DNA from: Patescibacteria group bacterium UBA1388
Lineage (GTDB): Bacteria > Patescibacteriota > Microgenomatia > UBA1400 > PJMF01
Direction of reading: 5' to 3'
DNA length: 58,883 nucleotides
Assembly (NCBI GenBank): GCA_002305355.1
Contig: DBQS01000036.1
Span: forward strand, 81,612 to 140,494
Shown piece after piece: positions 1 to 58,883 of this stretch. Made by a program: the position numbers and the translations under genes. A model generated the notes under the pieces. That model ran no database searches. It was not told the origin of the DNA and saw nothing but the letters and a program-made list of their open reading frames with translations. Numbering within the stretch: the first letter of the stretch is position 1; each line of letters starts with the position of its first letter.

Positions 1-116
1 GTGAAGAAGAGATGCCAGCTTCTCCCAAAAAGAAAGTTGCCAAACAAAAACAAGAAGAAGCACCATCGGATGATGTGGAAGATGTCGAAGATATCGCTGA
101 TGATGTGCCATTTTAG
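1..116 (+). CDS. ssb: single-stranded DNA-binding protein, C-terminal fragment (5' end outside window)
   Basis: The frame is open from the window edge (codons from nt 3) to TAG at 114-116. The acidic tail ...APSDDVEDVEDIADDVPF matches the SSB C-terminal tip (DD-x-PF). It sits directly upstream of rpsR, as in the conserved rpsF-ssb-rpsR arrangement. Confidence 0.6.
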   Translation, partial: EEEMPASPKKKVAKQKQEEAPSDDVEDVEDIADDVPF

Positions 117-165
117 TGAGTATCAATTAGTCAGTATTTCGAATGTATTTAATTAGGAAGTAATT

Positions 166-381
166 ATGATGAGAAGACCACAAAGGCGTTTTACCGTGGG
201 ATCAGCTCAAAAGTTTAGTTACAAAGACACAGGTCTGTTAGTCCGGTTTGTAACTGAGCAGGGTTCTATTATTCCTCGGAGTGAAACAGGGTTGAGTAGG
301 TCTCAACAGCTTGAATTGACGACTGCCATTAAACGGGCGCGTCATTTAGCGATGTTGCCATTTACTCAAACTGTACAGTAA
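166..381 (+). CDS. rpsR: 30S ribosomal protein S18
   Basis: 71-aa ORF. YKDTGLLVRFVTEQGSIIPRSETGLSRSQQLELTTAIKRARHLAMLP matches the S18 core. Confidence 0.9.
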   Translation: MMRRPQRRFTVGSAQKFSYKDTGLLVRFVTEQGSIIPRSETGLSRSQQLELTTAIKRARHLAMLPFTQTVQ

Positions 382-430
382 CAATTTTTTGAGTTGAATT
401 ATTTAAAACAAATTGAAATTTGATTGCGTT

Positions 431-470
431 GGCAACTTCTTCAAAAGAAGGAGTTGCCATTTGCATTTCT
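431..470 (+). terminator. candidate rho-independent terminator after rpsR
   Basis: GGCAACTTCTTC-aaaa-GAAGGAGTTGCC forms a 12-bp stem (one G-U pair) with a 4-nt loop at 431-458. A T-rich tail atttgcatttct follows. Confidence 0.5.
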
Positions 471-496
471 GAACTGCTGAGTTAAACTAGTGTTCC

Positions 497-1762
497 ATGA
501 AGATGCTCAAGTTTTTTTTCAATCTCCTTACTGTTGTATTATTAATTATTGTAGGCGGGATGGCACAGTATAGGTACAACATTGTGCAATACTTGCCATT
601 TGATGTTCCTAGTAGAGTGGTTAAGTCAGATCTTTCTCCCCAACAGTTATCTAAGCTTATGAATACCGCTCAGCCGAGTGAATTTCAGGATGTTGATTTT
701 TCTGTTTTTTGGCAAGCATGGCAACTTTTAGAAGATAACTATTTAGATCATGAAAAAATAGATTCGGCTAAAATGGTTGATGGCGCAGTGGCAGGTATGA
801 CGGCGGCTTTAGAAGATCCTTACACTGCCTATTTACCTCGTGAAGATAAAGTGCGTACCGGCCAAGACTTGGCAGGCGCGTTTTATGGAGTGGGTATTGA
901 GCTAGGTTATGTAGATGGAGTGTTGGCGGTAGTTGCTCCACTTGATGGTACGCCAGCCAGTAGAGCCAATGTGGAAGCGGGGGACATGATTTTGAGAGTT
1001 AAGGATGAGCAGAAAGGAATTGATGAAGATAGCTCAAATTGGTCGCTTACTCATGCAGTTGATCAAATTCGAGGGCCGCGCAATTCTGAAGTGACATTAA
1101 CATTGTTTAGAAAAAACAATGGTAATGAACCATTTGAAGTAACATTAATGAGAGATGAAATAATCGTCAAATCAGTTGAGCTCAGTTTTGAGAATGTAGC
1201 AGAGAAACGAGTAGCACACATTAAATTGAGTCGGTTTGGGGAGCGAACTTTTGAAGAATGGGATGCCGCGGTGAAAGAAATTCTTGAAAATCGCACTGAT
1301 ATTGATGGTATCGTTTTAGATATGCGCAACAATCCGGGTGGTTTTTTTGATGGGGCAATCAAGGTAGCGAGCGATTTTATTCCTTCAGGAGTAGTAGTAT
1401 CCCAGAAAGGTCGTTTTAGCGAACAAAGTTACCCTGTGGAAGGTCGGGCAAGATTGACAAACATGCCATTGGTAGTCTTGGTCAATGGCGGGAGCGCTTC
1501 TGCTTCAGAAATTGTTGCGGGTGCTCTAAGAGATCAATTAAAGACACCTCTTGTGGGACAAAAAACTTTTGGTAAAGGCACGGTCCAAGATAGACGCGAC
1601 CTCGCCAATGGCGGAGCAGTCCATGTGACTATTGCTCGTTGGATTTTACCAAGTGGAGAATGGATTCATAACGAAGGCATTGCAGTAGATGTGGAAGTAA
1701 AAGACGATCCAGAAACTGATGAGGATGAAATGCTCCTGAAAGCTGTTGAGTCTCTTTCCTAA
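497..1762 (+). CDS. S41 family C-terminal processing (tail-specific) peptidase with N-terminal membrane anchor and PDZ domain
   Basis: There is an N-terminal hydrophobic segment and a PDZ-like stretch GVGIELGY..GTPASRANVEAGDMILRV. The S41 catalytic region VVLVNGGSASASEIVAGALRD...GQKTFGKGTVQ is present. Confidence 0.85.
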   Translation: MKMLKFFFNLLTVVLLIIVGGMAQYRYNIVQYLPFDVPSRVVKSDLSPQQLSKLMNTAQPSEFQDVDFSVFWQAWQLLEDNYLDHEKIDSAKMVDGAVAGMTAALEDPYTAYLPREDKVRTGQDLAGAFYGVGIELGYVDGVLAVVAPLDGTPASRANVEAGDMILRVKDEQKGIDEDSSNWSLTHAVDQIRGPRNSEVTLTLFRKNNGNEPFEVTLMRDEIIVKSVELSFENVAEKRVAHIKLSRFGERTFEEWDAAVKEILENRTDIDGIVLDMRNNPGGFFDGAIKVASDFIPSGVVVSQKGRFSEQSYPVEGRARLTNMPLVVLVNGGSASASEIVAGALRDQLKTPLVGQKTFGKGTVQDRRDLANGGAVHVTIARWILPSGEWIHNEGIAVDVEVKDDPETDEDEMLLKAVESLS

Positions 1763-1904
1763 TTCTTTAATCAGATTGTTTTTTTAAACACTCAGACACA
1801 TATTTTTCAATCTTTTCTCAATTTTTTTTTGATATGTTTTTGATGTATCTCAGCAATTTATGAAAGTCAATTTGAAAGAGTGAAGTTTGATATAGATCGT
1901 CCGC

Positions 1905-3146
1905 TTGTTTGATCTATTTAGACACGTTAAAATTGCCCACCGTATGAATAAGTCTGAGGAAATTCACACAAATTCAAGTTTAAAGCCGTTTCTGTTAGGA
2001 CTCTCAATATCCTTGTTGGTGATTATTTCTTTTCTGTTTGGTGCGATGGCTGATCGAGTGTTTGTGATCAAGCCACTGGATTATTTATTGAAAAGGACAT
2101 CACAAGCAACATCAGATTTTCAACCCAGTGAGAAGAATAATTCTTTATTAGGTGAGTTCATCAACTCTGGAGAGTCATTGTCTGTAGCAGACGTTGCAGA
2201 AGTCGCTTCAGAATCAGTGGTAACGGTGTCAATCAAGACGCAACAACGCATTATTGATCCTTTTAGTTCTTTCGGACCATTCGGTTTTAATTTTGGTCAA
2301 GAATCAATTCAAGAAATTGAAAGAGATATTGGGTCTGGTTTTGTAGTTGATGAAGAGGGATTGGTGGTGACTAACCGGCATGTGGTATCTGATGCATCCG
2401 CAACATATAAGGTCATTGATAAAAACGACCAAGAATATGAAGTAGTCGATATTTATCGTGATCCTCTAAATGATTTGGCAATCTTGAAAATTGAAAACGC
2501 TAATTTACCTTCATTAGCTTTAGGTGACTCAGATTCACTTAGGGTGGGAGAGGGTGTAATTGCAATTGGCACTGCGTTGGGTGAGTTTCGTCACACCGTC
2601 ACGACGGGTGTAATTTCAGGTCTTGGTCGAGGAATTACAGCTGGTAATGGTTTTTCTGAGTTTGAGTCTTTGGAAAATGTGATTCAAACTGACGCCGCTA
2701 TTAACCCAGGAAATTCTGGTGGCCCGCTTATCAATATGAGTGGGGAAGTAATTGGAGTAAATGTGGCGGTGTCGGCTGCAGCGGAGAATGTTGGATTTGC
2801 TTTACCGATAAATGTTGTGAAAGCATCAATCGAAAACTTCAACAATACTGGTCAGTTTGACAGACCATTTTTAGGTGTAAGTTACATGATGATTAGTAAA
2901 GAGGCGGCAATGTTTAATGAGGTGCCTCAAGGTGGTTATATTCAAACAGTGGTGGAAGGGTCTGCTGCTGATGAGGCTGGTTTAAAACCAGGGGATATTA
3001 TCGTGGATGTTGACGGTAAATCGCTCAAGGATGAATCACTAGCGAGTATTATTAATTCTAAGCAGATTGGCGATCGTGTCAAAATTACTTTTTGGCGCGA
3101 GGATGAAAAGCGAGAAGTGACTGTAGTATTAAAGAGTGCACAATAA
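1905..3146 (+). CDS. HtrA/DegP-type trypsin-like serine protease with C-terminal PDZ domain
   Basis: Membrane anchor is present. Catalytic His context VVTNRHVV, DLAILKI and Ser motif TDAAINPGNSGGPL are visible. PDZ stretch is GSAADEAGLKPGDIIVDVDGK. The true start may be the ATG at 1944 (MNKSEE). Confidence 0.85.
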   Translation: MFDLFRHVKIAHRMNKSEEIHTNSSLKPFLLGLSISLLVIISFLFGAMADRVFVIKPLDYLLKRTSQATSDFQPSEKNNSLLGEFINSGESLSVADVAEVASESVVTVSIKTQQRIIDPFSSFGPFGFNFGQESIQEIERDIGSGFVVDEEGLVVTNRHVVSDASATYKVIDKNDQEYEVVDIYRDPLNDLAILKIENANLPSLALGDSDSLRVGEGVIAIGTALGEFRHTVTTGVISGLGRGITAGNGFSEFESLENVIQTDAAINPGNSGGPLINMSGEVIGVNVAVSAAAENVGFALPINVVKASIENFNNTGQFDRPFLGVSYMMISKEAAMFNEVPQGGYIQTVVEGSAADEAGLKPGDIIVDVDGKSLKDESLASIINSKQIGDRVKITFWREDEKREVTVVLKSAQ

Positions 3147-3276
3147 AGGAGTACTCATCAACATATGTGGCGCATTGGTCTCAGATTTATTATATAAGAG
3201 AATTTAGAAATCATCTCACTATTTTTACTCAATTTTTGTTTTGCTGACTTTTGTATACCGGTTCTGATCAAGATGT

Positions 3277-4266
3277 TTAATCTTTGGGATTTGATTGCGG
3301 AGAAGATTGATCAGTGGAAACTTTTTCAAAAGTTGCTTTAATTTCAGTAATCATGGTTTCTAAATTGCCTTCCAGTATTTCTGGCAGATTGTGCCAAGAC
3401 TGTTTGGTACGATGATCAGTGACTCTATTTTGAGGATAATTATAGGTTCTAATTTTCTCCGCGCGGCGATTGCGACCAATTACACTTCTCGCAGCGCCGA
3501 TTTCCTGTTGTCGTTTTTCTTCTTCAATTTCCCAGAGTTGAGCACGGAGTAAATCGAGGGCAATCTTGCGATTTTGTTCTTGTTTTTTTTCTTGGCGGGC
3601 GGTGACAACAATCCCACTGGGATGATGAGTTAGTCGAACGGCGCTGCTGGTTTTGTTGACCGACTGACCGCCCGCCCCGCTCGATCTCATAAACTGCCAT
3701 TCTAGATCTTCGTCGCGGATTTCCACCGCACCTGCAGGAATTTCAGGCAAAACTGCCACTGAAGCGGTTGAAGTATGAATTCTACCTTGCGCTTCTGTTT
3801 CGGGGACACGCTGTACGCGGTGGACGCCAGATTCGTAACAAAAAATTTCAAAAGGGGTAAGAGGTGAGGCGCTATCAGTCTCGAAAAAAGTTTTTCCGGA
3901 AATTTTAATAATCAAGTCATCAATGAATTCAATGCGTAACTTTTTCATTTCGGCGAAACGCACATACATTCGCAACAGATCATTTGCCCAAATCTTGGCT
4001 TCATTGCCACCGGCACCTCCCCGAATTTCAATCGTACAAGCACCTCTTTTTCCAGTTTGATTATCGTCGTGTTCGCGATTTGCTGCAGGCTGCATTTGTG
4101 CCGCTGCTTTTTCAAGCATTTGTTTTTGAGCAGACAACTGAGCTAGTTCAGCCTGAGCAAGCTCGGCAAAATCAGGATCTATTTCTAGTCTTTTTGCTTC
4201 ATCAATTTTAGCTTGTAATTCCGCCAGTTGGTCTAAGAAGGGATTGGTCATAATGTTTTTGCACAT
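3277..4266 (-). CDS. prfA: peptide chain release factor 1
   Basis: GGQ motif (SSGAGGQSVNKTSSAVRLTH) is present. The RF1-type P-x-T tripeptide context is RVPETEAQGRIHTS, not the SPF of RF2. The start may be the ATG at 4251 (MTNPFLDQL). Confidence 0.9.
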   Translation of the reverse strand: MCKNIMTNPFLDQLAELQAKIDEAKRLEIDPDFAELAQAELAQLSAQKQMLEKAAAQMQPAANREHDDNQTGKRGACTIEIRGGAGGNEAKIWANDLLRMYVRFAEMKKLRIEFIDDLIIKISGKTFFETDSASPLTPFEIFCYESGVHRVQRVPETEAQGRIHTSTASVAVLPEIPAGAVEIRDEDLEWQFMRSSGAGGQSVNKTSSAVRLTHHPSGIVVTARQEKKQEQNRKIALDLLRAQLWEIEEEKRQQEIGAARSVIGRNRRAEKIRTYNYPQNRVTDHRTKQSWHNLPEILEGNLETMITEIKATFEKVSTDQSSPQSNPKD

Positions 4267-4393
4267 AAGCTAATAGACAATATTGACATAAAAACTTATT
4301 TTGCCGTTCTTTTGCCTATTATAAATCTTTCAGATGAGAAATGTACCTCATTTGGAATATGCTGTAGAAAGGTTATGAAATATCAAGAGTTGA

Positions 4394-4825
4394 TTACTCT
4401 TTTGCTTGATCAGCAGTGGTTTTGATTGAAGCAGGGGTGCTTTTTTTATCAGCACTATTTTGAGCACTATTTTGAGCCGAGGAAGTTTGACTCTTATCTG
4501 TTTGGCCAGCTTTTTTAGCTTTTTTGAGAGCGGTTTGTCTTTCCAGTAACAATTCACGATAAGATTTTGTTTCTTTTGATTGCAGGTCAATGACTTTGGG
4601 CTTTTTTTTGGTTGGTTTGTTTTCTGCTTGTTTGACTTTTGCCATAAAGCGCTCAACGCGCCCTTGTCGATCCACAAATTTTAATTCTCCGGTAAAGAAG
4701 GGGTGACACTTGTCGCAAATATCCAGCTCAATTGTGGGCTCCACGGAACCAGTTACGAAAGAATTCCCACAGCTACAAGTAACTTTGGTATCGGTGTGCC
4801 AATTAGGATGAATGCCAGATTTCAT
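4394..4825 (-). CDS. rpmE: 50S ribosomal protein L31 with about 70-aa Lys-rich C-terminal extension
   Basis: [10 protein letters not shown]...CSCGN...[10 protein letters not shown]...[10 protein letters not shown] is the canonical Zn-ribbon L31. The frame stays open for about 70 more K/A/S/Q-rich codons. Confidence 0.9.
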
Positions 4826-4892
4826 ATTTTCCTTTTTATCGAGAAGAGAGCATTATATCACGAAAATTAAACAAGTTAAGTTGAGGATGTGA

Positions 4893-5939
4893 TCATTTCG
4901 CCCTACGATGTGGCGTGTGGTCAATCCTTTTTTCAGCCACCATCACCCCGATGAAAATCACAATTAGAGCCAGGATTTGTACAGCATATACCTTTTCTCC
5001 CAGCATGAAAAATCCCAGTGGAAGGTAAATAAGTGGTTGTAAATAGGTAAAAAGGGCAGCTTCTGAAGCTTCAATTTCGTTTTGGCCCTTAATATAAGCT
5101 GTTAAGCCAATCACGGAGCCAAAGGTAGCCATATAAAGTGCCGCGATTAACACACTTGGTTGCTTCAAATCATTCCAAATAGTCAACATCAGCGAAACCA
5201 GCGAATTTTCAGCTGACCAGGTTTCCCATAACACTAATGGGATGATAGTTATCATCCCGATAATGAAACTCACACTGGTGACAAACATTTTTGGCATATT
5301 TTGATAATATTTTTTTGCTAAAACATAATAAATAGCGACAGTGAGCACACTCAGCAGTACTAGTACGTTACCAGTGATAGAGAGCTCGCCAGACAGAGTA
5401 TAGCCATTAAAAATGGGAAAAAGTGTCAACAACAGTGTACCGATCACTGCCAAAATTAAACCCAAAATTTCATTAATTTCTTCCTTTTCTTTAAGAAGCA
5501 ACACCCCTCCAATGACAATCCAAATTGGGGTAGTGGTAGAGATCAGGCTTGCCTCAATAGCGCCAGTTGCTGCTAAACCAGCGTATAAAAGTGATAACGA
5601 TAAAGTAGTGCCAAGAATTTCCAAGGGGGCGATGCGCATCAGTTTTGACTTGAGTTGAGGAATTTGGTGACAGTATTTCCAGATTAGAGGGAGCACGAGT
5701 ATGCTAGCAAACAAAAATCTATAAAAAAGGAAGCGAAAAGGTGTAGTGACGTCAAATGCTGGTTTGACGATAATTAAAGCCGCTCCCCAAGAAAGAGTGT
5801 TGATCATCATGTAACCGTAAGATTTCCAACGCTTGACTTTGGTGAGAGAAGCAGATGAATTTTTTGACCGATATTTTTTTTGATGAGTTTTCCTTAATCC
5901 CATGAAACTAGCATAACTTATTTTTTGATGAGTGACCAT
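4893..5939 (-). CDS. EamA/DMT-superfamily transporter
   Basis: About 10 hydrophobic helices in two repeated halves, typical of EamA-domain permeases. There is a basic N-terminal extension. Confidence 0.65.
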   Translation of the reverse strand: MVTHQKISYASFMGLRKTHQKKYRSKNSSASLTKVKRWKSYGYMMINTLSWGAALIIVKPAFDVTTPFRFLFYRFLFASILVLPLIWKYCHQIPQLKSKLMRIAPLEILGTTLSLSLLYAGLAATGAIEASLISTTTPIWIVIGGVLLLKEKEEINEILGLILAVIGTLLLTLFPIFNGYTLSGELSITGNVLVLLSVLTVAIYYVLAKKYYQNMPKMFVTSVSFIIGMITIIPLVLWETWSAENSLVSLMLTIWNDLKQPSVLIAALYMATFGSVIGLTAYIKGQNEIEASEAALFTYLQPLIYLPLGFFMLGEKVYAVQILALIVIFIGVMVAEKRIDHTPHRRAK

Positions 5940-5984
5940 TTGATCCTAGTCAAAATAAACAGTGGAGGGGTACACTGATCAATA

Positions 5985-6407
5985 ATGCATCATGTTGAAA
6001 GTGAATATCAACAGCAGGTGTTTGTTGTGCACGATCAAGAGAAAATAGATAGAACACAGATCGTGAAGGAGCTCTTTGGCTTATCCGAGGGCTCACCATC
6101 GTCTTGGATCGACCATGATTTTAAGTCGTGGGTTGGAGAAATTTCCGAACAAGTCAGACGGCATCACGAACAGCATGGACATTATTCTCCACCAGAATCT
6201 TTGACAAGGAATGACTGGCGAGCGGTTGCACTAATGTGTGCTTACATGTATCCGGCGCATTTTCCCTTCAAATTGAGGGTGCGCGACCTTGCTTGGTTAC
6301 GAGCACGCGATTATTTGGTGGGTAAATTGGTCAACAAACAAGAAAAGTTATTTCCTTATATTGAAGCATATCAGCAGTATTTATCCAATAGAAAAAAGTT
6401 TAAGTAG
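5985..6407 (+). CDS. hypothetical protein
   Basis: 140-aa ORF that fills the intergenic space. No motif was recognised. Confidence 0.5.
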   Translation: MHHVESEYQQQVFVVHDQEKIDRTQIVKELFGLSEGSPSSWIDHDFKSWVGEISEQVRRHHEQHGHYSPPESLTRNDWRAVALMCAYMYPAHFPFKLRVRDLAWLRARDYLVGKLVNKQEKLFPYIEAYQQYLSNRKKFK

Positions 6408-6545
6408 TTTTTTTCAAGAAGTAGAATTTTATTGTTGAATCAATAATTGATTGAAGATCAATTGTTAAGTTTAAACACAGTAGCTTGACTCGCAAAAATA
6501 TTTCGAAATATTTGAAAATAATTTTGATTCTTTTGATATACTGAG

Positions 6546-7142
6546 TTGATGCAAATCTTAACTGAGTATTTAGCTAGTCATCCAAAAAAATTCCTCATTT
6601 TTGACTTTGATGACACGCTGTTTAGTCTTGATTTACCTTGGCACATCTATCGAAAACAAATGGACAAGGCAATGCATGATCTTGATAAACAGTATCACGC
6701 CCACATACCTGCCCAAGCCAGTTTGAATGTCTATGAAAATTTACTAGTAAAAAAAATAGGTCATGTAGCAAGAGCAAAGAGATTAGCGGTCTCAGCTGAG
6801 TTTGAAAGCAAGTATTTGCTCGGATATCAGAAAAATCATGATTTGATTAATTTTATCCGTCAGCAACATCAGTGTTATCAAGACTTTTTTATTTGGTCTT
6901 CAAATATTCGTCAGACAATCGAAAGCATCTTAAATGAAAATAATCTCTATCAATATTTTCGGTTGGTAGTGGCTAAAGATGATGTGAATTTTACCAAACC
7001 TGACCCAGAAGGTTTTGAGGAGTTTATTTTTCAACCTCAATCAGAACGAAGTGACTATCTGATGATTGGCAATAGCCGGAATGATCAGGCGGCGGCTATG
7101 GGTGCAGGCATCGATTTTTGGATGGTTGAAAAGTTTAATTAA
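6546..7142 (+). CDS. HAD-superfamily hydrolase
   Basis: Motif I is FDFDDTLF (DxDxT). A late GNSRNDQAAAMGAG motif matches HAD motif IV. Confidence 0.7.
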   Translation: MMQILTEYLASHPKKFLIFDFDDTLFSLDLPWHIYRKQMDKAMHDLDKQYHAHIPAQASLNVYENLLVKKIGHVARAKRLAVSAEFESKYLLGYQKNHDLINFIRQQHQCYQDFFIWSSNIRQTIESILNENNLYQYFRLVVAKDDVNFTKPDPEGFEEFIFQPQSERSDYLMIGNSRNDQAAAMGAGIDFWMVEKFN

Positions 7143-8383
7143 TCTTGAAGTTGATTGATGGCAGATGTAATGGAAATGGTTTTTTGTTCTCCAGAGACCA
7201 TGTTTTTGAGAGTAACTTGGTTAGCAGTGGCTTCATTTTCGCCAATAATTATCACAAAGGGAATTTGCTTCTGATTTGCCAACTTGAACTGTTTGCCAAT
7301 TTTATCAATCGCTGGATAAAGCTCGGTAGCGATATTTTCCTGACGTAACTGGTTAGCTACCCTCAATGATTGATTTGCCAATTCTTCTGAGAAAACTGTC
7401 ACCAAGACTTTGGTGGCAGCTAAATTATTGGGTAATTTGCCGATTTGTTGAACAGCTTCAACTGTCCGATCAAAGCCAATGCCAAAACCTACGGCTGGCA
7501 TGGTCACACCCGCGAGTTGTTCAATTAGCTGATCATAGCGACCACCACCACCAATTGAGCCACCTGTATATTCGGGTATGGTGCCTTCAAAAATTAGACC
7601 TGTATAATAGTCCAAACCGCGGGCAAGATTCGGGTTAAATTTGATAGCCGATTCCGGCACACCTAGTTGAATTACTCTGTCTACAATATCAGATAAATTG
7701 CTTGACATAACAGCGGAACTTAATTTGCCTAAAAGTTCATCTATTGCCGTCTCACTCAAACTTTTTGCACCTAACTCAGCTCGAAAATCAGCTTCGGATA
7801 ATTTACCCCTTTTATCAATAGTTTGGCATAAACTAGAAAAAGTTGTTTCGCCAGTACAAAAAGGCTGGAGCACGTTTTGAAGCGTTTGGCGGTCATTAAT
7901 TTCAATAGTTAATGACTCAATTCCTAGTTCACGATAAACATCATAAAATACTGCCAAAACTTCCACGTCAGCAAGAGAATTGGTGCTGCCAAAAATATCA
8001 CAGTCCGCCTGAGTAAACTCTCGGTATCTGCCTTGTTGAGGCTTGTCTGCTCTGAAGACATTCTGAATTTGGTATCGTCTAAAAAATTTAGGGAGCTCAT
8101 TTTGATATTGAGCCAAAACTCGGGCGGTAGGTACAGTTTGATCATAGCGTAATGCCACTTGTCGATCACCGCGATCTGCAAAATTGTAGACTAACTTATC
8201 GGCTTCATCGCCATATTTGCCGAGCAGAAGCGAAGCGTATTCGAGTGTTGGGGTTTCGAGAGATACAAAACCATAGCGCTCGAAAACCGATTTCATTTTA
8301 TTTGCCACGTAGTCACGTTGTTTTTTTTCAGATGGTAAGAAGTCTCTAAAACCTTTCAAGTTTTGGACTGGTTGAATTGACAT
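7139..8383 (-). CDS. hisS: histidine--tRNA ligase
   Basis: MSIQPVQNLKGFRDFLP...VALRYDQTVPTAR...GGGGRYDQL are class II HisRS signatures. The start is placed at the ATG at 8383 (MSIQP) rather than the upstream in-frame ATG at 8485, which lies inside the leader hairpins. Confidence 0.9.
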   Translation of the reverse strand: MSIQPVQNLKGFRDFLPSEKKQRDYVANKMKSVFERYGFVSLETPTLEYASLLLGKYGDEADKLVYNFADRGDRQVALRYDQTVPTARVLAQYQNELPKFFRRYQIQNVFRADKPQQGRYREFTQADCDIFGSTNSLADVEVLAVFYDVYRELGIESLTIEINDRQTLQNVLQPFCTGETTFSSLCQTIDKRGKLSEADFRAELGAKSLSETAIDELLGKLSSAVMSSNLSDIVDRVIQLGVPESAIKFNPNLARGLDYYTGLIFEGTIPEYTGGSIGGGGRYDQLIEQLAGVTMPAVGFGIGFDRTVEAVQQIGKLPNNLAATKVLVTVFSEELANQSLRVANQLRQENIATELYPAIDKIGKQFKLANQKQIPFVIIIGENEATANQVTLKNMVSGEQKTISITSAINQLQD

Positions 8384-8557
8384 ATAATCCTTTTCTTTGC
8401 GTGCATGTAGTTTATCATCTGTAAAGCCATAAAAAAGCTCCCAGTAGCATCGGGAGCTGAAAGAAGTATGCGAGATGTGTATCACCCACTAAAAACTATC
8501 TCCCGAGATTGGTTGGAGTAAAGGGTGATTGCTAGTATTTGATAATTTGTTTTTCAC
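8384..8557 (-). promoter_or_regulatory. hisS 5' leader with mutually exclusive hairpins (T-box-like or other attenuator)
   Basis: Upstream UCGGGAG (plus-strand 8500-8506) is complementary to the 5' arm CUCCCGA of the terminator. The element AGUGGGUGAUAC resembles the T-box core GGGUGGUAC. AUCACCC/GGGUGAU and GAGAU/AUCUC pairings are also present. Confidence 0.45.
8429..8458 (-). terminator. rho-independent terminator inside the hisS 5' leader (attenuator)
   Basis: The minus-strand RNA reads AGCUCCC-GAUGCUACU-GGGAGCU followed by UUUUUUAU. It ends about 46 nt upstream of the hisS ATG. Confidence 0.7.
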
Positions 8558-8564
8558 GAATTGC

Positions 8565-8592
8565 AGTATACCAGCCTATAGTAATTAGTCAA
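8565..8592 (-). promoter_or_regulatory. sigma70-type promoter for hisS
   Basis: Minus strand reads TTGACT, a 16-nt spacer, then TATACT. Confidence 0.55.
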
Positions 8593-8648
8593 TCAGGGGG
8601 ACTTTTCAAGTTCGGTCGAGTGGGTGGCTGTGTCGATTATGTAAAAGT

Positions 8649-8657
8649 TGCTATACT
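8649..8657 (+). promoter_or_regulatory. extended -10 promoter; possibly leaderless transcript for the 8665 gene
   Basis: TGcTATACT ends 7 nt before the ATG at 8665, and no SD can fit in that space. Confidence 0.4.
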
Positions 8658-8664
8658 GTAGAGT

Positions 8665-10539
8665 ATGGTGGAGCAAACAGATTCTAAGCAGGAGGTAATC
8701 CAGGAACAAGCTGAGTCAGATCAGGATGTAAACGATGAGGGGAGAGATTTAGAATCTTACAGTGAAAATCAGCCATCAGACCCAGCAGAATTAGCCAATT
8801 CATTTCCTTATGATTGGGATTGGCTCAATCCAAAATCGGATCAGGCTGATAATTTTATCATTGATTATTTGCATCAGCATCCAGTACAAGAGAATTTGGG
8901 CGTAGTTGATTCGACAGAGCGAGCTCTTCAGGATTACCGTTTGCTTGATACCTCTCAAGCAGCAATAAATATTTTAGGTGAAGAGGGAGAATTTCTTAAA
9001 CCTGGAAATCAAACAGAGGAAGAAATTGTTGAGAGTCTTCACCCTGACACGATGAAACCATGTATATATGATCATCGATCAGCTTGGTTGTGTACTAAGC
9101 GAAATCAGGACTATGCAGTTACCATGCTTTTGTCTTATCCGTCATCTGGGGATAATACTTATTATGACTTTAATAATAATGAAGAGTACTCGAAACTTGC
9201 GGTACCAGTCTGCATTGTTGAATTCGCAGATGGCAAGACATTGGATTTAATGAAAATGTTTCCTAAAGGTGTGGAAATGGATTATGTTTGTGCCCCCAAT
9301 CATAAAAATGGAGATCCGGTTAAAGGTAGAGTAGGTAGTTTTACTAGCAGTAAGGATGAAGGCTCATCAATAATTAGAATCTCTAACTTATCTAACAATA
9401 AAGATTTATTAACGATTTTCCATGAGTTGGGTCACGCCTATATGTACGAACAACTAGGCGAAGATGAAAGGAGGGATTATCACGAGGCGAATATAGCTAT
9501 GAAATCAATGCTGAGATATACAGTTGATGGTGATGAATTGATGCTGGATACGGCATTATCAATGATAACTGAAATTGATGATTTTGAAGAAGCTATGTAT
9601 TTATCTCAACGATCAGAACACTTTGCTAGTGCTTGGGCAGTGAGAGCAGTTCATGCCTTATCGGTTCTTGATGCTGATCAGCAGAATCTGGCAAAGCAAC
9701 ACTATGAACAAAATTTCGAAAGTTATGATCAACTTTTTGCTTTGATGGGAACTTATTCCGAAAAAGCAGCTCGGTTGGATTTTGAACAGCGCCAAGCAAT
9801 TAATCATCATTACGAATGGTTTGGTGAAAAGTTGGAAGATATTGAACTTCTAACCCAGTATTTGTCCTTTGAAGCGGGTGTTTGTGAAACACGTCTAACA
9901 ATAGATGGCAATATTTTGGATATTCAAATTAGTAGATTTGGGCAGTCTTTTAAATTACGAATAGTAGATCCGGTAAGTCAAGAGGCCACCATTATATTAA
10001 CAAGTTATCATAGTTTTTTTGCTATCAACACAGACGGAAGCGAAGTAAATCTTGAGCTTATTCCGCTTGATAATGCGGTTAATACAGCTCGTTTGTTATT
10101 AACACCAACATGCCAAGAATCTAAATTAAAGGTAGACGCCATCTTTGCAGAACTGATTGCCAGAGGCGAAAAAGAAGCGATAGCAAGAATCAATAATATT
10201 CATCGAATGTTTGCAGATTCTGGTATACCTACCAAACAATTTGATTTGTTGGTGGAAATTCAACAAAGACTTAAGAAAGAGAGCCTGCTTGAAGCTGTAG
10301 TGCGATCAGTTGCAAACCCAGATTTAGAAAGTGCAAAATGGGAAACGGCGATTAACCCTAATAAAAGATTGAATAGATTGTGTTATAAAATAATGATGCA
10401 TTTCCATGAGTTAGGTATGGTAACAAGAGAAGAATTACTTACTAAATTTAATGATCAAACCGGTGAGCCTTTCGCTGACGATTGGGAGCAATTATTATAT
10501 ATAATAGATTTAATTAACTCCAGAAATAAGACCTCTTAA
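8665..10539 (+). CDS. hypothetical protein with HExxH zinc-metallopeptidase-like motif
   Basis: 624-aa ORF with an acidic N-terminus and a single IFHELGHAYMYE motif. No other family was recognised. Confidence 0.6.
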   Translation: MVEQTDSKQEVIQEQAESDQDVNDEGRDLESYSENQPSDPAELANSFPYDWDWLNPKSDQADNFIIDYLHQHPVQENLGVVDSTERALQDYRLLDTSQAAINILGEEGEFLKPGNQTEEEIVESLHPDTMKPCIYDHRSAWLCTKRNQDYAVTMLLSYPSSGDNTYYDFNNNEEYSKLAVPVCIVEFADGKTLDLMKMFPKGVEMDYVCAPNHKNGDPVKGRVGSFTSSKDEGSSIIRISNLSNNKDLLTIFHELGHAYMYEQLGEDERRDYHEANIAMKSMLRYTVDGDELMLDTALSMITEIDDFEEAMYLSQRSEHFASAWAVRAVHALSVLDADQQNLAKQHYEQNFESYDQLFALMGTYSEKAARLDFEQRQAINHHYEWFGEKLEDIELLTQYLSFEAGVCETRLTIDGNILDIQISRFGQSFKLRIVDPVSQEATIILTSYHSFFAINTDGSEVNLELIPLDNAVNTARLLLTPTCQESKLKVDAIFAELIARGEKEAIARINNIHRMFADSGIPTKQFDLLVEIQQRLKKESLLEAVVRSVANPDLESAKWETAINPNKRLNRLCYKIMMHFHELGMVTREELLTKFNDQTGEPFADDWEQLLYIIDLINSRNKTS

Positions 10540-10578
10540 ATTGGTAGAGACTGATACAATACTTTTGATCGACAATTT

Positions 10579-10651
10579 GGGCCGTTAGCTCAGTTGGTAG
10601 AGCGCTGCATTCGCATTGCAGAGGTCAGGAGTTCGACTCTCCTACGGTCCA
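10579..10651 (+). tRNA. tRNA-Ala (anticodon CGC)
   Basis: Cloverleaf GGGCCGT/ACGGTCC acceptor with G3:U70. Anticodon loop is TTCGCAT. T-arm is AGGAG-TTCGACT-CTCCT. Discriminator is A. CCA is not encoded. Confidence 0.9.
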
Positions 10652-10657
10652 CCCTAA

Positions 10658-11191
10658 TTATTTTTTTAAAGCTTCAGCCAAATCATAGTTTTGTTGCTTG
10701 ATTTCTTCTTGAGAAAAATTAGGCCTTTGCGGACCGTTTAGCATTTTTTCTATATCTTGCAATATAAAGTCTTGCTCAAAAAATTCTGCCGGAGTTTGGG
10801 TTTGGTCGGTAATTTCACAATATATTGAGCAATCAAATAATTCAGCTACTTTACCGGTAATATATTCACAAATAATAACTACTTCGTTTTGACGAGTAGT
10901 AGTTCGGATAAAATAATATTTTGCATCAGTGTCATAGTTAAACTCTATAGGACCATCAAGTAATGCCCGCAGTTTTAAGTTTTTGGGTAATAAGCCGAAG
11001 TCAGGATTTTCTTCTTCTGGATTATCAATTTGACTTGCTTTGATTTTATTTGAATCAAGATACTGAACCGACTTGCTAATATTTTCGCCGAAATATACGT
11101 CGAAATCTGAGCCAAGTTTTGTAATTAAATTCGATTTAGAAAGTGAAAAATTGCTTTGGGAATTTGGGATGAGTTCGAAAGTTAGTGACAT
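10658..11191 (-). CDS. hypothetical protein (acidic, cytoplasmic)
   Basis: 177-aa ORF. No motif was recognised. Confidence 0.5.
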   Translation of the reverse strand: MSLTFELIPNSQSNFSLSKSNLITKLGSDFDVYFGENISKSVQYLDSNKIKASQIDNPEEENPDFGLLPKNLKLRALLDGPIEFNYDTDAKYYFIRTTTRQNEVVIICEYITGKVAELFDCSIYCEITDQTQTPAEFFEQDFILQDIEKMLNGPQRPNFSQEEIKQQNYDLAEALKK

Positions 11192-11214
11192 AATGATATT
11201 TTATCATGAAAACT

Positions 11215-12273
11215 TCATGTAGAAACTGTGATTGTATTTTCATACCGATACCCAAATCGACCATCGAGGTAGATACCCGGCTCAACCGTGACCAGCATGT
11301 TCTTGCGCAACTTTTGGGTAGAGTTCATAAAAAGAGAAGGTGGTTCATGAATTTCGAGGCCAAGCCCATGGCCAGTGCTGTGGATGAACTGGTGCCCATA
11401 ACCAGCGTCGTCGATGAACTTTCTAGCAGCGCCATCAACATCAGCGGCAAATACTTCGGGCTTAACTTGGTCAGCTGCTAGCTCATAAGCAGTGTCAACT
11501 ATATTTTTAATTTCCAAAAACTGCTGGTCAGGATTGTTGCCGAACCAAATTGTGCGAGTCAGATCAGCGCAGTAGCCATCAACCCTGGCGCCCACATCAA
11601 TGAGCACCACTTGTTCTGGTTCCAAAACAGTTTTGGTAGGCTGATGATGTGGTAGGGCAGAGTGGGCGCCAAATGCAATGACCGAAGGAAAGGCTAGTTC
11701 AGTTGCTCCTAATTTCTTGGCGCTGTACTCAAACTCATGTGCAACTTCAATCTCAGACATGCCAATCTTCAATTTTGCTTGTAGCAACTTAACAGTTTGC
11801 AGAGTAATTTGATTGGCAGCTCGAAATAGTTGTAATTCTTGATGATCTTTAATTTGTCTAAGTTGCCAGATTTTATCTCGTGAAAACGTTTGCCATTTGG
11901 TGTGCTTAATATTGGAAATCAACTCATACTCATCAGCGAACAAAGCGCTCAGGTCTGCTTGCCAATCAGTGACCCGCTGTTTGTGTTCTTGTGAGTCAGA
12001 AACATGATTGCTCGCGTCAGTAATGACCTTTTTTAAGTCATTTGGCCAGTGGCCTGCAAAGTAGTCAATACCAACAATTTTTTCCACTGGTGAAAAAGAA
12101 GGATAGAGGAGTGTAACAGATTTTTTGGTTACCACCAGAAAAGTTTCTCTTTCGTTGGAAGTGATGGTTTTGAAACCTGTCAAATATTGAATATCTGCTG
12201 GTCTGGCTAAGACAAGACCCTGATGATCCTCAAGACCGGATTGCAGTATTTTTAAGCGCTGCTGGAGCTGCAT
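11215..12273 (-). CDS. M24 family Xaa-Pro aminopeptidase
   Basis: Pita-bread fold metal ligand context is VLIDVGARVDGYCADLTRT...HSTGHGLGLEIHEPP...VTVEPGIY. Confidence 0.85.
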   Translation of the reverse strand: MQLQQRLKILQSGLEDHQGLVLARPADIQYLTGFKTITSNERETFLVVTKKSVTLLYPSFSPVEKIVGIDYFAGHWPNDLKKVITDASNHVSDSQEHKQRVTDWQADLSALFADEYELISNIKHTKWQTFSRDKIWQLRQIKDHQELQLFRAANQITLQTVKLLQAKLKIGMSEIEVAHEFEYSAKKLGATELAFPSVIAFGAHSALPHHQPTKTVLEPEQVVLIDVGARVDGYCADLTRTIWFGNNPDQQFLEIKNIVDTAYELAADQVKPEVFAADVDGAARKFIDDAGYGHQFIHSTGHGLGLEIHEPPSLFMNSTQKLRKNMLVTVEPGIYLDGRFGYRYENTITVST

Positions 12274-12275
12274 GA

Positions 12276-13031
12276 TTAATCTTTGATGTCACTCAATGAA
12301 GTCAATGAGCGAAGCGTTGCAAGTGTGATGCCATCTTCGCTTTCAAAACCGGTGACAAGAACAGCAATTTGCTCTTCAAAATCAGTTATTCTCACTTCTT
12401 CACCGTCCTCATCTTCAAACTGAGAATCTTTGGTGATAGTCAAAGATTTTTCTTCTCCTGTACCACGAGTGGTAATGACAACCTGCCTCGTATTAATTGA
12501 TTCTAATGTTCCTAATGCGACGATTTGATTGGGAGTACGCAATGATTCCTCAGACACAAAAATATAGTCTGGAACAACAGTTTCAGCTCTCGTGTTACCA
12601 AGTACAATTACCCAATTGCCAACTTCTACTTTTTCGAGCATTAGATCTTTGCCGTCTTTCAAAATCTGTACTTGTTCTCCAATTGGCACCACTATATTGC
12701 CTGTAGGAGTGGTGAGAGTAATCGTCTCTTCAGAAACACGAAACACTTCACCGATAAAACCAGATTTGCCAGCAAGTAAATCTTCTAGAGCACCTTTGAC
12801 TTGTTCTCGTTTTTCCTCTACTACTTTTTCAATTCTTTTCTTTAATTCCTGAGTAGTGTCGTCAGAGACAATCGGATTTTCATCATCTGAAGTTTGAGCA
12901 GATTTGGTGGCAATTTCTTCTTTATCTGACCCTTGAGCAAAGACGATGGTGTGTTCAAAAACATAAACAACGCTTGTCAGCAAAGCGAGCAGACTTACCA
13001 AGCTTGCTAGCGAAATAATTTTGGTTTTCAT
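12276..13031 (-). CDS. secreted hypothetical protein
   Basis: N-terminal signal peptide MKTKIISLASLVSLLALLTSVVYVF. The remainder is acidic and beta-rich. The gene ends 3 nt upstream of the M24 peptidase start codon. Confidence 0.6.
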   Translation of the reverse strand: MKTKIISLASLVSLLALLTSVVYVFEHTIVFAQGSDKEEIATKSAQTSDDENPIVSDDTTQELKKRIEKVVEEKREQVKGALEDLLAGKSGFIGEVFRVSEETITLTTPTGNIVVPIGEQVQILKDGKDLMLEKVEVGNWVIVLGNTRAETVVPDYIFVSEESLRTPNQIVALGTLESINTRQVVITTRGTGEEKSLTITKDSQFEDEDGEEVRITDFEEQIAVLVTGFESEDGITLATLRSLTSLSDIKD

Positions 13032-13037
13032 CTGATT

Positions 13038-13526
13038 TTAATCCGTTTCATTTTCTATTAACTCTAGCTCAGCAGAGCTAGAAGCCGAGTCCCGACCTGA
13101 TTCTTTAGCATAAATGTCGCTCACAATCACCGTTCTTTCTTTAGTATATGTGTTGCCGTCATTATCTACCACATGAACTGCGATCACATTACTACCCATT
13201 TCTAATTTTGCTTCAAGAGTAAAATTCCCGCTTTCATCAGCAGTAGTAATAAAATCTTCCTCATTTACAAAAATAACCACATAACTATTAGGAACAGTGG
13301 TGCCAGTAATGGTGGTGGTTGTTTCGGTTTGGATGGAACCATCTTCAGGACTGTGCAAGGCAATAATTGCTTCTGCTTCTGCAGTAGGGCTAGGTGTAGT
13401 TTTGACAATTTCTTCAATAGCTTGAGGTTTGTCGGTCATCGCAATGCGGAGTCTGTACAAACCATACATAATTACCAAACCTAATCCGAAGCCAATCAGA
13501 ATTGCAATCAGTACCTCTTTCTTCAT
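13038..13526 (-). CDS. membrane-anchored protein with bacterial Ig-like domain
   Basis: MKKEVLIAILIGFGLGLVIMYGLY is the anchor. The Ig-like pattern is ITGTTVPNSYVVIFVNEEDF..ADESGNFTLEAKLEMGSNVIAVHVVDNDGN. Confidence 0.6.
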   Translation of the reverse strand: MKKEVLIAILIGFGLGLVIMYGLYRLRIAMTDKPQAIEEIVKTTPSPTAEAEAIIALHSPEDGSIQTETTTTITGTTVPNSYVVIFVNEEDFITTADESGNFTLEAKLEMGSNVIAVHVVDNDGNTYTKERTVIVSDIYAKESGRDSASSSAELELIENETD

Positions 13527-13659
13527 AACATGTTCCATTATAAACTATGGGCACTATATCAACTAGGTTTATTCTAGAGGTTGTTAATTAATTATGCAGG
13601 CGTATTATTCATTATCACTTAGCTCTGTAAAGAGGCAAATAACATAAGAGGGGACAAAT

Positions 13660-14325
13660 ATGATCATTACTTACCATGGACATTCATGTTTCAAAATCAA
13701 AGGCAAAAGGGGAACCGTAGTGACCGATCCGTATCAAGAATCAGTTGGTTTTGCTTTGCCCACATTAAGTGCTGATATTGTGACTTGTTCTCATGATCAT
13801 TCTGATCACAATGCATATGCTGCCATTAATGGTACTGCGAGGAGAAAAAATCCATTTATTATTAACAAGCCAGGAGAGTATGAAGTAGGTGGCATTTCTG
13901 TTTTTGGGGTTGCTTCGTTTCATGATAATTCTCAAGGATCACAGAGGGGTCCCAACAATATTTATACCGCTTACATTGATGACGTACGAGTTTGTCATTT
14001 GGGTGATTTGGGGCATGAACTTTCTTCAGATTTAATTGAAGAAATTGGGGCAATTGATGTCTTGCTTTGCCCAGTAGGCGGAACTTTTACGATCGATGCA
14101 GCGACTGCGGTCAAAACGATTCGCTCACTCGAACCAAGCGTGGTTATCCCCATGCACTACAAAACTCCAGAACACAACCAGGATTTGTTTGGTGATTTGC
14201 AAACGGTTGATGATTTTCTAAAAGAGTATAGTGTGGAAGTAACTCCACAAAAATCGGTTGAACTTGACAAACTAAGATTACCTGAGGAAACCGAAATTGT
14301 GGTTTTGTATCCACAAGTGGTGTGA
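13660..14325 (+). CDS. metallo-beta-lactamase-fold hydrolase (UPF0173-like)
   Basis: MIITYHGHSCFKIKG... and the CSHDHSDH metal motif are present. Confidence 0.8.
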   Translation: MIITYHGHSCFKIKGKRGTVVTDPYQESVGFALPTLSADIVTCSHDHSDHNAYAAINGTARRKNPFIINKPGEYEVGGISVFGVASFHDNSQGSQRGPNNIYTAYIDDVRVCHLGDLGHELSSDLIEEIGAIDVLLCPVGGTFTIDAATAVKTIRSLEPSVVIPMHYKTPEHNQDLFGDLQTVDDFLKEYSVEVTPQKSVELDKLRLPEETEIVVLYPQVV

Positions 14326-14370
14326 GGAATTTGGGTTTGAATGATATGAATAATGAGCAGATAAAACAAT

Positions 14371-14406
14371 TGTGAGAGGTGTGAGTGGTGTGAGTGCTGT
14401 GAGTGG
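14371..14406. repeat. 4 x 9-bp tandem repeat (TGTGAGWGS) upstream of dnaB
   Basis: The sequence reads tgtgagagg tgtgagtgg tgtgagtgc tgtgagtgg directly. Confidence 0.9.
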
Positions 14407-14490
14407 CAATCGAGATCAGTCATAAATGTGCATCATGAGAAATCATAATGTTATGCATAACGAAATAACGTAACTAATAAAGGATTTAAT

Positions 14491-15810
14491 ATGGCGGGGA
14501 AAGTACCTCCTCACAACATCGACGCCGAAAAATCAGTTTTAGGTTCAATTTTGATTGATCCTGACGCGATTGTAAAAGTGGCTGACTTAATAATGCCTGA
14601 TAGTTTTTATGAGCAGGCTCATCAGGCAATGTATCAAGCAATGCAAACTTTATATGAAAAGCGTCAACCAATCGATGCCGTTACTCTCAGCAATGAGTTA
14701 AAGAAAGAGAAAAAGTTGACGGCGGCCGGCGGAGCGGCCGCCATCGCCCGCATCACTAATGCAGTTTCAACTGCCGCCAATGTAGTGGAGTATGCCCAAA
14801 TTGTAGCTGATACACATATTAGGCGGCGAATGATTCAGTTGGCAGGAGAGATGAGTGAAAAAGCGTTTGATGATGGCGCTGAAGCCAGAGACGTTCTTGA
14901 TGCAGCTGAACAGAGTATTTTCCAAGTTTCACAAAAGCAAACTGGTCGGGCATTTACTTCTGTGAAAGATACGCTGGTAGAGAGTTTTGAACGACTTGAT
15001 GAGCTACAAAAATCTGGAGGTGAAATAAGAGGAGTTGCTACCGGCTTTGCTGATGTTGATCAATTATTAGCTGGTTTGCAACGCTCCAACTTAATTATTT
15101 TGGCGGCTAGACCTGGAATTGGGAAAACCGCCTTTGCGCTCAACATCACTCATCACGTTACAGTTGCAGAAAAAAAGAAGGTGGGTTTTTTCTCACTTGA
15201 AATGAGTCGCGAAGAATTAGTAGACCGGCTGCTTGTTTCTCAAGCTGATATCGATGCTTGGAAGCTTAAAACCGGCCGCTTGAATCAACAAGACTTTTTG
15301 AAGTTGTCAGATGCAATGGGCGTTTTAGCCGATGCTAATTTTTTTATTGATGATACACCAGGTTTGAGTATTTTTGAAATGCGTACAAGAGCTCGGCGTC
15401 TCATGACTGAGCACGATATTGATTTGCTGGTAGTTGATTATTTGCAACTGGCCAGGGGGAGAACGATGGACAATAGAGTTCAGGAAGTGGCAGAGATTTC
15501 CCAAGGTTTAAAAAACATTGCGCGCGAGTTGCGCATTCCAGTATTGGGGTTATCTCAGCTATCAAGAGCAATTGAGAGTAGGGGAGAGCGCGTCCCTCAA
15601 CTTTCAGATTTGAGGGAAAGTGGCTCCATTGAACAGGATGCTGATGTAGTGATGTTTTTGTATCGCAAAGACGAAGAAATCCGCGAAGCTGTTAATTTAA
15701 AGGTAGCGAAACACCGCAACGGGCCGCTAGGGGAAGTTGATTTATACTTTAAAGGCGACAGGATTAAGTTTTACGGTATGGAATCGCGGCGAGTTGCCCA
15801 AAGTGCTTAA
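14491..15810 (+). CDS. dnaB: replicative DNA helicase DnaB
   Basis: PPHNIDAEKSVLGSILID at the N-terminus. Walker A is ARPGIGKTAF. VVDYLQL and the SQLSRAIESR motifs are present. Confidence 0.93.
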   Translation: MAGKVPPHNIDAEKSVLGSILIDPDAIVKVADLIMPDSFYEQAHQAMYQAMQTLYEKRQPIDAVTLSNELKKEKKLTAAGGAAAIARITNAVSTAANVVEYAQIVADTHIRRRMIQLAGEMSEKAFDDGAEARDVLDAAEQSIFQVSQKQTGRAFTSVKDTLVESFERLDELQKSGGEIRGVATGFADVDQLLAGLQRSNLIILAARPGIGKTAFALNITHHVTVAEKKKVGFFSLEMSREELVDRLLVSQADIDAWKLKTGRLNQQDFLKLSDAMGVLADANFFIDDTPGLSIFEMRTRARRLMTEHDIDLLVVDYLQLARGRTMDNRVQEVAEISQGLKNIARELRIPVLGLSQLSRAIESRGERVPQLSDLRESGSIEQDADVVMFLYRKDEEIREAVNLKVAKHRNGPLGEVDLYFKGDRIKFYGMESRRVAQSA

Positions 15811-15976
15811 TTTTTCAGCAGATTTGATTATTCCTCAACGAAAAACAAATTATTGCTCACACTGCCATCAATCTTTAGATAATTGGTTGATTGTGCGAAA
15901 TTGCCATTGAAAAGGGGGAGATGTTTGTCGTTAATCAACCAGACGTATTATTATTGATCTCTTAATCGGCTGTTAA

Positions 15977-16222
15977 TCAACCTGAAGCGCTGCTGGGCGT
16001 GTAGCTAAACAACAAAAACATCAAGCCACTGGAGAGTACCAAAAATAATAGTAAGAATCCCAGGTTGTGGCGGATTTTGTCATTGGTTTGTTCAGGATTA
16101 ATAGAGTCTGTACTCATAATAATCACTGCTGAAATAACGAACCACAACACCGCCCTGGCTACCACAGACCAAATGCTAGTAGCAGAAAAAATTGCCACAA
16201 AAAACGTTTGTACCGCTTCCAT
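15977..16222 (-). CDS. small hypothetical membrane protein
   Basis: 81-aa ORF with 2-3 hydrophobic helices. No other support. Confidence 0.35.
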   Translation of the reverse strand: MEAVQTFFVAIFSATSIWSVVARAVLWFVISAVIIMSTDSINPEQTNDKIRHNLGFLLLFLVLSSGLMFLLFSYTPSSASG

Positions 16223-16396
16223 ACCAAATAATCATGCCGGAATTCTAAAGAGAATGCAAATTATGGGTATATATTGATGATGATATAAATATTCTGATCT
16301 AGATGAGTCACGTCAAAAAGGCTGATTTTTGAAATTCTCGATGTTATTTTTTTACTCAAATCAATGTTATAATGACTGCCTCGCTCACTTGAGAAA

Positions 16397-16482
16397 GCCG
16401 AGGTGGCGGAACCGGTAGACGCGTGGGTCTCAAAAACCCATGAGGCTTAAACTTCGTGAGGGTTCGAGTCCCTCCCTCGGCA
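16397..16482 (+). tRNA. tRNA-Leu (anticodon CAA)
   Basis: Acceptor is GCCGAGG/CCTCGGC. Anticodon loop is CTCAAAA. The long variable arm is typical of class II tRNA. T-arm is GAGGG-TTCGAGT-CCCTC. Confidence 0.9.
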
Positions 16483-16552
16483 CAACTTTATAGAGTAAAT
16501 CTTTTATTGGAATTAACAATTATTTGTTTTGGCAGTTTGAATGGTTGGGCCG

Positions 16553-17038
16553 TTACTTCAACAACCAAATCACCGCAACCACCACAACCTGGGGAATAAT
16601 TCCCACCACCCAATTTGGAATTGAATAATGGAATTGTTTGTGTAGCCAGTTAAAGGGCTTTGTAATTGCTGGCTCCCAATTGAAAAAGTTTCTTGGTGCT
16701 TCAATTAAGTCTGGTAAAATGCCTGCTAAGCCTCCGGCCCAGATGTGAATTTGTAATATCATCGGTTCGGTGCGCCAAAAAAAGTAAATTAAAACGGCAG
16801 TTAAAGCCAAGTCGATTAACTCCAATTTGAAAGCGGTACTTTTTTTGCGGTTGCCATTTGATAGGCCTGTGCCCACGTCCCAATGAGGAATCCAGTCCTC
16901 CAGATAATGAAGGCCGATTGCGACAGGTACGTAAATTAGTGGATTAGGAAATTTGCTGGCTACAAAAGCGCCTGTTAGTGAATGTGGTATAGAAAGCATC
17001 AGACGGCTAGTATATCGCAATACGGAAGGAGGCTTCAA
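16553..17038 (-). CDS. hypothetical integral membrane protein
   Basis: 4-5 hydrophobic segments with His/Asp-rich loop motifs (HYLEDWIPHWD). The start may be internal (MLSIPH). Confidence 0.5.
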   Translation of the reverse strand: MKPPSVLRYTSRLMLSIPHSLTGAFVASKFPNPLIYVPVAIGLHYLEDWIPHWDVGTGLSNGNRKKSTAFKLELIDLALTAVLIYFFWRTEPMILQIHIWAGGLAGILPDLIEAPRNFFNWEPAITKPFNWLHKQFHYSIPNWVVGIIPQVVVVAVIWLLK

Positions 17039-17065
17039 CCCACAGGGTAAATACAGTACAATAAT

Positions 17066-17923
17066 ATGAGTGGATTATTGAAAGTTGGAGTTATGTACCC
17101 TCAATTATTTGAACTAGGTCCTTTTACTTTACGTACCTTAAGTGTGATGATGGTGTTGTCATTTTTTATCACGGCATTTCTATTTTGGAGAAAGGGAAGA
17201 GAAGAGCATTATCCAGAAATTGAGCTCATTGATGGTTTTTTGATGGCGGTATTGATAGGTTTTGTTTTTGGTAGAGCGGGGTACATTGTGGCAGAGATAG
17301 GGATTTTTGGTTTTTCTGTGCTGAAGTGGCTGGATGTTTTTGGGTATCCAGGATTAAATGGCGCTATGGGTACAATTGCGGCTACAATTTATTTGTTTCG
17401 TCATGCTAAAAAGCAAAAGTGGGATCCTTTTGAAATTTTAGATTTTTGGGCATTAGCTTTGGCGGGTGGTTTATCAGTTGGTTATTTGGGATTGTTTTTC
17501 GACGGGAGCGTGTTTGGATTACAAACAAATTTGCCAATTGGGATCACTTTTCCGGGATTACAAGAACCGCATCATCCGACAGCACTTTATTTTTCCATTT
17601 TTTTTCTGGCTTTGAGTTGGTACCTATCTTGGGTGGAGTATCGTTACCGCACATTTGAGTGGTACAGAGCGGGTAAAAAAACTGCTCAAACTGGTTTTTT
17701 AATCTCTATCTTTTTAATAGTGTCGGCTATCTTTTTCTTTGCCATGACCTGGCTTAAACCGCCAATATTTTCATTTTTTGATGTGAATGCGGATCGATTA
17801 TTGACTCTAGTTGCGATCTTTTTTGGTTTGGGATTACTCTGGAACCGGTCTGGCAGGAATTTCCGTCCGAGGAGGAAGCCTCCAACTTCCTTAACAATAG
17901 AGGATCAGCATGTTGCCTCATAA
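17066..17923 (+). CDS. lgt: prolipoprotein diacylglyceryl transferase
   Basis: Polytopic membrane protein with an Lgt-like N-terminus (MYPQLFELGPFTLRTLSVMMVL). It lies directly upstream of lspA and overlaps it. Confidence 0.7.
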   Translation: MSGLLKVGVMYPQLFELGPFTLRTLSVMMVLSFFITAFLFWRKGREEHYPEIELIDGFLMAVLIGFVFGRAGYIVAEIGIFGFSVLKWLDVFGYPGLNGAMGTIAATIYLFRHAKKQKWDPFEILDFWALALAGGLSVGYLGLFFDGSVFGLQTNLPIGITFPGLQEPHHPTALYFSIFFLALSWYLSWVEYRYRTFEWYRAGKKTAQTGFLISIFLIVSAIFFFAMTWLKPPIFSFFDVNADRLLTLVAIFFGLGLLWNRSGRNFRPRRKPPTSLTIEDQHVAS

Positions 17924-18365
17924 GTTTTGGGTGGCAATTTTGACTGTAATATTGATAGATCAGGCTTCGAAATTTTTTTTGAGCGGATTATTTGGTACAG
18001 CTTTCACCAATCAGGGCATTTCATTTGGATTATTTGCTAGTTATGACAAAATCATCGTGTTGGTGATTGTGGTTGCACTCATCATTGTTCTCAAATCTAG
18101 CCAGCAATTGTTGAATCAGCACCCAGTCTTGATGGGATTATTTGTAGGAGGGGGAGTTTCAAACTTGATTGACCGATTACTGTTTGGCGCAGTTAGGGAT
18201 TGGATGCCACTTGCGTTTTTTGGGTTGCATAATAATTTGGCAGATTGGGCGATTGCAGTCAGTGTAGTTGGTGTGTTTCTTTTGCTATCTAGGGGAATCT
18301 TGATAAAATACCGAAATAAGTCGGCTGATCACTTTCCAAAAAATGGTGAGTCCCAAATTGATTGA
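17910..18365 (+). CDS. lspA: lipoprotein signal peptidase (signal peptidase II)
   Basis: FTNQGISFGLF and GGGVSNLIDRLLFGAVRDW are the LspA catalytic Asp motifs. Confidence 0.85.
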   Translation: MLPHKFWVAILTVILIDQASKFFLSGLFGTAFTNQGISFGLFASYDKIIVLVIVVALIIVLKSSQQLLNQHPVLMGLFVGGGVSNLIDRLLFGAVRDWMPLAFFGLHNNLADWAIAVSVVGVFLLLSRGILIKYRNKSADHFPKNGESQID

Positions 18366-18453
18366 TTAGTTTTGGTGGAAGTGAAGTCAGATGGTGTGGT
18401 CGACTAGTTCACAATGAAGAGAATAGCGCAAAGCTCAGCTCAGAACGAAAATT

Positions 18454-19338
18454 ATGAATAATTCAGAGATAAAAAACCCAGATATCTTATGGGAAGACGA
18501 GGACTTATTGGTGATCAATAAACCAGCGGGGATGGTGGTCAACAATGCGAAGTCTGCGTCTGGATTAACTGTCCAGCAGTGGATGACTGCTCGTCAGGGT
18601 GAAGATTACATGAATAAGATATTGAGTGGTGAAAGCCAGAGCGATTGGATGTCGTTGCTGCCCGATGATTTCTCTGATGAATATGGTTCAGCTGCCGAGA
18701 TTTTTCGGCAGCGGGGATTTATAGTGCATCGACTTGATAAAGATACGAGCGGCGTGCTAATTTTGGCGAAAAATCCCGGCAGCATGATCAATTTGATGGC
18801 TCAGTTTCAAAAACGGCAAATTCAAAAGCATTATCAGTGCTTAGTACACGGGCGCATGGTCACGCCTACAGACACGATTAAGTTACCCATTATGCGTTCG
18901 GTGACTCACAAACATCGCTTTAATGTTGATCCTGGGGGAAGAGTAGCAGAAACTAAGTATCAGGTTATCAAGGAGTATACTTTTTACCCAGACCAATTTG
19001 TACAACGCTTAAAACAATTGCACCAGTTGTTGGCTAACGTAGATTTTGAGAAACAACTCGCTTCTTATCAAGCTGGTTTTTCATTAATTAATTGTGCTCC
19101 TAAAACTGGCAGAACACACCAAATTCGAGTTCATTTTTCATTTTTAAATCATCCTTTGGTGGGAGATAGCCGATATGCAGGAAAACGCCGACAAGGCTTG
19201 GACGCGATCTGGTGTCCCAGACATTTTTTACATGCTGTCAATATTCATTTCTTTCACCCTAGAACGGCAGAGAAAATGAATGTTCAAGCACCCCTGCCTG
19301 AAGATTTAAAAACTGCTTTATCAGTGATTGAAGACTGA
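18454..19338 (+). CDS. rluD: RluA-family 23S rRNA pseudouridine synthase
   Basis: HRLDKDTSGVLILAKN contains the catalytic Asp. GRTHQIRVHF is present. The position after lspA is conserved. Confidence 0.8.
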   Translation: MNNSEIKNPDILWEDEDLLVINKPAGMVVNNAKSASGLTVQQWMTARQGEDYMNKILSGESQSDWMSLLPDDFSDEYGSAAEIFRQRGFIVHRLDKDTSGVLILAKNPGSMINLMAQFQKRQIQKHYQCLVHGRMVTPTDTIKLPIMRSVTHKHRFNVDPGGRVAETKYQVIKEYTFYPDQFVQRLKQLHQLLANVDFEKQLASYQAGFSLINCAPKTGRTHQIRVHFSFLNHPLVGDSRYAGKRRQGLDAIWCPRHFLHAVNIHFFHPRTAEKMNVQAPLPEDLKTALSVIED

Positions 19339-19488
19339 AAACTCAAATGGCAATCTTTTTCAAATTTAAAAAAATGCTGCTTGCATTTTAAATAACATGT
19401 GACTAGGATGAAGTATCACCGCTTCACTAGTGGGAATTTTAGTAGTAGTACGCACAGAGTTAATAGAAAGGAGAGTTGGCGTAATTAC

Positions 19489-19517
19489 TTGCACAATATG
19501 TATTAGATGTGTATAAT
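19489..19517 (+). promoter_or_regulatory. sigma70-type promoter upstream of the HD-domain gene
   Basis: TTGCAC, a 17-nt spacer, then TATAAT. This would give a 5' UTR of about 145 nt. Confidence 0.45.
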
Positions 19518-19666
19518 ATACCTGTCCTATAATTAATTAATAAGTATTTTAATTGCGAAATTGCCTCTGAGGCTTTTCGCTCCCAAGTAACAATTTTCTC
19601 CAGTAGATGGGGAGAAGGAAACCAAGTTGAGCTAAAAGCTTCCGAGGTTTTTTTATTAAAAAAAAT

Positions 19667-20821
19667 ATGAACTTTTTGTCAACAGAAAATCAAAGATATG
19701 CTCAGAATGTAGCAAAATACGACCAATATCTTGACGTCAGAAACAGTTATTTAGGAGGTAGAACAAGAACGAGTGATGTTGAGAGATTACGCGACTTGAC
19801 TGAACCTAAGGGCTTTGTTTTAAAAATTAACGACAATGGCGATGCTATTGAAAGCATTGATTGGGCATCAAAAGAGCAGGATTTTCTCATTCTGGATCAA
19901 GTCCTTGCCAGAATTGTAGACTTTTTTCCGGTGAATATTTCTGACAAAACTGCGACAGCTGAGGGTGGGCACGACCAAGCAATGAGTGAAATTGGGATTT
20001 TGTTATTGGGTGATGACAAAGAGTCAGTAAAAAATGGGGGATCTGAGCTCTTTAGAAGGATGCATGATGATCAAATCGAAAGAAATGTTGGCCATGACCT
20101 TGATCCTTTTGACCATACCATGCAAGTGATTAAATCGCTGACTTCTAATTTTACTGATCTTGCTCAAATTGAAAAGGTGTGGCTGACTTTTAGCGCAGTC
20201 GTTCATGATATCGGCAAATTATGTATTGCCAAAGATGATCGATATCACGATCACGCGGAAATCAGCTACTTAGTGGCCAGAGAGTGGATTAGGTCGAGGT
20301 TAGCGTTAGTCAGTCAATTTGGGATTAATGAAAATAATTTGGAGTACTACTTGGGAATTGTACGTTACCACCACGCCCTCGAATTGGTAGACAAGGATCA
20401 GATTATTACCTACGAAGAGTTTGCAGCGCTCGCGCAAACTGAACACGCCATGAAGTTGCTGGGAATTTTTGCGTTTGCTGATGCCAGTAGTATTGGCAAT
20501 CGGTATGTAGAATTTGCTGTGGCTAACGTAATTCAGTGTGTATCATCTTTGGAACAAATTGAAATGAATAAAGAAAACAGCTTAAGATTGGATGTACGCA
20601 CATTTGCGAGAGAAATTTTGGCGGTGGTGAAAGATTTTTTGAGGCAACTTATGAATGTCTTAAGTTTTGAAGAGCTAGTTAAATCGTACCAGAGATTGCT
20701 GGATGGGATTCAACAATTGGATAGTTTTCAGGGCATCTCAGACCAGATTCTTGCGGAGATTAGTATTGAAATGGTTCTCTTGCGCGACCAGAACCAGCCA
20801 CAAGTTGTTGCCGCAAAGTAA
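19667..20821 (+). CDS. HD-domain (metal-dependent phosphohydrolase fold) protein
   Basis: H...HDIGK (FSAVVHDIGK), a downstream DHAE and RYHHALE fit the HD superfamily spacing. Confidence 0.6.
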   Translation: MNFLSTENQRYAQNVAKYDQYLDVRNSYLGGRTRTSDVERLRDLTEPKGFVLKINDNGDAIESIDWASKEQDFLILDQVLARIVDFFPVNISDKTATAEGGHDQAMSEIGILLLGDDKESVKNGGSELFRRMHDDQIERNVGHDLDPFDHTMQVIKSLTSNFTDLAQIEKVWLTFSAVVHDIGKLCIAKDDRYHDHAEISYLVAREWIRSRLALVSQFGINENNLEYYLGIVRYHHALELVDKDQIITYEEFAALAQTEHAMKLLGIFAFADASSIGNRYVEFAVANVIQCVSSLEQIEMNKENSLRLDVRTFAREILAVVKDFLRQLMNVLSFEELVKSYQRLLDGIQQLDSFQGISDQILAEISIEMVLLRDQNQPQVVAAK

Positions 20822-20887
20822 GATGAATATTTGAGCAACAATTCAAGAGTTAAGTGTCATTTTACATAAATGACTAGAATAATTTTT

Positions 20888-21331
20888 TTATTCAAAGTCA
20901 ACCTGATCGTGAGGTTTTGCCCAAATCCTACTGCCATGAAACTTATGAGTGACGAGGCCTAATTCCTTACCAACTAGATATTTAGGAATATCAGACTTTC
21001 TCTCGTCGTATTTAGCGTAAGACAGTACTTTGATTACTTGATTGTTAGTATCTTGAGGTGGAATAATTGCAACTTCGGCAACTGCAAATTTGATATATAA
21101 ACCTTTAGATCTCTGATATTCTGTATCCGAAAGCCAACGAACATTTCCTCCCATATTTCTATCGTCGACTAATACAAATTTTGTGAGGGCTGCTGCAAAG
21201 CGAGTCATTTTTTCTGCAAAATCTTTGTCTGTAAAATCGGAATAATTTGCTAGATTATTCAGTAATTCGTGTTTTCTACCGTTGTCGGTTAGTCCTTCCG
21301 AGGTCGTTGATTGCTCATTTCTGATGGGCAT
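20888..21331 (-). CDS. hypothetical protein
   Basis: 147-aa ORF. No motif was recognised. Confidence 0.5.
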   Translation of the reverse strand: MPIRNEQSTTSEGLTDNGRKHELLNNLANYSDFTDKDFAEKMTRFAAALTKFVLVDDRNMGGNVRWLSDTEYQRSKGLYIKFAVAEVAIIPPQDTNNQVIKVLSYAKYDERKSDIPKYLVGKELGLVTHKFHGSRIWAKPHDQVDFE

Positions 21332-21509
21332 TTTACTCCTTTAGATTGTTGATAACAGTATTATAGAGGACGTATTATACACCAAGCTTGATTAATTTTG
21401 GTTGTTGGCGCTTCGAGCTTGATGTTCAACTTTTGTTAGGCTAGTTTCCCCTTGAGAGTTGGTGAACCACCTGATAGGCTACACTCATCGAAAGGGGGAG
21501 TTAAACGCC

Positions 21510-22823
21510 ATGGCAGATCAAATTTTTTCACTTATCAAGCAGGAAGAAAAAAGGCAGAAGGAGTTAATTGGTTTGATTCCATCGGAAAATACGGTTTCTG
21601 ATGACGTCTCTGCAGTGTTGTCATCAGTGCTTTCCAATAAATATTCAGAGGGTTACTCTGGACGACGGTACTATGAGGGCAATCAGATTATTGATCAGAT
21701 AGAGGATCTGGCGGTGGAGCGGGTGAAAGAGTTGTTTGGGGTGCCTTACGCCAATGTGCAGCCTTATTCTGGCAGTCCTGCCAACTTGGCAATTTATTTT
21801 GCTTTAATGCAACCTGGCGAAACGATCATGGGACTAAAATTATCCATGGGTGGGCATTTGACGCATGGTCATCCGCAAGTAACTGCGAGCGGTCGGTTTT
21901 TTAAGTCCGTTCAATATGGTGTAACTGCCAATGCTCGGGTAGATTTTGTTGAATTGTCTAAATTGGCTAAAAAACATAAACCCAAAGTGATTGTGGCCGG
22001 TAACACCGCTTATCCTTTTGAACTGGACTTTAAGAAATTTCGGCAAGTAGCTGATGAAGTTGGGGCATGGTTGGTGGCTGACATTTCGCACGTCACAGGT
22101 TTGGTTGTCGCTGGCGAGCATATCTCGCCTGTGCCATATGCCGATGTGGTGATGAGCACTACCCATAAGACTTTTCGGGGACCGCGCGGGGCGATGATTT
22201 TAGTGACTAGCCGTGGGTTAAAAAAGGATGCAGAATTAGGAAAGAAGATTGACTCAGCCATTATTCCTGGTTTGCAGGGTGGTCCGCATAACGCCACCAC
22301 GGCTGGGATTGCTATCGCCGCCAAGGAAGCTGGCACAGCCAAGTTCAAAAAATACGCTCAACAAATTCGGCGCAACGCGCAGGCGCTGGCTGATGAATTA
22401 ATCAAACAGGGCATTACCTTAGTTGGTGGAGGTACAGAAACCCATTTGATGGTGATTGATTTGACGCCGTTTGGTGTTGGTTTGGGGACGCAAGTGGCAT
22501 TTGCGATGGATGTTGCTGGAATTTACGCCAATCGCAACACCGTGCCTACCGAACAGGGTTCGCCATTTTATCCTTCTGGTGTTAGAATTGGCACACCCTT
22601 GGTTACTTCAAGGGGAATGAAGGAAAAGGAAATGCGGCGCATTGGCCAGTGGATTGCACGGGTGATCGAGCATGTGTCCACAGAACAGCTGCCGAGAAAC
22701 AAAACTGAGCGTCAAAAATTTTTGCGTGATTTTAGGAAAAAAGCACTGCATGATCGCGAGCTGTTGGCGATCAGACGTGAAGTCAAGACTTTGACCGCTA
22801 AATTTCCTTTGTTTAAGTGGTGA
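21510..22823 (+). CDS. glyA: serine hydroxymethyltransferase
   Basis: LIPSENTVS..., YSEGYSGRRYYEG and the PLP-Lys context STTHKTFRGPRGAMI are present. The start is placed at ATG 21510, which lies 9 nt after the SD AAAGGGGGAG, rather than at the TTG at 21459. Confidence 0.93.
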   Translation: MADQIFSLIKQEEKRQKELIGLIPSENTVSDDVSAVLSSVLSNKYSEGYSGRRYYEGNQIIDQIEDLAVERVKELFGVPYANVQPYSGSPANLAIYFALMQPGETIMGLKLSMGGHLTHGHPQVTASGRFFKSVQYGVTANARVDFVELSKLAKKHKPKVIVAGNTAYPFELDFKKFRQVADEVGAWLVADISHVTGLVVAGEHISPVPYADVVMSTTHKTFRGPRGAMILVTSRGLKKDAELGKKIDSAIIPGLQGGPHNATTAGIAIAAKEAGTAKFKKYAQQIRRNAQALADELIKQGITLVGGGTETHLMVIDLTPFGVGLGTQVAFAMDVAGIYANRNTVPTEQGSPFYPSGVRIGTPLVTSRGMKEKEMRRIGQWIARVIEHVSTEQLPRNKTERQKFLRDFRKKALHDRELLAIRREVKTLTAKFPLFKW

Positions 22824-22854
22824 TTGAATCATTTAATTTGAAGTAATAATTTTC

Positions 22855-23424
22855 ATGTTGAATAACGAACAACGTTTCATAGTAGGGGCGAAGTACCTTG
22901 ACCAGGCAGATTTCGAGCACTTACAACCTTTTATTAAATTACTGACAACTTTTCGTTATCATTTTGCTGGTTCTCCTGACAAATCACTTGAGGAACTAGC
23001 TGCCTTAAGAGGAGTGAATTGCCAGTATTTGGTGCACGAACTCTTAGGCTGGATGTTTGATGTCAATATTCCATCGAGCTATTTATCAAAGGAAATTTTT
23101 GAAACTGATAATACCGATCCTTATTTTGCACAAATCGATCTCTCACAGCTTGAAAATGTCCAGTCGGGAGATATTTTATTATTCGAAAATAGTATGCATA
23201 TTAATCGACCAGACTATGGAGCAGAATATTTACACACAGCTTTAGTAATTGGTTTAAGTGATGAAATTAAAGAACCATTGTGTATCCATGCGCTTTCATT
23301 TCAAGACAAAACTAGGCAACCGGTGGTAATTTGGAGCTTGAGTGATTTTGCGAAAAGTAAGTATCACCAAAAGCTTGTGGCTATCCGTCGGCCGAGGAAA
23401 CTGCAAACAAATCAAAAAATTTGA
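22855..23424 (+). CDS. hypothetical protein, possible NlpC/P60-type cysteine peptidase fold
   Basis: The order NCQYLVHELL (Cys), SGDILLFEN, then YLHTALVIG (His) mimics the NlpC/P60 C..GD..F..H layout. This is weak by-eye evidence. Confidence 0.4.
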   Translation: MLNNEQRFIVGAKYLDQADFEHLQPFIKLLTTFRYHFAGSPDKSLEELAALRGVNCQYLVHELLGWMFDVNIPSSYLSKEIFETDNTDPYFAQIDLSQLENVQSGDILLFENSMHINRPDYGAEYLHTALVIGLSDEIKEPLCIHALSFQDKTRQPVVIWSLSDFAKSKYHQKLVAIRRPRKLQTNQKI

Positions 23425-23449
23425 ATATAGTTTATGGATGAGAATTGCC

Positions 23450-24157
23450 TCACTTTTGATTCGAGTTATTGACTGCCTCAATCATCACCAAACCGCGTTT
23501 GGCCTTTTGCTCGGAAATTTGCGCGCCATTTTTTACAAAATTGATTTGAAAGTGATGCGATCGCAGCAGCTCGGCAATTTCGGCGGTGTTGTTCTGAGAG
23601 CGTGGGTGGCACTCGATAAAAAGTCTTTTTACCAAATGGAGTTGAGTTCTGGCTTCTTTGAGAACGGCTAACTCGGCACCTTCAATGTCAAGCTTTACGA
23701 TGTCGACAGGGTTGGTCAACAAGCTGCTGAGAGTAATCGCTTGAACCTGGATTGGCTGGGTAGACTGCTCACCATTCCAAGCATTTTTGTGAAAAGAGCT
23801 GGTACTGAGCCAAGATTCTGCTGTGTCTTGATAAAGTGTTTTATTACCAGCGGTATCGGCGAGAGCGACATTCAGGCAGGTTACGTTGGGTAAATCATTT
23901 TCCCAGACATTTTGTTCAAGCAATTTGAAGTTGAGGGGGTTAGGTTCTAGGGCGGTAATTTGGCAAAGAGGATATTGTTTTTTGAAATAAAGAGTGGCGA
24001 GGCCAACATGAGCGCCAGCATCGATAATCTTGGGATTGTTCACCTGACTTTCAAAATAATAACTGTGCTGAGAAAAAATTTCCGCTTTCAAACCCAGCAG
24101 TTCCTCCTTGTTGCGATAGAAAACTAAAAAGCGATCGATGTTTATAGGTTTTGTCAT
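23450..24157 (-). CDS. FkbM-family SAM-dependent methyltransferase
   Basis: IIDAGAHVGLATLYF is the SAM motif I. VDIVKLDIEGAELAVL is the typical FkbM motif. Confidence 0.8.
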   Translation of the reverse strand: MTKPINIDRFLVFYRNKEELLGLKAEIFSQHSYYFESQVNNPKIIDAGAHVGLATLYFKKQYPLCQITALEPNPLNFKLLEQNVWENDLPNVTCLNVALADTAGNKTLYQDTAESWLSTSSFHKNAWNGEQSTQPIQVQAITLSSLLTNPVDIVKLDIEGAELAVLKEARTQLHLVKRLFIECHPRSQNNTAEIAELLRSHHFQINFVKNGAQISEQKAKRGLVMIEAVNNSNQK

Positions 24158-24226
24158 TGTAAAATTTTATCTGTCAACAATGGTACACTATTTTTTAAAT
24201 GATACGATTTCTTTTGAAAGGGTTTC

Positions 24227-25324
24227 ATGACAAAGCAATTAATTGGGGCGCATGTTTCTGCTGCGGGCGGAATTGAAAATGCTCCGCAGCGAGCAAATGA
24301 GATTGGGTGTAACGTGGTGCAGTTATTTTCTGGCAGCCCGCGCGTGTGGCGGAAGAAAGAACTGAACACACACAATTTTCAGGATTTTTTAGCTAAACGT
24401 AAGCAGTTTGGAATAGAAAAAGTTTTTACCCATGCTTTGTACCTAACCAACTTAGCTTCAGATAAAACAGATTTAGTGCAGAAGTCATATCTGTCTATAA
24501 AATACGAGTTAGAATTTGACGCCAGAGTAGAGGGAGCAGGTGTAGTGTTGCATGTGGGTAGCCACCAGGGTAGGGGATGGCTGGCGGCGCACGATGAGGT
24601 GCTCAAACAAATTATTGCTTTGATGCAGAGTACGCCAGACAAATCAACTCTTTTGCTCGAAAACGCCGCCAGCCACAACGGCAAAGTGGGCGGCGATTTA
24701 GTAGAATTACAATGGTTGCTGGATGGGGCAGAGCAGGCAGGAAAGTTTGTTAGTCAGGGCAGACTTGGTTGGTGCCTGGATACCTGTCATGCTTGGGCAG
24801 CAGGCTACTGGTTGGGTGAGTCCGAACCAACTCAGGTCGGCGAGGATGGTCGAGAATCACATCAAGCAGAGTTGTTCACTACGGATCACCAGGAGAATAA
24901 ATCTCCAGGAAAAACTGTTGGGTTGGCTACCAGCCGGTCAGTATCTAAGTCGGCTACTTCTCAATCAGTCACTTTGCCTGCTGCGGCTAACACAGCCACC
25001 GCTCAAAAATTTTCTGCTCGGTCAAAAAATGAGGATCGACCGTCACTACAAGCGTTAGTGACGGCGATTGATCACCTGGAGTTGTGGTCAAGTTTACAGT
25101 GTGTACATGTTAATGACAGCAAAGATCCATTTGCCTCCGGTAGAGACAGGCACCAAAATTTGGGAGACGGATTAATTCCTGCAGCCGATCTTGAGTACTT
25201 TCTCAATCTTCCAAAAATCATTGACTTACCTATGGTTTTAGAAGTTCCTGGTATAAAAAATGAAGGTCCTGACGCAGAGAATGTTAAGCGATTAAAGAAG
25301 CTGGTTGTTGGGAATCAGCAATAA
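24227..25324 (+). CDS. nfo: endonuclease IV with about 75-aa low-complexity insertion
   Basis: IGAHVSAAGGIENAP, VLHVGSH, LENAA, CLDTCHAWAAGY and HVNDSK...GRDRHQNLGDG are the AP endonuclease 2 metal motifs. Confidence 0.85.
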   Translation: MTKQLIGAHVSAAGGIENAPQRANEIGCNVVQLFSGSPRVWRKKELNTHNFQDFLAKRKQFGIEKVFTHALYLTNLASDKTDLVQKSYLSIKYELEFDARVEGAGVVLHVGSHQGRGWLAAHDEVLKQIIALMQSTPDKSTLLLENAASHNGKVGGDLVELQWLLDGAEQAGKFVSQGRLGWCLDTCHAWAAGYWLGESEPTQVGEDGRESHQAELFTTDHQENKSPGKTVGLATSRSVSKSATSQSVTLPAAANTATAQKFSARSKNEDRPSLQALVTAIDHLELWSSLQCVHVNDSKDPFASGRDRHQNLGDGLIPAADLEYFLNLPKIIDLPMVLEVPGIKNEGPDAENVKRLKKLVVGNQQ

Positions 25325-27011
25325 CTCGCTTGGCGGTTGGTAAATCGAAAGTTGGCAAATTATTAGAGTGTTGATCATTAACCAATTCATCAACAATTTT
25401 TGCGAGTTCTTTGATTGGGGTAGGGCTGGCTAGCAACCTGATAATGATGTTTTGCCAGATAGAAAGCTCCGCCTCAGGATTCAAGACATCCCCGACTAGC
25501 CATTGTTCGGGATTGAGAGATGAGCGAAAAAGTTCTCCAGCCAAAATGCCAAAAAGACGTTCAGCTTTTTCGTGTTCATTATTCGAGAGGTTGAGCATCA
25601 TATCAATTTTAAAGTTATTGTAGCTGTCTACTAACACCTGATTTCCTAAAGCAAGTTCGCAATTAAGACAAATCGAGCATTCACCAACCATGGTAGTTTG
25701 ACCACACTGCCGACAAACACCCGTATGCCAAAGTTTGGCTCTCTCGGTGCCAATGACTTCTGCCAATTGATTGATAGAAAGTTGATTCATGTGCATGACT
25801 TGCATCAGGCTTGGATTATTCAGCGTTGACATGGGTGTGCCGGCTATGCAATGTGCCCAGCTGGCAGCTTGGTTGAGTGGAAGCATTGGATTAAGTTTGG
25901 TGTCTTCACTAAATGACTTGATGAGTGAAGACCAAGATTTATCAGGTAAGTGCTGACCAGCTTTTGTTTGGATCTGTGCATGCCAAACCAGATCTAGTTG
26001 ATTTAAATCCAGATCATAATTATTTTTTTGAGTATGATTATAATTTTCCGCGTGATCCTCAATCCATTTCAAGAAAGCTTGGCGACTGAGATCTATCAAC
26101 ATATCAAATTGTTGGCTGGCATCGGTGCTTGTCAGATTTAGCAAATTATCAAATTGATGCAGACAAAATTCAACAATTCTTGTTAGTTGATGTTGGTATT
26201 GATCTGCATTTAATTCTGGTAAGTCGCGGTGAATATTAATTGGCCAATTTGTTTGATTGGCAAAAAGCACTGCCCGCACTTGGTTAATTTCGACAGCAGC
26301 AGGAAGTTGGATAATTGTGGCAATTGTTTGTAGATCAACTCGACCGGACAATTGCGATATAGTTTCATCTGATAGCATAAAATTTGCCTTTTCTTGAGCT
26401 GACACTCGCACACTAGATTCAAATTGAAGTAAAGTATCTTGGAGTTTTGGCAAGTCTTGATTTTGTTCATAATTTCTATATTGCCAAAGGAGAAACCCCC
26501 AATTAGTTTTTTCATAGATATTGACAAACACATAATTTTTTTGGTTTAGACCAGGATAACCTTCTACCTCCAGACCTCTGGGGCTAATGGTAATTAATTT
26601 TTCTCCCACAGTATCGCTTCCCGCGATCGAGGTGTCTGCCATCCATTGCTCAATTGTTTTTGCGACTGCCATTTCCAACTCAGCCCTAGCAGTTGGTCGG
26701 TTCTCTTCAGCAAGTGCCCGACAAAAATTTGCAGCTATTTGACTCATACTCTCTGTATATCCATCACGGATGCCGCTAGGACCATATTGGTAAATAACTT
26801 GAGCCTTTAGCGCTGCATACTCATCAAAAAATGAACGCAAATCGGCTTGCAACTGGTTTTTGACGGTACTCCGCCTGTTTGGGAAGTGTTCTTCTGATTT
26901 GAGTAATTCTTTTGAAAAGTACCTTCGCGAACTCCATAATCTCGGCTTTGATGTTGAGATTAACCGATCTAAAAAAGGCAACGACTCGTGTTGATTAAAA
27001 AAACTCCTCAT
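25284..27011 (-). CDS. hypothetical protein with internal CxxC...CxxC zinc-ribbon
   Basis: 575-aa ORF. CRQCGQTTMVGECSICLNCE is the only recognisable motif. Its 3' end overlaps the nfo 3' end by 41 nt (convergent). Confidence 0.6.
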   Translation of the reverse strand: MRSFFNQHESLPFLDRLISTSKPRLWSSRRYFSKELLKSEEHFPNRRSTVKNQLQADLRSFFDEYAALKAQVIYQYGPSGIRDGYTESMSQIAANFCRALAEENRPTARAELEMAVAKTIEQWMADTSIAGSDTVGEKLITISPRGLEVEGYPGLNQKNYVFVNIYEKTNWGFLLWQYRNYEQNQDLPKLQDTLLQFESSVRVSAQEKANFMLSDETISQLSGRVDLQTIATIIQLPAAVEINQVRAVLFANQTNWPINIHRDLPELNADQYQHQLTRIVEFCLHQFDNLLNLTSTDASQQFDMLIDLSRQAFLKWIEDHAENYNHTQKNNYDLDLNQLDLVWHAQIQTKAGQHLPDKSWSSLIKSFSEDTKLNPMLPLNQAASWAHCIAGTPMSTLNNPSLMQVMHMNQLSINQLAEVIGTERAKLWHTGVCRQCGQTTMVGECSICLNCELALGNQVLVDSYNNFKIDMMLNLSNNEHEKAERLFGILAGELFRSSLNPEQWLVGDVLNPEAELSIWQNIIIRLLASPTPIKELAKIVDELVNDQHSNNLPTFDLPTAKRVIADSQQPASLIA

Positions 27012-27294
27012 AGTTGAGGAGCATCTCGCGTGGGGTAGGGCTATTTAGAAATTTAGCAGTTCACGCCGATGCTCGTCGGAATATTCCGTAATTACTACGG
27101 CTCTTTGAAGATCGGACTAATGGCTGAAGAAGTATTCAAGATGCGTTGATCAACTGAGTGCAATTGAACAGATTGCTTCAACCAATCACCGTTGCGGCAC
27201 AGTACTGGATTCTCACCAGCTTCCACAAAGAGATTCGGAAACGCAGTGTGCCAAATAAAGTGTCTAATGTCAATCCGATTTTTTCATATATTTA

Positions 27295-27951
27295 ATGAGA
27301 ATGTTAAAATGCCAGTTTAAGATGTTTACAACTGAAGCGGCTCGAAATAAATCTGTCAGAGAGTTAGAGCAAGAATCATCACGAGGTATTGTTTTGTTGC
27401 CTGAAATCAAAGCACAATTTCAGCTTACAGAAGAAGATGTAAATTGGTGGATTAATCAGTTTTTTCGTGGAAGACTAATTTTTAGTTTGCATATTGGGGA
27501 ACATAATCCGCTCCAGATTAAGATGTTTTTGTGTCCAAGCTATATTGATCAAGGTAAAAACCGATATCAAGTCGTGGGATACGATACAGAGCGTGATATT
27601 TTTGTAGTTACTTTTGAGTTTATTCGCAGTCATGTGGCTGCTATGAAAAAATATCAATTAGGAGATGGAAATTTGCGATCAAGCAATGGTCACTTGTGGA
27701 GAATGGGCTTATGTACTCTTCCAGAGTTAGCACCTGTTTTTATTGGCATAGAAGAAGAAGCGCATGCTTATTACAGCCACAACATTAGACCGCAGCTTGG
27801 TTTTTTATCTCAAGAAGTACGGACTGGGTTGTATGATGGCTCAGATCCATATGAAGAATATGTTTATCAGCAATTACAAAATATTATTCACAAAGGTGCC
27901 GCTGATTTACCAGTATTTCCACTTCCAGCCAATGTTGAAGTAATGGAATAG
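27295..27951 (+). CDS. hypothetical protein
   Basis: 218-aa ORF, divergent from the 25284-27011 gene. Confidence 0.5.
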   Translation: MRMLKCQFKMFTTEAARNKSVRELEQESSRGIVLLPEIKAQFQLTEEDVNWWINQFFRGRLIFSLHIGEHNPLQIKMFLCPSYIDQGKNRYQVVGYDTERDIFVVTFEFIRSHVAAMKKYQLGDGNLRSSNGHLWRMGLCTLPELAPVFIGIEEEAHAYYSHNIRPQLGFLSQEVRTGLYDGSDPYEEYVYQQLQNIIHKGAADLPVFPLPANVEVME

Positions 27952-28008
27952 CGAAAATTTGATGATCAGTTTTCTTATTTCATTTTTATCGAGTACAATA
28001 TATCTCTT

Positions 28009-29061
28009 ATGCAGATATTTGATGGTAAAAAAAGGGCGGCAGAAAAAGAAGTTAAATTGCGTCAGCAGGTGGCAAAATTGCCATTACAACCAATCATTGG
28101 AGCAATTTTATTTAGGGAAGATGCTGGCAGCCAACTTTATACTCGTTTGAAAAAAGAAGCTGCCGAGCGGGTGGGGGTGGGTTACTCGATTCGAGAATTT
28201 TCCATCAATGACTCGCTAGATTTTGTAGCAGAAAGTGTGCACCGTTTTAATCTTGATCACGAAGTGACAGGTATTATTATTCAGAAACCTACTAAAAAAA
28301 TCTGGGAGCGAGCTCTTGAAGAGAATAGGGGAGAGGAGCTAGTAGAATTTGCCAATTATCAGAATTGGTGGTCTGCTTTGACAGCGTTAATTGATCCCGA
28401 GAAAGATGTGGATGGTTTGCACCCAAACACTTTGGCTGCGATTGAGCGCGGTGATTGGCAAGAGCAGGGGAGAGTGCTGCCAGCTACTGCTCAAGCAGTA
28501 CTAGAAATTATAGGATATTTTTGTGCTCGTCAATCTTATTTAAAGACAGAAAACTGGAAGTCAAATGATTCTGAAAGTGATGAAAATGGAATGTGGAGCG
28601 TAGAACGAGTAACTAATGCGGATATAAAAACGCCTGATAAAGCATGTCAATCAGATATAAATTTAGACTTGTTTCAAGTTTATTCTTGTTTAGCCCAAAA
28701 AAAGGTAATTATTTTGGGAAAATCTGATTTGCTTGGTAAACCATTATATTATTTGTTAAAGAATGGCCGAGTTAAAGTGGAAATGATTGGTAGTAAGCAG
28801 TTGCAGCAAAGGATCAGGCAGGGGGTTGGTTTGAGCGACGCCGATGTGATTATTTCCGCCACTGGTCGTCCTGGTTTGGTAACTGGTGAGCATTTGAAGA
28901 CAGGTGTAATGTTGATTGACGTGGGTGAGCCGCTAGGCGATGTAGATTTTGAGTCTGTGAAAGACAAGGCAAGCTTTATTACGCCAGTGCCTGGCGGCGT
29001 CGGACCGATGACAGTTGTGAGTTTACTTCAGAATGTAGTCAAACTAGCCAAGCAGTCATAA
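28009..29061 (+). CDS. folD: bifunctional methylenetetrahydrofolate dehydrogenase/cyclohydrolase with internal insertion
   Basis: MQIFDGKK...LYTRLKKEAAERVG, DVDGLHP, a GKS..LGKPL Rossmann motif and the ITPVPGGVGPMTV tail are present. Confidence 0.85.
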   Translation: MQIFDGKKRAAEKEVKLRQQVAKLPLQPIIGAILFREDAGSQLYTRLKKEAAERVGVGYSIREFSINDSLDFVAESVHRFNLDHEVTGIIIQKPTKKIWERALEENRGEELVEFANYQNWWSALTALIDPEKDVDGLHPNTLAAIERGDWQEQGRVLPATAQAVLEIIGYFCARQSYLKTENWKSNDSESDENGMWSVERVTNADIKTPDKACQSDINLDLFQVYSCLAQKKVIILGKSDLLGKPLYYLLKNGRVKVEMIGSKQLQQRIRQGVGLSDADVIISATGRPGLVTGEHLKTGVMLIDVGEPLGDVDFESVKDKASFITPVPGGVGPMTVVSLLQNVVKLAKQS

Positions 29062-29157
29062 AAATCTACTATTAGTTCTTGTGAAGGTGCAATTTGTCGA
29101 TCGTATCTTTTAAGTTCAAAATCGAATCGCAGCACTGGTGCTAGAATTCAGTTCTCA

Positions 29158-29184
29158 TTGCTAAATTTATTTCTGTGGTACAAT
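29158..29184 (+). promoter_or_regulatory. candidate extended -10 promoter for rpsB-tsf
   Basis: TTGCTA, a 15-nt spacer, then TGgTACAAT. This leaves a leader of about 90 nt containing an 8-bp hairpin (29214-29247). Confidence 0.4.
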
Positions 29185-29282
29185 ACCACCTCTAGTAATT
29201 ACTTAATAACGGTTGTATCAATTTTCGTCCTGAATGCAGTTGATACATCCAGGGTTGTAATCAATCCAAACAAGGACAAATT

Positions 29283-30359
29283 ATGCCAGATCAATCTAAA
29301 TCTGATTCCAATAAGAAAGTAGCCAAGGGTTCTGCAGAGAAAACCGGCAAAGCTAAGCCTGCAGCAGCGAAGAAGATTACCAAATCAACTCCAGCCAAGA
29401 CAGAGACTGCAGCTGCTCAGAAAGCTGCTCAGCCGGCAATCAGTAAGCAAACAGCAGCCAAGCAAACAGCCGCCAAGAAGACAGCTGATTCCTCAAAGGC
29501 AACAGCACCTGCAACCAAGAAATCTGCAACTGTCAAACAAAATTCTGCTTCAAAGACTAGTGAGATAAAAAAGCCAATATCAGAAAAAGTAACTCAACCC
29601 ATTCACACAAGTGCTCAAGTTAGAAAGCCGGTTACAAACGACGCGGAACCAGCCGCTTTCCAAGTTCCTGATTTTGACCTCAAAGAAATGTTAGAAATTG
29701 GGGCGCATTTTGGGCATCAGCAATCCAAGTGGGATCCTCGCATGGCACCTTTTATCTATATGGAAAAAGATGGTGTACACATTTTTGATTTAGTGAAAAC
29801 TGCTGCGCAACTCCAAAAAGCATATGCAAAAGCTTATCAACTGGGTCACGCGGGCAAAGTTTTAGTAGTAGTTGGTACCAAACGCCAAGCAAAAGATGTG
29901 GTAGAAAAAGTAGCCCAGGAGACTGGCGCGATGTATATTTCTTCTCGTTGGTTAGGAGGTTTTTTAACTAACTGGTCGCAAGTTCAAAAGTCACTCCAAA
30001 GAATGATCAAAATTGAACAAGGCTTGGCAAATGGAGAATTCGATAATTATACTAAGTATGAACGAGTTCAATTGGAAAAAGAACTCAGTCGTTTGGAAAG
30101 GTTCTTCGCAGGAGTTAAGGATTTGCAAGGTAGACCAGATGCTTTGTTTGTGATTGACATTAAGAAAGAGGATATTCCGGTGAAAGAAGCGAAAAGCATG
30201 GGTGTATTCACGATTGGGTTGGTTGATAGTAATGCCAATCCAGAAGATGTAGATATTGTGATTCCCGCTAATGATGATGGCAGAAAAAGTATTGAATATT
30301 TTGTTAACGCTGTGCTCAGTGGATATGCAGCTGGCAAAGCGGACCGGGGTAAGAAGTAA
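29283..30359 (+). CDS. rpsB: 30S ribosomal protein S2 with about 130-aa Lys/Ala/Thr-rich N-terminal extension
   Basis: The conserved S2 core starts at MLEIGAHFGHQQSKWDPRMAPFIY. The upstream 130 codons are open and contain repeats such as QTAAKQTAAKKTA. Confidence 0.9.
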   Translation: MPDQSKSDSNKKVAKGSAEKTGKAKPAAAKKITKSTPAKTETAAAQKAAQPAISKQTAAKQTAAKKTADSSKATAPATKKSATVKQNSASKTSEIKKPISEKVTQPIHTSAQVRKPVTNDAEPAAFQVPDFDLKEMLEIGAHFGHQQSKWDPRMAPFIYMEKDGVHIFDLVKTAAQLQKAYAKAYQLGHAGKVLVVVGTKRQAKDVVEKVAQETGAMYISSRWLGGFLTNWSQVQKSLQRMIKIEQGLANGEFDNYTKYERVQLEKELSRLERFFAGVKDLQGRPDALFVIDIKKEDIPVKEAKSMGVFTIGLVDSNANPEDVDIVIPANDDGRKSIEYFVNAVLSGYAAGKADRGKK

Positions 30360-30400
30360 TTTGTTGGCAATAATTTTAAGGTAAAGAAAAGAGGACCAAT

Positions 30401-30865
30401 ATGTCATACACTTCGAAAGATATTAAAAAATTGCGTGAGCAAACGGGCGCAGGAGTCATGGATTGTAAAAAAGCACTGGAAGAAGCCAAAGGCGATATGA
30501 AACAAGCCGCCAAGCTGGTAAAACAGCGTGGCATGGCTCGGGCAGAGCAAAAATCAGACAGAGAAACAAGAGAAGGCTATATCGCTTCTTATGTGCATGC
30601 AACTGGCAAGGTTGCGGCAATGGTGGAGTTGTTATGTGAGACGGATTTTGTAGCGAGAAATGATGAGTTTAGAGTTTTGGCTTATGATTTAGCGATGCAG
30701 GTTGCTTCCATGAATCCCAAAGATGTGATTGAGTTATTACAACAGGAATACATCAAAGACTCCGGAATGACAATTGAAGAATTAGTCAAACAATTAAGCG
30801 GTAAGATTGGTGAAAAACTCGCTGTGAATCGAATTGTGAGGTTTGAGGTGGGCGATAAGGCTTGA
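30401..30865 (+). CDS. tsf: elongation factor Ts (short form)
   Basis: UBA-like N-terminus IKKLREQTGAGVMDCKKALEEAKGDM. It directly follows rpsB. At 154 aa it is short. Confidence 0.85.
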   Translation: MSYTSKDIKKLREQTGAGVMDCKKALEEAKGDMKQAAKLVKQRGMARAEQKSDRETREGYIASYVHATGKVAAMVELLCETDFVARNDEFRVLAYDLAMQVASMNPKDVIELLQQEYIKDSGMTIEELVKQLSGKIGEKLAVNRIVRFEVGDKA

Positions 30866-30979
30866 TTTAGTTCGAGCTAAAATATCGACAGCTCATTACT
30901 ATCGACCATACTTTTTGTAAGCATGATTAGTCAATCTGGATTTAATAGGAATGTAACCTAGAAGAGATGATCATGATGA

Positions 30980-33089
<2,110 letters not shown>

Positions 33090-33210
33090 GTAGCGAACAA
33101 TTCTGAGGAATAAATATCTTTAGGGAAGTCGTGACTGGAGTAGCAAATGATAAGAGTAGGGGGAAGCTCAACTTAAATGAACGGCTGGGTGTCTGTCAAG
33201 CAGATGAGGT

Positions 33211-33951
33211 TTAGTTGCCAAGTTCTGTAGTATCGATGTCGTCAAGAGTTTTTTCATTGTCATTGTCGTGATCAACGATTTGCACCGGAATATCATCATC
33301 TTCCAGCAAGAAGCGATCGTCAATATCATTGGTTGAGCCGGCAGTCTTATTGGGTGGAAAAGAGTGGATTTCTGCGTTCCTTTTTGATCTATTAATCTCT
33401 TTGAGATAAACAGAGCATTGATTATAGTTGCACGAATGTAAACGGCAAGAATATTTATTGCCGGTTTTGATGAGTTTCGATAGACGGAAGGAAATATCTT
33501 CGGGTAAGGCGCCAATATAAACGCCCTGTTCATTTTCAACTGAGATATATCTTTTTTTTAAGTTGAGTTGGCAAGTTTGGCCCACCGCCAGCTGGCTTAA
33601 AACTCCTTTGCCTGCCAATCGATGTAGTTCAACAATTTTAGTTCTACCTGGTTCTTCAATAAAATGCTCGCGGTGAAAAGTGGGCATAATCAAGTGATGT
33701 TTAGCCTTAATTCGTGCGAGTTGTTTTTTAGCAATGTTATTGGTTTTATCAATTTCGAGAGTTTTTTTGAAACAGTCTCGTGCTTTATTTTTTTTGTTTA
33801 ACTGCAAGTAAGCAATGCCCATCCTGTTAAAAGCATTGATATTTTGAGGGTCTTGCTCGAGAATTTGGCTATTAATAGCAATCGCTTCTTCCCAGTCGGC
33901 GTTTTTGGCGGCGGTAATGGCTTGGCTGCTAAGTTTGGAAAGAATTGTCAT
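33211..33951 (-). CDS. TPR-repeat protein with uncharacterised C-terminal domain
   Basis: TPR-like helices (WEEAIAINSQILEQDPQNINAFNRMGIAYLQLNKKNKARDCFKKTLEID). The C-terminal IGALPEDISFRLSKLIKTG is vaguely HIRAN-like. Confidence 0.6.
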   Translation of the reverse strand: MTILSKLSSQAITAAKNADWEEAIAINSQILEQDPQNINAFNRMGIAYLQLNKKNKARDCFKKTLEIDKTNNIAKKQLARIKAKHHLIMPTFHREHFIEEPGRTKIVELHRLAGKGVLSQLAVGQTCQLNLKKRYISVENEQGVYIGALPEDISFRLSKLIKTGNKYSCRLHSCNYNQCSVYLKEINRSKRNAEIHSFPPNKTAGSTNDIDDRFLLEDDDIPVQIVDHDNDNEKTLDDIDTTELGN

Positions 33952-34032
33952 AGCTGTTTTCTAGATTTGTTGCGCGGAAAGGATACTGAGTATCAATTCA
34001 TCTGTCAACAAGCAGAATAGCTGTAGTTAGAC

Positions 34033-34041
34033 TGATATAAT
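34033..34041 (+). promoter_or_regulatory. extended -10 promoter upstream of the YebC-family gene
   Basis: TGaTATAAT lies about 30 nt upstream of the start codon. Confidence 0.4.
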
Positions 34042-34066
34042 AACACGCAGCAACAAACTTGAAAGG

Positions 34067-34639
34067 ATGATTATGGCAGGGCACAGCAAATGGCACAACA
34101 TCAAGAATAAAAAAGAGGCAACTGACGCTAAAAAAGGCAAGATTTTTGGTCAACTTTCCAAACAAATCAGGATTGCAGTCAAAGAAGGTGGTTCAGATAA
34201 CTCTCAGTTTAATCCCACTCTGCGGGTGGTGCTTGATAAAGCCAAAGCCGCCAACATGCCGAAAGATAATATTCAAAAAGCGATTGACAAAGGCATGGGG
34301 CGGAGTAGCGATGGCTCAACTTTCCAGGAAATTACTTATGAGGCATTTGGCCCGGGGGGTGTGCCGTTATTGATTATGATTGTGACTGATAATTTAAATC
34401 GGGCAGGGGGAGAGGTCAAGCATGTTTTAAGTCGTCACAATGCTTCGATTGGTAGTCCTGGTTCAGCAATGTATATGTTTACTCGCGGCGAGGATCAATC
34501 TTATCAACCCACGATGCCATTGCATGTGAGTGATGAGGATGCTTCTAAGTTAGAAACTTTAATTTCAGCATTGGAAGAAATTGAGGATGTTGAAGAAATT
34601 GTTTCCGCTTTACAATCTTCTACAGGGACCGCTGCCTAA
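34067..34639 (+). CDS. YebC/PmpR-family transcriptional regulator (short)
   Basis: MAGHSKWHNIKNKKEATDAKKGKIFGQLSKQI is the family signature N-terminus. Confidence 0.85.
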   Translation: MIMAGHSKWHNIKNKKEATDAKKGKIFGQLSKQIRIAVKEGGSDNSQFNPTLRVVLDKAKAANMPKDNIQKAIDKGMGRSSDGSTFQEITYEAFGPGGVPLLIMIVTDNLNRAGGEVKHVLSRHNASIGSPGSAMYMFTRGEDQSYQPTMPLHVSDEDASKLETLISALEEIEDVEEIVSALQSSTGTAA

Positions 34640-34702
34640 CTATTAGGTGAGTGGAGGTGTGATAACAGAAATTATTGGTCGGTTAGTAATTGCAAGGAGT
34701 AG

Positions 34703-35470
34703 ATGCGCAGGAGAGAAAAATTTGTATTGGCATCGATTTTTTTGAGTTTGTGCTTATTGGTAGTGCAGTATACAAGTTTGGAATGGCGCTACTACGCTGT
34801 GGCAGGTTTGGCGGTGGCAACATATATTATTTCAAGCTTAGCGCTGCTTGACGATTTGCAGAAGCATGAGTGGCTGACAATCGTACCATTTCCGGCTTTT
34901 TATGCTGGCGCTGTAGGTTTATTCTATTTTTTACTTCCTTCCAACTTAGTTAGTCGAGTCACAATTTTGGTGATGTTTGCCATCGGTATGTATGCACTCT
35001 TGTTGATGTCAAATATTTATTCGGTAGCGAAGGGAAGAACAATTCAGCTTTTACATGCGGCACTCGCAATTGGGCTATGGTTTACATTATTGACTTCATT
35101 GTTGTATACCAATAGCATTTTTTCACTCCGCCTGCCGTTTTATACAACTGCAAGTTTGATTGGTGCAGTTCATTTTCCCCTGATTGCCATGTCATTATGG
35201 GCAGTAAGGTTGGAAAAATCATTGGATAGAGAAGTTGGTGGTTTGACGCTTTTTATCACCTTGATCATCACCGAATTTACCCTAGTGTTAACCTTTATTC
35301 CTTTCTCGGTCTGGTATTATGCCTTGTTTGTGATGTCGGTACTTTATGTTTGCTTGAGCGTTGCCCGCAGTTTTTTAATGGGGAGGTTATTTATGAGAGC
35401 GCTACTTGAATATGTGTTAGTGGCAAGCTTTATTTTGGTATTATTCTTAGGCTTATTTCCTTTTAAATAA
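34703..35470 (+). CDS. hypothetical polytopic membrane protein
   Basis: 255-aa ORF with about 8 hydrophobic helices. Confidence 0.6.
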   Translation: MRRREKFVLASIFLSLCLLVVQYTSLEWRYYAVAGLAVATYIISSLALLDDLQKHEWLTIVPFPAFYAGAVGLFYFLLPSNLVSRVTILVMFAIGMYALLLMSNIYSVAKGRTIQLLHAALAIGLWFTLLTSLLYTNSIFSLRLPFYTTASLIGAVHFPLIAMSLWAVRLEKSLDREVGGLTLFITLIITEFTLVLTFIPFSVWYYALFVMSVLYVCLSVARSFLMGRLFMRALLEYVLVASFILVLFLGLFPFK

Positions 35471-35774
35471 ATCAATGATATATCCAGTAAACGTGTGATT
35501 AATTTCAAAAATCATGTGTTGAAAAGTAATTGTAATCAGGAGAGAAGGGGTGTTGCAAAAATATGCAAGAATAAATTGAGAGCAGGGGGGCGTAAAGATT
35601 TGGGGGGGGAAATTATGCCTGTGGTCAAGATAGTTTGTATGTAATCAAGATTACAATATTTATAAAATAAAATTGCAGTATAGAAAATTTTTGAAATGAT
35701 AAATTAATTATTAGATAAATTTGCAGAGTAGAGAGCGAAAAAATTTACAGAAACCCAGGCGGAGGAGGGGGTAT

Positions 35775-35833
35775 GATATAGTTAGATATAGTTAATAACT
35801 ATAGGACTGTGGATAACTGTGAAAACTATAGGA
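35775..35833. repeat. compound repeat module
   Basis: GATATAGTTA occurs twice in tandem (35775-35794). A 17-nt palindrome TATAGTTAATAACTATA spans 35787-35803. AACTATAGGA occurs twice (35797, 35824). ACTGTG occurs twice. Confidence 0.9.
35808..35816 (-). promoter_or_regulatory. perfect DnaA-box consensus (TTATCCACA)
   Basis: Plus strand TGTGGATAA is the reverse complement of TTATCCACA. One-mismatch copies are at 36409-36417 (TTTGGATAA) and 36674-36682 (TGTGGATAT). Function is unproven. Confidence 0.45.
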
Positions 35834-36416
35834 TTATCTAAGCTTAATATTTTTATTTAAACGATTAAACCAGACTAAATATGAGAGTATTTGCAGAGAC
35901 AAGAGCATGAAGGGAGTGATAACTAAACGGAGGGACGACTTCACAGAGAGCAATATATTCCAGATTATGCATCTGGAAGAGTGCGGGAATAAATAACCCG
36001 AAGCCAAGTTCCTGAGACTCTTACATATTTCTTGAGTGAGGTCGCGAGGAGCTGGTATGACAAGAACAGTAAGTAAGGAAGTGACAACAAATAAGTGCAA
36101 TGGGGACAAAGTTTGGCAGGAAATTAATTTTAATAACTAATTAAGAGATTACACGACTCCACTCTGTTGAATGTGTGACGCAGTGGAGCAATACATTCTA
36201 ATTTATAAAGTGTCGCACAATATTACTTTTGCGACGCAAACAAAATTATGCAGGTTGGAGTGATTAATCAATGACACCACGTGTCCCATCTTTTGGAGAT
36301 TCAGTTATCCGTATTTAGTAGTTTAAGTAATGCTTTTTATAGATTTCCCCTGCTTTTTCTCTCAAGTCGATATATTTCTCAACATACTGATTATTTTAGT
36401 TGCTAGTTTTTGGATA

Positions 36417-36440
36417 AACTTGATTTGACACCAACTTGAT
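36417..36440. repeat. AACTTGAT iteron pair, 16-bp period
   Basis: Exact 8-mers are at 36417 and 36433, with further exact copies at 37080 and 37259. The 14-mers AACTTGATTTGACA and AACTTGATGTGACA match 13/14. Confidence 0.85.
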
Positions 36441-37322
36441 TAATAATTACCAGGCAAGCACTTGAGGAAATAATAGGATCGTTTTTGGGAGCTTTTAGTT
36501 AAGTTTTAAGTGTGCAGATTGATAATTTAATGATTAGTAATCAAAAATTGGTATATTGAAGGAAATATTGATACATCAATTAATACATGAATTAAATGGA
36601 TGATGAATTGGTAGTTTAAAAAATAAAAAGCCGATTTTGGAGTGTTTGAGAAGCTTGGTTCCCAGGTTGGAAATGTGGATATATCAATCCAGACTGAATT
36701 AGCGGTCGTTCCAAGAAGTGAGGGTTAATTAGTTGCGTAGACTGTTGCTTGCAACGAGTCTGGATGTGACTACTTGTTTTTCCGAAAAGTATCATGTCTA
36801 AATTGCCGTGCTAGGAAGTATGGAGTGATGTTCATGGTTGCTGGTGCTTGCGCAAGTTGTATTGGTATTTAGTGATGCTGGTTGAAGATCTGGATCGATT
36901 GGGATGTGTAATTTCTTCTGGATGCCTGGAATCAATCGAGATAACTAGAATTAGCCGGACAACTAGATTTAGATGAGACAAGTTACATGTTACTCGAAGA
37001 TTGTGTATGATCAGTGACTGCAAGATCGATGACCGCCTCGATAGGAAGCTAGACTTTAGAAGCTCGACTAGAGATCGACAACTTGATGTGACAGCGGATT
37101 ATGATCGTGAGCGGATTGAGTGAATTAAGTGGATCACGATTGCCTGTGAATGATAATGGGCGGCAAATTTATTACAACCGGCATGTCGTCTGACAACTTA
37201 ATATACTATGTCAAATCTATACAAATTATATCAAAATAATAAAATTAATAACAAAAATAACTTGATATGTCCAGATTATAAATCAACAAGCAAAATTAGC
37301 ACTCCCCTCTCCCCTCTGCCAA

Positions 37323-37351
37323 TTGACCAATTTCCCGAAGCTGGCTATACT
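37323..37351 (+). promoter_or_regulatory. sigma70-type promoter for the xer gene
   Basis: TTGACC, a 17-nt spacer, then TATACT. It ends 19 nt before the ATG at 37371. Confidence 0.55.
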
Positions 37352-37370
37352 CAGTTAATTATCAGCTTCT

Positions 37371-38306
37371 ATGTCTACAACTACTCTCCCCCAGCCTGCT
37401 TTAATCAACTATTTAGAACATTTAGAAGTGGAACGCAATGTGAGTAGATTGACGATTCGCAATTACAGCCAGTATTTAAGACGGTTTATTGATTGGTACT
37501 TGGCACAAGGGATGACCGATCTGACACAACTTGATCAAGAGACAGTCAGAAAATACCGAGTTTACTTGGCGCGATATGTAGATGATGTAGGTCGGACACT
37601 CGGTAAAAAGACACAAAGTTATTACATCATTGCCCTCCGAGCGTGGTTAAAATGGTTGATTAAGCAAGACGCACCCGTTTTACATCCTGAGAAAATTGAT
37701 TTGCCCAAAGCAGAATCACAACACATGAAGTTTCTAGATAAAGACAAAATTGAATTATTGCTGGCCCAACCCCGCTTGTCATCAAAAACAGGTCTGCGGG
37801 ATAAAGCAATCCTGGAGGTGCTATTTTCCACTGGTTTACGGGTGAGTGAATTGGTATCAATCAACCGTGACCAAATTAATGAGGATACGCGTGAATTTGG
37901 AGTAATTGGCAAAGGTCGTCGACCACGGGTGGTGTTTTTGAGTGAGCGGGCGGCAGATTGGTTGCAGAAATGGCTTCGCTCTCGAAGTGATCATTGGAAT
38001 CCAGTCTTTATTCGTTTTGCTGGTAAGCGTGCCGAGCGAATGACTGATGGTGAGGAAATGCGACTGACTACTCGCTCGGTGCAAAGGTTGGTTGATAAGT
38101 ATTGCCGTAAGGCTAAATTGCCGATTAAAATTAGTCCGCACGGTGTGAGGCATAGCTTTGCTACCGATTTGTTGTCTAACGGCGCTGGTTTGCGCGATGT
38201 GCAAGAAATGTTGGGACATAAAAATGTGGCCACAACACAAATTTATACTCATGTGACCAAGCCACAACTCAAAAAAGTCCACTCTAAATTTCATACCGAT
38301 TTTTAA
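37371..38306 (+). CDS. tyrosine recombinase, XerC/XerD family
   Basis: N-terminal SAM-like domain (YLEHLEVERNVSRLTIRNYSQYLRRF). Catalytic residues appear in ...GLRVSEL..., HGVRHSFATDLL, and LGHKNVATTQIYTHV (Tyr). Confidence 0.88.
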   Translation: MSTTTLPQPALINYLEHLEVERNVSRLTIRNYSQYLRRFIDWYLAQGMTDLTQLDQETVRKYRVYLARYVDDVGRTLGKKTQSYYIIALRAWLKWLIKQDAPVLHPEKIDLPKAESQHMKFLDKDKIELLLAQPRLSSKTGLRDKAILEVLFSTGLRVSELVSINRDQINEDTREFGVIGKGRRPRVVFLSERAADWLQKWLRSRSDHWNPVFIRFAGKRAERMTDGEEMRLTTRSVQRLVDKYCRKAKLPIKISPHGVRHSFATDLLSNGAGLRDVQEMLGHKNVATTQIYTHVTKPQLKKVHSKFHTDF

Positions 38307-38655
38307 AATCTAATGCTGGAAAAGTTTGAGTTGGAAATGAGATAATTTAACTGATTAGTTAACCATTTGATATTAAATGATCGCATATTCTGCGCCTTGT
38401 TTTTCCCAATTGACCACAATACATGATCATAATAATTAGATAGTTATCAAATGATATACAAATATTAATATCTATTTATGTATAAATTGGCAGTCATGGC
38501 AAAATATAGTGAGATTCAATCTGTGAGTCAATTTGTTGGTCAACCGCATTTGATGGTACAATAACTAGTCTGAAACTAGTCAGACATGATGGTGTGCTCT
38601 TGTCGATTACTCGGCTCTAATTGGAGCGAAACCTGATAAGAGCATTCAATAAAGA

Positions 38656-38729
38656 GGGCCTGTAGCGCAGTTGGTTAGCGCGTCTGTATGGCATACAGAA
38701 GGTCAGGGGTTCGAATCCCCTCAGGTCCA
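38656..38729 (+). tRNA. tRNA-Ala (anticodon GGC)
   Basis: Acceptor GGGCCTG/CAGGTCC with G3:U70. Anticodon loop is ATGGCAT. T-arm is AGGGG-TTCGAAT-CCCCT. CCA is not encoded. Confidence 0.9.
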
Positions 38730-39025
38730 CAAACGTCATTCTAAAGTTATAAAAATGGCAAGTAGGTTATTGGTTTTCTTGCCACATGTGATTTCATCTC
38801 AGTCATTTTACTACTTCAGCAAAATTATGGGATAACGTCTTACATCAATAATACTTGATACTAGCTTGGGAAGATCATGTTTATTTGATATATGGTGCAG
38901 TATTTTGGTTTTAGCCATCTAGTTTTTCGACATAAAAAACAAGAATCTTTTTTGATAGCAGATGATTATCAAAACAGGTGGTTATCACTCAGACTAAGAT
39001 CAGGTCTGCGGACTATTTAGCAAGT

Positions 39026-40249
39026 TTATTCTTGAGTTTTTAGTGGCGCAAAGGTGAAGAATAAACCTGAACCGCCTAAAATAAAGATTACACCAAGGAT
39101 AGTCATCAGCATTGTTTGATCAAAGCCGGTTTCGGGCAACTCAGTATCTCCAGTACCTGTTGTTGGGTCAGTACTGGCGCACTGGCAAGTTTGATCATTG
39201 GGACAACGCTCGTCACGGCATACTCCGTTGATACAAGTCAATGTTCCCGCACAATCACGGCTGACTACGCACGAAGCATTGCAAATCGCGCCAGTAGTGT
39301 CGTTGGTGCCACCCGCGGTAGGAGAAGCAGTGGGTGTAGGCGTGGGAGTTGTGTTACCAGTGGGGCAATTGGTGGGTAAGATCACGGTCACGCTTTTTGA
39401 AGGATAACCACCCTCTGGAATAGCTTCGAGCTTGAGGTCTTCTCCGGCTTTGGGTAAGTTGGCAGTGGCTACGCCGTCCTCATCTGTGATGTCCTCTTTA
39501 GTGACATTGTTGTAGGTGAACTTGACTTTGACATCACCTTTTTCGTTTCCACCTTCTTTCAAAATTGCCTCAGCAGTAACCTGATCGCTCTCGCACGATA
39601 CATCATAATCAAGCTCGGTAGTTTTAGTCATGTCTGGCGGTTCTTCCACAGATACTCTGAGCGAACCGGTGGGGATGGCAGCGATATCGGGTGCAGTTCT
39701 TTCTTCTTCAGTAATCGCGGCGGTAACAACTGTTTTTTGAGCATCAAAAGCAATTGTCACAGGGCTTTTAGTGGCTTCTTCACCTGCAATAACATCAAAA
39801 GTAAATAAATCGATGAAAGAGGTGGCGGTATAGTGATTAGTGCCCGATGTTGAACATGATACATCAATAAACGTTTCATCATTAACTGTCGTAATAGACT
39901 GAGGATTACATCGAAAGTGTGCAGCTGCTTGAGTAGTGATAACAAGATTATCTGCCTCAATGGCGGGATTATCGCTATCAACTGGAAATTTTAATCGCAC
40001 ACTTACCGCCGCAATAGTTGCTCCCTCAGGAGAAAAAGCCACGGTGGCGGTTTTCTTTTCTTCGGGGTCTAAGTCCATTTGAGAAGGTGAAATGCTGAAT
40101 TTGGCAGTTCCTCCTTGTACAGCTGCTTGTCTTCTGGTGTCTTGCGGCTCAGGCATCAATAGAACTACAATCACGATCCCAACAATCAAAATTACTACGC
40201 CCAACATGCTGAGTAACAACGATTTTGATTTTAAGCTAGACAGAGCCAT
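39026..40249 (-). CDS. LPXTG sortase-anchored surface protein (beta-module, Cna-B-like module, PT linker, Cys-rich knot)
   Basis: N-terminal signal/anchor is present. The C-terminal LPETG (39125-39139) is followed by a hydrophobic helix and a short tail ending in a single Lys. There are 8 Cys in about 35 residues (CNASCVVSRDCAGTLTCINGVCRDERCPNDQTCQC). The linker is TPTPTPTASPT. Confidence 0.8.
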   Translation of the reverse strand: MALSSLKSKSLLLSMLGVVILIVGIVIVVLLMPEPQDTRRQAAVQGGTAKFSISPSQMDLDPEEKKTATVAFSPEGATIAAVSVRLKFPVDSDNPAIEADNLVITTQAAAHFRCNPQSITTVNDETFIDVSCSTSGTNHYTATSFIDLFTFDVIAGEEATKSPVTIAFDAQKTVVTAAITEEERTAPDIAAIPTGSLRVSVEEPPDMTKTTELDYDVSCESDQVTAEAILKEGGNEKGDVKVKFTYNNVTKEDITDEDGVATANLPKAGEDLKLEAIPEGGYPSKSVTVILPTNCPTGNTTPTPTPTASPTAGGTNDTTGAICNASCVVSRDCAGTLTCINGVCRDERCPNDQTCQCASTDPTTGTGDTELPETGFDQTMLMTILGVIFILGGSGLFFTFAPLKTQE

Positions 40250-40272
40250 ATTGGTTTTCTAGTCACTTACTT

Positions 40273-40905
40273 TTAGTTTGTGACACCCGTTGATTCTAGG
40301 ACGATCTCATAAGGTTCGCCATTGACTACCACCAGACTATCTTCAGCAACAATTATATCCTCTGTCCCATCAATTCCGGTAACAGTTATTATTCCCAAAT
40401 CGATGGCGGGATCAATTGTACTGTTTTTCAAATCAGTTGAACTGAGAGCAAATTCTAGGGAAGGCACATTTAGATTTGAATCTAATATAGATTTATTAAT
40501 TAAGACTTGCCACGGACCATTTTTGACAGCTTCACTAATTTGGACTGAAGAAAAACTAATGTTTTGATTATGATCGGTTGGCAGAAGTTTTAGGGAAATT
40601 CCGGTCACGGTGCTCCCTACCCCATCAATTAAAATCCGGTATTGGATTTGATCGGCGACTGAAGTATCAAGTGGTACCAAGCTTAGATTGACTTGAGGTC
40701 TGACTGGTTGAAGATCACTAGTGATTTCATGGTAAATATCAGCCGAATCTTGACCATCACTGGGTTGAAAATCCTGCTGATTAGCATTATTTGGATTGAT
40801 GTATGAATACTTATAATAAATAGATCCAACTAGCACAAAAAGCATCACACTGATAAAAATTGCTATTAATAAGCGTTGTTTTTTTAGGGCAGGGCCAATG
40901 TTCAT
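40273..40905 (-). CDS. membrane-anchored protein with single cohesin-like beta-sandwich module
   Basis: A TM helix is followed by about 150 aa of beta-rich sequence. Its ATG overlaps the stop of the upstream gene (ATGA at 40902-40905). Confidence 0.55.
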   Translation of the reverse strand: MNIGPALKKQRLLIAIFISVMLFVLVGSIYYKYSYINPNNANQQDFQPSDGQDSADIYHEITSDLQPVRPQVNLSLVPLDTSVADQIQYRILIDGVGSTVTGISLKLLPTDHNQNISFSSVQISEAVKNGPWQVLINKSILDSNLNVPSLEFALSSTDLKNSTIDPAIDLGIITVTGIDGTEDIIVAEDSLVVVNGEPYEIVLESTGVTN

Positions 40906-42212
40906 AAGGTATCTCCCCAAACGACAGTATTGGTGTAGTTGCTGATGACGATACTAATATCAAAGATATCAATCACATCATTGAAATCTAGATCATACTC
41001 ACGATTATCATCAGTCACAGGTGTATCCAATTGAGTATAGTGATCTAAAATTTGACTAACATCTAAAATAGTGATTTTATTTGATTCATTTTTTCCACTC
41101 ACTTCTCCCCTTACCAAATCACCCACTAAGAGAATCTTTTTGGAAATAAGAGTAAGCCGATTATTAGTGCTTATTATGGAAATGGCACCCAACTTTTTTC
41201 TGAGTGAAGTATCTGTTTTAACAAAAATCTCAATTTGGTCATCCTTAATTTCTCCTGGCTTGATGCCCTTAAGACTAATTGGATCAGAGGTAAAATCACC
41301 ATTCTCGTTACTGGTTAGGGTTTGTTTAATCGTTAAAGTTTGTGGGTTCAGGTTGGGGCGATCATCATTTGGGGTGTATTTAATTGAAAAGACAAAAGGT
41401 AAGGTAATTCCTTCTTTAATGACGCCCTGCATTTGGAAAGATGTGACCAACTCAAGGTCTTCACTTGGTGTCGGCGTAGGTGTCGTAGGTGTTGGCGTCG
41501 GTGTCGTAGGCGTCGGCGTCGGCGTAGGAGTCGGAGTAGGGGTGGGTGTAACATTTGGTTGATCGGCAATAGTTAGGGAGGCTCCATTTCCCTTGATTTT
41601 AGCGACATTAACTAATTCTTCTTGGGCTGTTATCATTACATCGGGATCAATTGTAATTAGAGTAGATCCGAGTTCTGTTTTTGCCTTAACCTTCATTGTC
41701 ATAACCAGCACATCTGCATCAGTAACTTCTTCTTCTAAATTAACCAAAACTGCTTTGACGGTACCTGCTGCATTGTCAATTACCGGTGATTCAACCGGAA
41801 CAGGAAACGCTCCATTTACGAATTGGGGATCAGAAATAGTGATAAAAGACTTATCAAAATGAAGGGTGAAATCCGTACCATTTAGCTTAAGACCATTGGT
41901 TTTGATTCTTAGCTCAATGGTTTTTTCTTGATTAATATTTAAGTTACTAGTCTCGGGTTCTAAGTAGATTTCTGCCTTGATATCTGCAGCTGAGGTATCT
42001 TGCAAAGTATTGGTTGAAATAAGCTGCCTGGTAGTCATCGCTCCTGCTACCAACACTAAGGCAGACAATACACCAACCACTTGTGCTACAAACGGCACTC
42101 TCAGTTTAAATGGAGGAGGAACTTTGCCAACTGATGGTTGGCTGGGACTAGATACACGATCGACAGTTGTCTTTTGGTCGGTAATTTGATGGATATCGTA
42201 ATTATAATTCAT
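40902..42212 (-). CDS. membrane-anchored adaptor: cohesin-like module, (PT)n linker, X module, C-terminal dockerin-like repeats
   Basis: TM helix at about aa 40-60. The pattern LEPETSNLNINQEKTIELRIKTNGLKLNGTDFTLHFDKSFITIS...GTVKAVLVNL...VLVMTMKVKAKTELGSTLITI resembles type I cohesins. The linker is PTPTPTPTPTPTPTTPTPTPTTPTPTPS. DLDFNDVIDIFD fits a D-x-D-x-N-x3-D-x2-D calcium loop. Confidence 0.6.
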   Translation of the reverse strand: MNYNYDIHQITDQKTTVDRVSSPSQPSVGKVPPPFKLRVPFVAQVVGVLSALVLVAGAMTTRQLISTNTLQDTSAADIKAEIYLEPETSNLNINQEKTIELRIKTNGLKLNGTDFTLHFDKSFITISDPQFVNGAFPVPVESPVIDNAAGTVKAVLVNLEEEVTDADVLVMTMKVKAKTELGSTLITIDPDVMITAQEELVNVAKIKGNGASLTIADQPNVTPTPTPTPTPTPTPTTPTPTPTTPTPTPSEDLELVTSFQMQGVIKEGITLPFVFSIKYTPNDDRPNLNPQTLTIKQTLTSNENGDFTSDPISLKGIKPGEIKDDQIEIFVKTDTSLRKKLGAISIISTNNRLTLISKKILLVGDLVRGEVSGKNESNKITILDVSQILDHYTQLDTPVTDDNREYDLDFNDVIDIFDISIVISNYTNTVVWGDTL

Positions 42213-42221
42213 AACGGCCGT

Positions 42222-44666
42222 CTATTTAGTGCATGATTTATTGTATTGTTCTTTAAATTGATTGAAATCTAACAAATCGATGTAACAATCGCTACCCAAT
42301 AAGTTTACATTACATTTAAAAGACTTATACTGAGTTTTAAATTGGTTGAAGTCAAGTAAATCGACAGTACAATTTCCATCAAAATCTCCTGGTAGTCGGT
42401 CGACTTTGACTTTGGTTACACATGCCACATCATTGCCAATATACTTGCCGTCTTTAGTTACAAAAGTGGCGTTAATTTGTAAATTTTGTGGAACTTTAGG
42501 ACCATTTGCACCTTGCTTTTCAGTCCAGCTGGTATTCATATCTGGCTTCGAGAGTTCTTCGTAGGTAAATGAATAACTACCAGTTTTGGCACTTGTAGTA
42601 TTGGGGAGTCTTTGTGCCAAAGTAACTGGTCCGGTATAATCCGACCGTTTATCAAAATCTGGTTTTCCGTTAGTAATGGGAATAGAAGATTCAAACCCCT
42701 GATTGTTGCGCCAGTAAATTTCTTTAACGATTGCAGCGTCTGAGCTATCAGTTGCGAGATATAAATCAGTGGCTTCTAAATATCCAGAACCAGGCATCAA
42801 GTCGAGTCTCCTCCCTGTGGCAGTGAAAGTCGCGGGTTGATCGGTATTATTGTAATCTGGTAATCCATCTGCTGGCTTGACGGGCAAAGTTCGAGTGAAT
42901 TCACGACCATCTTGTCGCCAAATAAATTGATAAAAATTGCCCCCATAAATAATACTGGATTGAGCAACTATCTGACCAGTTCCTGGGAAAACATCAGGTT
43001 GCTTATTAAGATCAGCTACTTCTTGCGGAGTAATACCGCTAGCATTAATGCCGGATTTATCTTGGTTGTACGGTGCAGTGAGCACATAGCCTTTACCCCC
43101 TTTCCAGTAAGAGATTTGAGCTACTTCTTTAGCGGGAATTGTATCGAGTGCATGCACTTCTCCTGTTCCGGGTAGACTAGTTGCAGGAAAAGGAACGTCC
43201 CAAGATGCCGACAAAGAAAGCTTTGTCCAACCTTGATTGCCTCGCCATAAACCATAACCTAGTTGATTGTTGGGGAGATTGTAAATACTTAATGACTGTA
43301 CAAGACCGTTTTGAGTGCCTTCTGCGGTGAGATGACCAGTCCCATCAGGACAACCATCAGCTTTAGTAGTAGCTCCTGTCACACAATACGGCTGAGGTAT
43401 GCCATCTTTTAAATTGTCTAAGTTGTAAACCTTATAAATAAATTTTCCAATATTGGTGTTTGCGGTGGAGGTGACAATCACTGTTTGGTTAGCTCTGAGC
43501 GGTAAATTGTATATGTTTTGAGTGGCGGTGACGCACGATGGCGCTGGCGGAGGTGGAGGAGGTGCTGCTCCCAATGGACATGTAGCGGTAGCGATTTCTT
43601 TAAACTTCTGGCCGTGGACACGGAGACCTTCAACGCCGTCTTTATTTTGTCGTAGACCATACTCACCACCTCCAGTATCTCTAATTGCCAGGTACATTGC
43701 GCCCGCTATATATGAATATTGATCACTTTTCATTTTGTTTAGTGCATTTTCAACTAACGACGCAGCCATAGTTTGACGGACAGTGCTACTATTATTTTCT
43801 TTATCAAATCCTGGCCATTTCAAATCCCAGCCCCACTCTGTGATCCAAATAGGTTTTTTATTTGATTGAGCATTGTAAGCTGCTTCAATTTTGGAAAAAT
43901 TAAGATCATTTGCTGTTTCCTTTTCATAAGGGTGGATGGCTAAGCCATCATATTTAGCGCCATATTGATCCATCCAGCGAATGAATTGAGTTTGGTCTTT
44001 ATGCCATTCGAGCTGACCGCCAATAAAAATCGCGTTTGGATCTTCTTTTTTCACTTCCTCGAAAGCAATATTCATCCAGTAAGTGTAATCTTTAGCACCA
44101 CCTTCACTTGAATCACATCCTTCGCGATTGTTAGATCCACAACCATTGGGTTCGTTACCATAGGTCCAGTACTTAATACTACCCTTATATCTGTTGACTG
44201 TAGTTCTCACAAAGCTGCGAAACGCTGCTTCCGATTGGTCTTTCTTAGGTAAAGATTTACCAGCTGCCCAACCAGTATAAGGTTCATTATCCCAAAATTC
44301 AGGTCTTTGAGCTGCCCATTTAGGTGTTCCAGAGAGAGATCCAATAATGACCAATTTTGCTGCATCATATTTTGATATAAAAGATTCTGGACCCGAATAA
44401 TCCATCTGAGCTTGCGCAGGCTCAATGCGATCCCAAGCAAACGTGACACTAGTCATTGTGCCACCTGTATCAGGGATGGTTTGGTCTGCGTCATCTCTAT
44501 CTGCTGGATTGATTCCAAACAATAATGGTCTGCTAAATCCGTTTGTACATTGCGCATCTCTAACAGCATTGACTGGATTTGCCAATAACAAATAAAAAGT
44601 AACGGATGTACTTAAGCCGACGAACAATACAAACAAAAAATAACCAATCAAGCGCAGTTGTCTCAT
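42222..44666 (-). CDS. secreted clan GH-A (TIM-barrel) glycoside hydrolase with 4 internal repeats and C-terminal dockerin-like duplicated segment
   Basis: Signal/anchor is present. AWDRIEP, YWTYGNEPN (acid/base Glu) and IWITEWGW (nucleophile Glu) are visible. A poly-Pro linker follows. The C-terminus is GDFDGNCTVDLLDFNQFKTQY ... SDCYIDLLDFNQFKEQY. Confidence 0.7.
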   Translation of the reverse strand: MRQLRLIGYFLFVLFVGLSTSVTFYLLLANPVNAVRDAQCTNGFSRPLLFGINPADRDDADQTIPDTGGTMTSVTFAWDRIEPAQAQMDYSGPESFISKYDAAKLVIIGSLSGTPKWAAQRPEFWDNEPYTGWAAGKSLPKKDQSEAAFRSFVRTTVNRYKGSIKYWTYGNEPNGCGSNNREGCDSSEGGAKDYTYWMNIAFEEVKKEDPNAIFIGGQLEWHKDQTQFIRWMDQYGAKYDGLAIHPYEKETANDLNFSKIEAAYNAQSNKKPIWITEWGWDLKWPGFDKENNSSTVRQTMAASLVENALNKMKSDQYSYIAGAMYLAIRDTGGGEYGLRQNKDGVEGLRVHGQKFKEIATATCPLGAAPPPPPPAPSCVTATQNIYNLPLRANQTVIVTSTANTNIGKFIYKVYNLDNLKDGIPQPYCVTGATTKADGCPDGTGHLTAEGTQNGLVQSLSIYNLPNNQLGYGLWRGNQGWTKLSLSASWDVPFPATSLPGTGEVHALDTIPAKEVAQISYWKGGKGYVLTAPYNQDKSGINASGITPQEVADLNKQPDVFPGTGQIVAQSSIIYGGNFYQFIWRQDGREFTRTLPVKPADGLPDYNNTDQPATFTATGRRLDLMPGSGYLEATDLYLATDSSDAAIVKEIYWRNNQGFESSIPITNGKPDFDKRSDYTGPVTLAQRLPNTTSAKTGSYSFTYEELSKPDMNTSWTEKQGANGPKVPQNLQINATFVTKDGKYIGNDVACVTKVKVDRLPGDFDGNCTVDLLDFNQFKTQYKSFKCNVNLLGSDCYIDLLDFNQFKEQYNKSCTK

Positions 44667-44807
44667 TGCTAATCAGTATAGTTGAACTGAAAAGGAAAAT
44701 GCAACTAGAGAAATATAATCCAAATTTGTTAATATTGCGTGATCGTGCAGCAATTAAGCAACTATTAACTTGGTTTATTAAGTAACGATAAAAACGTTGG
44801 TGTTCCC

Positions 44808-47645
44808 CTACTCTTTGTCTTCTTTGAGTGTCAGGGCTACCGCAGCAACACGATCGGTATCTTTGAGCCGCATTAGAATCACTCCTTGAGTGGGTCTAGT
44901 TAAGATAGGTACGGATTTCTTGGTTAAAGGTAACTTAATGGTTTGGCCGAGTGAGCTACTGATCACTAATTGATCATGGTCATTGGTGACCTTGCGAGCG
45001 GTGACGATAAAACCAGTTCTTTTGGTCACGTCGGCGACTTTGACACCCATGCCAGATCGTTTTTGAACAGGATACTGATTGAGCAGAGTGCGTTTACCCA
45101 TCCCTTTTTCAGTAATAACCAGCAGTTGCCGATTGTTATCATTGGTTTCTCCAGGTGCAATCGCTTCCACTCCTACCACGTAATCTTTACCGCGCAAAGT
45201 AATGCCCTTCACTCCTTTGGTATCACGTTGTGATGATTTGACTTCTTTTTCAGTAAAGCGAATTGATTTACCTTCATGAGTGATGAGCATGATGTCATCA
45301 TTACCCGAAGTGAGTTTGCCCCACACCAACTCATCTTCTTTATTAAGTGTGATGGCAATAATGCCATTTTGACGGATGTTGTCATATAATTTGACAGGAG
45401 TTTTTTTAATTAGTCCTTGGCGAGTTGCAAGCGTGATGAATTTTTTGGCATCTGCTTTTTCGTTAATCATCAGGATCGATTGCACGTTTTCTCCCGATTT
45501 CAAGCTCAGCAAATTCACGATTGCACTGCCTTTGGCTTGCCTTGATGCCTCTGGGACTTCGAAGGCGCGTAGTTTAAACACTCTGCCCTGATTAGTGAAA
45601 AACAAAAGAGTGTCATGAGTTTTGACTGCGAGCAGTGTTTGCACCACGTCTTCAGCTTTCATTTTCACGCCGCTTGAGCCCTTGCCGCCACGAGACTGAG
45701 AACGATAAGCAGAGGTGTTCATTCTTTTAATGTAACCAGATTCTGTGAGCGTAATAATGGTAGGTACATTAGGCACCAAATCTTCTTCACTAAACTCACC
45801 CACTTTGCCTTTAATGAGCTTGGTTTTGCGCTTGTCACCATAATCGGTGATTAATTCTTGAGTTTCGTCAGCAATCACTTTGAGAATGGCATTGGGGTTT
45901 TGAAGAAGCTTGATGTATCCTTTAATTTTTTCTTGAATTGCTTTGTATTCATCTTCAATTTTTTGTCTTTCTAGTGCTGCTAAACGTCTTAACTGCATAT
46001 CTAAAATTGCGGTGGCTTGGATTTCTGAAAGTTTGAATTTGGTCATCAATCGCGCGCGCGCCACATCGCTATCGGGTGACTTGCGAATCGTCGCAATGAC
46101 TTCATCAAGATGGTTGAGAGCAATCAATAACCCTTCTAAAATATGCGCTCTGTTGCGCGCTTCAACTAATTCATATTGGTTGCGGCGAACCACTACGATT
46201 TGGCGGTGACCAATAAACTCCATTAAAATTTGACGAATGTTCATCAGTTGTGGGCTGCCGTCACTGGATAGCGCCACCATGTTGATCGGGAACGAAGCCT
46301 GCAACTCGGAATACTTAAACAACTTATTAAGCACAACTTTGGGTCGGGAATCTTTTTTTAAATCAATCGTGATTTGCATGCCTGTTCGGTCTGAATCATC
46401 GTTGAGATCCCGAATGCCAACGATCTTTTTATCTTTGACTAGATCGGCAATTTTCATTAACAAGCGCGCTTTATTGACTTGATAAGGTAATTCAGTGACG
46501 ATAATTTGATGTCCTCTGCTGCCCTCTTCAATCTTGGCTTGAGCACGCATGATGACGCGGCCCTTACCAGTCCGGTAGGCTTCTTTGATGGCGTTGAAAT
46601 CATAAATGATGCCGCCGGTGGGAAAATCTGGTCCGGTGATGTGCGACAAAATGTCATCAATAGTTTCTTCTGTCTGAAAATCGCCAGCGAGTTGACTGGG
46701 ATTGGTTGCAAGCAGTTGGTCAATGACCAAGTTTTGGGCAGCAATTTCATCTGTAACGGTGAAATTTTTTGATGTGACCGCGGTGGAATTTGTAGTCAAA
46801 GGCACTGTTGACGATGAATTTTCATTGCGCGCTGATTGAGCATTTGTTTGGCCGGAAGTGAGATCATGTTCATCTGCTGTGGCAGTCTCTATTTCTGCTT
46901 TACCATGTTTAATCATGGCAATGATAGCTTGCCCGACTTCTGTCAAGTTGTGCGGTGGTATTTTGGTTGCCATACCGACAGCAATTCCTTCTGATCCCAT
47001 CAGTAATAAATTTGGTAATTTGGCTGGCAAGACGAGCGGTTCTTGCAGCGAACCGTCAAAGTTGTCTGAAAAAGGAACAGTGTTTTTGTCTAAATCACGT
47101 AACAATTCAGCGGTAATTTTGGCCAGCCGTGCTTCGGTATAACGCATCGCAGCTGGACTATCACCATCCACTGAGCCAAAGTTTCCTTGCCCATCCACTA
47201 AGGGGTAGCGCATGCTGAAATCTTGAGCTAGTCTAACCAAAGCTCCATATACCGCAGAATCTCCGTGAGGATGATATTTACCTAACACATCTCCGACAAT
47301 GCGAGCAGATTTTTTATAGGCACTGGTGTGATGAATACCGCTTTTGTACATCGAGTACAAAATGCGGCGATGAACTGGTTTCAGACCATCTCTTACATCG
47401 GGTAAAGCGCGCGCCACAATCACGCTCATGGCGTAATCCAGATAACTCTGGCGCATTTCGCTAGAAATTGAGATGTACTTTAGCTTGCCAAACTTGGAAT
47501 CCTCAGTTGTGCCAATTTTGGTGCTGTTTTCGTGGTTCTCGCCATGCTCAGTAGGATTGGCGGTGATAGTGTTGGAATCAACATCAGCTGAGGAATTGGC
47601 TGTAGCCAGTTGTTTGTTTGTCGGTGATTTGATGTCTTCTGCCAT
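44808..47645 (-). CDS. gyrA: DNA gyrase subunit A (with N-terminal extension and about 75-aa insertion)
   Basis: [20 protein letters not shown] and [10 protein letters not shown] (active-site Tyr) are present, along with GPDFPTGG and C-terminal beta-pinwheel repeats. Confidence 0.95.
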
Positions 47646-47676
47646 GAATTTCTTCTAAAAAATTGCTTGATATTGA

Positions 47677-48186
47677 TCAGTTTTGCTCTTCTTCATTTTC
47701 AAATCGTTCTTTCGCAGCTGTTAGAATTTGTTCGGCGGCGACGGCGTCTTTCCAGTCTTTGAGCTTGACCCACTTTTCTGGTTCCAAATCTTTGTAGTGT
47801 TCAAAAAAGTGCTTGATCTGATCAAGTTTAGGTTGTGGTACATCAGACATGATTTCCCAAGCACCACAAATAGGGTCAATCTTGGTTTTTGCGGGTACAC
47901 AAACAATTTTATGATCAATCCCCTCCTCGTCTTCCATTTCTAAGAGGCCGATTACCTTACAATTGATGACAACTCCGGGCGCCACCGGTTGAGAAATAAA
48001 AACGAGCGCATCAAGCGCGTCGCCATCTTGGCCAGCAGTACCATCAATCAGACCATAATTAATCGGATAACTCATGGCGGTGGGCATGAGTCGGTCAACG
48101 GTCATTTCGCCTGTTTCTTCGTCAAGTTCATATTTGACGCTTGATCCCTCTGGGATTTCTATTAAAACTTTAATATTAGTTGACAT
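47677..48186 (-). CDS. ppa: inorganic pyrophosphatase (family I)
   Basis: IEIPEGSSVKYELDEETG...DGDALDALV is the typical family I PPase signature. Confidence 0.9.
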   Translation of the reverse strand: MSTNIKVLIEIPEGSSVKYELDEETGEMTVDRLMPTAMSYPINYGLIDGTAGQDGDALDALVFISQPVAPGVVINCKVIGLLEMEDEEGIDHKIVCVPAKTKIDPICGAWEIMSDVPQPKLDQIKHFFEHYKDLEPEKWVKLKDWKDAVAAEQILTAAKERFENEEEQN

Positions 48187-48220
48187 ATTAATCCTTTTAT
48201 CAATTCCTACAAATTATCCG

Positions 48221-50293
<2,073 letters not shown>

Positions 50294-50553
50294 TCAAAAT
50301 TTTAGAACTCACATTTATATCACACTCTGCTTAGGTAAACCAGCGCATTCTAAAGCCTTTCAAGGGCAAAAAATATCGCCGAAGAGACCTTTAAATTATA
50401 CCTTATTTATCCTTTGATTTTTAGTGAGAAAAGAGGTATTTGCCAAATATAGCAACGTCATTGTGTCGTAGCTTTTAAAAAAATCTGTAGAAGATAATTT
50501 CATAAATAAGAAAAATAATTTAAGAAATAGGAAGGCTGCAACCTTCTATGAAA

Positions 50554-51354
50554 CTAATTCTGATGGGCAGTCAATGCTTGTTTACAGTTAAACAAGCAGT
50601 GTTCAAGAGTCAATTTAGAATTGGTGTTGGCGGCTAATTGATCATGGGCGGTCAACATCTGTTCAATGACTCGTTGCCAACTTTTGCTGTGTGGAGTAGC
50701 AGTAAGTTGTTGATGGGCAGCAAACAGTAAGTCATTTAAATATAATTTTGCTTGCTCTTGATTGCTATTTTTTTCCGCAAGCTCAATTAATTCTCGGTAA
50801 CTTAATTTTTTAAAGTCCGGCAATGGTTGTTTGGTTTTGTTAGTGATGATTTGAAGATCAGTTGGGGGTTGGTCGAGATCATGTTGCTTGAGATCATGTT
50901 GGTCGAAATCATGATTGTTGTGGTCAACATTCGCTTGATTAATATTGGCGTGATCAACGCTGATTTTAAGAGAATAGCAAGCTTGACAACGAGAGCGAAT
51001 GGTAGGTAGTAATTGATTAGGATAGGCCGTCATGAGCCATATTTGAGTTTGGTTAGGCGGCTCTTCAAGCAACTTTAAAAAAGCATTCTGAGCAGGTACT
51101 GTCAGCTGATGGGCGCTTAAAACAACAACATATCGAATCCGATTGGCATAGTTTGCATAAGTTAGTTGGCGAGTTAACTGGCGAATGTCTTCGATTTTAA
51201 TGCTATCACCAGCTTGGTTAAGATAGGTTACGTCTTGTTGGAAAGGTAGGGGTTGTTCTTGGTTGAGAAGCGTTTGCGCTGCTGTCATCATTATCGCGCT
51301 TGGGTCAATGATGATGAGCTTGGGTAGAAAATTTTGATTGATTGGTTCTGGCAT
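50554..51354 (-). CDS. holB: DNA polymerase III delta-prime subunit (short form)
   Basis: NAFLKLLEEPP and the TIRSRCQ sensor motif are present. It lacks an obvious Walker A N-terminus. It contains a His/Asp-rich repeat insert. Confidence 0.7.
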   Translation of the reverse strand: MPEPINQNFLPKLIIIDPSAIMMTAAQTLLNQEQPLPFQQDVTYLNQAGDSIKIEDIRQLTRQLTYANYANRIRYVVVLSAHQLTVPAQNAFLKLLEEPPNQTQIWLMTAYPNQLLPTIRSRCQACYSLKISVDHANINQANVDHNNHDFDQHDLKQHDLDQPPTDLQIITNKTKQPLPDFKKLSYRELIELAEKNSNQEQAKLYLNDLLFAAHQQLTATPHSKSWQRVIEQMLTAHDQLAANTNSKLTLEHCLFNCKQALTAHQN

Positions 51355-51388
51355 TGCGTTTGGTGGTCACTTTCCACTATAGTAGGGA

Positions 51389-53974
51389 TTGTATTACAGC
51401 CCATCAGCTTTAGACAGACAAAGATTGTTTGATCTGGTAAGCTTGTTATATATCATGATAGACCCTGCCTCACCATCATCAGCTCAATCCTCTCTGACGG
51501 TGCCGCCCAATCAACCTGTGTCTGTGCAGCAAGCAAATAACCCATCGGCTAGTTCCATTTCAGATTTAAATTCTAATTCAACTTCAAATTCAAGTGCAGC
51601 GAGTGGATTGGGTGCTCTCCCCTTGGGCGGTAGTGGTATGAGTACTGCTTCGAGCGTGAATATTGATTTGCCAACCGATGCAGCTATGAACCAAGCTTTG
51701 GAGCAATTGAAACATTTAGATGAAACCCTGCCCCCTTCTGATGCGGCTGCAGTACCATCACCAACGATTATGCCACCGGCGGGCTCATCGGCACCAACCG
51801 AGGATTCAGCACCAAATGATAACTCAGGATCTACTGCAGGTTCAGCGCTAAATAATAATTCGGTGCCAACGGATGGAGTAGCACCAGCTTCCGGTTCAGT
51901 TTCAACTTCTGATTCAGAATCAACACCCAACGAAGACGTTGTATCCTCACCACCGTCTGCCATCAATTCGACGGTGACCAATCCGTTTGCAACCACCGAT
52001 CAGACCCCTGCCCCACCTTCACAGGCGGCATCGCCAGCACCATCTGCCTTACCATCCACTAATGAGGATGCTGGAGTTAGTGGAGATTCAAGTCACAGCT
52101 CCACACCATCTCCCAATACGCCGCAAACAGCCATTCCATCGCCCGCCGATTCACCCAAAATTCCTCTTAAATCCGGGTCAGTACCTTTTGCCGAGGCGCC
52201 AAAAGAACCTGCCGCCAAACCAAATTCAGCAGCAGAAATGCCCGACTTTAATGATATTTTTGATGTCTTAATTTACATGGGCGAATTATCTCAAGAACGT
52301 GTCGAACAACTGCGGATTGAGTTAATTAGCAATGGCATTTCCCCAGAAGAAATCATCGAACAAAAAAAACTTGTGACCGAAGAAGTATTGACTAAAGCTA
52401 AGGCAATGCTTCATTCAGTGCCATTTATTAAATTGACAGAAGTCGGTATTTTTCCAGAAGCAATCAACATGTTGCCAGAAGGGTCAGCACGACATTACCG
52501 GATGGTGCCTTTCACCATGGATAAGAATGAAAACACATTGTCGGTGGCAATGAACGATCCGCTTGATTTAACCGCAATTGATTTTGCGCAGCAGAAAACT
52601 GGCATGAGGATCATCGCTCATTATGCGATGCCCTCGGAAGTGGAACGTGCTATCACAGAGTATTATTCACAAACTTTATCGAGTGAAGTGTCGGCGGCGT
52701 TGGAACAAACTAGCCAAGTGGCAGAGTCACAACAAAACAAACAAGATTTGAGTCAACTTTCTGGGGAAACGATCCGTCAGGCTCCAATTACCAAAATTGT
52801 GGAAACAGTAGTGACGTTTGCTATCAAGGCGCGAGCGTCAGACATTCACATTGAGCCGCTAGAAGACCGCACCCGGGTGCGCTATAGAATTGACGGTATT
52901 CTTCAAGAAAAGTTAATTCTGCCCAAATCAGTACACGAAGCAGTCATTTCTAGAATTAAAATTTTGTCAGGTTTGAAAATTGATGAAAAACGTCTGCCCC
53001 AAGATGGAAGGTTCAATTTTGTCGCCTTAGAACAGGAAGTAGATTTGCGGATCTCTACGCTACCTACTGTCAATGGTGAAAAGGTAGTGATGCGGTTACT
53101 CAAAAAAGACGCCCAGGTGCCTGAATTGCCAGAGTTGGGTCTTGATGGTTTGTCGTTGAGGAATGTCCAAGACGCGATTAAAGTCCCCCATGGCATCATT
53201 TTGATTACCGGTCCAACTGGTTCTGGAAAGACGACAACTCTCTATTCTGTGTTGCACAAAATCAACACTCCTAAAGTCAACATTATGACACTTGAGGATC
53301 CTGTTGAATATAAAATGATTGGTATTAATCAGGTGCAGGTAAATCCCCAAGCCGGGCTGACTTTTGCTTCGGGCTTGCGTTCTTTCTTGCGTCAGGATCC
53401 AAACGTAATTATGGTGGGGGAAATTCGCGATAGTGAAACGGCTGAGCTCGCCATTCAAGCGGCTTTGACAGGTCACTTAGTCTTCTCTACCCTACACACT
53501 TCGTCGGCTGCTGGTGCTTTGCCAAGGTTGATGGATATGGGAGCCGAGCCATTTTTACTGGCGTCATCAATGACATTAGTGGCTGCACAACGGGTATTAC
53601 GCAAAATTAATCCTGATTACAAAGAGGAGTATAAACCTGAGGCGGCGGTGGTAGAAGATATTAAAAAAGTTTTGGCGGACAAGTTTTTACCTTGGTGCCG
53701 TCAACATCATGTTGATCCAAACAACTTTTCACTTTTTAGACCTAAAAACGACCGGCCGCAAAACGAGCCAGAATATAAAGGCCGGATCGCTATTTTTGAA
53801 GTAATGAAAATTACCGAGGAAATTGGTAAACTGATTCTAGAACGCAAACCTGCTTCAGAAATGGAAAAGCTGGCGCTCAAAGATGGCATGCTTTTGATGA
53901 AACAAGATGGTTATCTTAAAGCACTTGCTGGCATCACCACGATTGAAGAAGTCTTAAGGGTGGCGGAAATTTAG
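51389..53974 (+). CDS. pilB: type IV pilus assembly ATPase PilB (GspE family) with about 270-aa Ser/Pro/Ala-rich N-terminal region
   Basis: T2SSE_N-like FIKLTEV...HYRMVPF is present. Walker A is GPTGSGKTTTLYS. Asp/His boxes are MVGEIRD and LTGHLVFSTLHT. The likely true start is the ATG at 51455 (MIDPASP). Confidence 0.9.
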   Translation: MYYSPSALDRQRLFDLVSLLYIMIDPASPSSAQSSLTVPPNQPVSVQQANNPSASSISDLNSNSTSNSSAASGLGALPLGGSGMSTASSVNIDLPTDAAMNQALEQLKHLDETLPPSDAAAVPSPTIMPPAGSSAPTEDSAPNDNSGSTAGSALNNNSVPTDGVAPASGSVSTSDSESTPNEDVVSSPPSAINSTVTNPFATTDQTPAPPSQAASPAPSALPSTNEDAGVSGDSSHSSTPSPNTPQTAIPSPADSPKIPLKSGSVPFAEAPKEPAAKPNSAAEMPDFNDIFDVLIYMGELSQERVEQLRIELISNGISPEEIIEQKKLVTEEVLTKAKAMLHSVPFIKLTEVGIFPEAINMLPEGSARHYRMVPFTMDKNENTLSVAMNDPLDLTAIDFAQQKTGMRIIAHYAMPSEVERAITEYYSQTLSSEVSAALEQTSQVAESQQNKQDLSQLSGETIRQAPITKIVETVVTFAIKARASDIHIEPLEDRTRVRYRIDGILQEKLILPKSVHEAVISRIKILSGLKIDEKRLPQDGRFNFVALEQEVDLRISTLPTVNGEKVVMRLLKKDAQVPELPELGLDGLSLRNVQDAIKVPHGIILITGPTGSGKTTTLYSVLHKINTPKVNIMTLEDPVEYKMIGINQVQVNPQAGLTFASGLRSFLRQDPNVIMVGEIRDSETAELAIQAALTGHLVFSTLHTSSAAGALPRLMDMGAEPFLLASSMTLVAAQRVLRKINPDYKEEYKPEAAVVEDIKKVLADKFLPWCRQHHVDPNNFSLFRPKNDRPQNEPEYKGRIAIFEVMKITEEIGKLILERKPASEMEKLALKDGMLLMKQDGYLKALAGITTIEEVLRVAEI

Positions 53975-54012
53975 AGTATGATGATAAATAACGAGGTTAA
54001 AAGGGAAAAACT

Positions 54013-55071
54013 ATGAACATTCATGACATTATGGCGCAGTTGGTGGCAGTAGAAGGTTCGGACATTCACATCGTTGAAAAGTCACCGCCCACAATGCGTA
54101 TCCACGGTGAGTTGCGTCCGGTTGAGCACGCGCCCGTTTTAACAGGCAAACAATGCGAAGCGCTAATCTACCCCATTATGACTCAGGAACAGAAAGATTA
54201 TGTAACCGTTAATAAGGAGCTAGATTTTGGATATCAGTTTCAGGATAAAGGTCGGTTTAGGGTGAATGTATATCATGCCCAAGGATCTTTGGGGGCGGCG
54301 ATGCGGCTAATTCCCAAACAAATTAAGTCAATCGACGACTTGCAGTTGCCGCCCATTATGAAAGAGTTTGCCAATTACAACCAGGGTTTGGTGTTACTGA
54401 CTGGGCCGACTGGCGAAGGTAAATCAACAACTTTGGCAGCGATCATTGACCTAATCAATACTACCCGGTCTGAACACATTGTGACGGTGGAAGATCCCAT
54501 CGAATTTACCTATGAACCTAAAAAAAGCATCATTACTCAGCGTGAGCTTAATCATGATACGCACAGTTGGGAAATTGCTCTCAGGAGCGTATTGAGAGAA
54601 GATCCCAATATTGTACTGATTGGAGAAATGCGTGATTACGAAACAATTGCTTCTGCTATGACCATTTCTGAAACTGGGCACTTGGTGTTTGCGACGCTGC
54701 ACACGTCTACCGCAGCCGAGACGATTGACCGAATTATCGATGTTTTTCCGGCACACCAACAAGGTCAGATTCGACAACAGTTGGCGGCCACGGTAAAGGT
54801 GGTTGCTTCTCAACGATTGTTGCCAGCAGTAGGTGGCGGTCGGGTGGCTGCTCTTGAAATTATGATTGCCAACCCCGCCATTCGCAACTTAATTCGGGAA
54901 GGAAAATCACACCAAATTGATTCCGTCATTCAAACTCAAGCGGAATCTGGCATGATGATGTTTGAAAATCATTTGCAGCAGCTTGTCCAACGCAATGCTA
55001 TTACGCCAGAAGTGGCGATGGCGCAATCTTTCCGACCAGCAGAAATGCGGCGGTTGTTGGGCAAAGCGTAG
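54013..55071 (+). CDS. pilT: twitching-motility retraction ATPase PilT
   Basis: GSDIHI, Walker A GPTGEGKSTTLAA, LIGEMRD and the PilT signature AIRNLIREGK are present. Confidence 0.9.
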   Translation: MNIHDIMAQLVAVEGSDIHIVEKSPPTMRIHGELRPVEHAPVLTGKQCEALIYPIMTQEQKDYVTVNKELDFGYQFQDKGRFRVNVYHAQGSLGAAMRLIPKQIKSIDDLQLPPIMKEFANYNQGLVLLTGPTGEGKSTTLAAIIDLINTTRSEHIVTVEDPIEFTYEPKKSIITQRELNHDTHSWEIALRSVLREDPNIVLIGEMRDYETIASAMTISETGHLVFATLHTSTAAETIDRIIDVFPAHQQGQIRQQLAATVKVVASQRLLPAVGGGRVAALEIMIANPAIRNLIREGKSHQIDSVIQTQAESGMMMFENHLQQLVQRNAITPEVAMAQSFRPAEMRRLLGKA

Positions 55072-55133
55072 ACAAAAGCCTGAGTTCTCAAGTTGGAGTT
55101 GAGGCATGGGCAAAATAAAACAAAGGTTAGTTT

Positions 55134-56336
55134 ATGCCATACTTTCATTACACCGCTAAAAATGAATACGGTGAGTCAGTCAAAGGTAAGGTAGAAGCCC
55201 GCAACGTTAAGCAGGCGGCGGTGGAATTAAGTACGAGACACTTGTTGGTAATAGATATTAAGCCGTTAACGGAGGGTAGCTTTGCTTTCCTAACCGCCGC
55301 CCTTTTTGGTATCAAATTTAATGACGTAGTGAGTTTTACTCGACAGCTTGCGACCATGATTTCTGCTGGTTTACCCCTGGCCTCTGCTCTCTCCATTTTA
55401 GTACAGCAAAGTAAATCAGAAATGTCGCGGCTGGTGGCACAAATTTTGCAGGATATAGAGGGCGGCGACACTTTTGCGAAAGCACTCTCCAAGCATCCCA
55501 CCATTTTTGATTCAACTTACATTCAATTGGTGCGGGCGGGCGAAGTTGGTGGCGTGCTCGACGATATTCTCAACCGCTTGGCTGACAACATGGAAAAAAC
55601 CAAGGCCTTTCGCTCCAAAACCAAAGGGGCGATGATTTATCCAGTGATTGTGATCATTGCCATGATTGCAGTGGCGTTTATCATGATGATCTTTGTGATT
55701 CCACAATTGACGGCCATGTATGATGACTTTGGTGCGGAACTACCGCTGGCCACTCAAATATTGGTTTCGATTTCAAATTTTATGGTTCAATTTTGGTGGC
55801 TAATTTTGTTATTGGTAGCGGTGGGGGTAGTGGTGTTTCGCAAGTGGGTCAAGACCCATGACGGCAAACTCATGGTGGATGCTTTTGTGATGAAAATCCC
55901 CATCCTGGGTGATTTGCTGAAAAAAATTGCTCTCACCGAGTTTGCCCGCACGCTCTCCCTACTTCTTGGGGCTGGCATCTCGGTTTTGCAAGCCTTAGAT
56001 ATTGTAACTGATGGGATGAATAACTTAATATATAAGGAAGCTTTACAAGATGTGTCATCGCATGTAGAAAAAGGAGTGCCTATCTCCAAAGCATTATCAC
56101 GCTATGAAGAGTTCCCTCCAATTTTGCACCAAATGATGTCTGTGGGCGAAGAAACAGGTAAGCTAGACGAAGTGTTGGGTAAGTTGGCGGCCTATTTTGA
56201 GCAAGAAAGTGAGCAGGCGGTCAAGAACTTGACCACCGCTATTGAGCCATTAATTATGATTGTGTTAGGTATTGGTGTGGGTGCAATGGTGATTGCCATT
56301 ATCATGCCAATTTACAACTTAACGAGCCAGTTTTAA
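55134..56336 (+). CDS. pilC: type IV pilus platform protein PilC (GspF family)
   Basis: Two T2SSF repeats are present (FTRQLATMISAGLPL... and FARTLSLLLGAGISV...) with 3 TM segments. Confidence 0.9.
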   Translation: MPYFHYTAKNEYGESVKGKVEARNVKQAAVELSTRHLLVIDIKPLTEGSFAFLTAALFGIKFNDVVSFTRQLATMISAGLPLASALSILVQQSKSEMSRLVAQILQDIEGGDTFAKALSKHPTIFDSTYIQLVRAGEVGGVLDDILNRLADNMEKTKAFRSKTKGAMIYPVIVIIAMIAVAFIMMIFVIPQLTAMYDDFGAELPLATQILVSISNFMVQFWWLILLLVAVGVVVFRKWVKTHDGKLMVDAFVMKIPILGDLLKKIALTEFARTLSLLLGAGISVLQALDIVTDGMNNLIYKEALQDVSSHVEKGVPISKALSRYEEFPPILHQMMSVGEETGKLDEVLGKLAAYFEQESEQAVKNLTTAIEPLIMIVLGIGVGAMVIAIIMPIYNLTSQF

Positions 56337-56501
56337 TAGTTTTGATTTAGTTTAATGTTATTACAAATGGTGTCTTGAGTAGAGTAAATAAATTGACTCT
56401 TGCGTAGCACCTATAAATATGTGTAGAGTAATAATGAGCACGCGAAGTGTAGTTGAGAGTTGGAAATTGAATAACTTTGGAAAAAGTACAAAGGAAAAAT
56501 T

Positions 56502-57170
56502 ATGCAAATAATTTCGCAATTATATCGAAAAATGACTGCCCTGCGAGGAAATAAAGGATTTACGATGATCGAGCTTTTGATTGTCATCGCAATCTTGGGT
56601 ATTTTGGCGGTGGCGGTGCTCTCGGCGATTAATCCAATTGAGCAAATAAATCGTGGGCGTGACACAGGCAGCAGATCTGACGCTGAACAAGCACTTAATG
56701 CAATTGAACGTTTTAATGCTTTTCAAGGGTACTATCCATGGCAAGAGAATGCCAATGATACTGCGCATATTGCTCAAGAGTTAGCTCCTTTTGATGAAAC
56801 TTTAGATATTGCTAGCATAGATGTGGGAGATTGCAATGTCTTGAAAAGACTTTCGACGGGAGACACTGGAGTAAGTGGCTGTGTGGCTGCTCAAGAATTA
56901 AAAGAGTCATTCATAGATAGGATTACTAATTCAGCTGGAGCTCGTCAATTGTACATATATAATAGAGGTGAGCAAGGAGATAGTACTTATGTTTGCTTTG
57001 TTCCTCAGTCAGGAGCTTTTGTAACTGAAGCAACAGCTAGATGTGAAGAAGGACTTCCAGACGATTTGATAGAAGAGGTCAATGAAATCTGCAACGGTAA
57101 TGGAGCTGGCACGGAAAATAGTCGCACTATAATTCAAGAGGGTGATGAAGCTGCTATTTGTCTACCATAG
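56502..57170 (+). CDS. type IV pilin (prepilin with class III signal peptide)
   Basis: RGNKG/FTMIELLIVIAILGILAVAV is the prepilin peptidase site followed by the hydrophobic helix (Glu at +5). Cys pairs occur in the globular part. Confidence 0.85.
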   Translation: MQIISQLYRKMTALRGNKGFTMIELLIVIAILGILAVAVLSAINPIEQINRGRDTGSRSDAEQALNAIERFNAFQGYYPWQENANDTAHIAQELAPFDETLDIASIDVGDCNVLKRLSTGDTGVSGCVAAQELKESFIDRITNSAGARQLYIYNRGEQGDSTYVCFVPQSGAFVTEATARCEEGLPDDLIEEVNEICNGNGAGTENSRTIIQEGDEAAICLP

Positions 57171-57191
57171 TCAAAACTTAACTTGAATCTT

Positions 57192-57223
57192 AAAACCCCC
57201 TGCTTGTCAGGGGGTTTTTGTTT
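57192..57223 (+). terminator. rho-independent terminator after the pilin gene
   Basis: CCCCCTG-cttgt-CAGGGGG followed by TTTTTGTTT. Confidence 0.85.
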
Positions 57224-57330
57224 ATATGCCTAACTTGGATTATGTTTATGCTCGACATCAGCTCAGTAGCTTTAATTATTTAGACAATTTTTCTTCCACC
57301 TCCCCCACCCCCTTTTAAGACACGTAATTT

Positions 57331-57362
57331 TACTTGACATTTTGTGCCTGAAATGTCAAGTA
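57331..57362. repeat. hairpin of repeat unit 1
   Basis: TACTTGACATTT-tgtgcctg-AAATGTCAAGTA forms a perfect 12-bp stem with an 8-nt loop. Confidence 0.9.
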
Positions 57363-57483
57363 TTATTGACTTAAATCGCGCGTTTCTATGGCAAGTGTGT
57401 AGTGCATGCATAGTACGTGTGAGCGAAGCAAATCTTAAATTATCTTCTGATCCCTCGCCCTGTTTTCAAACCGGGTAATTATC

Positions 57484-57511
57484 GTTTACATTTTGGTCCT
57501 CAAATGTAAAC
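57484..57511. repeat. hairpin of repeat unit 2
   Basis: GTTTACATTT-tggtcctc-AAATGTAAAC forms a perfect 10-bp stem with an 8-nt loop. Its flanks align with unit 1. Confidence 0.9.
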
Positions 57512-57643
57512 TTTATTTGCCCCCTTTCCAGTCAGTTACCCGCTCTACAGTTGGCTTAAGGTTGTGGGGTTACAACAGAAAGTAATGACAAGCAAACAGC
57601 AATTATTTCAGCAAAGTAAAATAATTATAAATAACCACTTTGA

Positions 57644-57889
57644 CCTCGCATCAACGGTGTAGTTGAACGATTTAACCGCACCGTTCAGGAAGAGTGTATT
57701 AACAGAAATCTAGATATCGTCTATGATAGTGAACAATTCGGAGAAGAATTACTTGAGTATCTAAACTGGTACAACTATAGACGACCACATGCGGCGCTCA
57801 ATTATCTGTCGCCTGTGAATTTTATACAAACATATTTTCCGGAATGTGGGTTACCTATACAACAATTGGTAGTTATTACTCGCTTTTAG
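57644..57889 (+). pseudogene. C-terminal remnant of an rve (DDE integrase-core) transposase, IS3/IS481-like
   Basis: The frame has no start codon and opens just after an in-frame TGA. It reads PRINGVVERFNRTVQEECINRNLD...LEYLNWYNYRRPHAALNYLSPVNF, the conserved tail of rve transposases. The N-terminal two thirds are absent. Confidence 0.7.
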
Positions 57890-57901
57890 TATAATACATC
57901 T

Positions 57902-58135
57902 ATGTTAGAAGACTTCCCTATCCAGGCAGAAAAATATTTCTGGGGTGATGATCTAAATCAGCTTAATTGGCAAGATCATCACCGATATATTACCCAAACT
58001 TTGCTTGAAAAAGCAGATACTGAGGCAATCGCATGGCTTTTTAAGCAATCTTCAAAAGATCAACTCCTTAATGAACTGGAGATTCTAAAGCTTTCTCCAA
58101 AATCAAGAAATTTTTGGCAAATATATTTATCATGA
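57902..58135 (+). CDS. small protein paired with the nucleotidyltransferase (putative cognate partner/antitoxin)
   Basis: 77 aa. The pattern FWGDDLNQLNWQDHHRYITQTLLEKADTEAIAWLF is of the kind often encoded just upstream of AbiEii/DUF1814-type genes. It overlaps the next ORF by 22 nt. Confidence 0.5.
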   Translation: MLEDFPIQAEKYFWGDDLNQLNWQDHHRYITQTLLEKADTEAIAWLFKQSSKDQLLNELEILKLSPKSRNFWQIYLS

Positions 58136-58770
58136 CAAATGCTTTTTTCCCCCAAACTCTACCTGAAAAAACTGCCAGGCTATTAGAGCAAATTAGGCAG
58201 GCAAGACCATCGTTTATCAATTCTTTTTATCTTTCTGGTGGTACTGCATTGTCTTTGCAACTAGGTCATCGGGAATCTGAAGACCTAGATTTTTTTAGTC
58301 AAGACAGCTTTGATCCTAGAACACTCGAACCAGAACTATTCACGTTTGGCTCTTTAAGTCAAACAGAGCTGGCAAAAGGTACTCTTAATACATTTATAGA
58401 CAGTGTTAACTTGCAGTTTTTGGAATATCCATATGATCTGCTTGAGGCAACTATTGACTGGAATGGTATTAAATTGAGTTCGATTGCAGACATAGCTTGT
58501 ACCAAACTGCAAACAATTGGCATGAGAGGTAGTAAAAAAGATTTTATTGATCTTTACTTTTTGTTAGAGAAGTACTCTTTAAGTGAGTTATTCAAATTAG
58601 TCCAAAAAAAATACCCCCAAAGTGATTACAGTCAAATACATATCTTAAAGTCACTAGTCTATTTTGCAGACGCCCATCACCAGCCTATGCCAAGGATGCA
58701 TAAGGAAATAACTTGGGAAGAAGTGCAGCAAAAAATGATCGATGTGACCAAGTCATTTCGTTTTGAATAA
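58114..58770 (+). CDS. AbiEii/DUF1814-like nucleotidyltransferase (type IV toxin-antitoxin / abortive infection family)
   Basis: YLSGGTALSLQLGHRESEDLDFFS matches the GG-T-A-L...R-x-S-x-D-L/I-D-F nucleotidyltransferase motif of this family. Confidence 0.65.
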   Translation: MANIFIMTNAFFPQTLPEKTARLLEQIRQARPSFINSFYLSGGTALSLQLGHRESEDLDFFSQDSFDPRTLEPELFTFGSLSQTELAKGTLNTFIDSVNLQFLEYPYDLLEATIDWNGIKLSSIADIACTKLQTIGMRGSKKDFIDLYFLLEKYSLSELFKLVQKKYPQSDYSQIHILKSLVYFADAHHQPMPRMHKEITWEEVQQKMIDVTKSFRFE

Positions 58771-58883
58771 GTGCGCTGAGTATGCTCCCCCGACAAGATG
58801 TTACACGAACTGATTTAGTCTGGAGAGAAGAAGTGAGAGGAAGTATTATGGGATGGTGTGATCAATGAATTTTACTCTGTGGC

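Follow-up and report, generated by a model that had tools for sequence, protein, structure and literature searches.

What function keeps about 1.9 kb of DNA free of genes directly upstream of a Xer recombinase gene in a patescibacterial chromosome? We analyzed this interval within its window, the whole stretch of 58.9 kb under study, and compared it with related loci in other genomes and with phage contigs in IMG/VR. The first-pass annotation had set several readings side by side, namely a terminus/dif region, an origin, a large structured RNA, and decayed genes; the evidence presented here indicates that the interval is probably the dif locus of a Patescibacteria (Microgenomatia/Pacebacteria) chromosome, built as a single-Xer module.

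Results

A conserved noncoding locus upstream of xer

The interval and its main compositional features are as follows.

35471 to 37370, no strand assigned: noncoding locus bounded by a 255-aa membrane-protein gene on one side and xer on the other
35585 to 35609, plus strand: G6 and G8 runs, within the left arm of the locus, which is purine-rich and G-skewed
35641 to 35720, no strand assigned: AT-rich block, 13.8% GC; the equivalent position is modestly AT-rich (66 to 67%) in the mean of 105 relatives
36290 to 36400, plus strand: pyrimidine/T-rich tract right of the 28-bp site described below, where purine content drops to 32 to 37% at +80 to +160 (mean of 105 loci)
36766 to 36993, no strand assigned: indel relative to the closest relative (L001), in which about 230 nt are missing; a lineage-specific insertion or deletion
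38656 to 38730: tRNA-Ala(GGC), beyond xer

The earlier impression that about 1.9 kb here holds no credible ORF is borne out, as no ORF of at least 100 aa lies within 35471 to 37370 and all six frames have a negative codon log-likelihood. Related loci have an equivalent ORF-free gap of 0.5 to 2.7 kb around the same 28-bp site, which always lies inside it, and this gap is kept in more than 100 species. The 1.9-kb desert is a real, conserved noncoding locus around that site.

Several compositional features that had been reported for the locus were recovered: the AT-rich block (whose strength is specific to this window), the G runs (G6 at 35585 to 35590 and G8 at 35602 to 35609), the CTCCACT..AGTGGAG hairpin (located at about 36158 to 36189), and the convergence of the flanking genes on the locus. 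The families of exact short repeats, or iterons, did not hold up, since repeated k-mers of at least 10 nt are at chance level in a shuffle test; a repeat search together with TRF returned chance-level 11-mers and one two-copy 10-mer, and repeated 8-mers are slightly enriched in the locus (90, versus 55.6 ± 8.2 in shuffles). Local composition averaged over loci places purine-rich strands facing the 28-bp site from both sides.

A 28-bp dif-type site

36210 to 36237, plus strand: dif-type Xer site of 28 bp, GTGTCGCACAA-TATTAC-TTTTGCGACGC, with 11-bp arms and a 6-bp center

This palindromic site, the key feature of the locus, had been overlooked in the first-pass annotation.

The site is an 11-6-11 imperfect palindrome in which 8 to 10 of the 11 arm positions are complementary, and its family consensus is ATGTCGCACAA-TA(A/T)(A/T)AC-TTTTGCGACAT. 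It lies 1.16 kb upstream of the XerC/D-like gene, a distance that in relatives is 0.4 to 2.7 kb and rarely 4 to 6 kb. Copies of the site follow the pattern ATGTCGYACAAT-N5-TTTTRCGAC. The window holds a single copy, against a chance expectation of 0.03 matches. The site recurs upstream of xer, again in single copy, in 129 of 161 related loci (at most six mismatches), which are syntenic and therefore partly nonindependent samples. Among the first 80 loci, which reach up to 21 kb and have one site each, a copy with at most eight mismatches is present wherever more than about 1.2 kb of upstream sequence exists; the one exception, L080, is a locus titled as an archaeon, and the copy in L048 stands seven mismatches from the consensus.

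Across 118 host and 102 phage sequences, the information content is at background beyond about 28 to 30 bp. Within the arms, the pairs at positions 7 and 22 are C-G (33), C-A (18), T-G (7), and T-A (7), and positions 9 and 20 are never complementary, an asymmetry that is conserved. Because the two arms vary independently, a DNA site is expected rather than an RNA stem, and on its sequence pattern the 28-mer fits a protein-bound DNA site with conserved asymmetry.

The adjacent recombinase

37323 to 37351, plus strand: promoter-like TTGACC-17 nt-TATACT upstream of xer, kept in L001
37371 to 38306, plus strand: Xer-family tyrosine recombinase of 311 aa, with profile and structure-database matches

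The Xer protein scores 240 bits against the XerC profile (TIGR02224) and 236 bits against the XerD profile (TIGR02225), under both equivalog cutoffs; it carries the Phage_integrase and SAM-like N-terminal domains of Pfam, and its best PDB match is XerD (1a0p). It is encoded by the one recombinase gene at the locus, and its identity is 54 to 97% among the 80 best genome loci. In some lineages, variable cargo genes, an IS200-type transposase among them, separate the site from xer, as does an AP-endonuclease-family gene or other genes in distant lineages.

A polar G-rich motif converges on the site

35755 to 35771, plus strand: CCAGGC followed by the G-rich run GGAGGAGGGGG, a local copy of the ACCAGGC motif with a degenerate polar motif facing the site
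36345 to 36354, plus strand: TTTCCCCTGC in the T-rich tract; its minus strand reads AGGGGA, facing back to the site
37302 to 37317, minus strand: CTCCCCTCTCCCCTCT, with two overlapping GGGGAG, the first exact right-side polar motifs facing the site

An unbiased polarity scan of the pooled loci showed that AGGGGAG points toward the site from both sides, with strand counts of about 185 to 187 versus 3 on the left and 23 versus about 178 to 193 on the right. A Shine-Dalgarno or coding-strand artifact is ruled out by a gene-strand control, in which the counts are 18:0 for minus-strand genes on the left and 9:47 for plus-strand genes on the right. The window shows the same pattern for GGGGAGA, whose counts are 9:1 left of the site and 1:6 right of it, the polarity changing between 35380 and 37302. 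The convergence reaches at least 10 kb on either side irrespective of gene strand, the bias of GGGGAG on the right being weaker beyond 10 kb (17:8), and the density of the core (A)GGGGAG(A) is highest in the first kilobase from the site; an increase in KOPS density toward dif is a described hallmark (PMC5357621).

In these sequence terms the AGGGGAG motif is KOPS-like, and a strand-independent motif that converges over at least 10 kb is hard to explain without a directional chromosomal translocase. By analogy with KOPS and SRS, (A)GGGGAG(A) would most likely steer an FtsK-type translocase to the site. An FtsK Walker-A signature was found in none of the 161 loci, which cover a small part of each genome; ftsK is documented in Saccharibacteria TM7x (PMC10768705).

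Strand bias does not switch at the site

GC skew was computed at 4-fold sites and split by gene strand. In all described systems that we are aware of, the polarity of translocase-orienting motifs and mutational strand bias coincide. The strand-specific component of the skew in the window is +0.21 on both sides of the site, from −36 to +22.7 kb, and within ±10 kb it is positive in all measurable relatives (20 of 20 on the left and 36 of 36 on the right, from 45 loci including the window). Beyond the right edge of the window the skew was measured in relatives, and no flip was found at +21 to +31 kb in five further genomes or by +35.7 kb in CAZKVV010000001.1. Known dif sites are displaced from the skew shift point by 0 to 1.4% of the genome length (1 standard deviation), with outliers below 3% (PMC3025954); on this scale of about 3% of genome length, the site does not coincide with a skew shift point anywhere within the measured −36 to +36 kb. 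We put at about even the chances that dif lies more than 3% of the genome length from the skew switch, with dimer resolution uncoupled from the meeting of replication forks.

Conserved motifs flank the site

35774 to 35791, plus strand: TGATATAGTTAGATATAG, a copy of the direct-repeat motif TGATATAGTTTGATA (period, 10 bp), lying 436 nt to the left of the site
35799 to 35834, plus strand: CTATAGGAC-TGTGGATAAC-TGTGAAAAC-TATAGGAT, a DnaA-box-like element between TATAGGA and GTGAAAA motifs
35993 to 36003, plus strand: ATAACCCGAAG, the local instance of the conserved AAAACCCGAA(T) motif, lying 217 nt to the left of the site
36451 to 36760, plus strand: block B, about 94% identical to L001, where flanking coding DNA is 76 to 84% identical
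36626 to 36640: widely conserved element AAAAGCCGATTTTGG within block B
36676 to 36686: half-palindrome TGGATATATCA within block B
36994 to 37200, plus strand: block C, about 90 to 97% identical to L001 over 37079 to 37170
37140 to 37172: terminator-like hairpin at the end of block C

The sole real repeat in the locus, a 10-bp tandem of two GATATAGTTA copies at 35775 to 35794 found by TRF, is part of a motif that is conserved between species: 83 of 107 loci contain the 8-mer TGATATAG (2 expected), always on the same strand and at a median position of −417, and the direct repeats stand beside the DnaA box in one to three copies per locus. The perfect DnaA box that had been reported is indeed present on the minus strand (TTATCCACA, 35808 to 35816). 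Between −1000 and −100 of the site, 118 DnaA boxes have this orientation, about one per locus, versus 5 in the other, and the sequence, orientation, and distance of the box from the site are conserved in about 100 species; window-wide, DnaA boxes with at most one mismatch are not enriched (16 versus 17.3 expected). A hairpin formed by TGTGGATAACT...AGTTATAGGAC was rejected, as a common T-to-A change in the box is uncompensated. Closer to the site, AAAACCCGAA was found in 68 of 107 loci (0.9 expected) at a median of −204 (interquartile range, −227 to −191), and both it and the TGATATAGTTTGATA-type motifs are invariably on one strand, on the left side of the core. The AAAAGCCG element is inverted in one subgroup of relatives. 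The conserved flanking motifs, including TGATATAGTTTGATA, AAAACCCGAAT, and the AAAAGCCG/TTGATATATCAA element, hold near-fixed spacing and strand relative to the site. This motif field, which includes the one oriented DnaA box, suggests accessory factors for Xer recombination or for the organization of the terminus region in these reduced genomes.

The idea of a large structured RNA found no support. Rfam searches at gathering thresholds and at E values up to 5 returned tRNAs alone for the window and seven relatives, leaving the locus itself empty; RNAalifold gave no plus-strand consensus structure from −235 to +45; folding z-scores were not significant (−1.69, +0.48 for block C, and −1.11); and the palindrome arms show no covariation. 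RNase P, tmRNA, and SRP were considered on resemblances such as that of AACCCGAA to CR-V and set aside, since the partner motifs are missing and Rfam gives no signal.

Tailed phages carry the site

The arm pattern is matched exactly by 113 IMG/VR contigs, of which 112 lack a xer homologue and 105 have the site in an intergenic position. Five sampled contigs are tailed phages that encode a terminase, portal, major head protein, and primase, and the tailed-phage genomes with the site mimic are about 40 to 50 kb long. The host Xer presumably serves such phages, either for integration at dif or for the resolution of phage multimers.

None of the first 80 loci contains an integrated phage with a site at each end. 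Integration of a phage at the site was also rejected for nine long-interval loci (including L030, L018, L003, L051, and L061), in which the ORFs between dif and xer have no matches to the 113 phage contigs. A mobile-element scar was rejected as well, as the similarity between the locus and the phage contigs is confined to the 28-mer and the window holds no further copies of the desert.

Discussion

Our analyses indicate that the gene desert upstream of xer is probably a chromosomal dif locus. Of the terminus/dif reading in the first-pass annotation, the dif part is supported by the bounded 11-6-11 site next to xer in 129 loci, the converging strand-independent motif, and the phage mimics; the terminus part finds no support in composition, as neither the sign nor the size of the 4-fold-site skew differs between the two sides from −36 to +36 kb. 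Two monomers of the adjacent Xer would bind the 28-bp site, and recombination between two site copies would resolve chromosome dimers, so that site and Xer may form a single-recombinase module comparable to XerS/difSL and XerH/difH. The TGATATAGTTTGATA repeats, the one oriented DnaA-box-like element, and AAAACCCGAA on the left, and the T-rich tract, the AAAAGCCG element with its TTGATATATCAA-type palindrome, and the xer promoter on the right, are predicted to comprise binding sites of accessory or architectural proteins together with regulatory signals. The remaining ~1.8 kb would stay noncoding because these DNA-level elements sit at fixed spacing from the site.

The conserved DnaA box and the other flanking motifs are left unaccounted for by a dif function. 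In an origin reading, the locus is or contains an origin served by DnaA and an iteron-binding factor, with replication proceeding unidirectionally so that ori, ter, and dif coincide. The single DnaA box conserved in sequence, orientation, and distance across about 100 species, the one to three direct repeats beside it, the AT-rich block of the window, and the T-rich tract at +80 to +160 would all suit such an origin, and an even strand bias combined with a flipping polar motif is what would be expected of a circle with dif beside ori. However, each locus has one canonical box and no cluster; no initiator gene adjoins the locus, dnaA and dnaN are absent from −36 to +22 kb of the window, and no DnaA signature occurs within ±10 kb in the first 80 relatives; the averaged AT profile of 105 relatives is raised modestly; there is no skew switch; and the genes converge instead of diverging, with the essential genes gyrA and gyrB on the right head-on to such replication. 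The bacterial norm of bidirectional replication from an origin mostly near dnaA (PMC7111523) also counts against this reading, and we consider it very unlikely; the origin that had been suggested earlier is not supported. Poorer still is the case for a cluster of decayed genes or a scar left by a degraded mobile element, a reading that could appeal to the AP-endonuclease-family or other genes found between site and xer in distant lineages and to the ~230-nt indel relative to L001. A tblastn search with the AP-endonuclease-family gene at E values up to 10 found nothing in the window or in the other Pacebacteria intervals, no coding signal is present in a gap that is ORF-free in more than 100 species, and the phage contigs resemble the locus in the 28-mer alone; with no gene remnant, and with parts of the desert more conserved than coding DNA, the decayed genes proposed earlier are unsupported and scarcely credible.

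Two further explanations accept the 28-mer as a DNA site. Blocks B and C (36451 to 37200) might encode one or more small noncoding RNAs in addition to it, given that they are 90 to 97% identical to L001 where coding DNA is 76 to 84% identical, that the arms of a short hairpin following the AAAAGCCG element co-change in several species (GAGGC/GCCTC, AAGCC/GGCTT, and AAGCT/AGCTT), that this element is found in both orientations, as a self-contained unit might be, and that a terminator-like hairpin lies at 37140 to 37172. We regard this as unlikely, as Rfam gives no match, folding gives z-scores of −1.69 and +0.48, block B can be aligned over no more than about 45 nt in relatives besides L001, no promoter is established for either block, and the pairing of the hairpin is ambiguous between two registers. 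It is also unlikely, and slightly more so, that the 28-mer is a Xer site used mainly for another purpose, whether phage or mobile-element attachment or a cer/psi-like role independent of FtsK and of position. The distance of at least 36 kb to any skew switch, the fixed-spacing motifs that, like the accessory regions of cer/psi, flank the core on one side, the more than 100 phages that carry the core alone, and the variable cargo between site and xer in some lineages, including the IS200-type transposase, are compatible with such a role. The strand-independent convergence of the polar motif over at least 10 kb on each side speaks against it, as do a recombinase that is 54 to 97% identical and syntenic across the class, as a housekeeping function would be, and the lack of any prophage between two copies of the site in the first 80 loci. 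A dif site for chromosome dimer resolution remains our preferred reading.

Comparison with known systems places this dif locus among, and apart from, those described. XerS/difSL of streptococci and lactococci and XerH/difH of Helicobacter and Campylobacter likewise link one Xer to its site, with imperfect inverted arms, a short center, and polar motifs facing the site, and a position of dif next to the recombinase gene is a described hallmark of single-recombinase systems (PMC5357621). The Microgenomatia Xer, in contrast, is a short XerC/D-like protein of 311 aa that scores 124 bits against XerS, where the cutoff is 267, and matches XerH weakly (PDB 5jjv; E value, 3e-11); its site is 28 bp in an 11-6-11 arrangement and not 31 bp, lies inside a conserved noncoding module, and is not at a skew switch. 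Classical XerCD/dif sites are also 28 bp, and the site shares 21 of 28 positions with dif of H. influenzae and 16 to 17 of 28 with those of E. coli and B. subtilis, but the Microgenomatia locus has one recombinase gene and a polarity that does not follow GC skew across at least ±36 kb. The KOPS of E. coli and SRS of B. subtilis show the same G-rich converging polarity, which here exceeds 90% near the site, although the motif is (A)GGGGAG(A) and not GGGNAGGG or GAGAAGGG.

The phage copies have parallels too. XerL/dif of Legionellales is likewise a lineage-specific single-recombinase system that dif mimics on mobile elements reveal or corroborate, having been found through a mobile element with such a mimic (PMC9765430), whereas the mimics here are on tailed-phage genomes of about 40 to 50 kb. 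IMEX such as CTXphi, VGJphi, TLCphi, and the gonococcal island are also mobile genomes with a dif-like site, and they lack an integrase, as 112 of the 113 phage contigs lack a xer homologue; the phage IMEX that we found described are filamentous or double-jelly-roll, while these phages are tailed. No two-site integrated copy occurs in the first 80 loci, and the site of these phages could instead serve an episomal prophage in resolving its multimers. The plasmid sites cer and psi combine a core Xer site with conserved protein-binding motifs at a fixed distance on one side. The motifs here also keep a fixed distance on one side of the core and may bind proteins, but their field is longer (~200 to 480 bp) and chromosomal. 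As far as we know, the flanking motifs resemble no ArgR, PepA, or ArcA boxes.

The literature that we searched contains no dif site, Xer target, or KOPS-like motif for bacteria of the candidate phyla radiation, and we read the locus as a single-Xer dif system with unusual features that is new for these bacteria. The 28-mer and AGGGGAG together provide a landmark by which Microgenomatia MAG assemblies can be oriented and checked, and a copy of the site is a direct signal for assigning hosts to more than 100 uncultivated tailed phages. The locus can also serve as a test case, one where the polarity that would orient a translocase and the mutational strand bias are at odds over at least 70 kb. 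If the uncoupling is true, it touches the question of whether a chromosome must resolve dimers where its replication terminates, and a whole class of tailed phages would be exploiting such an uncoupled dif site through the host Xer.

A noncoding region beside a Xer recombinase gene

The first-pass annotation reported no credible ORF in the 1.9-kb desert (35471-37370) between a gene for a 255-aa membrane protein and xer, and this was upheld; no ORF there reaches 100 aa, and the codon-usage log-likelihood, under a model trained on 32 window genes, is negative in all six frames and clearly positive in the flanking genes. The landmarks recorded in and beside the desert were also recovered:

35585-35590 and 35602-35609: G6 and G8 runs
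35641-35720: AT-rich block, 13.8% GC
35808-35816, minus strand: perfect DnaA box
near 36158-36189: small hairpin
37371-38306: xer
38656-38730: tRNA-Ala(GGC)

The exact short repeat families also described there proved weak, with repeated k-mers of at least 10 nt at chance frequency and 8-mers modestly enriched (90 versus 55.6 ± 8.2 in shuffles). DnaA boxes are not enriched across the whole window (16 found, 17.3 expected). Pfam annotation gives the gene order tgt, a YebC-family gene, the 255-aa membrane protein gene, the desert, xer, and tRNA-Ala, followed by genes for surface proteins, gyrA, ppa, gyrB, and holB on the minus strand and then by type IV pilus genes; this is an ordinary housekeeping set, with neither dnaA nor dnaN in the window. 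The ORF for ribosomal protein S2 (29283-30359, 358 aa) has its Ribosomal_S2 domain confined to residues 136 to 346, and that for L31 (4394-4825, 143 aa) has its domain at residues 1 to 63, the excess reflecting either over-called starts or lineage-specific ribosomal protein extensions. An AbiEii-type toxin gene lies at the right end of the window (58114-58770); a near-identical strain carries two AbiEii/DUF6922 pairs at the matching position (L274 12610-14435), and several assemblies of the window organism end here, which suggests a variable region.

For comparison, the Xer protein was used as a query to collect 80 loci from species-representative genomes (54 to 97% identity), whose titles name Pacebacteria, Woesebacteria, Gottesmanbacteria, Levybacteria, Shapirobacteria, or simply a Patescibacteria group; 80 metagenome loci added later brought the total to 161. 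Genes in relatives were modeled by long-ORF proxies, and related loci share kinship and synteny, so counts across them are not independent events. Among the first 80 loci, many metagenome-assembled genomes bear the title "uncultured Pseudomonadales" or "Gammaproteobacteria"; the title of CP011212.1 gives candidate division TM6, and that of another contig gives Bathyarchaeia. Mislabeled taxonomy or mis-binning in the public records is the apparent cause.

A 28-bp dif-type site upstream of xer

A blastn comparison of the desert with the 80 loci left one short piece, 36211-36260, conserved in more than 20 species, and this piece overlaps an imperfect palindrome of 11-6-11 architecture:

36210-36237: 28-bp dif-type site, GTGTCGCACAA-TATTAC-TTTTGCGACGC

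The window holds a single copy of the site, against a chance expectation of 0.03 matches, and 21 of its 28 positions agree with Haemophilus influenzae dif. A search of the first 80 loci allowing up to 8 mismatches gave a single copy wherever more than about 1.2 kb precedes xer, except in one locus whose record title names an archaeon (L080); loci without the site mostly have 0 to 0.7 kb of upstream DNA. It usually lies 0.4 to 2.7 kb, and rarely 4 to 6 kb, from xer. At up to 6 mismatches it is found in 129 of 161 loci, a tally that misses the L048 copy, which has 7 mismatches to the consensus. Information content falls to background beyond about 28 to 30 bp (118 distinct host and 102 phage sequences).

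Among 65 distinct sites, positions 7 and 22 occur as C-G (33), C-A (18), T-G (7), and T-A (7), and positions 2 and 27 behave in the same way, the arms showing no covariation. Such independent variation is a mark of two putative protein-bound half-sites and not of an RNA stem. Positions 9 and 20 are never complementary, and the site thus has a conserved asymmetry. In five loci (L041, L045, L046, L052, and L053) the 28-mer core alone, including its asymmetric center, is flipped relative to xer, with every flanking motif in its usual orientation and spacing, which suggests local inversion of the core itself. The window Xer scores 240 bits against XerC and 236 bits against XerD, under both equivalog cutoffs, and its closest solved structure is XerD.

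A conserved field of flanking motifs

The site invariably lies within an ORF-free gap; on its left, most of the first 80 loci have about 350 to 1,000 nt without an ORF of at least 100 aa. Motifs to the left occupy a single strand at near-fixed distances from the site.

Conserved elements around the site (window coordinates; distances counted from the site)
35774-35791: TGATATAGTTTGATA motif; 8-mer TGATATAG in 83 of 107 loci (2 expected), 1 to 3 copies, median -417
35808-35817: DnaA-box-like (T)TGTGGA(T/A)AAC, about one per locus
35993-36003: AAAACCCGAA(T) motif, 68 of 107 loci (0.9 expected), median -204
left of site: TTATAGGAC and GTGAAAA motifs
about +95 to +125: T-rich tract
36626-36640: AAAAGCCGnTTTTGrGCC with a short hairpin, +160 to +440 in at least 48 loci
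36676-36686: TTGATATATCAA-type palindrome, often following the hairpin element
preceding xer: promoter-like TTGACC-17-TATACT

Between -1000 and -100, 118 DnaA-box-like elements have the conserved orientation and 5 the opposite one. Coding DNA of the window is 76 to 84% identical to that of its closest relative, L001, and three parts of the desert exceed this level (35763-35850, about 90%; 36451-36760, about 94%; 37079-37170, about 93%); some 230 nt (36766-36993) are missing in L001. We read the conserved flanking motifs as putative protein-binding and regulatory DNA. The half-site TGATAT recurs on both flanks, directly repeated to the left and palindromic to the right, an arrangement that, speculatively, would suit a single factor bound on both sides of the site. 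In one subgroup (L027, L032, L034, L036, and L037) the AAAAGCCG hairpin element and the TTGATATATCAA palindrome are inverted at about +300 to +400, as though the two formed one self-contained unit, either invertible or bidirectional.

A large structured RNA and a decayed gene cluster had both been raised as explanations of this DNA. Rfam gave no match here and none in seven further loci, RNAalifold found no plus-strand consensus structure for the segment from -235 to +45, folding z-scores were -1.69, +0.48, and -1.11, and paired changes are limited to the short hairpin of block B (36451-36760); a large structured RNA is not supported. Between the site and xer, Gottesmanbacteria-like lineages carry a conserved 305-aa AP_endonuc_2 gene, encoded on the other strand, of which tblastn found no trace in the window, a result that argues against decay. 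Other lineages hold unrelated cargo there, including lysyl-oxidase-like, AstE/AspA-like, IS200-type transposase, and PMT-like genes. The occupied intervals include L018 6036-10001, L030 4014-10001, L064 6942-8497, and L061 3028-5745, and DNA to the right of the site appears to tolerate insertions.

A polar motif converging on the site

An unbiased scan of 7- and 8-mers for words facing the site from both sides (119 nonredundant loci, 1.56 Mb) placed AGGGGAG far ahead, with 185 plus and 3 minus occurrences on the left and 23 plus and 178 minus on the right. Because genes converge here too, counts were split by gene strand.

AGGGGAG occurrences by side and gene strand
Left, plus-strand genes: 112 plus, 1 minus
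Left, minus-strand genes: 18 plus, 0 minus
Left, intergenic: 57 plus, 2 minus
Right, plus-strand genes: 9 plus, 47 minus
Right, minus-strand genes: 3 plus, 80 minus
Right, intergenic: 11 plus, 66 minus

Polarity is thus set by the side of the site and not by gene strand. It extends at least 10 kb both ways, with the highest density in the first kilobase, and the extended consensus is roughly rrrnAGGGGAGAg. Within the window GGGGAGA runs 9:1 left of the site and 1:6 right of it, switching between 35380 and 37302, i.e., within the desert. Averaged composition likewise has purine-rich strands facing the site from both sides (plus-strand purine content of 54 to 58% at -700 to -100 and 32 to 37% at +80 to +160). 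This polar motif explains the G-rich runs seen in the first reading. KOPS/SRS-type sequences orient FtsK-family translocases to dif (PMC5357621), and the polarity of AGGGGAG is, on sequence grounds, the apparent signature of such sequences, which would steer an FtsK-family translocase to the site; ftsK itself is known solely from one Saccharibacteria genome (PMC10768705).

Strand bias and replication

GC skew at 4-fold degenerate sites was measured relative to the xer strand.

4-fold GC skew in the window
Left, plus-strand genes: +0.12
Left, minus-strand genes: +0.30
Right, plus-strand genes: +0.095
Right, minus-strand genes: +0.32

These values yield a strand-specific component of +0.21, left and right alike, whereas a terminus or origin at the site requires mirror values. 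The component is positive in all measurable relatives (20 of 20 left, 36 of 36 right; means, 0.19 and 0.19), and G/T-rich words favor one and the same strand on both sides. In five more genomes, reached via PilC homologues, minus-strand genes 21 to 31 kb right of the site give +0.34, and in CAZKVV010000001.1 (site at record position 151,398) the values from beyond +26 kb to +35.7 kb are +0.385 for minus-strand and -0.17 for plus-strand genes. Across the window and its relatives, no switch in mutational strand bias was found from -36 kb to +36 kb. In the window (1-58883) and loci L278 to L284 the xer strand is G-rich at 4-fold sites in genes of both strands, coding-strand skew being about -0.3 to -0.4 for minus-strand and about 0 to +0.1 for plus-strand genes; if the G-rich strand is the leading one, the genes in some 12 kb to the right of xer, gyrA and gyrB among them, would be head-on to replication.

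Motif polarity and gene orientation point to convergence at the site; mutational bias points to forks that cross it without stopping. Of the proposed terminus/dif region, the dif half is supported, with a 28-mer beside xer and a converging motif, and the terminus half is not supported by composition, given the lack of a strand-bias switch over this span. The suggested origin is not supported in its classical form, with converging genes, a single DnaA box per locus, no nearby dnaA, and no skew switch. Published dif sites lie 0 to 1.39% of genome length from the skew shift point (1 standard deviation), with outliers below 3% (PMC3025954), and 36 kb is 2.6 to 4.2% of genomes of about 0.85 to 1.4 Mb. 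The putative dif may lie unusually distant from where forks meet, for example after an ancient origin shift, with selection holding the polar motifs centered on dif, or the skew may have a nonreplicative cause. A third possibility, of low prior probability, is unidirectional replication from an origin beside dif, which would also account for the direct repeats and the DnaA box.

Copies of the site in tailed phages

Scanning IMG/VR with the arm pattern GTCGYACAAT-N5-TTTTRCGAC recovered 113 viral contigs (L081 to L193), mostly of 4 to 52 kb, in which the site is intergenic in 105 cases (e.g., L081 3471-3494 and L095 7329-7352). A xer homologue is absent from 112 of the 113, as are the host flanking motifs. 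Genes near the site in five sampled contigs encode the terminase large subunit, portal/adaptor, major head protein, primase, and helicase, and in several contigs the site is just upstream of the packaging (terminase) genes; the sampled contigs are tailed phages. The central 6 bp of the site vary more in the viral contigs (TATATC, TATACA, TATGTA) than in hosts (TAATAC, TATAAC). The host-site copy is the sole recognizable recombination feature of these contigs in an integrase search that covered the Xer family only, and no prophage with the site at both ends was found in the first 80 host loci. We consider these contigs candidate Xer-exploiting tailed phages of Patescibacteria, and the site copy fits possible exploitation of host Xer for IMEX-like integration or multimer resolution. 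The descriptions of phage IMEX that we found concern filamentous or double-jelly-roll phages, in contrast to the tailed phages here.

Conclusions

We explain the core of the locus as a putative new single-recombinase dif/Xer locus of Microgenomatia with a KOPS-like motif, although recombination at the site, translocase steering, and phage integration are steps that we infer. In the literature that we searched, neither dif nor Xer targets nor KOPS had been described for Patescibacteria. This dif/Xer locus sits within a conserved field of noncoding motifs, and many tailed phages carry a mimic of the site; the uncoupling of strand bias from the site, together with the unexplained flanking motifs, makes the locus more than a routine new member.

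Follow-up and report, generated by a model that had tools for sequence, protein, structure and literature searches.

Four co-oriented genes form a compact operon. The window, a stretch of 58,883 nucleotides, contains four tightly packed open reading frames on the minus strand between positions 39026 and 44666 (ORF listing): G1 (42222-44666, 814 aa), G2 (40902-42212, 436 aa), G3 (40273-40905, 210 aa counted from the ATG; the ORF listing starts it earlier, at a TTG (40920)), and G4 (39026-40249, 407 aa). G1 and G2 lie 9 nt apart, G2 and G3 overlap by 4 nt (ATGA), and 23 nt separate G3 from G4, as described in the initial annotation of this DNA, and each motif quoted there was found in the gene to which it had been assigned. 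We searched the window with HMMs of the individual modules. The only non-self matches were to other members of the operon, and no other open reading frame in the window carries a cohesin or dockerin module.

G2 has a cohesin and an X-module plus dockerin (XDoc), as judged from sequence profiles and predicted structures. From the N- to the C-terminus, the protein has a TM/signal anchor, a cohesin (41559-41978, residues 79-218), a (PT)n linker (41463-41558, residues 219-250, read from the sequence), and an X-module and dockerin (40905-41462; X-module, residues about 251-362; dockerin, residues about 363-430), all on the minus strand. The N-terminal module had been proposed to be a cohesin, and both types of evidence indicate that it is. 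Comparison with proteins annotated with Pfam Cohesin (hhalign) gave 96.6% (E 6e-10), and the best five matches of its profile to the PDB were all cohesins (top E 0.004). The AF2 model of the module (pLDDT ~80) had cohesins as its top Foldseek matches (6kgd_A, E 1e-8, TM 0.78, rmsd 3.0; 1g1k_A, TM 0.78). The matches included cohesins of ScaB, ScaC, OlpA, and OlpC, and those to crystal structures were almost exclusively cohesins.

The C-terminal half of G2 is homologous, by profile comparison, to solved structures of an X-module and dockerin. The profile of this family (A1) matched 5k39_B (3e-8), 2b59_B (CipA XDocII; 1.2e-6), and 3kcp_A (5e-6), in alignments that span the end of the X-module and the dockerin. 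The dockerin that had been suspected from a repeated motif was thus upheld by the match to XDoc structures, but what had been called simply a second module is the X-module. The dockerin motif, DLDFNDVIDIFDISIVISNY, covers residues 407-426. The first calcium loop has an 8-residue insertion and the second, DLDFNDVIDIFD, is canonical. The relatives P0005 and P0007 have Pfam Dockerin_1. In the model of G2, confidence was low for the dockerin (pLDDT about 40-60).

G4 resembles a cell wall-anchored base protein. It consists of a TM/signal region with a QDTRRQA motif, a cohesin-like module (39647-40111, minus strand, residues about 47-201), an Ig-like beta-sandwich (39365-39619, minus strand, residues about 211-295), a PT linker, an eight-cysteine module (39179-39283, minus strand, residues 323-357), and a sorting signal (39026-39139, minus strand). 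Sequence comparison and modeling show the N-terminal module to be a homolog of the G2 cohesin, with a predicted fold like that of cohesins, in agreement with the cohesin-like base that had been postulated. Comparison with the G2 cohesin family (hhalign) gave 97.3% (E 2.5e-11) over 127 columns. CipA Coh-X chains led the Foldseek matches to the G4 model (1e-6; pLDDT of the N-terminal module ~78), and the best single-domain matches of this module were cohesins (6kgf_C, 3e-5, TM 0.67; ScaE 2zf9, 3.5e-4, TM 0.52). The G4 family profile found no cohesin in the PDB by sequence, and G4 had no cohesin or dockerin match in Pfam.

Further features of G4 that were initially described are all present: the PT linker, the eight cysteines, and the LPETG with its hydrophobic helix. 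The middle module, which may be Cna-B-like as first proposed, is confidently predicted to be a beta-sandwich (pLDDT ~88) and varies from 0 to 3 copies across homologs. All eight cysteines are invariant, and the module that contains them matched Pfam Dumpy DPY weakly. The same module also occurs in repeated form in neighboring LRR proteins, P0003, and P0004. After the LPETG (residues 371-375, 39125-39139) come a hydrophobic helix of 21 residues (39050-39112) and then a short tail; this is the only LPXTG-type sorting signal in the window. It scored just under the cut-offs for Gram_pos_anchor (17 bits; gathering score 20) and TIGR01167 (15.5; cut-off 15.9). The signal is conserved: homologs have LPESG, LPQTG, LPQSG, LPDSG, or LPNSG, and then a TM helix with a basic tail behind it. 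We found no sortase, either by Pfam in the scanned open reading frames (150 aa or longer, up to 56.3 kb) or by a search for the TLxTC motif in all frames of the whole window, as had been noted before.

G3 probably contains a divergent cohesin-like module. It has a signal anchor (residues 12-31) and one beta module (residues about 70-205), the arrangement originally recognized, and had no match in Pfam. Among 1.8e9 representatives, only 2-3 true homologs were found. A single hhalign result, against the cohesin module of G4 (78%, E 1.7e-5, 110 columns), points to the cohesin relationship, which refines the earlier description. The G3 homologs of three related loci (L005, L006, and L011) have lipoboxes.

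G1 is a predicted secreted hydrolase of clan GH-A with a dockerin-like tail. Its signal peptide is followed by a TIM-barrel catalytic domain (43542-44549, minus strand, about residues 40-375), a proline linker (PPPPPP, residues 369-374), a split beta-domain with four W(R/K)xxxG repeats, and the tail (42225-42395, minus strand, residues 758-814). The GH-A signatures seen at the outset were borne out by a Pfam match above the cut-off (Glyco_hydro_cc, E 3.6e-7) and by homologs that retain NEP and E(W/Y)G. The glutamates of YGNEPN (residues 169-174, 44145-44162) and IWITEWGW (residues 273-280, 43827-43850) are the putative acid/base and nucleophile, respectively. Matches to the PDB were weak (GH10 xylanases and PslG). 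Of the four repeats previously reported, the recurring motif, (L/F/M)PG(T/S)G...W(R/K)xxxG, is visible, but pairwise scores over shuffles reached z values of only 1.5-4.7. The region that contains them probably binds glycan.

The tail of G1 appears to be a divergent, four-cysteine variant of a dockerin. Its two copies are DFDGNCTVDLLDFNQFKTQY (residues 761-780), with a canonical D-x-D-x-N-x3-D-x2-D loop, and SDCYIDLLDFNQFKEQY (residues 792-808), in which the loop is degenerate. It has four conserved cysteines, with cysteine co-variation. Dockerins made up 14 of the 19 PDB matches to the profile of the tail family (A4), with a marginal best E of 0.0024, and comparison with the G2 dockerin (hhalign) gave 76% (E 2.4e-5). 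G1 had no cohesin or dockerin match in Pfam. The evidence, although marginal, is consistent, and the dockerin originally assigned to G1 is retained as an unusual, cysteine-containing variant.

The gene order is conserved, and one locus has a different cargo gene in place of G1. G2-G3-G4 synteny was found in about nine independent loci and is strict across divergent lineages, with the same order in L001, L004, L005, L006, L008, L009, and L011. L008 has, at the corresponding site on the chromosome (gyrB-ppa-gyrA ... xerC), not the glycoside hydrolase but a CBM96 protein whose tail carries a cysteine-free dockerin-like pair. In L012, which lacks G3, a G4-type cohesin adjoins an 864-aa cargo ending in a G2-type XDoc, an arrangement consistent with pairing between the XDoc and the G4-type cohesin. 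The features of the operon exceed chance: family profiles match dockerin and cohesin structures significantly, and contigs that are unrelated show this gene order again. A lack of significant cohesin or dockerin matches, together with unrelated folds, had been named beforehand as grounds against the proposal; we found significant profile matches and predicted folds like those of cohesins.

We believe, with moderate confidence, that the products of the four genes make up a small, self-contained system for cohesin-dockerin display on the surface of a cell with a Gram-positive-type envelope. G4 would be exported and its LPETG attached to the wall by a sortase encoded elsewhere, so that its N-terminal cohesin would cap a stalk built of the Ig-like module, PT linker, and eight-cysteine module. 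G2 would be a monovalent adaptor, its C-terminal XDoc plugging into the G4 cohesin, a contact like that of CipA XDocII with SdbA/OlpB and of ScaB XDoc with ScaE. The N-terminal cohesin of G2 would receive the dockerin-like tail of a cargo protein, which in this genome would be G1, with a dockerin variant stapled by disulfides. G3, anchored to the membrane directly or through lipid, would probably offer a second, membrane-proximal docking site. The outcome would be a polysaccharide-cleaving or -binding protein held at the surface, with cargo exchangeable in evolution; that is, probably, swappable enzymes hung on the cell wall of a small, uncultured bacterium, perhaps one from CPR/Patescibacteria. 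We infer the binding order (G1 to G2 to G4), as well as calcium or disulfide dependence, sortase processing, substrate, and the role of G3 in this assembly.

It is unlikely, in our view, that these are true cohesin and dockerin homologs that do not assemble as drawn, but instead have partners encoded elsewhere in the genome or serve by themselves in adhesion to, or glycan binding on, a host or partner cell, as noncellulosomal proteins with a cohesin or dockerin do in other cases, making the operon a co-regulated set of surface proteins and not one complex. Such proteins would fit the four related loci (L001, L005, L006, and L011) in which G2-G3-G4 has no adjacent cargo bearing a G1-type tail, and the XDoc tails on other large proteins (L012). 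They would also fit the available text of PMC10633639, in which a dockerin-annotated envelope protein, SEML1_0315, is reported to be essential in the epibiotic Saccharibacterium Southlakia epibionticum and is suggested to target host glycans. However, this tight, translationally coupled operon holds dockerins of two types and cohesins of at least two, modules that are absent from the other open reading frames of the window, and both the strict synteny and the swap of cargo at a fixed position beside the scaffold genes argue for one assembly.

A different wiring, which we judge quite improbable, would give an envelope-spanning tether and not a distal stalk: G2 held in the membrane by an uncleaved helix, or G3 the main receptor, or both. 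In one such arrangement, membrane-anchored G3 would receive G1 or the XDoc of G2, and contact between that XDoc and G4 would tether membrane to wall. The TM helix of G2 (residues ~39-61) is preceded by ~38 residues, and its N-terminal region has no obvious AxA cleavage site; G2 may stay membrane-anchored, altering the geometry. Also in favor of this wiring, the G3 gene invariably lies between those for G2 and G4, and its product, held by a TM segment or by lipid, is a relative of the G4 cohesin. Against it, the module of G3 is the least conserved and the least like a cohesin. In addition, XDoc modules of solved systems bind the anchoring cohesin (PMC5429695), and L012 pairs a G4-type cohesin with XDoc proteins without G3.

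Pfam scores for cohesin and dockerin were all below the gathering thresholds (Cohesin, 20.6 bits and E 5e-4 for the G2 module, threshold 24.1; Dockerin_1, 11.5 in the operon, threshold 22.9), so that the check initially suggested, with these families and Gram_pos_anchor, did give matches but only sub-threshold ones. These scores, and Foldseek matches to pilins (BcpA, EbpB) and Fabs as generic two-domain Ig proteins, would suit ordinary surface proteins with Ig-like or beta-sandwich folds, such as sortase-dependent pilins or MSCRAMM-like adhesins, with a superficial likeness to cohesin and dockerin and EF-hand-like acidic loops that only stabilize the fold, but we find this highly implausible given that those matches had rmsd values of about 19-23 Å and low TM (cohesins, ~3 Å and TM 0.7-0.78), that sequence profiles independently find XDoc and dockerin structures, and that there is a single LPXTG protein with no adjacent pilus sortase.

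The display system that we favor has parallels in several known systems. SEML1_0315 is a dockerin-annotated envelope protein in Patescibacteria, compared by description only; the available description (PMC10633639) mentions neither a partner cohesin nor an operon or a sortase anchor. In the available text on non-cellulosomal systems (the R. bromii amylosome, mucinolysomes, and C. perfringens glycosidase complexes), cohesin-dockerin pairs similarly gather non-cellulase glycan-active proteins on the surface, and sortase-anchored cohesin proteins occur (PMC9112005, PMC12663171, PMC12997984). Those systems belong to Bacillota whose genomes each encode many dockerin proteins, whereas the unit here is minimal, with four genes, a single visible cargo, and modules that have diverged strongly.

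In Clostridium (Acetivibrio) thermocellum, the CipA XDocII bound to the type II cohesins of SdbA/OlpB (PDB 2B59, 3KCP, 4FL4) resembles the C-terminal half of G2 (E 1.2e-6 and 5e-6), and CohI9-X-Doc chains of CipA were the best fold matches of the G4 model. Anchoring there is by SLH domains, in contrast to the sortase/LPXTG anchoring predicted here, and G2 has the insertion in its first calcium loop and one cohesin compared to nine in CipA. Since no protein of the operon has two cohesins, we do not regard the system as a cellulosome proper. The cellulosome logic proposed at first holds for the cohesin and dockerin modules, but the term fits only as an analogy, because there is no multi-cohesin scaffoldin; a ScaC/ScaE-type monovalent adaptor and anchor is closer.

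The sca cluster of Ruminococcus flavefaciens (ScaC, ScaB XDoc, ScaE; PMC5429695, PMC11557425) differs from this operon in having a multi-cohesin scaffoldin (ScaA/ScaB). In contrast to that cluster, the operon has an additional membrane- or lipid-anchored cohesin-like protein (G3), modules too divergent for Pfam thresholds, a cargo dockerin with four cysteines and only one canonical calcium loop, and a host that is not a Clostridium-class cellulolytic bacterium. Both have a monovalent adaptor with one cohesin and one dockerin, a dockerin-bearing enzyme as cargo, an X-module and dockerin as the likely plug for the anchor, and, at the end of the cluster, a single-cohesin LPXTG protein, and it is the ScaE cohesin (2zf9) that the G4 model matched.

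The operon at 39026-44666 comprised four packed minus-strand ORFs, as the initial annotation had described: G1, the cargo enzyme (42222-44666; 814 aa); G2, the adaptor (40902-42212; 436 aa); G3, a small anchored protein (40273-40905; 210 aa counted from the ATG); and G4, the LPETG-bearing base (39026-40249; 407 aa). G1 and G2 lay 9 nt apart, G2 and G3 overlapped by 4 nt (ATGA), and 23 nt separated G3 from G4; the motifs quoted for these proteins were all found where expected. The location was chromosomal, with gyrB-ppa-gyrA directly upstream and tRNA-Ala and an xerC/D-type recombinase gene downstream. Within the window, hits of the module HMMs were confined to the four operon genes. The window also encoded Lgt and LspA and, at 51-56 kb, the previously noticed type IV pilus genes (pilB/pilT/pilC). 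It contained no rRNA, and a promoter and terminator scan gave counts close to the shuffle expectation.

Elsewhere in the window, a stretch of approximately 1.9 kb (35471-37370), with a polytopic membrane ORF on one side and an xerC-like gene on the other, had no ORF above 91 aa, low GC content (28-43%), and a strongly positive GC skew. Rfam gave nothing at E ≤ 0.1 and repeats of note were absent; the stretch is possibly a non-coding RNA or a set of gene remnants. In the ORF pair 29283-30359 and 30401-30865, ribosomal protein S2 (one of the two) had an N-terminal extension of ~135 residues ahead of its Pfam domain, and EF-Ts was only 154 aa; these sizes are unusual and may be of value for placing the organism.

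The operon proteins are so divergent that standard annotation calls three of the four "hypothetical". NCBIfam added nothing useful, and single-sequence Pfam searches gave mostly sub-threshold hints. Word-indexed searches found 15 relatives of G2, 5 of G4, and 10 of G1. When we looked for related loci, a scan of genome contigs gave one locus, the first metagenome scan gave none, and the second gave four.

G2 very probably combines an N-terminal cohesin with a C-terminal X-module and dockerin (XDoc), as judged from profile comparisons and a structural model. Its module of ~140 aa, initially likened to type I cohesins, was borne out as a cohesin both by fold and by homology. The AF2 model (pLDDT 62 overall, ~80 for the N-module, and ~75 for the X-module) had the jelly-roll fold of cohesins, a flattened beta-sandwich superimposable on solved structures. 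Nearly all of the ~30 top Foldseek matches in the PDB were cohesins (TMt 0.70-0.78, rmsd ~3 Å), with 6kgd_A (E 1e-8, TM 0.78, rmsd 3.0 Å) and 1g1k_A (TM 0.78) among them, and further matches to the cohesins of ScaB, ScaC, OlpA, OlpC, and ScaE. By hhalign, the N-module family showed homology over 130 columns to proteins in which Pfam recognizes a cohesin (96.6%, E 6e-10). A combined profile searched against the PDB returned cohesins at all of ranks 1-5, with a best E-value of only 0.004.

The terminal pair of G2, initially read as dockerin-like, was likewise supported by matches to solved XDocs. We searched a profile of the G2 family (A1, built from G2 and six relatives) against all PDB sequences and found 5k39_B (E 3e-8), the CipA XDocII 2b59_B (1.2e-6), 3kcp_A (5e-6), and 5g5d_B (3e-5). 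The alignments spanned the last strands of the X-module and both dockerin repeats, and the AF2 model had a beta module at residues 254-361, giving an Ig-like X-module that adjoins the dockerin N-terminally and is homologous to solved XDocs. Each of the two ~22-residue repeats of a dockerin comprises a helix preceded by a loop that binds Ca through D/N at positions 1, 3, 5, 9, and 12. Repeat 2 of G2, DLDFNDVIDIFD, had the canonical ligands D1, D3, N5, D9, and D12, and repeat 1 had an 8-residue loop insertion relative to CipA and to the G2 relatives P0005 and P0007. These two relatives have uninterrupted dockerins that are recognized by PF00404 and align column by column to the G2 C-terminus. 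The proposed Pfam check gave, for G2, matches to both families, but both were under the gathering score: 20.6 bits versus 24.1 for Cohesin (PF00963; E 5e-4, residues 95-205) and 11.5 bits versus 22.9 for Dockerin_1 (PF00404; E 0.36, positions 5-53 of the 57 in the profile). In L009 (GCA_040767465.1, JAXGOO010000002.1, 5455-6794), a relative with 99% identity, gene calling broke G2 up around the PT linker into short ORFs of 212, 103, and 66 aa; the repeat contains a frameshift or was misassembled, or else the gene is a genuine pseudogene.

The N-terminal module of G4 is quite likely a cohesin as well. Pfam Cohesin matched neither G3 nor G4 nor any of their homologues, and the G4-family profile (A2) found no cohesin in the PDB, only TM-helix and low-complexity noise. 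The comparison of the G4 N-module family with the G2 cohesin family by hhalign gave 97.3% (E 2.5e-11, 127 columns). The AF2 model (pLDDT ~78 for the N-module and ~88 for the following beta-sandwich) matched best to CipA CohI9-X-Doc chains (E 1e-6) and next to single cohesins (6kgf_C, E 3e-5, TM 0.67; the ScaE cohesin 2zf9, TM 0.52). The cohesin matches (TMt 0.52-0.67) were weaker than those of G2, yet they were the best single-domain matches; the remaining matches were generic two-domain Ig superpositions with rmsd of ~20 Å.

G4 has the architecture of a sortase substrate, in keeping with its initial description as a cohesin-like base with LPETG. After the motif come 21 hydrophobic residues and then APLKTQE, a tail with a single Lys, and the homologues have LPESG, LPQTG, LPQSG, LPDSG, or LPNSG followed by a TM helix and a basic tail. 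A match to Gram_pos_anchor, the family suggested for checking, was found but scored just below the cut-off (17 versus 20), as did TIGR01167 (15.5 versus 15.9). All eight Cys of the small C-terminal module (8/8) were invariant. This was the only LPXTG-type signal in the window. The reported absence of a sortase gene from the window held up: the TLxTC motif occurred nowhere in it, and PF04203 matched none of the Pfam-scanned ORFs, which were 150 aa or longer and extended as far as 56.3 kb.

G3 is somewhat likely to be cohesin-like. It carries a single beta module and a signal anchor that looks uncleaved, and its homologues in L005, L006, and L011 have lipoboxes in place of the anchor (LFAGC, LALAGC, and LLLTSC). 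Pfam gave no match of any kind to G3. The two lines of evidence for its fold are hhalign, which aligned it over 110 columns to the family of the G4 cohesin (78%, E 1.7e-5), and weak, reciprocal cross-matches of module HMMs with the other operon members. Across 1.8 billion representatives scanned exhaustively with phmmer, G3 had just two genuine relatives, with P0039 left out of this assessment. P0038 was rejected as an unrelated repetitive sequence.

G1 encodes a clan GH-A enzyme whose tail is probably a dockerin derivative. The catalytic signatures noted initially were upheld: Glyco_hydro_cc (PF11790) scored 30.5 bits versus a cut-off of 21 (E 3.6e-7), and both catalytic Glu motifs, NEP and E(W/Y)G, were conserved in homologues P0027-P0033. 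Similarity to PDB entries was weak and was to GH10 xylanases and PslG. The protein begins with a signal peptide (VNA|V); after the catalytic domain come a Pro linker, a beta-domain split by four repeats, and a 57-residue tail. The four internal repeats are real in that they share a ~60-residue motif, (L/F/M)PG(T/S)G...W(R/K)xxxG, but their pairwise similarity was weak (z 1.5-4.7). The parts of the beta-domain on either side of the repeats (43506-43535 and 42396-42600; CVTATQNIYN...YNLDN... and ...YEELSKPDMN...NLQINATF...) were contiguous at the N-terminus of P0005, an unrelated dockerin protein. The repeats thus seem to have been inserted into this domain.

Pfam Dockerin_1 did not match G1; the best score among G1-type cargo homologues was 13.8 bits (P0029). 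Dockerins made up 14 of the 19 PDB matches of the G1-tail profile (A4; best E 0.0024), and hhalign of the tail against the G2 dockerin repeat gave 76% (E 2.4e-5, 24 columns). Loop 1 of the tail was canonical and loop 2 degenerate, and there were four conserved Cys. The first and last Cys were both missing from the tail of P0029, and all four were missing from the cargo tail of L008, which had two more canonical loops. This co-variation points to C1-C4 and C2-C3 disulfides, which we infer may partly stand in for the second Ca site.

Based on these modules, we think it fairly likely that the operon as a whole encodes a cohesin-dockerin surface assembly anchored by sortase. Module homology and architecture support the initial interpretation to this effect; the binding of partners is a prediction. 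G4 would be linked to the wall by a sortase encoded elsewhere and would display its distal cohesin, and the XDoc of G2 would plug into that cohesin, as in CipA-SdbA/OlpB and ScaB-ScaE. The cohesin of G2 would take the G1 tail, and G3 would supply a membrane-proximal site. The exact wiring from G1 to G2 to G4, with the G3 site so placed, has at best about an even chance of being right.

The order G2-G3-G4 was conserved in related loci from other genomes and contigs (L001/L002/L003, L004, L005, L006, L008, L009, and L011), and L007 had a rearranged form of the trio. In the window's lineage (L004, L009, and L010), a gene for a glycoside hydrolase with a tail was located between gyrA and G2. At the gyrB-ppa-gyrA...xerC site of L008, the G1 position was occupied by a 289-aa secreted protein (4497-5366) that matched Pfam CBM96 at E 2.4e-11. 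It also has a dockerin-like pair free of Cys, DLDNDGDVDIFDYNSLLGDFG / DIVRNGAIDIFDYNVLLGDFG, which Pfam Dockerin_1 missed. Because this protein stands in G1's place at the same site, the scaffold is conserved and the cargo exchanged. The L008 record (CAZYNM010000009.1) is labelled "uncultured Pseudomonadales bacterium", at odds with its LPXTG protein and gene content; the label is probably an automatic mis-assignment or reflects a mis-binned contig.

In a second lineage (L001, L005, L006, and L011), the trio was followed by a membrane protein with LRR and Cys modules, and an adjacent tail-bearing cargo was absent. Such loci would suit a reading in which the modules are as described and the partners are elsewhere, or the proteins adhere directly; with tail-bearing genes beside G2 in the window's lineage and L008, we consider it unlikely. 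The LRR proteins (526-632 aa; L001 4413-6299, L005 5801-7699, L006 4572-6152, and L011 7687-9558) have, in order, TM-QDIRQQA, the LRR domain, 3-4 copies of the G4-type Cys-rich module, and a C-terminal TM helix, and the cluster in this lineage adjoins secE-nusG-rplK-rplA.

The same parts could also be wired differently, with G2 kept in the membrane and G3 as the receptor. The anchor of G3 would be compatible with this arrangement, which we regard as quite unlikely. L012 encodes a 368-aa TM-anchored protein in which a G4-type cohesin is fused to XDoc (3455-4561, plus strand) beside an 864-aa secreted protein (662-3256, minus strand) that is also XDoc-terminated. This arrangement modestly favours pairing of XDoc with G4-type cohesins and, since both proteins end in a G2-type XDoc, indicates that XDoc is a general C-terminal tag in the group, beyond scaffoldins. 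Generic Ig-like adhesins or pilins are highly improbable: the pilin and Fab fold matches behind a pilin/MSCRAMM reading were poor two-domain superpositions (rmsd ~20 Å), and the window had no pilus sortase and no second LPXTG protein.

A short motif, [QST]D-x-R-[QRK]-x-A, recurred 3-8 residues past the N-terminal TM helix of G4-type, G2-type, LRR/Cys-module, and dockerin proteins in L001, L004, L005, L006, L007, and L008, in the variants QDTRRQA, QDIRQQA, and QDLRQQA. In G4 it is QDTRRQA at residues 36-42 (40124-40144). In a regular-expression search of the window and these six loci, every match lay at this position and belonged to a product of the cluster. The motif may act as a cleavage or sorting signal specific to the lineage.

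Returning to the sortase-anchored cohesin-dockerin assembly, we propose tentatively, as a possible though rather unlikely joint reading, that it would be a minimal display cassette, so far undescribed and with swappable cargo, from a CPR/Patescibacteria-like lineage of ultra-small and probably episymbiotic cells, a placement guessed from gene content. It would combine a sortase-anchored cohesin, a second membrane- or lipid-anchored cohesin, an XDoc adaptor, and a novel cargo dockerin stapled by putative C1-C4 and C2-C3 disulfides with one Ca site lost; the TM helix followed by QDxRQQA would be a lineage-specific N-terminal mark of the system's proteins. The surface would be armed with glycan-cutting or glycan-binding proteins to attach to or feed on a host cell. 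Should the pairs bind as predicted, cohesin-dockerin systems would be known from a wider range and at a smaller minimal size, and the pairs would be a compact orthogonal Coh-Doc/XDoc set for protein engineering, possibly including a Ca-independent, disulfide-stabilized dockerin. They would also give a testable handle on the display of hydrolases and lectin-like proteins by small uncultured bacteria and bear on the unexplained essential dockerin protein reported in Saccharibacteria (PMC10633639).

Our comparison with known systems is set against knowledge that comes almost wholly from cellulolytic Clostridia and Ruminococci, and we found no description of a cohesin-dockerin(-sortase) operon in CPR/Patescibacteria in the literature. 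The closest system is the Ruminococcus flavefaciens sca cluster, in which ScaE is at the cluster end. That cluster has the adaptor ScaC, the XDoc of ScaB/CttA, and LPXTG-anchored ScaE (PMC5429695; PMC11557425). Genome-wide screens at Pfam/CDD thresholds place cohesin-dockerin assembly in very few lineages (PMC11557425), and dockerin domains are on record from Patescibacteria, among them an essential protein of Southlakia (Saccharibacteria; PMC10633639). The operon packs the same logic into four genes, whose products include an enzyme with a probable dockerin tag, an adaptor with cohesin and XDoc, and a sortase-anchored cohesin. The cellulosome logic first proposed fits as an analogy. Unlike the sca cluster, the operon is without a multi-cohesin scaffoldin, since G2, G3, and G4 have one module each and no further cohesin-like ORF occurs in the window, so the scaffoldin with at least two cohesins used as a criterion in PMC11557425 is lacking there. 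G1, with its GH-A domain and its divergent tail resembling a dockerin, lies outside the cellulase/hemicellulase families in which that paper considers dockerin-fused glycoside hydrolases, and is no classical cellulase. The operon further differs from the sca cluster in the extreme divergence of its module sequences, in the Cys of its putative cargo dockerin, and in the additional membrane- or lipid-anchored module of G3.
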